The notes beneath the pieces were generated by a model. The model did no database searches and was not told the origin of the DNA. It saw only the letters and a list, made by a program, of their open reading frames with translations. The position numbers and the translations under genes are program-made. A DNA stretch of 64,000 bases. Source: Torpedo marmorata. Lineage: Eukaryota. The stretch lies in contig OZ360219.1 in assembly GCA_977017645.1 (NCBI GenBank), positions 275,156,001 to 275,220,000 of the forward strand. The letters are read 5' to 3'. This document shows, in pieces, positions 1-64,000 of the stretch; the first letter of the stretch is position 1; each line of letters begins with the position of its first letter.

Positions 1-414
1 TTATTTGTTTTTTTTAAAGTAAAATTAAATGCTCTGAAGTGGTTATCCTTGTGCATTTCGTATGCTACAAAATAAAAGTGAACTGTGCATTACTTGTGTA
101 TTATTGTAACAGGAAATCTGCATTGAGCAATTTCTAAGTTCATATTCCTTTTTGTTTAAGTTTCTAAATGTTTGCAGTGAAAATTTAAAAATCAAAAGAT
201 GGAAATTTGAACTGGGGAAAAAAAACTACTGCTAATAGGAAGAAGAAACGTATCTTAACATTCGAGGTAGTATACTTCAGCAGAGAATTATTTTTGTCAG
301 ATGTTGACCATGTGTGCTGCTGCTATAGAACAGTATAAGTAACATGCTTGGTTTTGTATTGTTATGAGTTGGCTATAGAAAATAGTCACTTAAATCAATA
401 CACTCAAAGTTATA

Positions 415-631
415 TTTTACATTTAGACATGCAACATGGTAACAGACCTTTCCGTCCCAAATGCACCAATAAACCTTTAAACTCCGTACGTTTTTGAAAG
501 GTGGAAGGAAACCAGATCACCTGGAGGAAACCCACACAGACACATGGAGAACGTACAAACTCCTTACAGATAGCACCGGATTCTAACCCAGATCGCTGGT
601 GCTGTAATAGCATTGCGCTCTCCGCGCCGTC
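415..631 (-). mobile_element. tRNA-derived V-SINE copy
   Basis: Reverse complement contains the V-domain-like core (AGGAGTTTGTACGTTCTCC...GTGGGTTTCCTCCAGGT) and the same tail as the other copies in the window. Confidence 0.8.
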
Positions 632-1331
632 CAAATAAGGTATCATTTTCTTAATGCAGCATATCGAATTTTGCCCACCATTATCACAAAACGTATCAGG
701 CCTGTAATTACTAGTGCATCATCCTAATTTTATGCAGCTCAAAATGCACTCTTGAGATAAAACTCAAGATTGGAAAGACAAAGTATGTAATTATACTGCC
801 GAACATGTTTTTCTATTCATTTTAATGTAGTACAACAACTGTATCCATCCATTTTCATGCTTTACTGAAATCTTTAAGAAAGCTTAAAATTAGCAGCACT
901 ATAATTTACCATTAGATTCAACTGAAATTGTAACAGCACCGCTGCGTGGTTATTTAGTACCCCAAAATTACCTTTAGTGTGAAATTTCAAGGTTAAAATT
1001 GCAACCCGAGATAACTTGGATTTCATTTAGAACTCTTAACTGGACAGCAAAGAACAATGCTGATTAACTTTACAGAAACATCACAGCATGAAATGCACTT
1101 CAGACTTAACTACTGTATTTCATATGTATTCTGGAAGTATTGTTGGCTTCAAATTGAACTGCAGTCTTGGTGATGGGCATCTTCAGGCAATCCGGATGAT
1201 CCTTGAGCAGCAGGTGATGATCTGTAACTTCTTCACCTCAGGACAAGCACAGAAATAGAATGGGTATAAATACAAACAAAATTTTAAAAATTAGCAACAT
1301 GAATTTTATTCTTCTGCAAACAGTTGCAGAA

Positions 1332-1585
1332 GGGGCGGCACAGTTAGCGTAGCGGTTAGGGCAAAGCAATTATAGCGCCAGCGACCGGGGTTAGAATCCG
1401 GCGCTGTCTCTAAGGAGTTTGTACGCTCTCCCCGTATCTGCGTGGGTTTCCTCCGGGTACTCCAGTTTCCTCTCACCGTTCAAAACGTACTGGGGTTGTA
1501 GGTTAATTGGGTGTAATTGGGCGGCACGGGCTGTGGGCCGAAAGGTTCTGTTACCGTACTGTATGTCTAAAGTTTTTTTTAAAAA
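1332..1585 (+). mobile_element. tRNA-derived V-SINE, near full length
   Basis: tRNA-like head (GGCGGCACAGTTAGCGTAGCGG...GGGTTAGAATCC), V-domain GGAGTTTGTACGCTCTCCCCGTATCTGCGTGGGTTTCCTCCGGG, and a tail ending TGTATGTCTAAA. Confidence 0.85.
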
Positions 1586-3301
1586 TTGGTTCTTGGTTAA
1601 GCAAGAGGCATTTGACCAGGGTGCTTCAGTTTTGTTGCATTCGTGTCTCCTTGCAAGAAATAAAGTCTGGGATTAGATGGTGAAATCCAGAGTGCAGATC
1701 AGGGATTTTTTTTTAACAATTAAATGGTGCTGCAGTTTAGTTGACAAACCTTCCTGCAAAAACTGACTCTGCTGCAGAATCCTGATTTTTCTTTTATTAT
1801 TTATTCACTCGAGATGCTGACATTTGTTATCCATCCCTGATAGCCTCTGAACTGAGGAGGGAATTAAGAAATGTACTGAATTGCTGGGTCTGGAGTCACA
1901 TGTACGCCAGACTGGGTAAGGATGCCAGATTTCCTTCCCTTTAGGGCATTGGCGAACCAGATGGGTTTTTGCGATTAACATGAGTAAGATGTTATACTGT
2001 GAAGATTTGCCATTAACTCTTGCACACTTAGAAGGACTCAAATTTGTGACATGATTTAATGTTACTGCTAAGAGTTAATTTATTCAAATAAAACGATAAA
2101 AGCAACAGTGGTTCCCAATTTATCTTTTGGCAAAAACAGTAATTGAAAATTATGGAAATTTTGGTACAGTTGGTAGAATCCAAATTTAACAATAGCAACG
2201 TAAGCTCGGCATTAAAATGAGACATTCAGGAAAGTTGTGATTTTTTTTTGGTGAAGTCTCTGCATTCACTTGGGAGAACTTAAAGCATACAAGTATATTA
2301 ATATGCTTTCATCTTAAGATTCTATGTGAATTTTAATTACAAGTTATTACTGTCTAGATGTAGGATTGTGTAGCAAATGCATTCCTATGTGTATGAGAAA
2401 TTAAAAAAAATTAGTAACATTTGTGAGTTTGCCATGTGATTTGCAAAGCTTGTGATTTATAGGAATGAAGTTAGATACAATTTCTTGGATTTTTATTTGC
2501 GTCGGACTGGTCCGCAAAGTCCACAGACTGCCTCTGTGCAATTTAAAGGGGATTATTTTGACCTGCTTTAATCCACTGATCACCTGATCAGAGTTCCATC
2601 CTAGTGATTAGCCAGCCTGAAACTCTGCTGTACTTCTGACACCTTCTCATCCAACCAGCTGGATTCCCAAGCTCCACCACTGATGGCTAGTGACTGGCCC
2701 TCAATCTGATCCATGGTTCATGTCTCCTCATCATTTACCTCCAACCACTATGATTGTAGCACATCAAATTTTATTAATAATAAAAGCATAAAATGTTAAA
2801 TATGCTCAGCAGGTCAGGCAGCAGCAGTGGAAAGAGAAATAGAGTTAACATTCAAATTAAAGAACTTTCAGACCCTTAATAGGTGCTGTCAAACCTACCA
2901 ACAGTTTCCAGCATCTGTACATTTACAATTTTATGGTTTTATTAAGTTTCCTTTGATCATTTTCAGCTTCGCTATGTGAGCTCATCATTTTTTTACAATT
3001 CCTTTTAAGTCTCTTCAAATCCCTTCTTCTGAATATTCCATTTTGATGAGCACTTTAATTAACTTTAATTATCAAGTTATGTGAATCATTTTAAGAACTT
3101 GGATTTATATCATGTATTATTGTACAGCAGAATAAACCTATTATTTATAAAGTAAGCTGCCTTCATTGAACATTATATTAGATTAATTAAACCAAAAAAA
3201 CCATTGTGTCAGTCAATGTCTTTATGTTTCAATGGACTTTCTAGAAAGTTCAGCTGCTCACTCACTTTACCAGTGATAATTTGAAGCTAGCCATCATAAT
3301 A

Positions 3302-4026
3302 CAGTAAAATCCCCAGTATCCAGAATTCAAGCAACCGGCATCCCCAGGCAACTGGCAACAAAAAAAAAATCGAGGAAATATATAAATAAATAAATTTGAA
3401 TTAAATAAGATTAAATAAAAATTTAAATAAAAGTTTAAAATTGTAAAAGTAAACGTTCTCCGAAGCAACACACAACCCCTTGGTGAAAATGGGAGCAAAC
3501 ATTCAGCCAGCGGAGCGCCCCGGTCGTGCCCCGCCCACAGCAGCTGTTTGAATAAAGTTGTGTTTGAATAAAATGGCGTTGCCAAGGATGAAGAGCCGGC
3601 CAATGCCGCTCCCCGCTGGGTCGACTCTCCCAAAGTGTCTCCCTATCTCTGCCTAGTAATAATCTTTATTAGTATATTATTAAATATATTAGTAAGGCTT
3701 TATCTGTAAACTTGGGGGGCGTGGGTTAATTATAATGGCGGCATGGTTAGCGTAGTGGTTATCTGTTACAGCGCCAGCGACCGTGGTTTGAATTTAAATT
3801 TTGTAAGTTACGGGAATTACCTGATTAAAGTGAACTTTACATAATTAAGGACTACAATACTGATTTTTTTTTTTAAATTACTTTATATTTTGCACTGTCT
3901 TTTAAACTGTTTATTCTTAATGCAGGTGTATTAGTTAGGCATTATAAGAGTGTCTCAGGCAACCAGAAAATTCACATATCTGGCATCCGCAATCCCCGTA
4001 GGTGCCGGAGACCGGGGATTTTACTG
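3302..4026. mobile_element. Tc1/mariner-Tigger-type MITE with internal cargo
   Basis: Terminal inverted repeats CAGTAAAATCCCC / GGGGATTTTACTG, TA on both flanks (3300-3301, 4027-4028), no transposase ORF. Confidence 0.8.
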
Positions 4027-4537
4027 TACTATTTTATTTGTTTTGCTTCATCATTTTTGACTTTGGAGCTTTAGTACATATGACAGGGACCGCAATAACT
4101 GAATCAATTTGAAAATATTTAAGGAGCTGGTCATCCAGGGTGCCATCAAACCCTGATTAGATTGTATTACATCCATTCCACTTTTTGTTATCCCTAACAT
4201 ATGCCTGGCATGGTTACAATGGACTGCATATCTTTCTTCTGTGGTTGCTAAAATAATGAAGCAGGCCTTTTTGTCATCAATTCATAGAATTATTTAGTGC
4301 AGAAGGAAGCAATTACTCCCGCTGTTGCATGGCGGCCTTTAAGAGAGAGCTATCTGGTCAGTCCCATTCGCATATATTATTTTTTAAAATTCCACTTCCC
4401 TTGTAAAAGTAATTGGGGCTCTGGTTTCAGTGCTGTTTCAGGTAAGGCATTGTGTGTCCAGTTTGCCAGTGCCTACAATTCTATTTTTGACTTTAAAACT
4501 AACCTTTCCCTGATTCTCTAGATGTTAATTCCTGAAC

Positions 4538-5091
4538 CAGAATCAGAATCAGAATTTATTGTCATGAATAAGTCATGAAATTCGGTGTTTTGCGGCAGCA
4601 TCATAGTGAAAACATTCATATTATTACCATCTTACGACATTACTATAAAAATATATATAAATAATAGTGCACGAAAAGTAAGGCAGTGTCTTTGGTCCAT
4701 TGATTATTCAGGAATCTGATGGCAGCGGGGAAGAAACTGTCCTTGTGCCGTTGAGTGCTCGACTTTAGGCTCCTGTACCTTTTTCCCGATGGTACCAGCG
4801 TGAAGAGGGCATGGCCTGGGTGGTGGGGGTCTTTGAGGACAGATACTGCTTTTTTAAGACACTGCCTCATGTAGATGTCCTCGATGGAGTGAAGTTTGGT
4901 GCCTGTGATGTCACAGGCCGAGTTAACAACCCTCTGGAGTTTATTCTTGCCCTGAGAGTTGGCGCCTCCATACCAGGCAGTGATGCAACCAGCCAGAATG
5001 CTCTCCACGGTACACCTGTAGAAGATTACGAGAGTCTTCGGTGACATACCAAATCTCCTCAGACACCTCACAAAGTATAGCCACTGGCGAG
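4538..5091 (-). mobile_element. Rex1/Babar-type LINE, 5'-truncated 3' end
   Basis: ORF2 C-terminus (FYRCTVESILAGCITAWYG...HHPGHALF.L.PSGKRYRS...SFFP) and a (TTCTGA)n tail. Near-identical to 28584-29110. Confidence 0.85.
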
Positions 5092-5264
5092 GCCATGGAA
5101 ACAGCTTTAGTTTCCTTACAAGATCCAGCATAAATTTGGAACATACCTATATTAAATCTTCTAAACAGTTATGTTTTATTAAAAGGAGCTCTAGTTTCAT
5201 TGGTTTCTTGACCTAACTGAAATGACAACCTCAATTTTGAAGTTTGTGACTCCCTTCTGCAACA

Positions 5265-5520
5265 TTTTTGTGGTTGTAGCATCTGTCACTCTTGAGGCAT
5301 TCAGGTTTAACTGTGGTATTCGGATCACTGCACTCAGTGAGATGGCATCTTTAAGATGAGAAATTAAACTAAGGATGTGAAAGTGCTATGAAGGGAACAT
5401 GAGTTCTCAGCAATGCCTTGTTCTCACCAATTCCTTAATTTATACATTTATTCCTCAATTAATATCACTAAAGCAAGACTGTTTGTTTGTTGCTTGTACC
5501 TGCTGCCACCAAATTGTAAT
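5265..5520 (+). mobile_element. Old degraded SINE (Deu-domain/SacSINE1-like)
   Basis: Weak recalled similarity (GGCATCTTTAAGATGAGAAATTAAACTAAGG...GAGTTCTC); highly diverged. Confidence 0.3.
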
Positions 5521-6239
5521 TCTTGTATGTAATCTGGATTTAAGTATTTAGGGTATGCTCTCTAAACTAATAAATGTCACAAGTTTAATTTCATACATTA
5601 TAGCTTGTTGGTCCATTTGTTGTTGTAAACTGCTTTGGGAAATCTCAAGCTTATGGAACATGCAACATCAATGCATCTGTGTCTTTTAAAGAAGAATTCC
5701 ATTTTCTAACTACAGTTGAATCAATAATGATCTCTTTACTTTCATCCTTAATTTTTTCAATAAACTCTAAGATCTAAAATGCTTTAACATAGCATTTTAA
5801 AATAGATTTACCGGTAACTTATTTTCTTATTGTACCAACATATGCATCTAACCTTGGTATCTGTTATTCTTCTAATGCTTTACCTTTCGATGTATATTTT
5901 TTTCTTTTATTCTTTCTATCATCTCATATCATGGATGTTAATTCTAATCTGATATAAATTTGCCCAATTTAGCAATTTAAGTAAATCCACCTGAAACCAT
6001 TTACTTTCATCAGTACAGTCAACCATGTTTTGTATTTTCCACAATGTACAGTACTATCTTGGACCTCATGCAATCTGGATTTTGATATTGACTAAATGTG
6101 AGAATAACAGGAGAAACTACTGTTTATATGCCACTTCCCTGAAAACATTAATTAATCAGTGTGACTACTTTTCTCAGAAAGATTCTCAGCAAATTAATAC
6201 TGTACAGCCACATATTATCAGCTTCTGCTTTGTGCCTTG

Positions 6240-6384
6240 TGTTACAAATTCAAACCAGCAACGACAGAAGACGCAATGCAAAAGGGGTAAAATTGAAATT
6301 ATTATTTATTAAACACAAGTAAACATATAATTTCACAACAATTAACCCCACTATAAACGTCTATAAACTCTATTCTTATCTAAA

Positions 6385-6425
<41 letters not shown>

Positions 6426-7160
6426 GCCCAGACCACTACAGTCTGGGCCCAACCCCTATGTAAAAATGGAAAAACTTTCCCCAAAAACCCCAGGTCAGTC
6501 ATAAAAAACAAGTCAGTCAAAAAAAAAGGATAATACAGTCTACAAAATTCACTCTCTAAGTTCAGGCTTCAACTTCAGCTCTTTGTCTGGTAGAAGTACT
6601 TCTGAATGAACGTTGGAGAGAGACAATGACTGTTTATGCTTACAAATACTTGTTTTCTTCTCTGATGACGTCCCCTTCTGGTATGTTCATAAGGATTGTC
6701 TGTTCAGATCAGTATACCACTGATTTAGGCGTATGCTTGAATCTCACAGCTAGTCTCACTGATCTCACGCCTGTTCTCCACAGAAGTTGCTTTTTAACTC
6801 AGAATTTCTCTGAGACAGGAGGCCATGTGCTATCCTGCCAGTCTTTTCTCTGACTGCCCACACGCCTGGATTTGGCTGTGTTCTCCAGCCTTTGCAACTT
6901 ACAACTGTCTGCCTTGTGCAGTGAACTACACCTGCTTTTTGCAAAAGTGAAACAAATGTATCTTGTCCACATTCTGTCTCTCTCTCTCTGGTCTCTCTCT
7001 GTCTGGGTACACCAAGAGTGCAACAATGTATCTTGTCTGGGTCCACCAAGTAGCTGGGGAAGTTAACTCTTTCAGTACCTGGCCCCAGTGTATACTCCAA
7101 AAGACTTCATCCTTCCTGCTGACCGTCCACAGTCCAAATGGTCAGTCATGGTCCATAACA
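6240..7160 (-). repeat. 3' LTR of the Gmr1-like element (921 bp)
   Basis: Direct repeat of 11641-12549; adjacent to polypurine tract GTGGGTGGGAGG (minus strand, 7161-7172); contains a (GT)n tract. Confidence 0.95.
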
Positions 7161-7292
7161 CCTCCCACCCACAAAGGAAATTTTGGTCTGCAAGAACAAA
7201 ATTTAGGAAAGTAATTGAGGTGTCAGAATATAAACAAAATCTACAATGTTCATCCACAAATACAAAATATGAATTATTTTCATTAATAAAGT

Positions 7293-10200
7293 TTAACATC
7301 TAGAAAGACAATCAGCAATTACATTATCTTTCCCTTTTATATGAGTGATTACCAAATTATATTCTTGCAAAATTAGACTCCAATTCAACAACCGTCGATT
7401 CTTTCCTTTGGAAAAAATTACTTATAATTTACGTAATAAATATCATTCTTTTTTAAAAATTTGGAGCCCATATATGAGAGTTATGGGTTTGAGGATTTGA
7501 AATTTTTGGAAATCAGATCTATTGGCGAGTTTAACCTCCAGATTAAAATTGGTTTTCAGATGGTTCTCTCCTCACTATTAATCTCTTTTTCTTTTTCTTT
7601 TTTCTTTTTCTATTTTTAGAATAGTGGGGTTGGGGGGGTTGGGGAGGGGTGGGAGGGTGCGGGGGGAGGAAATTTATATCACTGTATTTTGGAAACTATA
7701 TATTTTGAATTATGTATTATGTGATTTTAAAAATGTAAATAAAATAATAAAAAAAAAAAAACAACCGTCGATTCTTATTTTTCATTTTACAAAGAAAAAC
7801 CAATGGATTATGGTCAGTATACACTATGAGTGGTTTTTGAGCTGTACAGATATACACATCAAAGTGTTGTAGAGCCAACACAAGAGCCAACAACTCTTTT
7901 ACTATAGTTGAATAATTCCTTTGATGATCATTGAACTTCTTCGAGAAGTAGGATACCGGATGGTCAATGTCCTCTTCGTTCTTCTTCTGTAACAGCACCG
8001 CACCCACAGCTTCATCGCTGGCATCCACGGCTAAAGAAAACGACTGTTCTAAATTAGGTGACTTAAGCACAGGTTGGTGGCATAACATGGCTTTCAATTT
8101 GACAAATGCTTCCTGACAACCTGTTGACCATACAAATTTTTCTTTCTTTCTAAGCAAATTTGTGAGAGGGAGCGCAAGATTAGCAAAGTTTTTACAGAAC
8201 TTGCGGTAGTAGCCAATCATTCCCAGGAAACTCCTCAGAGTTTTCTTACCAGTTGGAACAGGGAACTCGGAAATAGCGACAACCTTTGCCTCTACTGGCG
8301 CCAACTGCCCCAGTCCTACTACATAACTCCGAGAATTAACAGTCCCATGACCCTCTCTGAAACTGGTTCTATCTGTCTCCTCCTTACCCCTGTCAATAAC
8401 CAGCACCTCTGGTACATTTTCAGTCCCTTTGTGCGGCACCTGTTCAAAATACGGCTTAATCATATTCACATGACAGACCTGTGTGTCTCGTCTGCGATTA
8501 GGTGTTTCTATGACATAGGTGACATCATTAATTTTTGACTTAACTCTATAGGGTCCTGAAAATCTAGCCCTAAGAGGATTTGAATGGATGGGAAACAGAA
8601 CTAATACGTTCTCACCAGGTTTAAAAGTTCTCATCTTAGCCTTTCGATCATACCAAACCTTCATTCTCTGTTGGGTGGCCTTTAAATTCTCCTTTGCCAT
8701 CTCACAAGCCCTATGTAACCAATCCTTAAATTTGGAAACATAATCTAACAGATTTAAATGCACATCACGATTAATCCACTGTTCTTTTATTAATCTTAAA
8801 GGACCTCTCACCTCATGTCCGAAAACTAACTCAAATGGACTAAAACCAAGTGAGTCTTGGACAGACTCCCTCGCTGCAAATAACAACAAATGAACCCCAT
8901 CATCCCAATCCTTTTCCTTCTCACAACAATAGGTTCTAATCATGGTTTTCAAAGTCGAATGGAACCTCTCCAAGGCCCCTTGACTTTCTGGATGGTACGC
9001 AGAGGATACAATCTGTTTAACTCCTAGTCCATCAACCACTTGTTGGAAAACGCCTGACATGAAATTACTGCCCTGATCTGATTGAATTTCCCTTGGCAAA
9101 CCAACCAAGGTGAAAAACTTTACCATAGCCTTTACAATTGACTTTGCTTTTATGTTTCTCAGAGGAATGGCCTCTGGAAATCTGGTGACTGCACACATAA
9201 TTGTTAACAAATACTCATTCCCCGCTTTGGTTTTGGGCAATGGGCCAACACAGTCCACAATTACTCTTGAGAAAGGCTCACTGAAAGCAGGGATAGGTTG
9301 CAAGGGTGCCACCGGGGGACCCTGATTAGGTTTACCCACCACCTGACAAGTGTGACAGGCCCGGCAAAAGCTTACAACCTCCCTTCTCAAACTGGGCCAA
9401 TTAAATTTTTTTCATTATCTTCCTTATAGTTTTCTTCACCCCAAGATGACCACCTAAGGGTGTACTATAAAGTTATTATTGCATCCCTATATACTTTAGG
9501 GATCACAACCTGCTGCACTACTGCCCATTCTTCATTGGCAGGAACATCACCTGGTCTCCACTTTCTCATCAACACCCCATCTTTTTCATAATAACCTACT
9601 GGCACCTTTTTAATCTCTTCTTCAGAGAGAACCTTATCCCTCACCTCAGCAAGATCAGGATCGTCCTTTTGCCTTGCTATTAACTCCTGTCGGGATAGTG
9701 ACAAATCTGTGCCTTTAGGTGTCTTATCAGTGGATGGGTGTAACATAGGAGATAGCTCAACCTTTTCCAGGTTTTCTTGATTATCAGTGTCTTTTTCTTT
9801 TACCAAGTTACTTTCCACTGCCTTCTCTACAGTGACATTTTTCTTAGACATGGCCCTGGTTATGGCACATGCCGGATAAATATCAGAGTCTTTCTCTGAC
9901 TTATCAATGACTGGCTTATTGGTCATTCGCACTGCAGGAACTACTTTACCCTTGGCCAAGTCATTGCCTAACAACAGTGAGACTCCTTCTACTGGCAACT
10001 CTGATCTCACTCCTATTATAACTGGTCCTTCCACCAAGTCTGAGTCCAATACTATTTTGTGCAAAGGAATGGACTCAACTTCACCACCAATTCCTTTAAT
10101 TAAATTTATGTCACCGGTGTTAGTAGCTTCACAAAATTCCAAGACACTATCTAACACAAGTGACTGAGCAGCTCCAGTATCTCGCAAGATTTTCACTGGC

Positions 10201-11509
10201 ACTTGTTTTGATCCTGCCTTAACTGAAACAAAACCATCAGTCACAAAAGGTTTAAATACATCTTTAACTTTGTCAGTAAATTTATCTCCTTCCTGGGTGT
10301 TATGCATCTTCTCACTCTGAATACAAGCATTAGGTTTTGCATCCTTTTCTCTCTTCTTTTTCAACACTGGACAGCTTGCTAGCATATGACCAGCCTTCTT
10401 ACAGTAGTGGCAAATGGGACCCGAATTGTTTTCCCTTTTCCACTTTCCTTCATCCCTTTCCTTAACACCACTTCCAAATTTACTTTCCACTTGCTTCTGA
10501 TTATCCACCGTGACCTTTTGGAAAATTCTACCTGACGTCCACTTAGGCTTGTGGGTTAAAGCATATTCATCTGCTAACTTAGCTGAATCTTGCCAAGTTT
10601 TCACCTCTTTTTCATCTAAGTATGCCTTAATATCCTCAGGAACACACCTTTTTATCTCCTCGATTATTATCAATTCTCTCAATTGATTTTAATCATTGTT
10701 TACTTCCTTAGATGTGCACCACCTGTCAAAACACACAACTTTTTCATAGGCAAACTCTGTATAAGATTGGGTTGCTGATCTTTTTAGATTTCTAAACTTC
10801 TGTCTATAAGCCTCTGGAACTAACTCATAAGCCTGGAGTATAGCCTTTTTCACCGTTTCATAATCAGCAGCTTGCTCTGTGGTAAGAGTAGAATAAGCTT
10901 GCTGAGCTTTTCCTTTTATTACACTTTGTAACATAAGAGACCATTGGTCTTGTGGCCATTTAATTTCACAGCCACCTTCTCAAAATGTTGGAAGTACTTA
11001 TCTATTTCTGCCTCCTCAAATGGAGGAACCAACCTAACTTCTCTACTAGCCAAAAACCCCTCAGCAGGATGACGAATTTGATCTTGGCGCTCTTCTTGTC
11101 TCCTCTCATTTTCCAACCTCATCTTTTACAACTCATATTTCCTATTTCTCTCATCGTTCTCTAAGTCTAATCTCTTTTGTTCTAATTCCATGTCAAATTT
11201 CTTTTGTTCCAATTCCAATTTCTTTTGTTCCCTGTCTTCCTCCAATTTCTTTTGTTCCAATTCCAATTTCTTTATTTCCAATTGTATGTTTTCAGAAGGT
11301 TTACCCTTGGGAAACTGCTCTAACATGCTCTCCTCAAACTTTTTTTCTTTTATATAGTACTTGACAATTTTTCTACCAATCTCTGCCTTTTTCATAGATG
11401 GTTTTGCAGAAGCAATGCCCAACTCTGTTGCTATAGCCACTAACTGTTCCTTTTTCGCCTTTTTTAAAGTATCAGGTTCAGGTGATTCCAAAAAATGTTC
11501 TACATCCAT
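7293..11509 (-). pseudogene. Disrupted gag-pol of the Gmr1-like element
   Basis: Coiled-coil and SCAN-like gag (AYELVPEAYRQKFR), CCHC knuckle CHYCKKAGHMLASC, protease LRDTGA, integrase (PLGGHLG...CRACHTC, DCVGP, SDQGSNF, GALERFH), RT C-terminal remnant and RNase H (FLGMIGYYRKF, VDASD, YTDHNPL, DNVIADCLSRC*). Broken by frameshifts/stops near 11125, 10935, 10685 and 9465, an RT deletion near 8350 and an L1 insertion. Confidence 0.9.
7404..7760 (+). mobile_element. 5'-truncated L1-type LINE nested in the LTR element
   Basis: Encodes PLEKITYNLRNKYHSFLKIWSPY (L1-like ORF2 end), has a G-rich 3' UTR, AATAAA and poly(A), and is flanked by the duplication ACAACCGTCGATTCTT (7388-7403, 7761-7776). Confidence 0.85.
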
Positions 11510-11613
11510 TGTTGCTGATTTTTCGTTACACACACACTAGCTTTTAATTAGCTTTACAAAAGGAATGCCTTATACCAAACTGGGATTCCTTCAATTACCA
11601 AGATGGATTTTGA

Positions 11614-11637
11614 TTCAAATCCTAGGACAAGCCCCCA
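11614..11637 (-). promoter_or_regulatory. Primer binding site, tRNA-Pro-like
   Basis: TGGGGGCTTGTCCTAGGATTTGAA, 3 nt from the 5' LTR, versus the tRNA-Pro complement TGGGGGCTCGTCCGGGATTTGAA. Confidence 0.8.
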
Positions 11638-11640
11638 ATT

Positions 11641-12549
11641 TGTTACAAATTCAAACCAGCAACGACAGAAGACGCAATGCAAAAGGGGTAAAATTGAAAT
11701 TATTATTTATTAAACACAAGTAAACATATAATTTCACAACAATTAACCCCACTATAAACGTCTATAAACTCTATTCTTATCTAAAAGGTGTGTGTGTGTG
11801 TGTGTGTGTGTAAAGCCCAGACCACTACAGTCTGTGCCCAACCCCTATGTAAAAATGGAAAAACTTTCCCCAAAAACCCCAGGTCAGTCATAAAAAACAA
11901 GTCAGTCAAAAAAAAAGGATAATACAGTCTACAAAATTCACTCTCTAAGTTCAGGCTTCAACTTCAGCTCTGTGTCTGGTAGAAGTACTTCTGAATGAAC
12001 GTTGGAGAGAGACAATGACTGTTTATGCTTACAAATACTTGTTTTCTTCTCTGATGACGTCCCCTTCTGGTATGTTCATAAGGATTGTCTGTTCAGATCA
12101 GTATACCACTGATTTAGGCGTATGCTTGAATCTCACAGCTAGTCTCGCTGATCTCACGCCTGTTCTCCACAGAAGTTGCTTTTTAACTCAGAATTTCTCT
12201 GAGACAGGAGGCCATGTGCTATCCTGCCAATCTTTTCTCTGACTGCCCACACGCCTGGATTTGGCTGTGTTCTCCAGCCTTTGCAACTTACAACTGTCTG
12301 CCTTGAGCAGTGAACTACACCTGCTTTTTGCAAAAGTGAAACAAATGTATCTTGTCCACAGTCTGTCTCTCTCTCTCTGGTCTCTCTCTGTCTGGGTACA
12401 CCAAGAGTGCAACAATGTATCTTGTCTGGGTCCACCAAGTAGCTGGGGAAGTTAACTCTTTCAGTACCTGGCCCCAGTGTATACTCCAAAAGACTTCATC
12501 CTTCCTGCTGACCGTCCGCAGTCCAAATGGTCAGTCATGGTCCATAACA
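11641..12549 (-). repeat. 5' LTR of the Gmr1-like element (909 bp)
   Basis: Differs from the 3' LTR by about 7 substitutions (counted by eye) and a 12-bp shorter (GT)n tract. Confidence 0.95.
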
Positions 12550-12859
12550 CTTGGCTAACATCTTTTAATGAGAATCCATGTAATGCATTTCTCCCATCAG
12601 TCCATTATATTCTCAAAAACTCTTTTAAATATGTTTGACATGACTTGCTTTCAACAAATCTATGCTTGACCCCTTAAGCCATGCCTTTAATAATGAATAA
12701 TAATTATACAGCATAGTCTCTAAAATATAGTGCTCCTAACATCAGTAGCGTTATTTGTCGTTGGTTACTCCCAATTTGAACAGAGGTTTTTAAATGCATA
12801 CTTTGCGTGGTTAAAAAATGTAGACCTTAAATTTATCTGAACAAGGCTGGAACTGGGTG

Positions 12860-13220
12860 TATGCATTTTGAGTTACCTATCAATGTGAGAAATCTCATTC
12901 TTGGTGGCAATTTTAATTCTAGATATTCAATACCTAAGCAGTTTGTTTTAATCTACAACCTCAGAAACATAGTTGTCAGCATTTCGGAATTTAGACCAAA
13001 ATATAGGGAGTCTGTGGTTCATGGATTTCATTTGAAACCAGTTCTTCATTGAACGTTCTTGTAAAGACAAGAACGAGATCATCAGATAAATCTGGATTGA
13101 ATTGGAACTTGGATAAACGATGTAGCGAGAAATCTGAGTATCTGTTAAAAGGTAATGGATCTGTAGTTGACAGAAAATTTCATCTCCAGAGGACATAGTT
13201 CTTGAAGACAGTCATTAGGG
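12860..13220 (+). mobile_element. Ancient L1/Tx1-type APE endonuclease relic
   Basis: Translation NLILGGNFNS resembles the I.GGDFN motif; downstream FRPKYRE resembles WR..HP..RE; heavily decayed. Confidence 0.35.
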
Positions 13221-13404
13221 GAAATTATCACTCTTTCCATTCAGTGTGACAGGAGATGGAAGCCTTGTCATTTGCAGCCACATTTTGTGACACCTTTCTT
13301 GGTATCAGAAACCAGTTTTAACAGTTTTCTTGGATAAACCACTACAATTGAGATATAAGGTATAACAAAAGTTGTTTGATAGTAATTAAATACCAAAGGA
13401 TATC

Positions 13405-13678
13405 TGTATAAGGTGAGGGGAGGAATGTTTAAAGGAGACGTCAGGGGTAAGTTTTTTTACAGAGAGGAGTGGGTGTCTGGAATGGGTGACAGGGATGGTG
13501 GTGGAGACTGGTACAATAGGAACATTTAAAAGTCTCTTAGATAGGCACATGGATGTAAGAAAAATAGATGGTTATGGGTGTGAGGTAGGGAACGATTAGA
13601 TTATGGAGTAGGTTTATATAGGTTGAACAACATCGTGGGCTGAAGGGCCTGTACTGTGCTGTAATGTTTTATGTTCTA
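13405..13678 (+). mobile_element. CR1 LINE 3' end
   Basis: Typical CR1 end (TTTAAAGGAGACGTCAGGGGTAAGTTTTTTTACAGAGAG...GGGCTGAAGGGCCTGTACTGTGCTG) with a TATGTTC-type tail. Confidence 0.75.
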
Positions 13679-14524
13679 ATTACGACAGAGTTCATCAAAT
13701 TGGCTCTGTGCTACATGCCATGAGGTGCCTTGATTAAGGAGCCTGAAGCATGGTTGATAGAGTCACTACTCACCACAAATAACGGGAAGAGCATAATCCT
13801 CATTTCTATTAATACCTTATTTGGTCTCCTCAGTGGGAAACTACCTGATGAAACTGGAAACCCCTCTTGACATACAGTTCCCAGAGATTTGATTTACAAC
13901 AGCATTGGTATGGTTTGGCAAACTCCGATGCATGATCTGAGGGACATGCACACGAAAATTACTGATTTGGAATGCGAATAGTCCTATTATATTAATAGTT
14001 CAATTCCCTACTGTAATTATATTTTTGAATGCCCAATTAATGCCATTTATGTGCATAATAATTCTGATTTCATTACATTTTATAATGTAGATCCATGTTG
14101 CATGGTTCATCCATCTTAACTTTGAACACTGCATTACTCTCAGAGTGTAAGTACAGATAATTACACCGAACAGCCCGAGAGCAAAATTTATAAATACCAT
14201 AAGTGGGTTAATTCACTTTAGATATTCAGAATAGAATTACCGGTAGCTTATTAGAGATATAGGATTTAGCAATTTGGTTGTTGCCAATGAATTACAGTAT
14301 ACAGTTTGATATCTTTTGCTTGGACTACCAGTTGTGAACTGTATAATGGGTGTAAGAAAATGATTGATCAAAAAAGAATGATCAAACCTTTGGAACAAAT
14401 ATTCTAAACCAGAGAATCCTATGGCCTTATCTCTTCCTTGACTGATGTAGTATACTTTGAGATGTATTAAGGTGACCTTAAGGCACTGGGTAGACTTTAC
14501 ATTTCCTATTTGCCAGTTTATTCT

Positions 14525-14583
14525 TATGCAAACACCGAATTTCATGACCTGTTCATGACAATAAATTCTGATTCTGATTCTGA
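14525..14583 (+). mobile_element. Extreme 3' tail of the Rex1-like LINE
   Basis: CACCGAATTTCATGAC...AATAAATTCTGATTCTGATTCTGA, the reverse complement of the tails at 4538 and 28584. Confidence 0.75.
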
Positions 14584-15210
14584 AATAAGAGATGTCTAGC
14601 CTTTGATCACCCAGTTGGAATATTGAGGTGGGGAAGTATGATATATATTAGGTAAATGGACAAATAACCCAGGGAATCTTTGTTCAATTCCCAAAATAGC
14701 AGTTGAAGAATTTCAAATGGATTTTGGTCTGTGCAGCCAAGCTTTCATTGTGAATTTTATTGTAATTTGTAAATTTCCTCGGTCCTTCTTTCCAATAATA
14801 AGAATTAATCACTAAGGCTACGTTGAAACTTCCTTCTGCTTTGCCACTAGATCTGCATGCAAAAGTAAATGCCATTGGAATTTTTTTGCAGACAAATATG
14901 CCTTTAATTATGTTTCCAGAAACCGCTGGAAATGTTTACCACAAACCATTCCATGTGGCTATTTGCACTTGTATTTTTTTCACAATTAATAACTGTAAAT
15001 TGTTAGCTATCGTGCTAAACATTGAACAGACTCTAGCTCTACAATAAGAAATGTAAAAAACAATATAAAGATGTACTTGGTGAGAGTTGGGTTTGAAAGG
15101 GTTAATACTTTGATCTTCAGCTTGAGGATAGCTGTACAGGTGTATTCCCATTGATGTCTATTGATATTTCCATATAGTATTGGCAAACTAAATTTGAGAT
15201 TTGTGTACTA

Positions 15211-15438
15211 CAATAAAAACCCTGGTATCTGGCACCTATGGGGATTGGTATATGCCAGATAAGTTAATTTTCAGATTGCTTGAGATTGCATGTTTGCATG
15301 TTGCGTGGATTGGCGAACTAACGGCGGGGTACGCCAATTTTAATCTTCCGTGTTTTTTACCTGTTTATTTTCCGCAATATTTTTGCTGGTTGCTTGAGGC
15401 TGCCAGTGCTTGAATTCCAGATAATGGGGGTTTTCCTG
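15211..15438. mobile_element. Short, older MITE of the same family as 3302-4026, opposite orientation
   Basis: Both ~60-bp ends align with the ends of 3302-4026; TA on the left flank. Confidence 0.7.
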
Positions 15439-16345
15439 AACTTGTATATCTGAGGGCGCTGCCCCAGAATTCCCATGGTCTTAGATGAGGTACGAAACTA
15501 AACCTGTCATCTGATATATTATTCTGGGTTTTACCTTGATATGTTTGTCAATTGGTATAACTTGTCCTCGTTTGATAGAATGTAATGCTTGAAAGCAGGG
15601 CCAAATCGGTCAGTCTGTATTGTTCTTTATGCTTGTCAAAATTCTATGTTTCCTATTCCATCTTCTTAATCTCCAAAACTAATTTAATATTCTCTCTATC
15701 CTCTCCACAGCCACGTTTTGGTAACAGCATGGTCAAATAGTCTTGTACTTCAACTGGGACCCCAACACCCAGTATGTTCTCTACCCTCATTCCTCCCTTT
15801 CACAAGCTTTTTCCCCAATAACATGTTTGTGCTATATCTCCTACCAGTTGCCATCTTGATGGTGTTTTCACCTTAATCATCAGTTTTTGACTAAATCCTG
15901 GGTTTTTTTTAACAAGTGCAACTGAATAAGTTCTGACTGTAACCAGTCTAGTCCATTTTCTCCTCTGTCAAACCCTTGCGTAACTCCTGTATTAAAGTCA
16001 ATTGATAGGCACGTTATTTCCTCTCATGGGCAAGGTCCATGTTATATCGTACATTTCATGATATTGAAACCTCTTAGTAAGCTTTGCAGGATTAAGGTTA
16101 GTGATATCTGAAGAGACATATATAACAGCGAGAAGTTTATAATAAGCTCTATAACAACCAAATTTTGATAAAATTTGATTAGAAACTAATCTATTAATGC
16201 TTATGTTAGGGCAGCATCCATTTGAAAATTTTGTTCTTGTAATTTCTGTAAAATCCTGTTTTTGCTTCTATTGTGATGTATGAAACAAAACTGATGAATT
16301 TTTGTGTAGGTAAGGTAAGGGTTTTGCTGGCAAAGCTAGCAATTA

Positions 16346-16659
16346 CAAATGCTCCTCTACTTACGATGGTCCGACTTACGATTTTTCGAAGTTACGATGG
16401 TCGTTATCACTATATTTTATGATTAAAAATAGTTTTTTTCAGTGTGAAATAAAAGGTATTCAACATTTAATTATAAAGCAGGCTTTGTTTTAGATAAATT
16501 TGCCCAGCTATAGCTATGGTAAGTGTTCTGAGCATGTTTAAGGTAGGTTAGATGTTCGGTAGGTGCGATACTCTATCTTTTTCGACTTAAGACTTACGAT
16601 TTTTCCACTTACGACGGGTTTATTGGAACACAACTCTATTGTAAGTCGAGGAGCACCTG
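16346..16659 (-). mobile_element. Tigger-type MITE resembling MER47A/Tigger5
   Basis: TIRs CAAATGCTCCTCTACTTAC / GTAAGTCGAGGAGCACCTG, TA flanks, repeated ACTTACGAT subterminal motifs; the interior matches the MER47A consensus as I recall it. Confidence 0.75.
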
Positions 16660-17782
16660 TATTGCCTATTCCTAATTAACCTTGAAAATAGCTATGGTCC
16701 ACCACCTTGTGCTTCTGGAGTTTATCTGGTGAAGGTACTCCCAGTGGCACACAGTGTCTCGTGGACATGTGGTGCTGAATGTTTTCGATCTGGTTTGAAT
16801 CTTCTATCAAAGTGAATTTGCAGCTTGTGCCCTCGAGGACTATGCCATGGTGTCTTCTACCAACACTGTCATAAACAGATGTATCTTGCTAAATATAGGG
16901 TCTTTCCTCGCAAGTTGGGTCTCTTACCACCCGCTGTAAACCATTGCTGACTGTTATAATCTTTATAACTTTGCCAACTATATCAGTGGTAGTTATGAAC
17001 CACACTGGCTGCAAGTAATTGAAGTTCCCAGTGCTTTTCCAAGAGGAGCTTATGTGTAGGGGTCAGCTTCTCCACCCACACCCACCCTCAATGGAGGATA
17101 GCAGATGGTAGGGGAGACTTCCAGGCCTGATGCCGTGCAGACCAGTGTTGAGAATCAAAGGGCCACTCCCTGTCAACTACCACCGTTTGACATGCTGTCG
17201 GGACAGGGTTACCCAAGGATAGTGGTAGTCGAGTCTGGAACTGAAAGATACAATTCTGAGGGTATGACCAGAAAGACTGTTTCTGTGGGACAGTTCTTCC
17301 AATTAAGTACAAATATGATTTTATGAGGAGCATTTGGTAGCGTTAAGTATGCCAAAAAAAAGTTCTTTGGTTGATGCCGTATAATCAATCTGATTTTTAT
17401 TTTTGTTAAATTGTGATTTATTTTATTTTTTTGCATTTGATACAACTCTTGTGAGTCCCTGATCATGAGTTTTCAGCTCAGAGTGCCGTGTAGTTCAGGC
17501 AAGGGAAGGGCAATGTACATTCTAAGTGAACCAAAATAGCAAGTTACCAATGCTAATACTATCTTTCAGTTCCAGATTTAAAAATAATATTTGAATAACT
17601 GAATGTAAATACCCCAGCTGCCCCAGCGGGATTTCAAGTGATCATTAATGCAAGCTGCTATATTAGCAGGGTAGAAACTACCACAATTTTACTCACATGC
17701 TGAATGAGAACTTCTTCTACAAGGATTGGAATCACGATCAACAGCATTTTGGCAATTGAAAATAATTTAATAATTAACTTAA

Positions 17783-17872
17783 GGGAGGGTTTCGTACTTT
17801 TTTTAGGAATGTATGGGTCGGCACAACATCGAGGGCCGAAGGGCCTGTACTGAGCTGTAGTGTTCTATGTTT
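17783..17872 (+). mobile_element. CR1 LINE 3' tail fragment
   Basis: GGCACAACATCGAGGGCCGAAGGGCCTGTACTGAGCTGTAGTGTTCTATG. Confidence 0.7.
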
Positions 17873-18093
17873 AACACAGGACATCCCAGGTCTGATGGCT
17901 GATTCCACTAGCTTGAATATTTCTTACCATTTTCCTCAATTGAATTTAATTATATCAACACCGATGCCATTTTGGTGATAAAATCTAAATTAGAAGAGTA
18001 AGATCGATTAGAACCACCAGCTAAGTTAAATTCACATTCTTGGTAAAGTGGATTTAAACTTTGAGGGGAACCTGGAAGGCTCATAGTTAACTA

Positions 18094-19794
18094 CCGTATA
18101 TTTCAGCGTATAAGTCGACTGACAGATGTCGGGTCCACTTTTTCAGCCTCTTTTTAATGGTTTTATCATATATCGGGCATATAAGTCGACCCCCAAATAT
18201 CGTGATGACTGAGCTGTTGGGCGTTGGCTGAAGGTGGTTGTTATCATGGAGGCTCCAGCAAAACGACAAAAGTATGAAGCGAGTTTTAAGTTAAAAATAA
18301 TAGAAATGGCCAAGAAAACCAACAACTGTGCTGCTGCAAGAAAATTTGATGTATATGAGAAGTTGGCAAGAGATTGGAGAAAGAAAGAAGAGACTTTAAG
18401 AAAAATACCAAAAAGGCAATGTTCGATGAGAAGAGGAATCACTCGTTGGCCAGAGTTAGAAAATCACGTCGCAGCATGGGTACGTGAACAGAGGCAAGAT
18501 TGCTACATAGTCACCCAAAATAAACTAAGAGCATTTGTACTGAAGTGGGCAAAGTCGTGCCCAGAACGCAGTAAAGATTTTGAAGCTACAGTAGGCTGGT
18601 GCAACCGTTTCATGAACAGGAAAAATCTGGTATTACGACAAAAAAAAAAAATTGCTCAGAAACTACCAAAAGATCTTGATCATAAAGTTGTAAGTTTTCA
18701 CCAGTTTATTATACGTAACCGGCAGAAACACCAGTTTGCATTGGCAAATATTGGAAACATGGACGAAACCCCCATGAATTTCGACATGATAGGCAATAGA
18801 ACAGTGGAATGTAAAGGTGTGAAAACTGTGCAAACCAGGAGTACAGGCCATGAAAGGACCAGGTTTACCGTGGTGTTATCGTGCATGGCTGACGGGACAA
18901 AGTTAAGGCCCATGGTAATCTTCAAGCGCAAACTTAAACCTAAAATAAAATTCCCAGCAGGTATTTTTGTATATTTTCATGAAAAAGGATGGATGGATGA
19001 AAATGGTGTAAAACTATGGGTAGACAATGTGTGGAACAGGCGGTTTACGCAAGGAACGGAGTTTGCTGGTCTGGGATATGTTTCGTAGCCACTTAACTGA
19101 GAACACTAAAAGTAGATTAGCACTAAATAATACTTACATGGCGGTTATCCCGGATGGTTTGACATCTCTATTGCAACCTCTCGATGTCTGCTTGAACAAG
19201 CCATTCAAAGACCATGTGCGTGAAGAATGGAATACATGGATGACGAGTGCAGAAAAATTGTTTACAAAAGGCGGGGCAATGCGTGCTGCATCACTTGATG
19301 TGCTGTGTGACTTTATGCTCAAAGCATGGGATAAAGTGAAAGTGGAGACTGTAATAAAATCATTTAAAAAGTGTGGTATCTCTTGTGCAATTGATGGTAT
19401 GGAAGATGATTTATTGTGGGACACTGACGACGAAGCTGAAGCCGCCTCATCAGATACAGACTGGGACCCGTATGATGACTGTCTAAACAGTGAGAGTATG
19501 GATGTGCTTGCCGCGATCTTTGCCTCAGACGATGATAGTGATAGTGATTTTGAAGGATTCTAAATGTGTTTTTTTTTCAATAAAAATTTTGTTCTAATAT
19601 ACTGATAGCATGAAAATTTGTTGTAGTTGGGTTTTTTGGGGTTTTTCAAGGGTCGACATACGCCGAATATCCATCCAGCGGTTTTTTGAGTTGAATTTAA
19701 GGTCTCAAAAGTATATCTGCCGTATAAGTCGACCCCCATTTTTTGAGAGATTTTTGAGGGTTTCAAGACTCGACTTATACGCCAAAATATACGG
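18094..19794 (+). mobile_element. Full-length pogo-superfamily DNA transposon (DD35D, Passer-like)
   Basis: TIRs CCGTATATTT(CA/TG)GCGTATAAGTCGA, TA TSD (18092-18093, 19795-19796), subterminal TATAAGTCGACCC repeats and an internal transposase. Confidence 0.92.
18246..19563 (+). pseudogene. pogo transposase with a single frameshift
   Basis: Brinker-like N-terminal HTH (YEASFKLKIIE), CENP-B HTH (WPELE...GWCNRFMNR), catalytic NMDETP / VWDMF / QPLDV with 35 residues between the last two Asp, acidic tail; frameshift near 19040. Confidence 0.9.
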
Positions 19795-19811
19795 TACCTT
19801 CTTAAAAAGCA

Positions 19812-20440
19812 ATATAGAATTATAGAGTGCCAACCAATTTGACATTCTGGGCTAGTCCCATGTGCCTGCATTTTGGTCCATATTTTTCTGAGCCCTTCTT
19901 ATCCTTACATCTGTTCAAATGTCTTTGGAATGTTGAAATTGTGCCCACTTGTACAGTTTCCTCTGGCAACTTGTTCCAGATACGGATGAACCTTCTGAGT
20001 GAAAAAGTTGTCCCTCGGGTCTCTTTTCAATCTCTTTCCTCTCATGTTAAACCTATGCCCTTTAGTTCTGGAATATACTACTCTGGGAAGAAGACTGTGA
20101 GCATTCACTTTATCCATGCTCCTCTTGATTTTACAAAACTTTATAAGGTCACCCCTCAGCCTCCTACACTCACAGGAATAAAAACTCAGCCTATCCAACC
20201 TCTCCCTATAACTAAAGCCCTCTTGTCCTGGCGAACCTTCTATGTTCCCGTTCTAACTTACTGGTATAGTGGAATCATGAAGTCCCAACCTTTGTACTAA
20301 ATATCCTGCCCAATGAAGGCAAGCATGCTAAACACCACCTGTACCTTGCCCACCTGAGTTGCCACTTTCAGGGAACTATACACCTGTACCCATAGGCCTC
20401 TCTGTTCTACAACACTCTCCACAGTCCTGCCATTTACTAT
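19812..20440 (-). mobile_element. CR1 LINE 3' fragment
   Basis: ORF2 C-terminus RRLRGDLI...SRTKGH...NFFTQKV. Confidence 0.8.
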
Positions 20441-20859
20441 GAAACATGACCAAATATTCGGCGTGAATATTTATTTATGTAGTAGCAAAATCCACATAAA
20501 ATATAGCTAACTTCAAATTATTTGCATTGCTTTCTTTTTTGATTAATCATGAGGAACTTTAGTCTTAATTTTTCTCTTCCTGGGATTGACTTAAAGTTTA
20601 AACTTTTCTACTCTAACAGTAATGTGACTACCATACAACTACTAGCCCTGTGGTTGCTGCTATTCATACATTAATGTTTAAGAGCTTAACATAAAGAAAA
20701 ATCTGCTTGGCCCCTGAAACAATATCATTTGTTCTGTTTCATGAACCCAATTAATCTTTTGGAAAGATTCTGCAAAGTGTCCTCCCAATCATCAGTGGTA
20801 AATTGAGGAAAACATTAGGATGTCTTTTTATTCATATAGTATTCATTCGTATCTCTATT

Positions 20860-21100
20860 CACAGTTAGCGTAGTGCTTAGCTCATAGCTATTACTGTGCT
20901 AGCGAATCCGCTACTGTCTGTAAAGAGTTTGTACATTCTCCCCGTGACCGTATGGGTTTCCTCCTCGTGCTCCGGTTTCCTCCCAGCCTCCAAAACATAT
21001 GGGGATTGTAGGTTGGTTGTGTATTTGGGCAGTGCTTGCTTGTGGGCTGTAAGGGCCTCTTGCTATGCTGTATCTCTGAATATAAATATAAATAAAATAT
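20860..21100 (+). mobile_element. V-SINE copy (diverged)
   Basis: GAGTTTGTACATTCTCCCCGTGACCGTATGGGTTTCCTCC V-domain. Confidence 0.75.
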
Positions 21101-21336
21101 ATTCAATGATATCAATTCTCCAGCCACTATTTTCCTTGGCATAATGTTCTGGAAACATCATACAAACAATTCAATTATCACACTAGCATGTTTTTTTGTA
21201 CCCAATGGTCAATATTTGGGTTAATGTATTAAATAAGTAGATAATAAGTAGTAAATACATAGTAACAGCTATGAATGAAGGGAAACAACAATCATGAAGT
21301 TCCAACTTTTTCAGAAACAGCTATGAATTATTAATT

Positions 21337-22211
21337 TCAAAGTTCAAATGTATTTTCAGAGTACATACATGACATCGCATACAACCCTGAGATTATTTTT
21401 CCTGCGGGCCAGGCAGAATTTCCTCTTATACAAAAGAAAGAAATGTAAATAAAGAATACAGAAAAAATAAATATTCAGTAATAAATAATGTGCAAAGTAA
21501 TAGTCCTTAAATGAGTCTGTGCTTGAGCCTGTTGTTAAGGAGTCTTATGGTGGAGGGGTAGCAACTGTTCCTGTTCCTGGTGGTATGCGTCTTGTGGCAC
21601 CTATACCTCTTTCCTGATGGCAGCAGTGAGAACAGAGCATGTCCTGGGTGGTGTCAATCCTTGATGATTGCTGCTGCTCTCTGACGGCAGTGTTCCATGT
21701 TGATTTTCTCGATGGTGGGGTGTTTTACCTGTAATGCACTGGGCTGTGTCCACTACCTTTTGCAGGGCTTTCCGCTCAGAGGTATTGGTAACCCCATACC
21801 AGGCCATGACACAGATGACCAGCACACTTTCCACTACTTATCTGTAGAAGTTTTCCAAGGTTTTCAATGTCGTACCAAATCTCCGCAACCTGCTGAGAAA
21901 GTAGAGGCGCTGACATGCTTTCTTCGCGATGGCATCAGTATGTTAGGTCCAGGAAAGGACCTCCGAGATATTGACTCCCAGCAATTTAAATTTGCTCACC
22001 CTCTCCACTTCTGATCCCCCAATGATCACTGGATCATACACATCTGGTTTTCCCTTCTTAAAATCTACAATCAGCTCCGTGGTTTTGGTGACATTGAGTG
22101 TGAGGTTGTTGTTCGTATACCATTCAGCCAAGTTTTCAATCTCTCTCCTGTATGCTGACTTATCACCCCTATTTATACAGCCCACTACTGTGGTATCGTC
22201 ATCAAATTTGT
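21337..22211 (-). mobile_element. Rex1-like LINE 3' fragment (second subfamily)
   Basis: RT C-terminal peptides (AYRREIENLAEW..NNLTLNVTKT.ELIVDF, VERVSKFKLLGV); similar to 53988-54971. Confidence 0.85.
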
Positions 22212-23024
22212 CATTTTTATTTACAATTCTTTAAGGAGAATTTAATTCTTTAAGGATAGCACAACTAGTGAAACTTGAGCAAAATGCTTAAAGACATTAA
22301 TCAGTCTCAAAATGTCCCTTCCATTAGCTATACACTATATTTAAAATTTACTGCATGCTGCACTTGAACACCCAATAATTTTGAATTCCTTCAGAACCCT
22401 AATCCTTGTTCACTTATTTTCAATGAGAACATTCTTATTTGGATGATCACTGAAGAGAGAGGGACAGTTTATTTTAATACCACCCTTGTGTACAGTTGCT
22501 TATTCTCGTAAGTTCAAAGAAAAACAACAGTGTGACCACAGCAGAGCAATGACAGTTCATTTTGTTGTATTCCAATGAAGAATATTAATACAAATATATC
22601 ATGTAATCTCCATAAATAGTTTTTTCATGTCCATTGTTGGACATCAGTATGTCCAATGAGCTAAAATGATATTTAAATAATTTTTGATGTACATTCTTGT
22701 GGAATTGGAATGATTTGTTTGCCTCTCACTTTTGTGATAAACTCACATTGTTCCCTGTGATCTACTGTTACATAGTTCTTGATCATGTTTCGCCAAACCA
22801 TTTCCATTTGTCTCTGTCATTCAACTGCAAAGTGCAGATGACCTTTGTGCATGTGGATAATCAATGGGCAAACTCCAAGTCGCTGTTGATGGCTCCACCA
22901 AAGCATATAAAAGGATGGACCTTGCATTAAATATTAATGAGACCAACATGTCCCTGTCGCACAACACCTCTCCTTGGCAAGCAAGATTCACGATGGGACC
23001 TTGGCGAACACGAGTCATTTTCTC

Positions 23025-23330
23025 TATTTCAGATTTAGATTTCAGATTTATTGTCAGAGTACAGACATGACATCATACGACTGGGATTGTCTGATCTCAG
23101 AAGCTAAGCAGGCACAGGAATGGTCAGTACTTGGAGGGGAGACCGCCTAGGAACACCAGGTGCTGTAGGTTTCTGTGAGGGGCGCTGGACAAAATAGCGA
23201 CCCTTTGTCTGCCTTACGGTAGACAAAAATTAAAGAATTTCATGTATGTTACATTCTAAATGTAGTATTACGTGACAATAATGGAACCTTTACCTTTCAC
23301 ATACAACCCTGAGATTCTTTTTTCAGGGGC
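23025..23330 (-). mobile_element. Rex1-like LINE 3' tail interrupted by a SINE
   Basis: TTCAGATTTATTGTCAGAGTAC...CATACAACCCTGAGATTC, as at 54000-54060, split by 23079-23297. Confidence 0.7.
23079..23297 (+). mobile_element. 5S rRNA-derived SINE (SINE3-type), 5'-truncated
   Basis: 23089-23172 matches the 3' two-thirds of 5S rRNA (GTCTGATCTCAGAAGCTAAGCAGG...AGTACTTGGA.GGGAGACCGCCT.GGAA.ACC.GGTGCTGTAGG), followed by a non-5S body and a GTGACAATAA...(ACCTTT)n tail. Confidence 0.8.
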
Positions 23331-24349
23331 CACATCTCAGCAAAGGCATACTTTGATGATGAAATTCACTGCCAAAGCCAAATGAGAGAAAGAGTATTCA
23401 AAAACCAAAACCTCAATTTAACTTAGCAGTGATCCCTGTCATATCTTCCAGAAGTAGAGACAAGTGCTGCAAGTCATTCTCCTACCTTGTTATCAATCTT
23501 TAGCCTATCCAAGATCTGAATTACATCATCCTTCACCCAACCTTTGTTCAGCATTTTGTTTTTCAATAAATGATGTTAAATACTCCTTTAGTACCTCGGA
23601 CATGCCCTCTGTTTGGTCTCTGATTGATCCTATTTCTCTTAGCTGCTCACATGCTTGGAGAATATTTTAGATTCCTGCTTATGTTTGCTGCAAATTATTT
23701 TCAAACTTTCTTTGTCTCTTTTATTTTTATTTGCTCACTGAACTGTATGAAAACAGCCTGCTTCTCTCTGATGTTAACAATGTGGCATCCGTCAAATACT
23801 CATTTTTCTGTTTGACTTTCTCTGTTTTTGGTCACCCATGCAATTTTAGCATAAATTCGCTGCACTCTTCTGCCTCATGGTAATGCTGAAATGTCTTCAT
23901 CGTAAAGGCCTCAATGACATTTTTGTCTTCCGAGCTTCGAATCCAATTTATCTGGGACCAATCTGTTCTTATTCCATGAAATTGGTCCTTCTCCACTTGA
24001 CTGTGTTTACCTTGTAGTAATTTATGTCATTTTCCATTGCTTTTCTAAACTATTTGGTATTGTGATAGCTGTTTCCTGGCATTTTTCCCCTCACTGATAT
24101 TTCTGCCAATTGGCCAGGCTCATTTCTCAGAACCAAGTCCAGCCATGCCCCTTTTTTTGGTCCAAAAACAAACTGATGTAAAATATTCTCCTGAATACAC
24201 TTCAGAAAGTCTTCCTCCTCTTTGTCCCTTCTGTTATACTGTGGCAGTCAATATTTGGATAGCTGAAGTCCCCTATTGTCATTGCTTAATAGCTTTAGCA
24301 CATCATTGCAATTTCCCTGCAAATTTCCCCCTCCTCATCCTTCCCACTG

Positions 24350-25265
24350 GAATCATAAGAGTTTTGCAGCATGGAAAAAGGCCCTTCAGCCCAACTTGTC
24401 AGTGCCAACGAAGCTAGTCCTATTTATCTGCATTCGACCCATATCCCTCTAAACCAGTGGTTTTCAAACTTTTTCTTTCCACTCACATACCACTTTCAGT
24501 AATCCCTATGACATAGGTGCTCTGTGATTAGTAAGGGATTACTTAAAGCGTTATGTGAGTGGAATGAAAAAGTTTGAAAACCACTGTTTTAATTGTACCT
24601 AATTGACTCGTTATGTGCACGGTTTCATAACTCCAAAGGAAATGGGCCAATGACAATTTTTCTCAAGCAAAATATTTCAGTAACAATTGGGTCTAGAGGA
24701 GTGGTTCTCAACCTTTTTTTCCCCACTCACATACCACCTTAAGTAATCCCTTACTAATCACAGAGCACCTATGGCAAAGGGATTACTTAAGGTGGTATGT
24801 GAGTGGAAAGAAAAAGTTTGAAAACCACTGCAACCTTTCTTATTCATCTACCCATTTAAATGTCTTTTAAGTGTTACAATTAGCTCCACTGCTACAACTT
24901 CCTCTGGTAGCTTGATCCATATACTCACCACCCTCTGTGTTTAAAATGAGCCCCTCCGTACCCTTTTATCGTTTCCTCTCTCTCCTCAAATCAATGTCCT
25001 CTCGTCTTAGATTTCCCTACCCTGGGAAAACAACTCTGACTTTTTGCCTTATCTATGGTCCTCATGATTTTAATGAACCTCTAAGTGTCCCCCCTCAGCC
25101 TCCTATGCTCCAGGAAGAAAAGTCCCTGTGTATCCAGCCTCTCCCTATAAGCCAAGCCTGTCAGTCCCAGGAACATTCTTGTGAATCTTTTCTGCACCCT
25201 TTCCAGCTTAAGATTTCTTTTCTATAATTGGGCAACCAGAACTGCACACAAAGCTCCAAGTGCGA
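24350..25265 (-). mobile_element. CR1 LINE 3' fragment interrupted by a hAT MITE
   Basis: Same CR1 motifs as 19812-20440; the sequence resumes after 24830. Confidence 0.7.
24455..24830. mobile_element. Compound hAT (Charlie-like) MITE: two ~132-bp palindromic units plus spacer
   Basis: Units 24455-24586 and 24699-24830 with TIR CAGTGGTTTTCAAAC; the second unit is preceded by GTCTAGAG, a Charlie-type NTCTAGAN target. Confidence 0.8.
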
Positions 25266-25399
25266 CCCACAACCAGTTGGCAGCCTGCAGAGTACTCCCA
25301 GTGTATCTCTAATATTTAATTTTAAACTGAGAGATTCTGCCTTTGATCATCTAGAATTGTAATATTCAATTTAATCAATAAACTAGTGACTTAATTAAT

Positions 25400-25509
25400 T
25401 AGCCCGTGCCGCCCAATTAACCTACACCCCCGGTACGTACACGTGGACCGAAATGGCCTGTTACGGTGCTGTATGTCTAAATTAAAAATTAAAAGGTTGC
25501 CCACCCCTG
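25400..25509. mobile_element. hAT MITE made of V-SINE tail sequence, left end missing
   Basis: Right end AAAAGGTTGCCCACCCCTG; the interior matches 53515-53624. Confidence 0.7.
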
Positions 25510-25809
25510 CACTAGTCATAGAGTCATAGTGTGGTACAGGCCCTTTGTCCCAACTCGTCCATACCGACCAAGTTCGCATTCTAGGCTTGTCCCATTTGTC
25601 TGTATTTGGATCAGAAGGGGGGGGGGAATAAGGATTATGGGTAGATCAGTGTAAATGGATGCTTGCTGACTGACATGAACTGGGCTGAAGGGCCTGTTGC
25701 CATGCTGTATGGCTATGGCTAAATTAGTTTAACCCTCCTCTTATAGCATTAATTCAGTTATGATGCTTGATAAAAACATTTGGATAAATATACATCTTGC
25801 TTCCTCTGT

Positions 25810-25968
25810 GGAGCTATCAATTGCAACATTCAAAAAAAAAAAGATGAGTACGTGGATAGGGAAGGTTTCATAGGACATGCGACAAATGCAAGCAAATGGG
25901 ACAAGCTTGGGTAGGCAGCTTGGACCAGTTGGGTTGCAGGGCTTGGTTGCATGCTGTAAAACTCTGAC
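25810..25968 (+). mobile_element. CR1 LINE 3' tail
   Basis: GCAACATTCAA...GTGGATAGGGAAGGTTT...GGACCAGTTGGGTTGCAGGGC pattern. Confidence 0.55.
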
Positions 25969-28089
25969 TTTGTGCATTTCGTTGAGCATCTTCACTGATT
26001 TTCAACTCCCAAAGAGTAGAATATTGGCTATAATGTCATTCTGTTTCCTTCCCACACCCTTGATATGCAAGATTATTTTATTGCACATTTTTCTTGTGAC
26101 TTTCCAATCCAGAAATTATCCACGGCTCCAAGTTGGCATCATTTCCTTTGAATATACAATGCATTCATAACAAATATACTCATGTAAAGTAGAAGTGTGT
26201 GTGCGTGCATCTGTGTAGATTGCACTTTTGACGATATGTGCATGCACCTATTTGTTGTGTGTGTGCACACTTGTTTATTGTACACATTGTAAAATCAGTG
26301 CATGAAAATCGTCTGTGCTTTATTCAAAGTTGTACAATTGAATTCTCATGAGTGAATTGCATTACGAGGAATAAAAACTAAAATTGCTTCTCCATAGTGT
26401 CTATCGCATCTATAAAATGGTCCAACTTAAACCAATGCAGCATCCATTTTGCATATTGAAAAATTCCAAGCATTATATTAGGATCAGATATTTTTCATGC
26501 TGATTCAGAGATGAACAGTGAGAGCTGTTAGTAAACGTGTATTGCCAAATTATCTTGACACAATGAAGATGGGGTCTCAAATTAATATAATCGAACTCAT
26601 TCGGTACTGCACCAGAAGGCAATGTTAGTGTTAGTTTTTAGCCTGTTGATCTCTTGAACCAAGATGTTACCAGCTGGACTAAAACTACTGTGTCATCTTT
26701 AGGACACAGAAATAATTTTCTTGCAATTTTATCAGTTGATACATTTGTTTTTAATTGGTGCACATGAGTTTTTTTTAGGAGTTTTGAGTTTTAGCATCAA
26801 TTTTGATCATGGCAATTAAAATCTAAGCTTTGGTTGCTTCTTGCAAAATAGTTCCCTACGGCTATGGCATCTTCTATATTTCCTAAGTATGGGAAAAATA
26901 TTGATGTCTTGGTCATCTGTACCTGAAATTGCAACAATGATTGTTGGTTAGTGATCGAGCAGGAAACAAACCTCACCCAATTGAAATACCCCTATTGCCA
27001 CTTGGACTGAAATTAGCTAACTCCATAAAGAATCTGGTTTAATTTTTGGGCCTCCATGATTTATGTGGCACAGCAACATGCGAGAGTCTGAGTGAAGGAT
27101 TTGATTGATGCTTCAGTACTGAACCTGTTCCACATGTTTACTCGACATGCTGAAGGACAGTGGAGATTTCCTTCCGCTCTCTAGCTTCAACCTAGGGTTT
27201 CATCATTTTGTGCTGGTGTCCCTTGTTCTTTGTTCACTGACAATTAACTAGCCTGCTTGCCTCTGCCTTTCAACATTTTTAAGTAACAGGACCATGTCTC
27301 CTGTGACTCTTGACTGAAAACCAGCTTATTTCTTTGAGTGTCTATTCTTAGTTTCAGTTCTCATGTGCCATAATCATTCTGAATGTTTTAAGTGTGACCA
27401 TACTATCTTCATATCTTAAGATCAAATTCTTTATTACCTGCATAAATGCCGATCATATTGTTGATCATAAAGAAGTTTTGAGAAATAGGAGTTTATTGGA
27501 TGTCAAAATGATGGCTATTGAAATCTCCAGGGCAGTTATTAAGGTACTGATGTAAGAAAAAAATATTTACTTGCTGTCCTATATGGTTGATTCCAAATGC
27601 CAGTACAATATTGACATGATTATTTATAATCCTCAAAGGCCATCTTACAGATGGTAGTGTTTCTGACAGCAAAAACAGATCATAAAGATTGCTTCATTGA
27701 AACTGGAAGATAGCTTTTTAGTGTTTGTTTCATGTGGAAGTTACATCAGAGTATTGGAATTTAGGAATGAATAAAGATCTTTTATCCTATCCAGTTGATT
27801 CTGCTTGATACACATGTGAAGACTGTTGAGACAATTAAATGGAAAAAAAAAACATTTGTAAGACAAGGCCTATGGAGAAATTACATGTGATTAGAGCATT
27901 TTCTTAAGTTCAAATTTAATTCCACCCCTTCTGCCCTGTGAAAAATCTTGATGTGCTCAGAGTTTGATTTTGCTTCACAATTGTTTTTTATTTCAACCTC
28001 CCTGAACTTCATATTGATTAATTGCAGGATGGATTTATGAATGGGTAATATATTTTATAATTGGTTATTGTATTTTGGATATTAACGTT

Positions 28090-28582
28090 TTAAGTTCGTT
28101 TATTATCACATGCACAAGATGCAGTAATAGAGGTTGTTTTGTGAGCAACCAGTTTCTGCATCTCATACACAAGTACAACAAGTAAGACACTGTACAAAAG
28201 TGCAGACTTACAGGGAGAGAGATCAATTGGTATAGAGCAAAGGCAACATCATTTTACTATTGTGATGTCCATTCAGGAGCCCGATTACCGCAGGAAAGAA
28301 ACTGTCCTTGTATTTGGTGACGCTTGACTTCATACTTGTGAATCTTATTCCCGGTGGGAGGGAGGTGCAGAAAGTCTGGCCGGAATGGGATGAGTCTTTT
28401 AATATGTTGGCTGTTTTTCCAAGGCAAGTGGGAGTTGTAGATGGAGGGGAGGGAGATACGTGCGTTGGCCTGAGCCACATTCACAACCCTCTGCTGTTTA
28501 TTGCAGTCTTGAGTGGAGAACGTCCCATACAGCGCAGTGATGCCCACTGATAGGATGTTATCATTGGTGCCCTTGTAAAAGT
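28090..28582 (-). mobile_element. Older Rex1-like LINE 3' fragment
   Basis: Peptides QDCNKQQRVVN, ILKDSSHSGQ, KDSFFPAVI. Confidence 0.7.
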
Positions 28583-28583
28583 T

Positions 28584-30460
28584 CAGAATCAGAATCAGAA
28601 TTTATTGTCATGAACAAGTCATGAAATTCGGTTTTTTGCAGCAGCATCATAGTGCAAACATTCATATTATAACCATCTTACGACATTACCATAAAAAAGT
28701 AGAAATAATAGTGCACGAAAAGTAAGGTAGTGTCTTTGGTCATTGATTATTCAGGAATCTGATGGCAGCGGGGAAGAAGCTGTCCTTGTGCCGTTGAGTG
28801 CTCGACTTTAGGCTCCTGTACCTTTTTCCCGATGGTAGCAGAGTGAAGAGGGCATGGCCTGGGTGGTGAGGCTCTTTGAGGATAGAGGCTGCTTTTTTAA
28901 GACACCGTCTCGTGTAGATGTCCTCGATGGAGTGAAGTCTGGAGCCTGTGATGTCACAGGCCGAGTTAACAACCCTCTGGAGTTTATTCTTGTCCTGAGA
29001 GTTGATGCAACCAGCCAGAATGCTCTCCACGGTACACCTGTAGAAGTTTACGAGAGTCTTCGGTGACATACCGAATCTCCTCAGACACCTCATAAAATAT
29101 AGCCGCTAGCGAGCCTTCTTGTGATTGCATCAACGTGGAGGCTCCAGGACAGATCCTCGAAGATGTTGACACCCAGGAATTTGAAGTTCTTGACCCTCTC
29201 CACTACTGAGCCCTCGATGAGGACTGGGTCGTGTTCCCCTGACTTCCTTCTGAAGTCCACAATCATCTCCTTGATTTTGATGACTTTGAGCGCAAAGTTG
29301 TTGTTGTTACACCATTCAACGAGCTGATCTATCTTCCTCCTGTACGCTTCCTCATTGCCGTTTATGATTCTGCCGACAACTATGGTGTCATCGGCAAACT
29401 TGTAGATGGCATTGGAATTGTGCCTGGCCACACAGTCATGGGTGTATAACGAGTAGAGCAGTGGGATAAGCACGCATCCTTGGGGTGCGCCTGTGTTGAT
29501 AATCCGTGAGGAGGAGACGTTGTTTCCAATTCGTACTGACTGTGGTCTTCCGATGAGAAAGTCAAGGATCCAGTTGCAGAGTGGGGTACAGAGGCCGAGA
29601 GTTTGTAGCTTCTTGACCAGTACTGAAGGAATAATGGTATTGAAGGCCGAGCTGTAGTCGATGAAGAGCAGCCGTATGTATGAATTGCTGTTTTCGATGT
29701 GATCCAGAGCTGAGTGGAGAGCTAGCGATATTGCATCTGCTGTGGAGCGATTGTGATGATAGGCAAAATGCAGTGGGTCCAGATCTTTGCTTAGGTACGT
29801 GTTAATTCTGGCCATGACCAGCCTCTCAAAGCATTTCATCACAATAGAAGTTAGTGCTACTGGGCGGTAGTCATTGAGGCAGCACACACTACTCTTCTTG
29901 GGTACCAGGATGATTGATGCCCTTTTGAAGCAGGTGGGAACCTCTTACTGCCGCAATGAGAGGTTGAAAATGTCCCTGAACATTCCGGCTAGTTGGCTCA
30001 GATTTTCAGTACCCTGCCAGGTACGCCGTCAGGGCCTGACGCCTTGCGAGGGTTCACCCTCTTGAATGATGTTCTGACGTCGCCCTCAGAGACAGATATC
30101 ACAGGGTCCTCAGCATTTTCAGGGATTCTAGTAGGCACTGTTTGGTTCTTCTTCTCAAAGCGGGCATAGAAGGTGTTCAGCTCATCGGGTAGTGAAGCAT
30201 CACAGCCGTCTATAGTGTTCACCTTCGCTTTGTAGGCTATAATGGCCTGCACTCCCTGCCATAGCTGGCATGTATCTGTCTCTAACTTCCTCCGGAATTG
30301 CCACTTTGCTTCAGAGATGGCCTTCCACAGGTCGTGCCTGGACTTCTTGTAAAGATCCCGATCCCCGGCTTAAATGCCCTTGTTCTCGCCCTCAGCAGGT
30401 TGCGAATTCTCTGATTCATCCAGGGCTTCTGGTTGGGGAACACCCGGTATTTGCGCAGGT
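28584..30460 (-). mobile_element. Rex1/Babar-type LINE, 1.9 kb including the RT domain (frameshifted)
   Basis: RT motifs [41 protein letters not shown] (ORF 29090-29887); upstream KASGPDGVPGR and NQKPWM; (TTCTGA)n tail. Confidence 0.92.
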
Positions 30461-30534
30461 GATGCGCCAAATTTTCTCAGGCTTCTGAGGAAGCAGTGGC
30501 ATTGATATGTTTTAATGGCCATTATATCGACAAG

Positions 30535-31062
30535 AGGTAAAACACAAATGTCTGCAGATGCTGTGATTGAAGTGAAAACACAATGCTGGAAAAACTCAGC
30601 AGGTGAAACAGAGTACTTTATATAACAAAGATAAAGATACATAACCAACGTATCGGGCCTGAGCCCTTCATCAAGGTATGAGCAAAATGTAGGCGGCCAC
30701 CTGAATAAAATGGCGGGGGGGAAGGAGCAGGGGGAGGAGCACAGGCCCACATGCAAGAGGTAATAGCTGGATAAGGGAGGGAGGGCACAACAGCAAACAG
30801 GGGGAGAGGGGATGGCTCTGTAAATAGAGAGGGAAGGCGGTGAAGAGCTGGAGAAAAGGAGGCAAAGAGATAAAGAGAGGGAGAACAGGGAGTGGTCTAG
30901 CAGAAACTGGAGAAGTCGATGTTAATGCCATCCGGTTGGAGAGTTCCCAGGCGGAATATTTGGTGTTGCTCCTCCAATTTTCAGATGGCCTTGGTTTAGC
31001 AGTGCATGAGGCCACAGACAGACATGTCGGCGCCGGAGTAGGGTGCAGAATTGAAATGGATT
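30535..31062 (-). mobile_element. Penelope-like element 3' relic
   Basis: Reverse complement matches 60770-61385 (GIY-YIG C-terminus LEEQH..F.LG.LQP.GIN, pyrimidine tract, TGATGAAGGGCTCAGGCCCG motif). Confidence 0.75.
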
Positions 31063-32953
31063 CCTGGATAACCCCTTCCTCTCTTTGAACATCCCAAAAC
31101 TATCTCCAAATGCGTCTGACACTCATTCACTTCATACCCCCTGTCTCTGCTCCACATGACCTTGCCCCTCCTCACTACCTACTGCACACTGTTCTCCATT
31201 CCCTGGCCCAAATCCTGCCCTTCTCTCTGTCTTTCCCCCTCTCCTCTTCCTTCGTTAACTCTTAACCTTCCTGTCCACCTTTCTTTCACCCAGATGTGAA
31301 ATCCAAGTCTTGGTACTCACCAATCCAGTTTTCTTGTAGGTCATACTCATGTTCATTATGTCCTTTTATCCTGCATCTGGATATCTATGGAGGGAGGAGG
31401 TGGAAAAGTGGAGTAGTGCGAAATTTGGGATCTGGAGCTGAGGGGTTGGAACCAACACCATTGGCAGAGTGTTTAGAATCCAGCAGTGAGCTGGGGGTTG
31501 GAATATAACATCCAGGTCAAAACGCTGAGCTACATATGGCCTGCCAATTGTTTTGTGTTAAGCATTGTTGATTTTGTAAAAAAATCACTCGTAATTTTTT
31601 TTTACCATTAGCAACATATTAATGCATTAAAAAATTAACCCATTAATTTGCATTTGTGTTGATTGCACATTTTAACAGTTATTAGCTGATGGACCAGGCA
31701 CTGATATTTTCTGTTGTAGAAACAAAATATGTGCTTTTCTTTAAAAAGGAAATATTTGAAGAACTGGTAAATAATAAGCTTGTGTCGAGTTAGTCCCTGA
31801 AAATTCACGGTAACAGCTGAGGTGGAAAGAAAGCATGTTTGATGCAGATCAATTCTACAGGTGATCTTTTGAAATATTTTGTGAAAGGGACACAAAATAT
31901 TTCTCATCAAATTCCATTTGTCATTGCTCAGAACACTTTCAGATCTTGCGCACATTTATTTAATTCATCACCCTCTTGTGAACCTAAGTTAATAATTTAA
32001 TCCTTTTATCGACTGTTTTTGGTAAAAGCTGGTTTGGAATATACAGAATTCATTACTGAATGCAGTTATTTTGGTATTGCACTGAAAATGCACATCAAAC
32101 TGATGAAAAGATTTGGAGAAACCTTTAAAAACCTTTTAAAAATTTCAAGATTATGAAAGAGATTAGCAAGGTTAATAAGGGCAACTTGTTCAGTTTCATC
32201 AAGGTTTCAAATACCAGAGGGAATAAGTTCAAAAAGTAGGAAATTAAGAGAAAAGAGTAAAACTGTGCTTGACTTTTCAACATTAAAAATTGGAGTGTGG
32301 ATTGAGTTACCAGGAGACCAGATGTTGTTGGAAAGAAAAAGAAAAGAAGCCTGGATGCTGGGGTTAATTTGCAAGGGTTCATAACGGTTATTTCCCTAAT
32401 TTTAAGTTTTCTTGAGTTTTTCTTTTGTCTTTTTTTCCAAAGGAGAATAGCTGCTTGTTGTGCAATTACATAAATTGACTCTGCCCTGAGTTTCATGTTT
32501 GCTTACACTGGTTTCCACTATTTCATTCAACTGAAATCAAGTGCAAAAATAGCAAAATACTAAGTATAGATTATGTTTCGAATCACTCAAATTTTAGGTG
32601 ACTTGTAGTGGTTTAAGAAAGAGTTGAACATAAAATTATATGATAAGGGACAATTTATATTCAAATTCTTTTTTTAATTGTGATATCAAGCTCATTAATA
32701 CAAAATTAACTGACTCATACACCGTTTGAATTTACATGTACATTGCTACAAGGTTGATGTTTGAAACGTTATGTTCTCTACTCATATCTAAAATATGGGA
32801 CAGAACCCCTTGGATGGTACTATGTTGCTGATGTAAAATTCACTAGACTAATTTAATTTTGATCGACTTGATTAATTAATTTCCATTGGTTAGTTAGTAA
32901 AGTGAGATGTTGAAAAAGTCAAACTGATTTCAAAGTGCATGAATCCAAAATTG

Positions 32954-33214
32954 ATTTAAAATTTAAATTTAGACATACAGCATGGTAACAGGCCATTTCG
33001 GCCCACGAGTCCGTGCCGCCCAAATTACACCTAATTATCCTACACCCCCGGTACATTTTGAACGGTGGGAGGAAACCAGAGCCCTCGGGGAAAACCCACT
33101 CAGACACGGGGAGAACATACAAACTCCTTACAGACAACGCGGGATTCGGACCCCGGACCTGATCACTGGCGCTGTAAAGGCGTTACGCTAACTGCAACGC
33201 CAACCGTGCCGCCC
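32954..33214 (-). mobile_element. V-SINE, near full length
   Basis: Head, V-domain and tail all present on the minus strand. Confidence 0.85.
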
Positions 33215-33464
33215 TTTATTCCATCTTAAGTATTTTGAGTAGAAAGTAGCCGTTTTGCATCAGTGGGCATGCGATGCTAATTTAAATGTCACAAATTGAT
33301 TTCAAAACTGATTGAAATCAGTTAAAATAAATGGAATGAAAACTGGATGGTTCTATAAAGGGGAGGTGACCCTTTCTGCCTGATTGTTGCTCTTCCTTTT
33401 ACCATTAAAAAAAGTTGTGAATGCAGTATCTTCAGTTTTATTTGCAAATTATCAGTCATGAAGC

Positions 33465-34110
33465 AGGAAGTCCAAGACGTGGATAATGTCCATATTCGGC
33501 TGATAAGTGGCAAATCATATTCATGCTCGGCAAGTGTCAAACGAGAGCTACATCCAACGACCAACACTACATTGCCAAACCATCCATTGCTTGTCATTAC
33601 CTTCATTCCATCAAAGTTCTGGGAACATTGGGGAAACAGATTCTTAATTGGGCCAACCAAACAAATACCATGGCTACTAGACCGGATTGGATGCTGGGTA
33701 TTCTGCCTCTTAATTCCCCAAAGCCTTTCCACCATCTTAAAGGTGCAATGACACACTCTCCATTTGTCTGAATGAGGACTGCTCCCAACAATACAAAAGA
33801 ATGCAGACACCATCTTGGACAAAGCAGCCAGGTTGCTACTTAAAGCCTTCTGTCCCTTCGCACACACGCAGCATGCCAACAGTATGTGCAATCTTGTAAA
33901 GATTTCTTCAAAAACACTGCCCTAAACAGTGATCTATCTGGACCAATACTGTATACCAGTTGTCACCAGCACTGCTCCCATCAAGTATCAAATAATCCTT
34001 ACTTGGACATGTCTGACCATTCTGTCATTATCACTGAGTCAAAATACTGGCACTTCCCACCTTAGCAGTTGAGAGTGTCTTCACCACGTTCTGCCAATTT
34101 AGGAATGAGT
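33465..34110 (+). mobile_element. Ancient L2/CR1-group LINE RT C-terminal relic
   Basis: QDVDNVH..ADKWQIIF..KCQ resembles DLD.I..WA.KWQ..F...KC; highly decayed. Confidence 0.5.
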
Positions 34111-34112
34111 AA

Positions 34113-34360
34113 TTAAATTAAATTTTAAATTTACACGTATAGCACGGTAACAGGCCCTTTCAGCCCACGAGCCCTTGTCACCCATTTTCACCCAATTAAC
34201 CTACAACCCCCGTACTTTTTGAATGGTAGGAAGAAACCGGAGGAAACCCATGCAGACATGGGGAGAACGTACAAACTCTTTACAGACAGCTCTGGATTCG
34301 AACCCCGGTCACTGGCACTGTAACAGTGTTGCGCTAACTGCTATGCTAACTGTGCTGCCC
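34113..34360 (-). mobile_element. V-SINE copy
   Basis: Same family as 32954-33214. Confidence 0.82.
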
Positions 34361-37300
34361 CAAAATCCAATTCGCGTGGATTTTGCCAGAGTTGTTCATA
34401 TCTAACAATTAAATGAAAAATACTTCTTTCTGTTTTTTCATTCCCTTCTAATGCACAAAAAAATACAGGCTGGGGTTTATATTGTCAACTTGTTGAAAAT
34501 CTGGGATTTTTGTGTAAATTTTTAAATAACTGGCAATTTAACCCCCAAAATTGCTTGCCAAACACATCACAGAATGAAATGCTCATCTGCCCAGACGAGG
34601 GGTGAATCTACAGAATTATTTGATATGCACTGGTATGATGATGGATGAATGTCAAATTTCCCAGGCAGGCTGAGGAAAGTCTTCCCATTCCTGCTGAAAA
34701 TGTATGTAGTGTGACAGTTGGGTGAAGATGCCCACACTTGAATAGCCTGGTGACAAACTCTGTCTTGGCTAACATGGAACATTGGAGGTTTGCCAGTGCC
34801 TGTGGAGACGAATTGAAACTTCTGTTGCAGCCTTTCAGAGGAGAGAATAACTGTAGGAAGGCAAGAGAAATATAAAGACGTGTCCTTCTGCAGGTTTCAC
34901 TTTTCAATTGTTCCTCCCAACAGCACTTTAAATTTTCAGAAGAGGAACAATTGTAGGTAGTAAGTGGGAATCTGTTGAGAATTTTTAGTTTTGAAATTTA
35001 TTATTTTAAATGCCCCACCCTTTAACCATTCCTGTTTGAATTGCTCATGAATCATATATTTTGGCATATCCACAACAGGTTACAAATTAACAACATTTTG
35101 TTCGTCGGTGAGGAAGTTTATTTCAATTGATTGATTGTGTCCTGTAGGTCTGCTGTGCAGGTTTCATTTTTAGTGATTTAATTACCGTATATTTTTCAAA
35201 ACATCTGTAATGATTAAAATAATTTGAAAATTTTATAACTGGTGGCTTTTGAGTTATATAATAGTGCATGCCTTTGAGCTAGTAGGGACAGGTGTAGTAA
35301 CACACACCAAAGATTTCTTTTGTGGTGAAGAAGTTACTGTTTATATTTGTAATGTTGGTATTGTGAGTTTGTTTTGATTTCGCCCATTACGGTCAATTCC
35401 CTGGGTGAAAAACACAAACTGGAAATTTGGTATAACAATATAAAATGCTGGGATTGTTCAGCAGATCAGTCAGCAAATGAAATGAACAGGAGGAAATGCC
35501 GGTTTCTGATAAATGTATGCCATCTAATGTATAAACTTTTATTTTTGGTTGAAATACTTACATCAACTGTGCCTCATCAATGCAATTTATTACTGTTTAG
35601 TGCTAACTTTTGAATGTTTCTCAAATTATTTTCTCAATTCATTGATCATTACATTTGTAGTTTCCAATTGCCATTAATGAGATTGGAGGCAGTGAAAATG
35701 TTGTTAACTTTCACAGTTGTATTATTTTATTTTTCATTCAGATTTAGTGACCTTGTACTAATGCTTACCTGTCTTTCTAATGCTGTTGCCTGTTAAAATA
35801 TGCATAATTTAACATGTTCAAATGTCACCACAGTGAGATGTGTTTATTTTCTGGAGATAGAAAATTCATTGAAATCTTGGCTTCTTTTTTAATATGTCTT
35901 GCTTTGATGTCCCATTTGGTCACTTAAAGTTCATTTTTGTCAGAAAATGGCAAATAAATGGCAAGTTCACCTGTGATTATTGGAGGCAAAATTTAAGTTG
36001 TAATAATGTGGCATTATTACAACATATTAGTATGTCTTACTTTCGTAAATGTTTAAATAGACTCCTCTTGAATCAAGCACATTGAATCCAAACTTGGGAT
36101 TCTTAACGTTTTATCATTTCAATTTGGGTTCTCGTGGTGAGCCTCAAATTTTATTATTATCTTCGTTTGTTCTAACCATATATAAATTATTTTAATATTT
36201 CCAAAATCTATCTCAAAATGGTTCCACAGATCTGAGTTCCTTATAATACCAAATCATTTTTTAAAAATATTCATTTTACTCTGTCCTATAAAGTGCATTT
36301 TTTTAAAAGATGGTGGAAATTGAGGAATGGATATTTTATCTGCGTTCAATCTTGATGAAGTGGTCAGCATGCAAATTTAAAATGGATTTAAAACAAACTG
36401 ACAAATTCAATCAGCCTCTCGCTGGACAAGTATAGCAGCAATCAAACTTCACCCTTGTAATGGGGCTGATCCCCAACTTGCAGAGATTTGGCTGGGAAAT
36501 ATTGATGGAATTTGGAGACTGACAGCTGTGCATTCTAATGTCTTCAAGTTGAGGACAATTTTCTGTGACTTTTTAGTGTAATTATGAAGGAAGAAAAGCA
36601 TTTATTTCTAATAACAGCAAAAGTTTTGTGCAGTTAGTGTCTGGTTTTAGTTTTCCATCTTAACTCAGTTGGTTGGGTTTATATATTTTTTTCTGTCATG
36701 ACTGAGTGTGCTCAGGCTTGAAATATGAATTGAAGGAATCAAATTGCTCTCTTTAATGGTATGTTGATTTAATTTTTAAGCTTGATGGGCTAATTTCTAC
36801 CAAAATGAACAGTAAAATTCACTTTAAAACCCCATCCGGCTTTAGTAATATGTTGCTCTGTGTGCATGTGCAGTTATGAGCCTGCCATAGCTCATTGTAT
36901 GAGAGTGGGCTTCCAGCAATGCCAAAGGGTCTACTTAGAAATGTAGTGGATTCAGCTCTCTGGAAAGGTCATCGAAGATAAACGACACTTTTCTTCCAGG
37001 ATTTGGCAGTACCATGTAGCGGCCCTGTTGTCCCACAAAAAAACCAGCCAATAAGTTTTTGGAAGCTCAATACATAAATGATTAGTGAGATTTCTTGCTT
37101 TTTTGTAAGAAAGAAACGTTATTAAGCGAAGTTATCACATCTGTAGTGCTACCCATCGTTGTTCAGAGGATAATGTCATTTGAAAAGCATTTAACAAGAC
37201 AACAATGTCGTATTATTAGGAAGACTGGCCTGAGAATCAATTTGAATTTTCAGGTGTATCAGTGTATCACATCACACTATCTGTGGGAACATTCCACCTG

Positions 37301-38569
37301 GTTAGTTGGTTAAATTAAGTATAATGGAAATATTTTCATCACCAGTGATTATAAATACTGAATTACAAATACTTAGAAAATGGACATAAAATATAAGTCT
37401 GCACTGACAACTGTATTTTTTTTCTTCTAGTTTTCCAGCCAACCATTTTGATTTCATTTATTTTTGGTTTATTTTCTGATGACAATCAACATCTCTTGCT
37501 TTTTGTTGCTGTAACTAATTTTTCCAATTAAAGTAGTGCACTGAAATTTTATTGAGAAATCTGCCATTGACTTAATGTAGGATGTTTGAAACAAAAGATA
37601 AATTTTGAAAATCTGCCATTGTCTTGAGGCAGGATGTTTAAAAATATATACATTTTGAAAATGTATCTTGGGCATAACTTGCATTTTCATAAAGTGAATG
37701 CTTTTAATGTGTGATAAATACATTGAGTTATTCATTTAAATTCAGTTACAATATGCAGGCCTGAAATTTTAAAACTCACTCCCCAAATCCTGATGTGCTT
37801 CAACTTGAAGATGATAATTGCAAAAGTGATTTTGAAATTGTAATTTTAATATTTACACTTGTAAAAAATATGTATTGCACACTAATTACATAAACATTTT
37901 GTGCACCTCTATAACATTAATAAGAAGTAAAATTCTCTTTGGATATGAAATTTATCTGTAATATTTTCAAGGAAACCTTGCAGTAATAAGGAAAGTTCCA
38001 TTAATGTTTGCTGTCAGATTTGTGGCAACATCTGAGCTATTTGATCAATTTATACCCTGGTCACATGTTTCTAAGTGTCTGTTAGTCTGTATTTAAACTG
38101 TGAAAAAAATTGAAACTTTACATCGATTAAATAACTACCAGCATATTGTGGCTGAGGGCTACATTTGATATTTTGAACCTTCTCGAGATTTGCTTGGAAG
38201 ATGCATTGATAAAATTTGCATTCTCTACTGGGGAGGAGTTATCAGAGTTAGTAGAATATAATATCCCTGATATTATTATTCAAATTAATGAAAAATAAAA
38301 CTCTACTTGGTCACATTTCACATGGAAAAACCTTTGTAGCACTGAATGTTGCTTTTTCCTTCCATGCACACGTTGCTTTTCATTAATATAGTTATGATTT
38401 TTATTTCAGTAACTCCAAGTGTGGTAGAGTTATTCATATTTGAAGTTTGGACAGGTTTTCAATGTAGGATTTTTTTTCTTTTTAAATGAAGCAGTACTCC
38501 AGATACTTTAAGGTGATAATTTCCCAGTGAGTAAACATGAAGTATAAATGTGTGTTTATATATGGCACT

Positions 38570-38571
<2 letters not shown>

Positions 38572-38640
<69 letters not shown>
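38572..38640. repeat. (TG)n microsatellite, ~34 units
   Basis: Directly visible. Confidence 0.98.
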
Positions 38641-38644
<4 letters not shown>

Positions 38645-41600
38645 ACTGCTCATCATATTGCTGTGCTTCTTCACTCTTACATTCGTTTTGTGACAAATAA
38701 ATGTCTTTCTGGGAGAGGGAATTATTTTGCTTCGTTAACAGAATGTTGGTGTGCTCCAGGTTGTTAATTGGCACAGCATCTCAAGGATTTTTTTCATTGC
38801 AGTGGTCCAGAGCATTTTATCCTTTTATTTTGAACTCTATTGTTTAAATATCCATTGATGCTTTTTAATGCAACAAGTTATGCAGCACTGAAAAGTATGC
38901 TGAAGGTATGAATAACTTATTTGAACATTTTAACTACCTTTATTTTGGAGGGAGGAAGTGGATTACAGCTAAAGAATCACCATAAGGTCTGCATCGCATT
39001 TTTAATTTAGTAACTAACATATGAATACATTTGCATATTAATTAGTTGCAGATTAAATCATGCATACATAAGAGCTTCCTTACTGCGTTCAGTGTTTGTC
39101 AAAAGCCCCAAGTCTAAGATGACGACTGCTGCGTAAAAGAGTACTCGGTGTTGTTTTTTATATATTTTTATTTAGGTATTTCATCATTCATAAATGTTTT
39201 AAAATTTTGGGTAGTCTTGCAAAATGACATCTTACACCTGCATGTCCCTTCTAAGCCTAATTTTTGTGCATCAAATTCCTGTTCATCATGTTAAACACCT
39301 CCTTAATTGCATAGCATATCACTGTTAACTCTTTAAACGCAGATTCTTTTTGAATACTTTAATTTTAAGATATGTATAGGTTTATCCTCAGTTGCATGTG
39401 GTAAATGTGTAATGTAATGTAGCAGCATATGCCCGTATGTATTCTTCTTACAAAACTCAACTCCATTAAAGCCTCGTGAACCAAATTTTGGAAAGTCTGC
39501 AACATACATATACTGTCATTTCTTGCATTTTGCGTACAATGATGAATTTCTGCCTTGTTAATTCTTCCATTCTCCTTAAAATGTGTGAATTAATATTTTT
39601 TCCTTTGTCTCTTAATTTAATAATTAATTTGCATTGAAACCAAATAAGAATTATTAGCACTGGTTAGACATATGTTGCAAGCAATATCCTTTTATTTGCA
39701 TCCGTATAGAGAAAATTTCAGCTTACATATTGTTCCAAACTCTCTGAACGTCTTTGTAAATTGAGAAACAAAATGTATATTGTCTGCCTAATAAAGAGCA
39801 AGCCATAATTGGAGCAAGTGAAATCTAGTTTTCTAATCCAGGTTAATTGTGAAACATCCAGTAAAGCTTCTTCATTTTGGAATTATCACTAAATCATATT
39901 GCTGCCTACTGTCTTGGGCACTGATTTAAGTGAAAAAACATGGAGGGAAAGAGGAAGGAGGTTATCTCCTATCTTAGATTAGGCACGTGCCAGCTATGAT
40001 CCAGCTGTGAAGTATCAGTGCACTCCAAAACCCGTAAAGATGGCAGGATGAGGTTTTAGGTGATTAGTGCTTGTGATGACGCCATTGAAAATACTGTAAG
40101 AAATTAGTTATATGAGCATTAGCAAGAGAATCAAATACACAATACAGCAAATTGTTCTTGGGCAATGGCTTCTTGCATCTTCACTTGCTTTCCTCCATTA
40201 TCTGAAGAAATATTAATTTCCTTTTCACCTAACCATTTTACCAAATAATATTTGGTAAATCAAATGTGTTCTTCTACAAATAACAATACCCCATTTTCTT
40301 CATTCTTTTTATTTTATGGTGCTCAGATTGCAAATATTTTGACCTGCCAGGTTCTTTCATACTTGCTTTATTTTCCCCCTCACATGCAATTATGGCTATT
40401 AATTTTCTAGTTCTAATATTACTGTAGTCCAGTGTTTGCAAAGGGAGTTTGGTGAAGTCAATTGTAATTCTTTGAATTGCATCTGGAACTGGCCAGAAAT
40501 TGAGACCTTTTGCCAGCTCAACAGTTGTGGATGAAGAACAATTTTCATTGGGGAGAGTGAAATTTTCATCAGCAAATTTAAGTAATTTCATGGGTCGGAT
40601 TTGACAGCCTGCAGTCAGCAAATGTCAGCCAATTAGTTCAGATCAATCGCCAGCCAGGGACGAAAAGAATGTTTGCATTGATGTCATCTATACCCTTACT
40701 GAGTAACCTTTCCATCAAGAGGATTTCTTTAAAATTGAATGCTGGAAATTGAAAATTAAGAAGTGGGAATACTTTAAATAAATACCCTTAGTGTTAAATG
40801 GATAGGTTAATATTTCAAGTCACACCCTTCTTTCAAATCTGAAAGAAAGTCTGTAAATTGAAAAAAATCAAAGTCTGTCCTTGCTTAATGTGAAAGAGCT
40901 TTTGTGTGTTTCTGAGAAATGTGGAGTAGAATTTCAGGTTTTCTGAAATTGACTCCCCAAATCCCACCCTGGTTCCCTGTATGGACATCATATGTAATTT
41001 TCCAGCACTTAAAGGGTAAAGAACGAATCAGTAAGCTCGATGTCCTTTTTTTCACCTTTCCTATTTCTTGTTTGTAAACTCATGGGTCTGACACTTCAGC
41101 TAATTTGTCAGAGGCTGAAAACCTTCTCAAAAGCCGTGTTTAATGTGTTTCACTGCTGTTGCAATATCTCTAACATTGGCTCCATTGGGACAGAGTCCCA
41201 TGAAGCCATCTGCATCTTCAGTCCAAGAAAGCACAAAATCATCCAGGGTACTTCCCCCAATCATTCGAAGCAACTGCAGAAAAAGTGTTGACATGTGGAT
41301 GTCAGGTGAGGATGAGATGATCTGTGATGATTTCACAGCAAAATAGCCCGCTGGCTTCTCTTGGTTTAGACTTACACAAAAGCTAGAGCAGTTTAAATAG
41401 AGTGCAGAGGGAAATTATTGCTGGTGGAGTTGCATCTTAATACAAATTTTTACCTTTGAAATAAGAGCATACTACATACTGAAGTCTCGAGTATTGCTGT
41501 TTTTTAAGTGTCATTCTCATTAAGCCTCAAAGGGTGGGGAGCTTATTCCTGGAGAAGTACACCCCCAACACTCCCTGCCATCTAATTTCATTCTGGGTTG

Positions 41601-42849
41601 TTAAGTAAGACTTCCTTGTTGTTAAGGTGAGTGGGTAGGGGGGGGAGGTGGGAGGGGAGCAGGAAATACAAGTTAGATGGCGTTTCAGGAAAAGAAAATG
41701 ACATGCAAGTAGAAAATAACTGTTTTTTGACAATTTCCTGCAGAATGCAAGTTTTTGAATTAGGCCATCAGAAACAAGCAAATTGGAAATCGGAATAAAC
41801 ACCATGGAGCCAATGTGCTGGGTCATTAAAGCTTCTAAACTACAGAAAGTCAGGTTAATTAGATTGAAATTATGCAAGCTTTTTCACAAACAAGCATGTC
41901 AAGTGGCAAATGTCCTCCTATCTTCTGTGCTGGCTTTTTATATTTGTTGTTTCTTTGGTTGAATATTGTGCACCTAAATCTTGAGTGTTCAGTTCATCTC
42001 ACAGCAATCTATGTGCAACCAAGGTGCAGTCTTTATACGACTAACATGCATCGCGTTGTTGGGGGTTTGGTCCTCACTGTGCTTGATGGTGGTGAACTAA
42101 TCACAGAGACTCACTGAGGATTAGGCAAAGACTGGAGTTTTACCCACAAATGGTTCCACGTCCATCTCTGATTTTTACAATAAACTTTTAGTACATGTTT
42201 ACTTTGTGTTGTTAATATTTAGAGGGGTGGTTCTCAGTATTCAGAATGGAAGGGTGGGGGCTGGTGGGTGCAGTGGTTTTATATAGTTAAATATAATGAA
42301 GATTAAAAAAACATTGGAAGTCATAATTACAGGTCAAGATAAAAAGAAAAAGGCAGGATAATGTTTCAAAAGTGTGAAAGGCCTTTGCAGGGAATTGTGG
42401 AATTCATTTTGGACTGCTCTGCTCTAAGTACATTAGACACTTTAAGGATGATTTTAAAAAAAGCAAATGTGAAATGTGTCAGATTGACAACTCACTGTTC
42501 TAATGAGAAGAAATCCTCAAAGCATGAAATTGGAATGAAATGTGTGATTATAATTCAAGTACTGTTTACTCCACTCTCCTGGGACTCAACATAAATACTG
42601 TGAGAGCAAGTCAGGTAGACAAAAGCATTATCCCACACCCTTCTCTCAGCAAGACGCAACTGTAGGCTTCAGCTGACATTTTCTAACCTAACTTTAACAT
42701 GGTCTGCTCTCTTCTATGTGTATGTGTTGTTGTCACTGGACATAGAAAAAGAGAAAAGACATGGTTTAATTATTAAAATTCATTATGGAGAATTTTGGGA
42801 GGCTCAGATAGCATTAGCTTCGGAATATGCAAATTATTTAGTTTCATTT

Positions 42850-43675
42850 GGGATCAATTCCCAAAGGTCCCGTTTCCCATGGTGCTCTGAATTTGGCAAA
42901 GGGGAAACCTGTTTCCCTGTTTAAATGCTGCTGCGGGTTTTTTTTTCTGGAAAGAAAATTCTTTTAAATCGGGTGTTGTTTTTCTTCTGTGTTGTCCGAT
43001 GTGATAGTCCGGTTTGCTGCTGCTTAAGTCGACTAGCTCTTGCTCTGTGGTTGACCGGGAAGTCTGAAACCTGCCTATTTTAGCTGGGGTCATTTTGATC
43101 TCCACTAGTAGTTCTTCAGCAGCTGTGTACAATGCTGGGAGCTAGCCAGGAACAGAGACAGATGGTGGAGTTATTAGATGTGCATCATACGATTCCCTTC
43201 CTGCCACTAGCTTTTTAATCAAATTAAAAGAAAAAAAAGGAGTCAATTAACTGCATTTGTATTCAGCTCAATAATGTACCCTATTCTACTTTACCCCAAG
43301 GCAATTGAGTGGAAACCTGTAAAGTGGGGAGAGGCTATAGGTGAAGTTTTTTCCAATTTCTAGGATCGGTGATGTTTCACAGACTTAATCAAATACAGCG
43401 GAAAGTTGAATCTTCCATGCATTTTTAGGAAGTCAGTCTCATTTGGTACTGGGCCTGCTTCCAGTTTTCACTCTGGGAAGTGAGTCGCTAGAGAGTCATT
43501 GCCACCCCCCTCCCCTCCATCACGTCAAAAATGGTCTCTTCCTGCTTTGCATATTCACCATGCTCGGCCTGGCCATATGGGAAAATGCAACTGAAGGAAT
43601 TGTTGTGAAAAAAAAGACGGCTGAGTTTGAAATAAAAGTTGTTAGTGTGATACTGAAGAAAAGAATAAAAGGACC
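42850..43675 (+). promoter_or_regulatory. TCF4: Probable internal promoter / 5' UTR of the TCF4-A isoform
   Basis: Immediately upstream of the alternative first coding exon; repeat-free with some retained CpGs; ETS-like CCGGGAAGT (~43055), E-boxes CAGCTG/CAGATG (~43120, ~43159), C-rich tract and CRE-like TCACGTCA (~43520). The transcription start cannot be determined from sequence. Confidence 0.55.
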
Positions 43676-43744
43676 ATGTATTGTGCATACACAATACCCG
43701 GGATGGGTGGCAACTCATTAATGTACTACTATAATGGAAAAGCG
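43676..43744 (+). CDS. TCF4: TCF4 (E2-2/ITF2) alternative first coding exon of the short TCF4-A isoform
   Basis: GGACC-ATG (A at -3) encodes MYCAYTIPGMGGNSLMYYYNGKA, ending at a phase-0 donor GCG|GTAAGT. Matches the human TCF4-A N-terminus as I recall it; the TCF12 paralogue reads MYCAYPVPGMGSNSLMYYYNGKT. Confidence 0.93.
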
Positions 43745-46700
43745 GTAAGTTGAGCTGTTGTACAAGGAATATATTAGGAAGTTTGTTTTATCCATAGTTT
43801 AAGAAATAGGTTAGAAAACTGCTTTGAGTTACCTTGCTGGCTGTCCGGTACATTTTGGTCACCAGAGTTTTATGTTACTTTTTTTACTGTTTTTACTTAA
43901 CGATTAACTTACTGTCTTATCTCAGTAAAAAAAAGTATATTCATATATATATATAGTTTGGAAAAGTTGGTTACAATTTATTTTTGAGAAACTGATGCAT
44001 TCTGTAATAAAATGTATGCAGATGGTTATATTAGTGCGGGGAGGAAAAAGTGCTGTCTGGAAATTTTGCGCGATGTGATGCTGAAGGTTTATTCTAGCCA
44101 TCTGGATGTTTATTTTTTTCATTGACTGGGCCCTGGGAGAATGACTGGAAGTGTTTTTTTTCCACCCCCAGCATTCTTCTCTCCATCCCCTATCTGCCCC
44201 ACTCCTGCTTTACAACCAGAAAGACGGAAAGATACAATTTTGGAAGATTTGGAGGGAAGTGGTTACTGAGCGCATATTTATTTTCCTCCTTGTTGAGTTC
44301 ACTCCATCTGATTCTAATCAGGTTAGGGTACTTAGGCCAAAAGGGAGCTATTACAGCCTTCACCAGGGCCCATTTGAACTGAGAGGATGGAGTCGAGCGG
44401 TTTTTAGTTTCACAGACAAAAAAACTGTGTATACAGATGAACATCTGTGAAATTGTAGCTTGCCAGCTAATATAACTTTTAATTTAACCTTCCACAGATG
44501 CAGAGTTTTTTTTATAATTAAAAAAAGTTAAGTGCAGGAATCACTGATATCTTATGCTGTTTTCAATTTTATTCTAAGTCATTTTTTTCTGCTTATGTTC
44601 ATCTCACATTCCTAGAAGATTGGACAATGGTAGACCTGTTTTAAAGAGTAATTACAAAGCAACTGCTTTAATTATTTGCAACTCTATAAGACAGAAAAAA
44701 CAGATTGTGTTATTTCACAAGGTAACCAGAAATTTAGTCAGATGGCTGTAGGAGCAGTCCCTAAACAGCGTTGTGCTATATTGAAATAACCTCGATTAAT
44801 ATTATTCACTAGAAACAAAATAATGGCATAGATATTTGAGTTAATTTATTTATAAACAACATTAAAAATACTTGGAATTTTAATTGCTACATCAGAACCA
44901 AAGTAATGTATTATGACAACAGTTTGGGTCTGCGCCCACTGCAGCAGATCCGATCCGTAGTTCTCAGCTAATGGTAAAACAAACTTCTTTTTTATGGAAA
45001 GTTATATGATTGTTATAATGGGGCACACATACCATAAGCTTTCAGTAAACACAGATCTCTCCTTTGTACACGAACTTGACAATTAGATTTTTGTGCATAA
45101 TACAGCGGGCATTGTTTTGGCTCTGCAACAACATTGCGCCGGGCTTGATATTGTGCCAAACATCTTGCGGAGATTGTTTATGCCGTGTGCTGACCGCTGA
45201 AAGCTGTGGGTAAAGTTTTTATTCACGAGAATTGCGTATATCTTTTTTTAAAAATTCTATTATTATCTTCAAATTTTTTTCATGATGTATTCACAGCAAA
45301 AAAAACTACTGGCAAGCTTTTACTAATTTGATTTGGTACTTTATTTGTAACGATGGACGAAACATCGCGCATCAGTGACAAGCAAAACAACTCGTAAGGT
45401 TCTGTGGAGTCTCCGACTGATTTTGGCAACAGATAGCTTTAGGCAGAGAAGACAGAAAAAAAATCAGAATAATGAATAAACAAAAGAAAAACAAAAGGCT
45501 ACACAGCAACCTAATTATGAGGCATCGCCGTTATTTAAATTAGAGAGCAAGGAATGCAATTGTTATTGTTATGCATATTCACCCATTTAAAAATAATTTT
45601 GTGTTTTGGATTTAATTTTTTGTTATCTCTAACAGTGAACATGCTATAATTTTAAGTAGGTTATTCCAGGCTTTTCTGAAAATTGCATGAAAAAAATTGA
45701 GATACTCCAATTTAATTGTGGTCATTTTGTTGGAAATTGCATTACACAGGTTCAAAGAGTGAAGTTTTTTTTAAACCCATTTGAGAACTGTGGGTGGTTG
45801 AATTTCTTTTAAAACTGCAAAATTTAAACCTCCATGTAAATAAATTGGTTTAAAAAAAAGGAAATGAACAAGTATATTTGCAGAAATGAACAGTGTTTGC
45901 AAATGCACAGTGTTGGTTGACAAAATCTTTCTGTGTAGCATTGCAAATTCTTTCATTGAATCAACCCGTACATAATGCTTCAAACATTTAGTTTTAGCAA
46001 CTCCCATTTTTTATGTAGTGCTGCCGTTTACAAACAAAGCAGAGAAAATATAAGATTGTAATTGATCTTTTCAAATTCTGTCTTTTTTGAAGGGTTTTTA
46101 AAAAGCAGTATATTGCTTGCTTGCTGGCAAAATTAATTTTCCAAATAAATTTTCTGATAGAAAATGGGGTTTGAAGGTTAATTTGTAGTAAATTAAACAT
46201 TGTAAATCCTTAACAATAAACTGCAAAAATATAGTACAAAGTACTGCCTCATTTAAATAAAATGGTTATTCCGCCCTTCACAAAAACATGAGCGGGGGCG
46301 GTTGTTATTCATGTGTTAACCTCTTTTCGCATGTGAATTATGCTGGGGTAATATTTTCTGACATGAGTAATTTATTGAGTACAGTGATTTTTCTTTATTT
46401 TAAAAAATATCTGGTCACTTCTTAAAACTCAGCTGGTGAAAAGATTTGCTCTCACCCACTGAATAACTCAAAATGTAAGACACACTTAAAACAACCTGAA
46501 ATAAAGCAGGAAAATGTCAAAAAGACAAAACATTTATTAATGTTGCGTTTCAGATTTTGGCTTTAAAGCAGGACTGAAGTACATTCATGTGGATAGGGTA
46601 AGGTGGGTGGGAAAGTGGGAATGAAGAGTTCCAATGTTGACGTCATAAATCATATTTTTAACATTGAACTTGAATATTTAAATAAACCTTGAAAAAAGAT

Positions 46701-47544
46701 TTCAGTTGGCGATCCAAAGTTAAGAAGTTTTTTTTTCTGATTTTAATGACAAATATTGCTGTGCAGCAGATTACGCGAATGTCCATGTTTATGGTAGCTT
46801 AGCTTGCAAATGGCTATAGCGGTTTGAATTTTTCTCGCATTGTTGTACTGTGTGAGTGGTACCCATTTTGTGTCATGATTAATATAGGACCAACCAAGTT
46901 AACACAACATAAATTGACAATATTACTTTGTTATTTTCTATCATCCAAAATTACAAAATTGTAAAATCAAAATCCAAAAATTGTTAAATTGCATGATGTG
47001 AATGGAAAAAAAATAAGTTGGAGATCTAGAAAATGACAGTATCATCATCAATTGTAGTCTGCTGGGGAGCTACTTTATTCCCTTGACAAAGTTTATTGAA
47101 TTGATCATGTTTCTGATTGCTTAAAGCAAGTGTACACGACTGGGAGCAATTCAGCTAGGGACTATTCTTAGGTACATTTTTGTTTAGAGAAGAATCATGA
47201 TTGAACCTGAAAAATTAGTGTAATAAATTCTATAATTTTGTTGTAATATATTTTAATTTCTATTTTAATTGAATGAAATAGAATCACCAGTTTGGTATTT
47301 AGATAACATTTGCTAGACTGCGAGATGAGCAAATTAACAACAATGGGGGTAAAGACTGGAAGAGGAAAATAAAATGATTGAGGTTTTTTTTAATCTGAAG
47401 TACCGTATTTGACGGCATATAAGACCCACTTTTTTTTCCCAAAAATTGGCTCCAAAATATCCCCCGGGTCTTATATGCGAAGTTGAAATTAGGGTGATAA
47501 TGGTGAGTAACGCCAACAGTGATCATCATCGCTGCGTGGCTTAG

Positions 47545-47669
47545 TATCGGGGAGGGAGGGATCCCCCGCTGTCTGCCTGGCCCCGGTGTCAGGAAGGGAG
47601 GGATCCCCCGCTGTCCGCCCGGTATTGCGCCTGGCCCCGATATCAGGGAGGGAGGGATCCCCCGCTGTT
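47545..47669. repeat. Three ~29-bp direct repeats (GGGAGGGATCCCCCGCTGT core)
   Basis: Units at 47545-47573, 47587-47615 and 47641-47669. Confidence 0.9.
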
Positions 47670-47686
47670 CACTTGGCATTGCCGCG

Positions 47687-47982
47687 ATGGCTGCTGAGCA
47701 GGTCGCCGGCTACTCGCCCAGCTTCAAGAAGTCCGCAGAGGTGCTGCGGCTGTCCAGGAAGCGGGCCTGCAGCTTTGCGGGCCACCTTCCCTCGGGTGGC
47801 CTGTACTTTTCGGAGCTACCGCTCACTTCCCCCGGTGAGAAGGCCGAGCACGGCGGCCCTGCCAGCAGTGCAAGAGGTGCAGGAGGAACCCGTTCGCAAA
47901 CATCGCCAACACCCATGGGTTGCCGGTGGGGACCCCGGGCTCTGGGGCTGGGCAGCCTGCTGAGGAGAAGCCGCACAGCAAA
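47687..47982 (+). pseudogene. DONSON: Captured DONSON exon-1-like fragment (frameshifted)
   Basis: GCCGCG-ATG-G encodes MAAEQVAGYSPSFKKSAEVLRLSRKRA (human DONSON recalled as [26 protein letters not shown]); a shifted frame from 47881 gives RRNPFANIAN (human RRNPFARLDN); ends at AAA|GTGAGT. Confidence 0.8.
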
Positions 47983-50900
47983 GTGAGTGAGAACTGAATT
48001 AAAAACATTCAGCTTACCCGTAAATACACTAAAAAAAATTCTTAATATTCCCTGCTGAAATGGGGGGGCCTTATATGCCCGTGGGTCTTATATGCCATCA
48101 AATACGGTAATTGATGAGATTACCTGTTACATTTTGAACAAGTTCTCTTTCCTCTACCCATTCCAGTCACCATTTGTGCACTGCTGAAATGTATAAATGC
48201 TGTTTTAGCACAGATCCAATGTTGTAATCAGAAATTCATCTATGTTGCATGAAAATATGGCATTGTTGTGTGGGGTTTTAATGCATAATGTGAGTGTCAA
48301 ATTTCAAAAAGCATTCAACTTGAGTGTTCTCGTATATTTGTAGTTATTCTTTTTGCATATAGTTTGGCATCTCAATGCCACCTCAGAAATGAATGTGACT
48401 TGGATTGCTACAGTTATGAGAACAAATCTCTCATCCATCATTTTATTGAAGTAATCACTTTTAAACTGTGGTTGAACATATAGCTGTTGTTGGTGATGTA
48501 TAAAATGAGTACGATTTGAAATGTGATTTTTTTTTGGAATTTAAATTGAGCTCAAATTATCTGTCAAACTCCAGTTATTTTCCAAATATAAACCTTTTGC
48601 AGAAATACTAAGAAAGCAACAAATCAGTTGCCTTCACATGTGGGTGTGTAAAAATGTATTTCTTAGACAACATTATTTAAGATATTCTGAAATAAATATG
48701 ATGAAGTTGGATTGTGTATTTTACATGAAGAAAGAGTCACAACCTTTTTGAAGTGGACATCATAATATTTAATAGTTAGGAGGGAAGTTGTACAAATTGA
48801 ATATGCATATTTCAAGAATATTTACCAGATAATTCTGAAAAATTATCTACGAACACAAAATTAAGTACAAATATTTACTTCTCTCCACATCAATACATGA
48901 ATACATATGTAAAAAATATTCTTCAGAAAAGACAGATAATTCATTGCATAAAATAGTTCAATTTGCATTTTAACTTCCGTTATCAAATTACTGAAAAAAA
49001 TCAATATTTAAAAAGGACTGCCCTGAAATAATTATAACACTACCATCAGACAATTTTCCTTTTCTTAATATTTTCTTGTGCGTGAATATTAATGTAGAAA
49101 TAATTTTCATATGCATGTAGTGAATATCCAATATGATTTAAAATCTTAATTTAATTCAATATGGATTTTTTTCTGCGCTACCCTGCACAAGATATGATAA
49201 ATTTAAAGCTGGTCTACTTTTCCAAGGGGTAGTAATTACAAAAAGACAGGAAATTATCCCCTTCGCTATTTATTTAAAGTTTATCGTATATCCTCCATGT
49301 TGCCAGAACCTCTCCTTCCTCTCTTTCAGAGCCAGTTTTATTGTTTGTGATGGTTCAGTACATGAACATTTCATATGCCCCAAAGAAATGAAAGCTAATG
49401 AAAACTAAATCTGAGCTGATGTGGCATAAGCAGCACTCTGGGGATAGGTGCGCGGGGGGAGGTGGGGGGGCAGGGGGGGCAGGGGGGATGGTGTGGAGCA
49501 GAATCAGGGCCAGTCAGACTTAAGTTATTCAACAAAAACTCCGTCTTTAAATCTCTTTCCACAACACTGATCACGATTGTGTCAACTGTATTTTGCCAAA
49601 GCAAATTTAATTTTACTGAAATGAATTGTAAAGCTCAACGCCTGTCAATTCTAAATACTTTTAAGAATCATCTTAAAATGGATTATTTGCAAAGTAATAG
49701 AGTAGTATCACGTTACAAAACAAAAACCGATAACACGCTGGTTCCTACCTTGATATGACATGAATCAGTTATGATACTTATACCATGTCTCTTAAGATGC
49801 ATTAACAATATATTAGCCTCCCTCCCCACTGTATGCAATGGTTGCAAACAAACCACAATAACATTGAGAAAATTTCAAAGTAACTAAAGTATAATGCTCC
49901 CTGTTCTTTTTCTAAACCAGCACCCAGCATCTTTTACCTCCAAGCTTCATGCTCTCCAGTTTGAAATCTTGACCCAATTACCCCGATGCAGGCAACTACC
50001 ACATTGCGGCTGTTTTATTGCGAATATTCGTCCTATCAGAATTCACAAATCATGACCCAAAGATTTCAGATGTACAATAAAATTAGCTCTCACACAATTT
50101 GTCGGGTAAAAAAAATTAATAAATTAACACTAAATATCTTTTTCAACTCTTGTCTCTTGACGTATGTGCAGATGATGTAGCATCGTGTAATGGAAAATTG
50201 CGATACAGACCATTATCTAGGAATGCAACTCCATCTCCCCACTCCCCCCCCCCACCAGTAATGCGGGGGTCACTTGCACTTCAAAACTATAGAACAGGCT
50301 ACCTCCATCAGTCCTTCTTTTCTCCTACAATTCTTAAGCTTCCATTACTCAAAGCCTGCATCTTATCTCTTTTATTTGTTTCTTAATTCATATATTCTGA
50401 ACTCTTCCTACTTTGCTTGCCTTGGGTTCAATAACTTAAATGAAAAGTAATATCTTTATGGTCCATAAAGAACAGTGAAGAAGTTTTAGACTTGTCTCCA
50501 TTTTGATTTATCTCCACTCAGATATTATAAAATCCTATCTTGGTGCCTAAAACAATTATTTTAAAATAAGAGGCTCTGATTTACATATTTTGCAAAACTT
50601 ATGTACAAGTGTTTTTTGAACTATTTTACTCTAAAGACTATAAAAGAATAGTTGATTGACTTTTATTCTTTAGAACATGGTGGTACATTTGTAAGCACAC
50701 TGCTTGTTACCTTTTTCCCTTGACCTATCCATTAAGTTATTCTAATATGCCTAAGTATTGAGAGTCCTCAGGAAGCCCCTAAACATTTACCATTCATAAA
50801 GTTGTGGGTGTGAGCCTCACTTCTGGATGTGAGCACATACAGGTTTGGTTGGTTCTTCAGTGCTGTATTAGAGGTGTCATAAAGTATTGTAGGTTGGTGC

Positions 50901-51825
50901 TGCAACTAATCCATTTAAACAAGACCCATTACGTTTAGCAGTAATCCAGTGACACACTTCTCTGTCTTTGCTTGAGTCCTATGCTCTTTGTTTCCTCTGC
51001 CCATTTTTTTTATATATTGAAGTTCAAAATGCACTATTCACTACCCATTAAAAGTAGACATTAAGAACCCAAACTTTGCATTAGCTAGAACTTCTTTCTC
51101 CTCCCCACTCCCCACCCCTGTTTCTTATTCTTTATAGTCTTTTTTAACCTAGGACTTCAATTATTTATTAAGGCTGTTTGCAGAAACTCTGACCCATGCT
51201 TATTGACACTTCCAGACTGAACAGCTCCATCCCTCACCAACCAGAAAACCAACTCCTGATTTCCAGCTTGCCTATCATTTCTGTGCTCCATGTCTATAGC
51301 CTTCATGCTCTGATACCTTCATGGTCTTGTCCTTCTTTCCTTCTAACCTCCTCCAATCCAAATTTATGAAAGCTACATGATTTCCCCATAATTTTACATT
51401 GTCCATTCCCTTTGGGCATCATTGTTGGTTGGATTTTAGTCATCCAAATCCTATGTGCTGGAAATGCTGTCTCTTTTGTTTCTTTCACTTCACAGTCCTT
51501 CTCCTTGGACTCTTATGAATACATGGGGGTTCGATTTCCAGTTTTTATAATTAATCTTATCTGAAGAACCCTGTGTTGAAAAGTTCTTTATAATTGCAAC
51601 TTTTTGTTGACAAGGTCCATGGACTTCATTATTATCGGCCAGCTGTAGTGGAAGCATGAAATACGTAATTTTGAGAAGAAAAGAAATAGAAATAGTTCGG
51701 TTTGGGATATTGAGAATGCATAAGTGATTCTTGTGGCTAAGACCTAATCAAAATCATGAGTGTTTATCACTACATGTCAGACCTGAAGACTAACCATGGA
51801 TAAGCAGATGATGAGTCATAAGACT

Positions 51826-52158
51826 AGAACATAGAACATTATAGCACAGTAAAGGCCATTCGGCCCTCGATGTCGTGCCAACTTACATATTCCTACCAAA
51901 AAAAAACTAAACCCTCCCTACCCCGTAACCCTCTATTTTCCTTTCATCCATGTGCCTAGAGTCTCCTAAATGCGCCGAATGTTTCAACCTCCAACACCAC
52001 CCCTAGCAAGACATTCCAGGCACCCACCACTCTCTGTGTAAAAAAAATTACCCCTGATGTCTCCACTAAACTTTACTCCCTTAACTTTGTAAACATATGT
52101 CTTCTGGTGTTTGCTATTCCTGCCCTGGGAAAAAGGCGCTGGCTGTCCACCCTATCTA
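51826..52158 (-). mobile_element. CR1 LINE 3' end
   Basis: Reverse complement of the family at 13405-13678 and 17783-17872; (TAGAACA)n tail. Confidence 0.75.
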
Positions 52159-52369
52159 ATGCAGCCTTAAAATTCTTAATCAAAGTCTGTCACAGTCACT
52201 GAAATATTGACATCGTTTTGGCTTCAGACTTTCTCACAAAATATTATTGTACAGATTGATACTTGCCATTAGTATCACCATAAAATTTTGCCCAAGGCAC
52301 TTGAGGAAAGAACTCAAATTGAATTGTTTCAACTTGGGGTGCACTGAAATATCTTATACCAATTAATTA

Positions 52370-52692
52370 CCTTAGTTACCCAGCAGCCAGTTTGTGCACA
52401 TCAAGGTGCCACAAATATCAAGAAGATAAACAACGAGCTGTCACAACTGATGAAGATATGTCATCTAGTTTGGTAGGAGAACGTCTCTGCTCTTCAAGTT
52501 GTGCTGCCGTATCTTTGCATCCAGCTGCGAGGGAAATAGAGGGACCTAACTCTGTCCTGTGGAAAAGATGACTCCAGCAGTGCATAGCTCACACACTGGA
52601 ATGCCAGTACAGATTAAGTGTTCAAATCCTGGTGTGGAACCTGAAACCATGGGCTTCTGACTGACAGGCAAGAGTGCCACCACTAAGCTGAG
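52370..52692 (-). mobile_element. Old tRNA-derived Deu-domain-like SINE
   Basis: Recalled similarity to chondrichthyan DeuSINE/SacSINE1; tRNA-like head at the right end; diverged. Confidence 0.4.
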
Positions 52693-53291
52693 TCTAATAT
52701 CCTGTACCATTCGTTGTATTTATTCCATTTTGGCCACTGGATTTTTGATTTTGCTGCAGTCAGTCAGTGTAAAAGACATTTTGTTATACAGTGCCATGAT
52801 TTGGTGAATGCCTGCTGCAATTAGTCCGGTATCTTACTCTGAACTGACTGTTCCACAATTCAAACAGGCTAAAATACCTAAAGATAAGGAGAGACAGACA
52901 CGTGAATCAAAACTTCCTGCATTTATAATTGCTCAGAATATCCTAAGACACATCAGAGCTCCTGCATGCAGGACGTTTGAAATGCATTAATGCATGGATC
53001 ACAACAACCAAGGTCTCCAAACCACTGAGGTAAAATACTAGTGGTATGGGTAACAGCTTGATATTGGTAAGGACACTGGAATACATCCCTACTCCCCTCT
53101 GAATATTTCCACTAAACATTGTATCTGTTTAATTTAATACCTCATCTAAAAGTAACACCTCTAAAACTGCAGAGCCCCGTAATATTGTACTCAAATAACA
53201 ACAAGGCTCTGTGGCAGAAATTGTTACCTTTATGATTCAGAGAAAACCAGGCAATTAAGGAGCTGACAGTCTGTTGGCATAGATATAGTGT

Positions 53292-53845
53292 GGTAAGACC
53301 ATAAGACATAATAGTGGAAATAATCCATTTGGCCCATCGAGTCCACCTCACCATGGCTGATTTACTATTGTTTTCAACCCCATTTTCCTGCCTCTTCCCT
53401 GTAACCCTTGATTCCCTGACTAATCCATAACCTATCGGTCTTAAATATACCCAATGACTTGGCCTTAACAGCTGTCTGTGGCAACAAATTCCATAGATTC
53501 ACCATCCTCTCGGTCAGGGGTGGCCGCCCGATTAACCAACACCCCCGGTACGTACTCATGGGCCGAAATGGCCTGTTACCGTGCTGCATGTCTAAATTAA
53601 AAATTAAAAGGTTGGCCACCCCTGCTCTAGGTAAAGAAATTGCTCCTTATCTCTGCTCTACAGGGACGTTGTTGTATTCTGACGTTGTGCGCTCTGGTAC
53701 CAGCCTCCCACAGGATCGAAAGCATCCTCTCCACATCGACTCTGTTCAGGCCTTTCAGAATTCAATGGATATCAATGTTCACCCCCACCCATCCAAACTC
53801 CAGCAAGTATAGTCCCAGAGAAATCTAACACTCTTCGTATGTTAT
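53292..53845 (-). mobile_element. CR1 LINE 3' fragment interrupted by a MITE
   Basis: RMVNLWNLLPQTAV.AKSLGIFK is the CR1 ORF2 end. Confidence 0.75.
53515..53624. mobile_element. 110-bp hAT MITE with V-SINE-derived interior
   Basis: TIR CAGGGGTGGCC / GGCCACCCCTG; 8-bp TSD CTCTCGGT (53507-53514) / CTCTAGGT (53625-53632). Confidence 0.85.
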
Positions 53846-53987
53846 GATAAGCAGTCTGAAAAATGTTGTGCTCTTTTTCTCAAAGTACTGCAGCAAGAAA
53901 TAGAAAGTAAATTAATGCCTAACACAAAAAAGATTATTTTTCTACAAGAAGCCATGAGGATGTAGCAGGAGTACTTGCTCTGCTTTT

Positions 53988-54971
53988 CTGATTCAGATTT
54001 TCAGATTTCAGATTTATTGTCAGAGTACATACATGACGTCACATACAACCCTGAGATTCTTTTTCTTGCGGGTGCAGCAGAATTACCACTAATTGGTAGT
54101 GCAAAAAGTAAACTGTTCACAGCGAAAACATGTAAACAATCAAAAGAACTGCTAATAGGTAACGAATGAAACTGAAAATGAAACTGACTGCAATACAGAG
54201 AGAGCAAAGAAAAATCAATAAAGTGCATGAGTAAGAGTCCTTAAATGAGTCTCTGATTTGACTTTGTTGAGGATTCTGATGGTAGAGGGGTAGCAGCTGT
54301 TCCTAAACCTGGTGGTCCGAGTCTTGTGGCACCTATACCTCTCTCCTGATGGCAGCAGCGAGAACAGAGCGTGCGCTGGGTGGTGTGGGTCTTTGATGAT
54401 TGCTGCTGCCCACCTACGGCAGCATTCCCTGTAGATGTACTCAATAGTGGGGAGGGTTTTGCCAGTAATGTCCTGGGCTGTATCCACTACCTTTTGGAGG
54501 GCTTTACGCTCAGGGGTATTGGTGTTCTCACACCAGACCTTGATGCAGCCGGTCAGCATACTTTCCACCACACATCTGTAGAAATTTGCCAGGGTTTCTG
54601 GTGACATACCAAACCTCTGCAAGCTCCTGAGGAAGTAGAGGTGTGTTGGGTCCAGGAAAGATCCTCCGAGATAGTGACTTCCAAGAACCTAAATTTGCTC
54701 ACCCTCTCCACCTCTGATCCCCCAATGATCACTGGATTGTATACCTCTGGCTTTCCTTTCCTGAAGTCAACAATCAGCTCCTTAGTTTTGGTGACATTGA
54801 GTGCAAGGTTGTTTTTGGTGCACCATTCAGCCAGGTTTTCAATCTCTATCCTGTATGCTGACTCATCCCCTTCCTTCATACAACCCACTACCGTGGTATC
54901 GTCGGCAAATTTGTAGATGGTGTTATTGTCATACGGAGCTACACAGTCGTAGGTGTAAAGTGAGTAGAGCA
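53988..54971 (-). mobile_element. Rex1-like LINE 3' fragment
   Basis: KFADDT region, NNLALNVTKTKELIVDF, HHPAHALFSLLPSG; TCTGAAA-type tail. Confidence 0.88.
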
Positions 54972-55299
54972 GTTGCTGTGAGATCTCACCTGTGATGGTA
55001 CTTAACTTTCACAAATCGTGGTTCACCAGCAATAACTTGCATGTATGGAGAATCCTTAATGTGGTAAAATATTTCAAGGTGCTTCACCATAGCAATTCAC
55101 AAACCACCACCACTGCCACTTCTTTTGCTGAGAAAGAATATTGAATTATTAAGTAGGACAAATCAGCTTGAAGCAAAGAGACATTGCTTTCACATAGAAA
55201 GAGGGATTGAGTTTCAAACGAGAACTTAAATATCATTCATTGCATTTTGCAGACTTTTTCAAGTGGCTGCTGCAATACAATATCCACTGTATCTCTGCC

Positions 55300-55833
55300 A
55301 GTTGTGTCACCCATTTCAATTCCCCTGCTGACTTGTCTGTCCGTGGTTTCATGCACCACCAGACTGAGACCACCCGCAAATTGGAGAAACAACACCTCAT
55401 CTTCTGTCTGGGCACCCTCCAAACCCCTCCCCCCTCCACTTTCTTCTTCCCNNNNNNNNNNNNNNNNNNNNNNNNNNNNNNNNNNNNNNNNNNNNNNNNN
55501 NNNNNNNNNNNNNNNNNNNNNNNNNNNNNNNNNNNNNNNNNNNNNNNNNNNNNNNNNNNNNNNNNNNNNNNNNNNNNNNNNNNNNNNNNNNNNNNNNNNN
55601 NNNNNNNNNNNNNNNNNNNNNNNNNNNNNNNNNNNNNNNNNNNNNAATTAACCTTTTGTTGTTCTGGACTCCTCTCCCGGCCAGTCTTCAGTCTTTATTC
55701 TTTCGCCTTCCTGTTCTTTGCTTATTCCTGAAGAAGAGCTCAGGCCCGATACATTGGTAATATGGTACATCTTTACATCCTACAGACGCTGCAAGACCGG
55801 CTGAGTTCCTCCAGTATTTCTCTGTGTTTTTAC
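55300..55833 (+). mobile_element. Penelope-like relic spanning an assembly gap
   Basis: THFNS...RKLEKQHLIFCLGTLQ (GIY-YIG C-terminus) and terminal CCTGAAGAAGAGCTCAGGCCCG motif. Confidence 0.75.
55452..55645. other. Assembly gap (N run)
   Basis: Run of N bases. Confidence 0.99.
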
Positions 55834-57304
55834 TCAGATCTGTAGTGGTCCATTTTTCTGTGAATCAGAAGAGTAAGAATTTCAGCCAGAACTTAGAGCC
55901 TGAAGTACACTATTTGGCCTAACGTTTGGGCTCAGTATGGAGAGGATGTTGCACTGTCATTGCAGTAAAGTACAGTGAGTGGCTAGATTGTCTGGATGAG
56001 CAGCTGATAACTTTAACATCAATATAATTTGGCAGATAATTATTTTAAACACAACTCCTATTCATTAGATTTTATAACTTTGTGCAATGGAAAGTTTTGT
56101 CACTTTCGTAATTTCTCCACTTTCCAGTTAAAAAAGAATAAAAGCATTGAATCATAGTTTTTTTTATTCAGTGTTCTCTTGCAATCCTGAATGAAGATAT
56201 GTGGATTCAGTACCACAGGAGTATATTAACACACTAATAACTTCTTTCAGAGAAGTACAGAGATGTGTAAAACAGCAGTTGTTTCCCGCAATTATAAGTT
56301 TTTAATGATTTCAAGGTTATTTTTGCAAAAATAAACATAGTATTAATGCAGCCAGAAGGAAAGTACTTTTGGAAGGTTTTTCGCATTGTCTTGTTTTCCT
56401 TTTCATGTCTATCTCTGGTTGTACAGTCTGTAACTCCGCAGACTTCTTGTTATGTGTATACTTTCGGCAGAAATGTGAAAAAACATGAACACCCTGCTGG
56501 GTGGAAGCATTAGTTTTACATTATTCTTCCTGACAAATGATCAAGCTTTGGCTGCCGCATCATATCTGAGGCATCTGATATAATTATGAGCGTATCCATT
56601 AATTGATGGAAATTTACTGGCTTTCGCAAAACACTGTTTTCTTGCCAGACATTTCCATTGCAGTTGTATACATTTCAAAACTATTAAGGTTGCAAATAAC
56701 GGAACTCCAGTACTTGATTAAATAGTGAATACTTTGTCATGCACCTAAGAATGAAGTTGTAACCTGGCCATAATTGTTGGATTGTTTTATTTATTCTTTT
56801 TATTTCATTTCCCAAGTGGTTTTCTTTGACTTTTGCCACTTCTGGAAAAAAATTATTGCTTCTCTTCATTTTTGTAAACTGTGGGTGTGTGCCGTGTGTG
56901 TGGCGGTCTTGTTCGCATGTGAAGCAAGCTTGCCGTCGATGAGGCTGTTCTGTGTTTTACTGAGGCATTAGTGCAGTTTCAAACTAGGTAGGTTATGTGC
57001 TATTCTTAAGAATACTTTGTGGCTTATCTTGTAACTTTTCACCAGTTCAATTACAGCAATAAAATTGTTCACGTTTCCCTCAGGTTACCACGGTTACTGT
57101 TTGAGAAGTGGTGAGCTCTGTGATTGTCTTTACTGTATTATTTTCACTGTTGTTTTTTTTTCTGTTACTTCAGTTGTCTATCTTCAGTTTTGGCTGCAAA
57201 TATTCAATTTTATCTCATTGGTATTGTTATTAATCAGAACAAGTTCACCTTTAAAACTATCTTACAAAATTGAAGAGAAACTGGTTAATTACTCTTTATG
57301 GAGT

Positions 57305-58765
57305 GAAACATGAAAGTCTGCAGATGTTGTGATTGTAGTAAAAACAGTCTTGCTGCGTCCATAGGAGGTAAAGGTATATTACTGACGATTCGGGCCTGTG
57401 CACTTCTTCAGGGTATAAACGATGAACAGGAAAGCATCAGAATAAAGACTGAAGACTGGCAGGGAGAGGAGTCCAGACCAACAAAAGTCTTAATTGGATA
57501 TGATAAGAGGAGAGGTGAGAATTGATTTTGGCTCTGTCAAGGGAGACAAAGAGAAAAGGGAAGAGAGAGAGAGAGACAGAGCTGGGGGAAAAGCAACAGG
57601 GTGCACCTCAGGGCTGTGTGCTCAGGCCAGTCCTGCTCACGCTTCTGAACCACAACTGCATCGCCAAACCCAACTCCAACAGTGTCATCAAATTTGCAGG
57701 TGACACAGCAGTTGTTGGCCTCATCAGCAACAACGATGAATTGCACTACAGAGAAGAGGTGGAAAATCATTTGATATGGTGCGAGAGTAACAACCTGAGT
57801 CTCAACGTGGACAGGACGAAGGAGATGATTGTGGACTTCAGGAGGACCAGGAACGACCACCCTCCAAGAAACATCAACAACTCTGTAGTGGAGAGAGTGG
57901 AGAACACTGAGTTCCTTGGAGTTAACTTAAGTAGTGACCTATCGTGGACACTCAACATCTCCTCATTTGTCAGGAAGGCGCAACAGCGACTGTACTTCCT
58001 GAGAAGACTGAAGCGGGCAAGGTTAACGGTCACCATTATGTCAACCTTCTACAGGAGCTCTATCGAGAGCGTCCTGTACGGATGCTGCAGAGAAATGGAT
58101 CAGAGGTCAATCCACAGGACAATAAGAGTGGCAGAGAGGATCACTGGAGTCTCCCTTCCCTGCCCCATCGACATGATCTACTGGGATCGTTGTCTGAAGA
58201 GGGCGCGCAAAATCATTGAGGACCCCTTCCACCCCGCACGCAGCCTCTTCCAGCTACTTGCGTCGGGAAAGAGAATCAGAAATATCAGAGCCAGCACCAC
58301 CAGGCTGAGGAACAACTTCTTCCCACGGGCAGTGAGAATGCTGAACGACCAAAGGAACTGCTCACACTAAACATCCGAGACTCTCGTATTCATGAAACAA
58401 TATTTATTTATTTATTTGTAGTGATAAATACTTGTCCTGCATATGTATTGTTTGTCTGTAAGTGTGTTATGTCTGGTTGTGGGTCTGCGTGTTTTGCACC
58501 GACGACCAGAGAACGCTGTTTCCTTGGGTTATACCTGTGCAATCAGATAAACTTGACTTGACTTGAAGAAGGGGGGGGGGGGGTTTAACGGAAACCAGAG
58601 AGTTGATGTTAATGCCATCCGCTTGGAGGGTGCCCAGACAGAAGATGAGGTGTTGTTCCTCCAATTTGTGGGTGGTCTCAACCTGGCAGTGCATGAGAAC
58701 ACGGACAGACATGTCAGCAAGGGAATGGGACGGGGAATTGAAATGGGTAGCCACTATTGCAGCGG
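57305..58765 (-). mobile_element. Penelope-like relic split by a Rex1-like LINE insertion
   Basis: Terminal part at 57305-57590; GIY-YIG C-terminal part (ATHFNSPSHS...LEEQHLIFCLGTLQADGIN) at 58567-58765. Confidence 0.75.
57593..58566 (+). mobile_element. Rex1-like LINE 3' fragment (third subfamily)
   Basis: [53 protein letters not shown]; (ACTTG)n tail. Confidence 0.9.
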
Positions 58766-60769
58766 ACAGAGCCAAAGTGCTCAACTCTTAATGTTTTTTT
58801 CTATCATAGCTGTCATCTCAAGGACTTTCATTGTAAAGTAAATGCTGGCAACATTTCTGGGGATATTGCCTTAGAAGAGCTGCTAAGCTTGATGCCTCAT
58901 AAATCCTTGTGCAATAAACACTGAATCATCCTGAAATATGTCTCAGTTTTGCTCTCTAACAACCACCTTCAGTTTCACAGAAAATTAACAGAAAATAAAG
59001 CCTTATTGAAGTTTAATTATAATTGGTTTAAATCCTTTTCCTTCCACCTGCCCCCCCCCCTCAGCCTATGGAGGTGGCAACTTAGGTTGGGTACAGCTCC
59101 ACAGCTCTCGGGCTTTCTTCAACAGTACGTATAAACATGTAGTGGGAGGAGATATTTTGTCACTATCACAACATGGTGTATTTATCCATTCAACTGTCAA
59201 AGAAGATTGAGTTATAAAAGGCAATCCTGATCACAAGTGGGATCAAGTTTATAATGTCAAAGGAAGGAGTGGCTGCTAAGTGAAATTGTCAGTTAAATTT
59301 GAATGAACCTTAACTCCCCTTTCATTACATATTTCATTTACTCTCTATATTTATAGCCCACATGACTGCTGTACATGTTGTCCTCTGGTTATTACTAATA
59401 TGGTCTAAAATGGCTCAATAACTTTATCTGAATCCAATCGAAATTATTGCATTAAACCAAGTTTTAGATGTTCTAGCATTTTAGATAATACATTATAATG
59501 TTTAAAAACTGAGTGGAGTGATTGAAATAGATTGAAATAAACAGGCCTCATATTTATAAGTAATGTTTCACAAAACTTAACATTTTGAAATAGAAACAGA
59601 ATGCATAAATGATCAGTTAACACTGGAAAGAGAGGAGTGGTTTATTGTTTCAGCCCAACCTTTAATAATTGCAAATGTTACTTAATTATCGTAAATGAAT
59701 TGTGAAGTAAGATTCATCTGCTGTGATTATTTTTTTCTGAATATCATGATCAATTTTTCCTGAACCACTTGATTTTTTTTTACTTTGAATAAATTTTCAA
59801 TATACTGGCTTTTTTTTCCTCATAACACTGTTATAATATCAGTACAAAGAAAATTACCACATGCAATTCTCACGCTGAAATGTTAGAGACGTACTGGAGT
59901 AGTCCCAGGTGTATATTGATTGTGCAAAATGACAAGTACCTTGGAGAAAATTACAGGAATATAAACCTAAACTTTGGGATTCAGGTGACTTGTAAATTGC
60001 TTGAGCTCTGTTCTTCATGGCTTATAATTTTGTCTGAGTCCCCCGGTGATGTTAGACTGCCTTGTAACTTTCTCCCACGTGGCTACTATTCTGTATTATA
60101 GATTTCTTGAATCGTACAAATCAGCCACTTAGCAATAAAAGGGAAACAATGTGCTGTAAATCAAAATCTAAATCATGTGTTGGTCTTAGTTGGGTTATTT
60201 TCCACAAATATCTCCTGTATATTAATTGTTAAACTGACCTCTTGGGCCCAAGAAGCTGCAGCTTTATCCCAAGGTATCAAGAAAAAATTACTACAACTGC
60301 TTGAAAGCTAAGCTTAAGGTAGAATTAATTCTGTATGCATCCTCATTAACCACAAATTCTGCAGTGACTAAAACTATTACTGCAATTTGTTACTGGGTTT
60401 AAAATAAATACTATTTTTGAAGATCTTCCTTTGGATTTTTTCTGAAAAGTTATCTGTTATAAGTTCTTTTAAACTGTAAAAATGTCCTTCTAACAAGAGA
60501 GGTTTACAGTATATTTCCTTTCTTTTTCACCCTCCTTGCCAATTTCCTACTTGTACTCGCAGTAGTGTGATTCACACTTAGGCATATTTGTGTGGCCTCC
60601 AGTCGCTGGCTAACACACAGGCATTCATGCGTATGCCTTACTAAAAGTCAGTGGCTTCCTGTATAATGGGATATGGGAAAGGTCTTAAAGCCAATCTTTA
60701 CCCTGGTTTCATTTTCTTTCCACATTTGCAAACTTTCCATCAGAAATCACGAGATAGAAGTATGGGTAC

Positions 60770-61385
60770 GGTATGGCCTTCTCTACATCAGAGAGACTGG
60801 ACGCAGACTGAGAGATTGCATCGCTGAGCACTTTCACTCTGTCCACATCAGTGACAGGGATCACCCAGTGGCCAACCATTTCAATTCTGCACCCACTCCT
60901 ATGCTGACCTGTCTGTCCATGTCCTCATGTACTGTCAAACCAAGACCTCCTGTAAATTGGAGGAGCAACACCTAATTTTCTGTCTGGGCACTCTCCAACC
61001 AGATGGCATTAACTGACTTCTCCAGTTTCTGCTAGCCTACTCCCCATTCTCCCTCGCTTCCCCATCCCTCTGTCTTCTTTCCTCCAGTTCTCCACCCCAT
61101 TCCCTCTCCATTCACAGAGCCATCCCCCCTCCCCTTGTTTGCTGGTGTGCCCTCCCTCCCTTATCCACCTATTACTTTCTGACTGTGGGATTGTGCCCCC
61201 CTCCCCCACCATTTTGTTTGGGTGCCTGCCTACATTTTGCTCATACCTTGATGAAGGACTCAAGCCCAAAACGTTGATTATGTATCTTTATCTTTGCTAT
61301 ATAAAGTATACTGTTTGACCTGCTGAATTTCTCCAGCATTGTGTTTTTACTTTAATAACGGTGTCTGCAGACTTTCGTGTTTAAC
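60770..61385 (+). mobile_element. Penelope-like element 3' relic with GIY-YIG endonuclease
   Basis: LLYIRETGRRLRDCIAEH...HPVANHFNS (YIGET.R.L..R..EH motif), followed by a pyrimidine tract and terminal repeat. Confidence 0.8.
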
Positions 61386-62635
61386 TACGGTATGGACAAA
61401 TATGGTATCCCTGCTACAAAAACAATCTTCAATTATATTTAATAATACCTGTATTATTATAAAGTAGTTTGCAATTAGTCATCATACCAGAACTGCAGTA
61501 CGGTAGTTGTCCAAAAATGCAGTGCACAAGAGATAGGATTGGATATGGGAAAGGTGCTTCAGAGCGAGGAGCAAAATGACTGAAAGTCCATGACTAATAA
61601 AGGAACAGGGAGGGTAGTGCAGTCTGGGACCAAGGCTAAGATCAAGCACAAGAGTTTCAGATCAACCAAAAGTATTGAGCAGCGCAAGCAACAAACTGAG
61701 CCATGGGATGGACAGAAGCTTAATTGAGATTAATGGCTATTGATAAAAACAGGTTCCTCAGATGCCATGGATGTGCTTTAATTGACATGGATGCTGAAGT
61801 TTAGGTGGACCATGTGTATTTATTTCTTTGCTTGAATTTTTAAGTCAGTAATTTAAAAAAATATATATTTAAATTTAAGTCAGTAAAAGCTTTGAAGTAA
61901 CTGAAAATTGCGGAAGTCCTTCCAAAGTATGACGTTTGGATTATAATTCACAAGCAACAAGCATTGAGCAAATTGGTGTGTACATTTCCGAAAGACCACT
62001 ACAACAATTTGAAGGAGGCCTTTACCATCCAGAGCTGAAGTGCGATTTACTTAACATTTTAATTAATTTATATAGTTGTGTTTAACCACAATACATATCT
62101 TAAAACTGGTGATGATTTGAAGCTCCCTAATGCTGGAATGGCGATAAGGCCAAGAATAATAAAAAGAAATTCAAGAAAGAAACAACAATAATGAGACCAT
62201 AGTGGAAACTCTATCAGCCACATACATATAGATGTATGAATGAAATGAACCCAAGTTACTAGACACACCCAATTTGTCAGACAGTCTGTTAACCTGCAGT
62301 TTAGCACTTTTTTTATTCCAAGAACAGAAAACTAAATGAAAGACGTGAGTGTTACTTGCTTCTCCACCTGTCTGCAGATGCTTTTGACATGTTTAGATTA
62401 GTTCTACGCACCCAGAAATTTCAGCAGACTTTGTCGAGTTTTATAAGTTCAACATTTCCAACAAATCTCCTTAAATTGAAAACCTATGGTGAAAGGTCAA
62501 GCCAAATAATTCCACTGTGGATTAGAGAGGTAAAACATGAAAGTAGGTTAAATTACGAAGCAACAAATAGTTGTTGAGAAAGAAAAGACATTTTGTTAAT
62601 AATCTCTTATGGCCTCAGAAATGTAAAAATACATT

Positions 62636-62847
62636 AATTTTTAATTTTTAGACATACAGTACGGTAACAGGCCATTTTGGCCCACGAGTCCGTGCTGCCC
62701 AATTTACACCCCATTAACCTACACCCCAGGTACATTTTGAACGGTGGGAGGAAACTCCTTACAGACAGCGTGGAATTCGAACCCCGGTCCGGTCCTGATA
62801 GCTGGCGCTGTAAAGGCGTTACGCTAACCGCTACGCCAACCGTGCCA
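62636..62847 (-). mobile_element. V-SINE with internal deletion
   Basis: Matches 32954-33214 with part of the V-domain deleted. Confidence 0.82.
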
Positions 62848-63361
62848 ATTTTGTGCAGTGAATTTTAAAAAGTACAACTGCAGTAAATCAGAGAGTTACA
62901 CTGATGGATTTAAATAAGGAAATATGGGGAAGTCTTGTACAGAACATTACTACCAGAAGGAAATGATTGGGCAGAATGGGTTATGTCTGCACTATATATG
63001 GATTCAGTGCTTAGATGTCCAAAAGGTGAGTGCAGCATCCACTTCGAAAGCTCTTTTGGATATCTTGGTGATGTTGGAAAGAAAACATGATTACAAGATT
63101 CTTCCTTTTTCTTGCTAGCAACCATCATATAGTAGATGTAGCTGGGTATATGTTAACAAATAAATGAATAAATGGGCCTTGAATAAACGTTTTAAAGATG
63201 ACAAAGAAAGGAAGAAGAATGGTATTAATTACATACCTTGCAATGAGATGACTGCTTGAATTCAAGATTTAGAAAGAATTAAACAGGGGTGGAACCGTAC
63301 AAGTAAAGTGCATTCCGTTAAACGAAAAAGCAAATGCATCAAAGGCCAGGAACTTTAGTAC

Positions 63362-63595
63362 TGTGGTAAACCACTGTAAATACCTGTATATATGTTTATG
63401 GTCATCTGGACACGCCCCTTACTGGCTGTACCTGTGGCTCCTCCCACAGACCCCTGAATAAAGGCTATTGTGCCACAGCTCCCTCCCCAGTCCAGCACAG
63501 ACGACCACCAGGAGTGTGCATCCATTCCAATGTGAATAAAAGCCTATCAGTTCTTGCCTAACTTCTAGTCTTTCGGAGTTATTGATGGTGCATCA
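63362..63595 (+). repeat. Probable 5' LTR of a Gypsy-type retrotransposon
   Basis: TG...CA termini, TATA-like and AATAAA motifs, followed by a gag ORF. The partner LTR is outside the window, so boundaries are inferred. Confidence 0.7.
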
Positions 63596-63619
63596 ATTTT
63601 ATTCACATTGTTTTCGATA

Positions 63620-64000
63620 ATGGATCAGTACCTGAAACCTGAAAAGTTGGAGCTAGACCCTCAATCTCCCGAGGCATCCAACGTTTTCGAACACTGGCTG
63701 CGTTGTTTCGAGGCATTCTTGAGGGCCTCCGCTGCTGTCATTCAATCTGAGGACGACAAACTACAATTGCTACATTCCCGGGTCAGGCCCCGGGTGTACT
63801 CGATGATCAGGGACGCTGAATCATACCGGGAGGCCATGGACACGCTGAAAGGCCAGTACCTGAAGAAGGTAAACGAAGTCTATGCGAGACATCTCCTGGC
63901 TACTCGAAAACAGCGACCTGGGGAGTCGAGTGATGAGTACCTATGAGCCCTGCGAACCCTCGGATGGGCCTGCAACTGCAAGGCTGTTACGGCCGCGACG
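63620..64000 (+). pseudogene. Gypsy gag N-terminus, premature stop at 63944-63946, runs off the window
   Basis: MDQYLKPEKLELDP...FEHWLRCFE...YARHLLATRKQRPGESSDEYL*ALRTL..CNC (Q..GES gag motif); the TGA is probably a decayed CGA. Confidence 0.8.

What the first reader, a model, noticed from the sequence alone, without database searches (positions are those of the whole stretch)
47403..48107. Pogo-type transposon carrying the first coding exon of DONSON (gene-fragment capture)
Seen: 27-bp TIRs and a TA TSD enclose a CpG-rich segment with a Kozak ATG (47687) encoding MAAEQVAGYSPSFKKSAEVLRLSRKRA and, after a frameshift, RRNPFANIAN. It ends at an intact donor AAA|GTGAGT (47983). Recalled: the GYSP.F.K..EV.RL.RKR and RRNPF motifs mark the N-terminus of the replication factor DONSON. 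Inference: retention of the donor and absence of poly(A) indicate DNA-level capture (Pack-MULE/Pack-TIR style), not retroposition. Matching TIRs and preserved CpGs suggest a young element that may be spreading a host exon. Gene capture of this kind is rarely documented in vertebrates.
Basis: partly seen in the sequence, partly recalled or inferred. Interest (0 to 1): 0.88.

Follow-up and report, generated by a model that had tools for sequence, protein, structure and literature searches.

The report
Jumping DNA multiplying host first exons
A small cut-and-paste transposon in a ray genome carries a copy of the first exon of the essential replication gene DONSON, likely picked up during DNA repair; pieces of that exon now match about 6,000 places in the genome, far more than any animal case found in the papers searched, although the copies are decaying and likely have no function.

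Summary
Confirmed and larger than reported. The 705-bp element has 27-bp TIRs and TA target duplications, and its arms match pogo/Passer (DD35D) transposase-bearing elements. Inside are tandem copies of the DONSON 5'UTR, nearly all of coding exon 1 and 25 nt of intron 1. The real 10-exon DONSON gene is on contig C43.

One detail is wrong: the 'intact donor' is not the gene's donor. It is a junction left by a ~254-nt deletion. Two longer copies keep the native donor and intron, which shows DNA-level capture.

The window's form has 89 exact junction matches. A DONSON exon-1 core matches 6,263 places, and 40 of 40 sampled lie in this TIR family, 39 in a sister subfamily. The window's form later captured a TRMU-like first exon. 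Other DNA transposons here carry DMRT1 and DMRTA2-like first-exon pieces.

The copies are not young (2.8% non-CpG and 14% CpG decay) and evolve about neutrally (N/S 1.04; 17 of 38 frameshifted). Published vertebrate Pack-TIRs are mostly single-copy; bat Helitrons are the closest parallel. The scan noted a similar BAZ1A case in a shark genome (not checked here). Expression is untested.

The parts
47401..47402 (+). TA target-site duplication, left
   Evidence: Sequence; TA at both ends in 23 of 25 complete copies
47403..47429 (+). 5' terminal inverted repeat, 27 bp
   Evidence: the same TIR bounds full-length transposase elements L255 and L256
47403..47541 (+). 5' arm from pogo/Passer subfamily A; includes the 56-nt segment that precedes the transposase start in L112, L142 and L132
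   Evidence: 93% to L142 over element positions 1-141; the segment has 1,391 genome matches
47542..47627 (+). Extra tandem copies of a 54-nt unit made from the DONSON 5'UTR/start region; copy number varies among elements
   Evidence: Direct repeat D1; unit matches host C43:42157944-42157986; variable among copies
47628..47686 (+). Captured DONSON 5'UTR (about 50 nt) plus a 9-nt repeat that forms the 'Kozak' context
47687..47983 (+). Captured DONSON coding exon 1, lacking its last 11 nt; this copy has a 6-nt and a 1-nt deletion (frameshift)
   Evidence: Host C43:42157994-42158297; protein matches
47983..47988 (+). Donor-like GTGAGT created by a deletion junction; not the host donor
   Evidence: Host donor lies 11 nt further on; long copies L080 and L081 keep the skipped ~254 nt; 89 exact junction matches
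47984..48008 (+). 25 nt of DONSON intron 1
   Evidence: 100% to C43:42158526-42158550, E=4.6e-7 in 60 kb
48012..48107 (+). 3' arm from subfamily A, with a subterminal repeat of the TIR core
   Evidence: 98% to L142 over element positions 612-709; repeat D4
48081..48107 (-). 3' terminal inverted repeat, 27 bp
48108..48109 (+). TA target-site duplication, right

Best explanation
This is a non-autonomous pogo/Passer-family transposon whose interior is a genomic copy of the 5' end of DONSON, likely acquired by template switching during gap repair and then likely spread in trans by the family's transposase, with copies that now decay as likely functionless passengers. Shown: arms, TIRs, TA duplications, the parent gene, intron sequence inside the element, and many copies with their own flanks. 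Inferred order of events: (1) about 600 bp (5'UTR, exon 1, ~270 nt of intron 1) entered a subfamily-A element (long form, L080 and L081); (2) a ~254-nt deletion removed the native donor and made a new donor-like joint (the window's form, likely 125 or more copies); (3) further tandem duplications, deletions and a second capture (TRMU-like promoter region, exon 1 and intron start) gave more forms; (4) a 141-nt piece of exon 1 was also joined in frame to the transposase start of sister subfamily B, and this form and its 102-nt derivative reached thousands of copies. Template switching as the capture step is inferred (about 0.6) from short microhomologies and frequent internal rearrangement.
For: The parent gene has 10 exons at C43:42.158-42.184 Mb, and the element matches only its 5'UTR, exon 1 and intron 1. 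Two long copies have TIRs, TA ends and the native donor plus intron. [quoted passage not shown] Copy counts: 89 exact junction matches and 6,263 exon-core matches, control 0. All 40 sampled core matches have at least one family TIR and 33 have both; 19 of 60 TIR-sampled elements carry DONSON 5'UTR or exon pieces. Second capture: the TRMU-like piece is 82-84% identical to single locus C57:32.793 Mb, whose later exons follow at 32.810-32.819 Mb. Direction host to element: the exon's motifs are conserved in other rays, a shark and PDB 8q6o. A 5-nt microhomology is shared by host and TE at the 3' junction (with a 2-nt insert) and at the subfamily-B junction, read by eye. Neutral decay: N 383 and S 210 observed against 373 and 212 expected; 17 of 38 copies frameshifted.
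Against: No empty orthologous or paralogous site was seen. The 5' capture junction shows no clear microhomology, and the microhomologies were not tested against chance. No stop-making substitution was seen in 38 copies against 3.3-5.7 expected (P about 0.04-0.003). That set dropped 17 of 55 copies with rearranged or truncated exons, some of which show such a stop (one search prints), so it is a weak hint of constraint. It is unresolved whether subfamily B took its piece from the gene or from an A-type element: B has 4 near-fixed changes of its own and no site separates the two sources. Samples for structure came from zero-mismatch matches on contig C1 only.
Confidence: 0.92

Rival explanations
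1. The GC/CpG-rich host cargo is not a mere passenger: it likely helps the element spread, by keeping it in open or less-silenced chromatin or by making the host's silencing costly to DONSON. This would explain why cargo-bearing forms dominate the family. This is a complement to the best explanation, about the cause of amplification.
For: 36 of 44 TIR-sampled elements with both ends found have interiors of at least 55% GC; the 5 transposase-coding ones are 36-40% GC. All identified cargoes are 5' ends of genes (DONSON, TRMU-like, DMRT1, DMRTA2-like). Bat Helitrons with 5' gene ends reached higher copy numbers (PMC4224331, passages).
Against: CpG sites in the copies decay 4-5 times faster than other sites (13.9% vs 2.8%; 11.7% vs 2.7%), which is consistent with germline methylation. 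In maize, capture gave no rise in copy number (10.1101/777037, abstract only). A few founder events can dominate a family by chance.
Confidence: 0.25
2. The copies act as portable first exons: the TE promoter, a start codon, 100 codons of DONSON and a strong new donor would splice into downstream host exons and make chimeric proteins, some under selection.
For: 14 of 38 copies keep an open exon frame. The new joint reads GTGAGT in phase 0. Subfamily B joins exon 1 in frame to the transposase start and also ends in a donor-like word. Stop deficit.
Against: N/S ratio 1.04 and 17 of 38 frameshifted. This copy is frameshifted. The commonest B form has lost the start codon (32 of 39 B-type copies begin at host position 154-159). 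No host exon was found by Pfam in 127 open frames of window 30001-64000.
Confidence: 0.08
3. A spliced or retroposed DONSON transcript fragment was inserted into an existing MITE, and the joint at 47983 is a splice joint.
For: The element skips 229 nt of the host sequence.
Against: The skip starts 11 nt before the real donor and its ends are not GT..AG. It joins to intron 1, not exon 2. There is no poly(A) tail. The long forms contain the whole skipped intron stretch inside TIRs.
Confidence: 0.02
4. The element is young and is spreading now.
For: The TIRs are 26/27 identical. One full-length copy has an open 424-aa transposase with the DD35D triad and both TIRs.
Against: Copies are 84-94% identical pairwise (mean 90.7%), and none of 40 scored candidates exceeded 90% to the window copy. 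The junction is bridged by contigs of three coded organisms. Transposase copies are at most 94% identical to L128 in protein and most are broken; only 2 of the 150 listed have stop-free frames of 436 aa or more over the match.
Confidence: 0.05
5. The copies are segmental duplications of the DONSON 5' region, or DONSON exon 1 itself derives from this transposon.
For: None found.
Against: Flanks differ among copies, and similarity stops at TA-bounded TIRs. The true locus has no arms beside exon 1. The exon's motifs are shared with a shark and with PDB 8q6o.
Confidence: 0.01

Closest known systems
Animal Pack-TIRs (Tan et al. 2021, PMC8277862; abstract, sections 7, 9, 12 and 14, and find passages read)
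   Same: Host sequence sits between the two ends of one TIR element, with an identifiable parent not flanked by the element. TcMariner carriers are common. Multicopy cases capture GC-rich 5' sequence (CAPSL 5'UTR in frog) and have distinct insertion sites.
   Different: That survey found 370 cases in 100 genomes, only four of them multicopy, and the frog examples had 3-5 copies. Here one exon piece matches 6,263 places, with serial captures and a graded series of derivatives. The words shark and cartilaginous do not occur in its main text; its supplements were not read.
Bat Helitrons carrying promoters, 5'UTRs, first exons and introns (Thomas et al. 2014, PMC4224331; 12 passages read)
   Same: Bias to the 5' ends of genes, amplification to thousands (HelibatN3-NUBPL about a thousand copies; 12,382 copies from 54 genes), and sequential capture.
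   Different: Helitrons are rolling-circle elements without TIRs. This is a cut-and-paste TIR element with TA duplications.
Plant Pack-MULEs and Pack-TYPE elements (recalled; abstracts seen in the listing and cited in PMC8277862)
   Same: Non-autonomous TIR elements carrying GC-rich 5' gene fragments, often from several genes.
   Different: Different superfamily (Mutator, 9-bp TSD, long TIRs; recalled) and kingdom. As recalled, individual Pack-MULEs usually stay at low copy number.
Passer family of the pogo superfamily (Gao et al. 2020, PMC7386202, and PMC9976928; passages read)
   Same: TA TSD, TIRs under 30 bp, 1.6-kb autonomous element, 424-aa transposase with Brk and HTH DNA-binding motifs and DD35D.
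   Different: Gene capture is not mentioned in the passages read. The window element itself encodes no transposase.

Membership tests
Pack-TIR (Tan et al. 2021) | Internal 100-5,000 bp sequence flanked by both ends of one TIR element | tested here: met
   About 470 bp between arms that match L142 at 93% and 98%
Pack-TIR (Tan et al. 2021) | Unambiguous parental locus not flanked by the element | tested here: met
   C43:42157943-42158550; no arm match in 60 kb around it
Pack-TIR (Tan et al. 2021) | Not a retroduplicate | tested here: met
   Intron 1 retained, native donor present in the long form
Pack-TIR (Tan et al. 2021) | Their 'young' pipeline filter: at least 90% identity, length ratio 80-120%, unique top hit | tested here: not met
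   The window copy is 86% by BLAST, has an internal deletion and has many sibling hits. This is a detection filter, not a biological definition, and suggests why such families could be missed.
Multicopy (transposed) Pack-TIR | Same chimeric structure at many sites with separate target duplications | tested here: met
   25 of 30 copies with both TIRs and distinct flanks, 23 with TA at both ends; 89 exact junction matches
Multicopy (transposed) Pack-TIR | Empty orthologous site in a relative | tested here: inconclusive
   None of the 15 joints shown skips the whole element and 204 more were not shown; one contig of organism B enters the 3' TIR by 27 nt, under the tool's 31-nt rule
pogo superfamily, Passer family | TA TSD and short TIR (<30-40 bp) | tested here: met
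pogo superfamily, Passer family | [quoted passage not shown] | tested here: met
   L255, L128 and L132 share the TIR and carry these domains
pogo superfamily, Passer family | DD35D catalytic spacing | tested here: met
   Counted by hand in the L255 and L128 translations. L256 has an in-frame loss at the second D.
pogo superfamily, Passer family | Placement in the Passer clade on a DDE tree | not tested
Pack-MULE | Mutator TIRs and 8-10 bp TSD | tested here: not met
   27-bp TIR, 2-bp TA; it works like a Pack-MULE but is not one
Helitron gene capture | No TIR, rolling-circle ends | tested here: not met
   TIRs and TA duplications present
DONSON | Sequence identity to DONSON N-terminus and to the genome's own multi-exon gene | tested here: met

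The most novel reading that the evidence does not exclude
In this ray lineage, several cut-and-paste transposon families have become a Pack-MULE-like machine that repeatedly lifts CpG-island first exons (DONSON, TRMU, DMRT1, DMRTA2-like) and multiplies them hundreds to thousands of times because the cargo itself helps them escape silencing or move. The genome then holds thousands of decoys of the 5' end of an essential replication gene and of the vertebrate sex-determination gene, which would expose those genes to small-RNA or methylation cross-talk.
Probability: 0.22. Interest if true: 0.92.

Novelty: new variant of a known kind. Interest (0 to 1): 0.76.

Why it matters
The one animal-wide survey found (PMC8277862) concluded that TIR-transposon gene capture in animals is rare and nearly always single-copy. 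Here one family spread pieces of one essential gene's first exon to about 6,000 sites, one per megabase on average. It kept the intermediates (long form, deletion form, second capture, sister-subfamily fusion), so the steps of capture can be read from a single genome. That makes two open questions testable in a vertebrate: whether multicopy capture works by gap repair or fork switching, and whether captured gene fragments help transposons or harm the donor gene. The copies also preserve an older state of DONSON exon 1 and intron 1, and give shared insertion markers for ray phylogeny. In practice they will confuse annotation, read mapping and primer design for DONSON, TRMU and DMRT genes in these species.

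Tried and rejected
Pfam has no match for the window peptides or for full-length DONSON P0003; family PF27662 is not in the held library.

Sequencing runs: no RNA holder listed, so expression was not examined. Contigs of 4 runs showed no listed joint that skips the element (15 joints shown, 204 not shown). Organism B's contig over 48083-49100 (52 other letters) has only 27 nt in the TIR, so a shared orthologous insertion is not counted.

Host-gene context: 127 of the window's 248 open frames of 62 aa or more (those from 30001 on) were scanned; only 3 hits, RVT_1 and ALKBH8_N, the latter recalled as a LINE-tail match. Small or unconserved exons would be missed, so 'intergenic' is not shown.

The source of subfamily B's second GC-rich cargo and of the commonest GC-rich interior was not found: neither matches the 60 kb around DONSON, and both contain long internal inverted repeats.

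Source of B's DONSON piece (gene or A-type element): no diagnostic site. The stop-codon deficit was judged weak because the filter dropped rearranged copies.

Literature: DONSON + transposon, 63 papers, none of the 20 listed relevant; 'Pack-TIR', 3 papers; Torpedo + electric ray + genome assembly + transposable elements, 0; Torpediniformes + genome + transposon, 1 unrelated; captured host + non-autonomous + mariner + fish genome + exon, 1 Helitron paper; DMRT1/DONSON/transposon/elasmobranch, 5, none on capture by title or abstract start. PMC5753468: 3 passages, nothing on capture by DNA transposons. The library lacks most subscription papers, and Repbase and Dfam could not be searched; supplements of PMC8277862 were not read. 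No earlier notes exist on this genome.
Full report
OBSERVATION. The element runs from 47403 to 48107 between two TA dinucleotides. Its 27-bp TIRs differ at one CpG position. The interior is GC- and CpG-rich (0.65 and o/e 0.65, against 0.385 and 0.38 for the window) and holds three copies of a 54-nt unit. The first matches PDB 8q6o, 'Protein downstream neighbor of son homolog' (E=1.1e-4). An open-frame sibling matches it at 5.6e-10 and matches ray and shark DONSON proteins at 79, 71, 63 and 50%, Narcine closest. The 6.2-Gb genome is therefore inferred to be a ray related to Narcine.

PARENT GENE. Exons 2-10 of DONSON map to C43:42.161-42.184 Mb and exon 1 to 42157994. The element matches the 5'UTR and exon 1 (window 47628-47983, 86%) and, separately, 25 nt of intron 1 (47984-48008, 100%); no element arm lies at the locus. 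The host exon continues 11 nt past the element's joint to its own donor, and exon 2 begins in frame. A search with the skipped stretch found two further full matches among 40 scored candidates. Both, L080 and L081, are 875-880 bp elements with the same TIRs, TA ends and own flanks, and both keep the native donor and about 270 nt of intron. This shows capture from DNA and gives the order long form, then deletion form. Capture starts about 50 nt above the ATG, so the upstream promoter-like region of the gene (NRF1- and E2F-like words, recalled, seen) was not taken.

TIMING. Element and host share a 7-8 residue insertion that Narcine, Pristis, Hypanus and Hemiscyllium lack, so capture is inferred to postdate the split from Narcine. 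The element keeps three residues in the state shared with Narcine, Pristis and Hypanus where the host gene has since changed. In the intron, the long copies keep bases that other copies of the intronic repeat also have and the host has lost. The host exon differs from the copies' column majority by 2 substitutions and two 3-nt indels. The 38 copies differ from it by 2.8% at non-CpG and 13.9% at CpG sites, and 25 full copies average 90.7% pairwise. Contigs of three coded organisms bridge the joint with more than 31 letters on each side (X1 record 4, X2 record 15, X6 record 23); X1 may be the window's own species. The burst is therefore old, not current. With slow elasmobranch rates (recalled) this would be tens of millions of years; no date is claimed.

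CARRIER. The TIR pattern has 8,986 matches, control 0; this is a floor, because subfamily B's 5' end differs from the pattern. I fetched 60 of the 100 listed matches, skipping partner ends and known copies; the last two were chosen for being paired. They include transposase-bearing elements of two subfamilies, A (L112, L132, L142) and B (L128, L141). Pfam finds BrkDBD, HTH_Tnp_Tc5 and DDE_1. L255 is full length with both TIRs, a 424-aa open frame and DD35D spacing. These features define Passer in PMC7386202 and PMC9976928 (passages); no tree was built. The window element's arms are A-type, 93% and 98% to L142.

SCALE. The window's joint has 89 exact matches; 21 of the 30 best-scoring copies carry that exact word, so about 125 or more copies are likely. 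A 26-nt exon-1 core, with CpG degeneracy and up to 2 mismatches, matches 6,263 places, control 0. I fetched the first 43 listed, less 3 already held. All 40 have at least one family TIR and 33 have both; 39 are B-type and 1 is A-type. Seven B copies carry 141 nt of exon 1 joined in frame behind the first codons of the transposase; 32 carry about 102 nt (translations). Independently, 19 of the 60 TIR-sampled elements carry DONSON 5'UTR or exon pieces; a twentieth hit was only the intronic repeat. Both samples come from zero-mismatch matches on contig C1.

SERIAL CAPTURE. Three of 30 joint-bearing loci (L058, L061, L071), and L120, have the 5' part replaced by another gene's first exon. Its peptide matches Pfam tRNA_Me_trans above the cut-off and MnmA structures weakly; the vertebrate name TRMU is recalled. 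Its parent is C57:32.793 Mb, with later exons 17-26 kb downstream. The captured stretch covers upstream sequence, exon, native donor and intron start, at 82-84% identity including indels. The search had 142 candidates, 40 scored.

FUNCTION. Substitutions in 38 copies fit neutrality (N 383, S 210; expected 373, 212). 17 of 38 are frameshifted and 14 keep an open frame. Against this, no stop-making change was seen against 3.3-5.7 expected, but 17 of 55 copies were dropped by the filter and some rearranged copies do show such a stop. The window copy is frameshifted, and no host exon was detected near it in the half of the window that was scanned.

MECHANISM. Shown: the structure, the parent, the intermediates and the dispersal. 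[quoted passage not shown] Five-base microhomologies at the 3' junction and at the B junction fit this (read by eye; not tested against chance), as do the many internal tandem and inverted duplications. The transposase then likely moved the product in trans. Why cargo-bearing forms dominate (36 of 44 closed elements have interiors of at least 55% GC) is open: founder chance or a cargo advantage.

COMPARISON AND VERDICT. Tan et al. found 370 Pack-TIRs in 100 animal genomes, four of them multicopy, with 3-5 copies in the frog examples. Their filters (90% identity, unique top hit) would miss this family. Bat Helitrons show the same 5' bias, thousands of copies and serial capture by another mechanism. 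The searches listed under Tried and rejected found no report of this case. Verdict: a real multicopy Pack-TIR of the Passer type, a new variant of a known kind by scale and serial capture; old and likely neutral; interest 0.76.

Noticed in passing
L093:309-503; L189-L198; parent L223:1414-1680 (G000:C2:246.427 Mb): Another pogo-like family (different TIR) carries the 5'UTR, start and first DM-domain codons of DMRT1 (90% and 94% to the parent; parent matches PDB 4yj0, E=2.8e-30). 807 candidates, 40 scored. One copy is nested in an element that also holds the DONSON 5'UTR repeat.
   Followed up: partly
L203, L204, L207-L210; parent L202 (G000:C2:256.478 Mb): A third carrier, with a hAT-like 5' end (recalled), holds about 1 kb of a DMRTA2-like gene (name recalled): the whole DM domain, the native donor and intron, 92% to the parent for L208. 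The DM family search gave 87 matches from 150 scored of 3,769 candidates. 3' ends and target duplications were not defined.
   Followed up: partly
L058, L061, L071, L120, L211-L222; parent L239:806-1272 (G000:C57:32.793 Mb): TRMU/MnmA-like first exon captured into the window-type element.
   Followed up: yes
G000:C25:126.417-126.451 Mb (L240, L038, L242, L243): A second, divergent DONSON-like gene: five exon-like matches at 37-59% identity to P0003. Possibly an old paralogue; intactness not checked.
   Followed up: partly
L255:575-2221 (G000:C40:30.136 Mb): Full-length Passer-type element with an open 424-aa transposase, DD35D and both TIRs. L256 is open but has lost the second catalytic D region in frame.
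   Followed up: partly
L102:359-602 and L106:166-384 in oriented element coordinates: Unidentified GC-rich cargoes with long internal inverted repeats, in subfamily B and in the commonest subfamily-A element; no parent found.
   Followed up: partly
window 18213-19560: [quoted passage not shown]
   Followed up: partly
window about 6240-12550 (open frames 7720-9411 and 9468-10688, minus strand): An LTR-retrotransposon-like element with matching ~1-kb ends and gag/integrase-like frames (identity judged from the translations, not scanned).
   Followed up: no
window 29861-30264: 408 nt at 95% to the 3' end of a family element (L144), so a further family member or fragment lies in the window.
   Followed up: no
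L223:1836-2508: DMRT1 intron 1 holds a ~22-nt GC-rich minisatellite that resembles the expanded repeat inside the DMRT1-carrying elements.
   Followed up: no
L043:5994-6550: The host DONSON exon 1 and intron start differ from the captured state by more indels (two in the exon, four in the intron) than exon substitutions (two); unexplained.
   Followed up: partly
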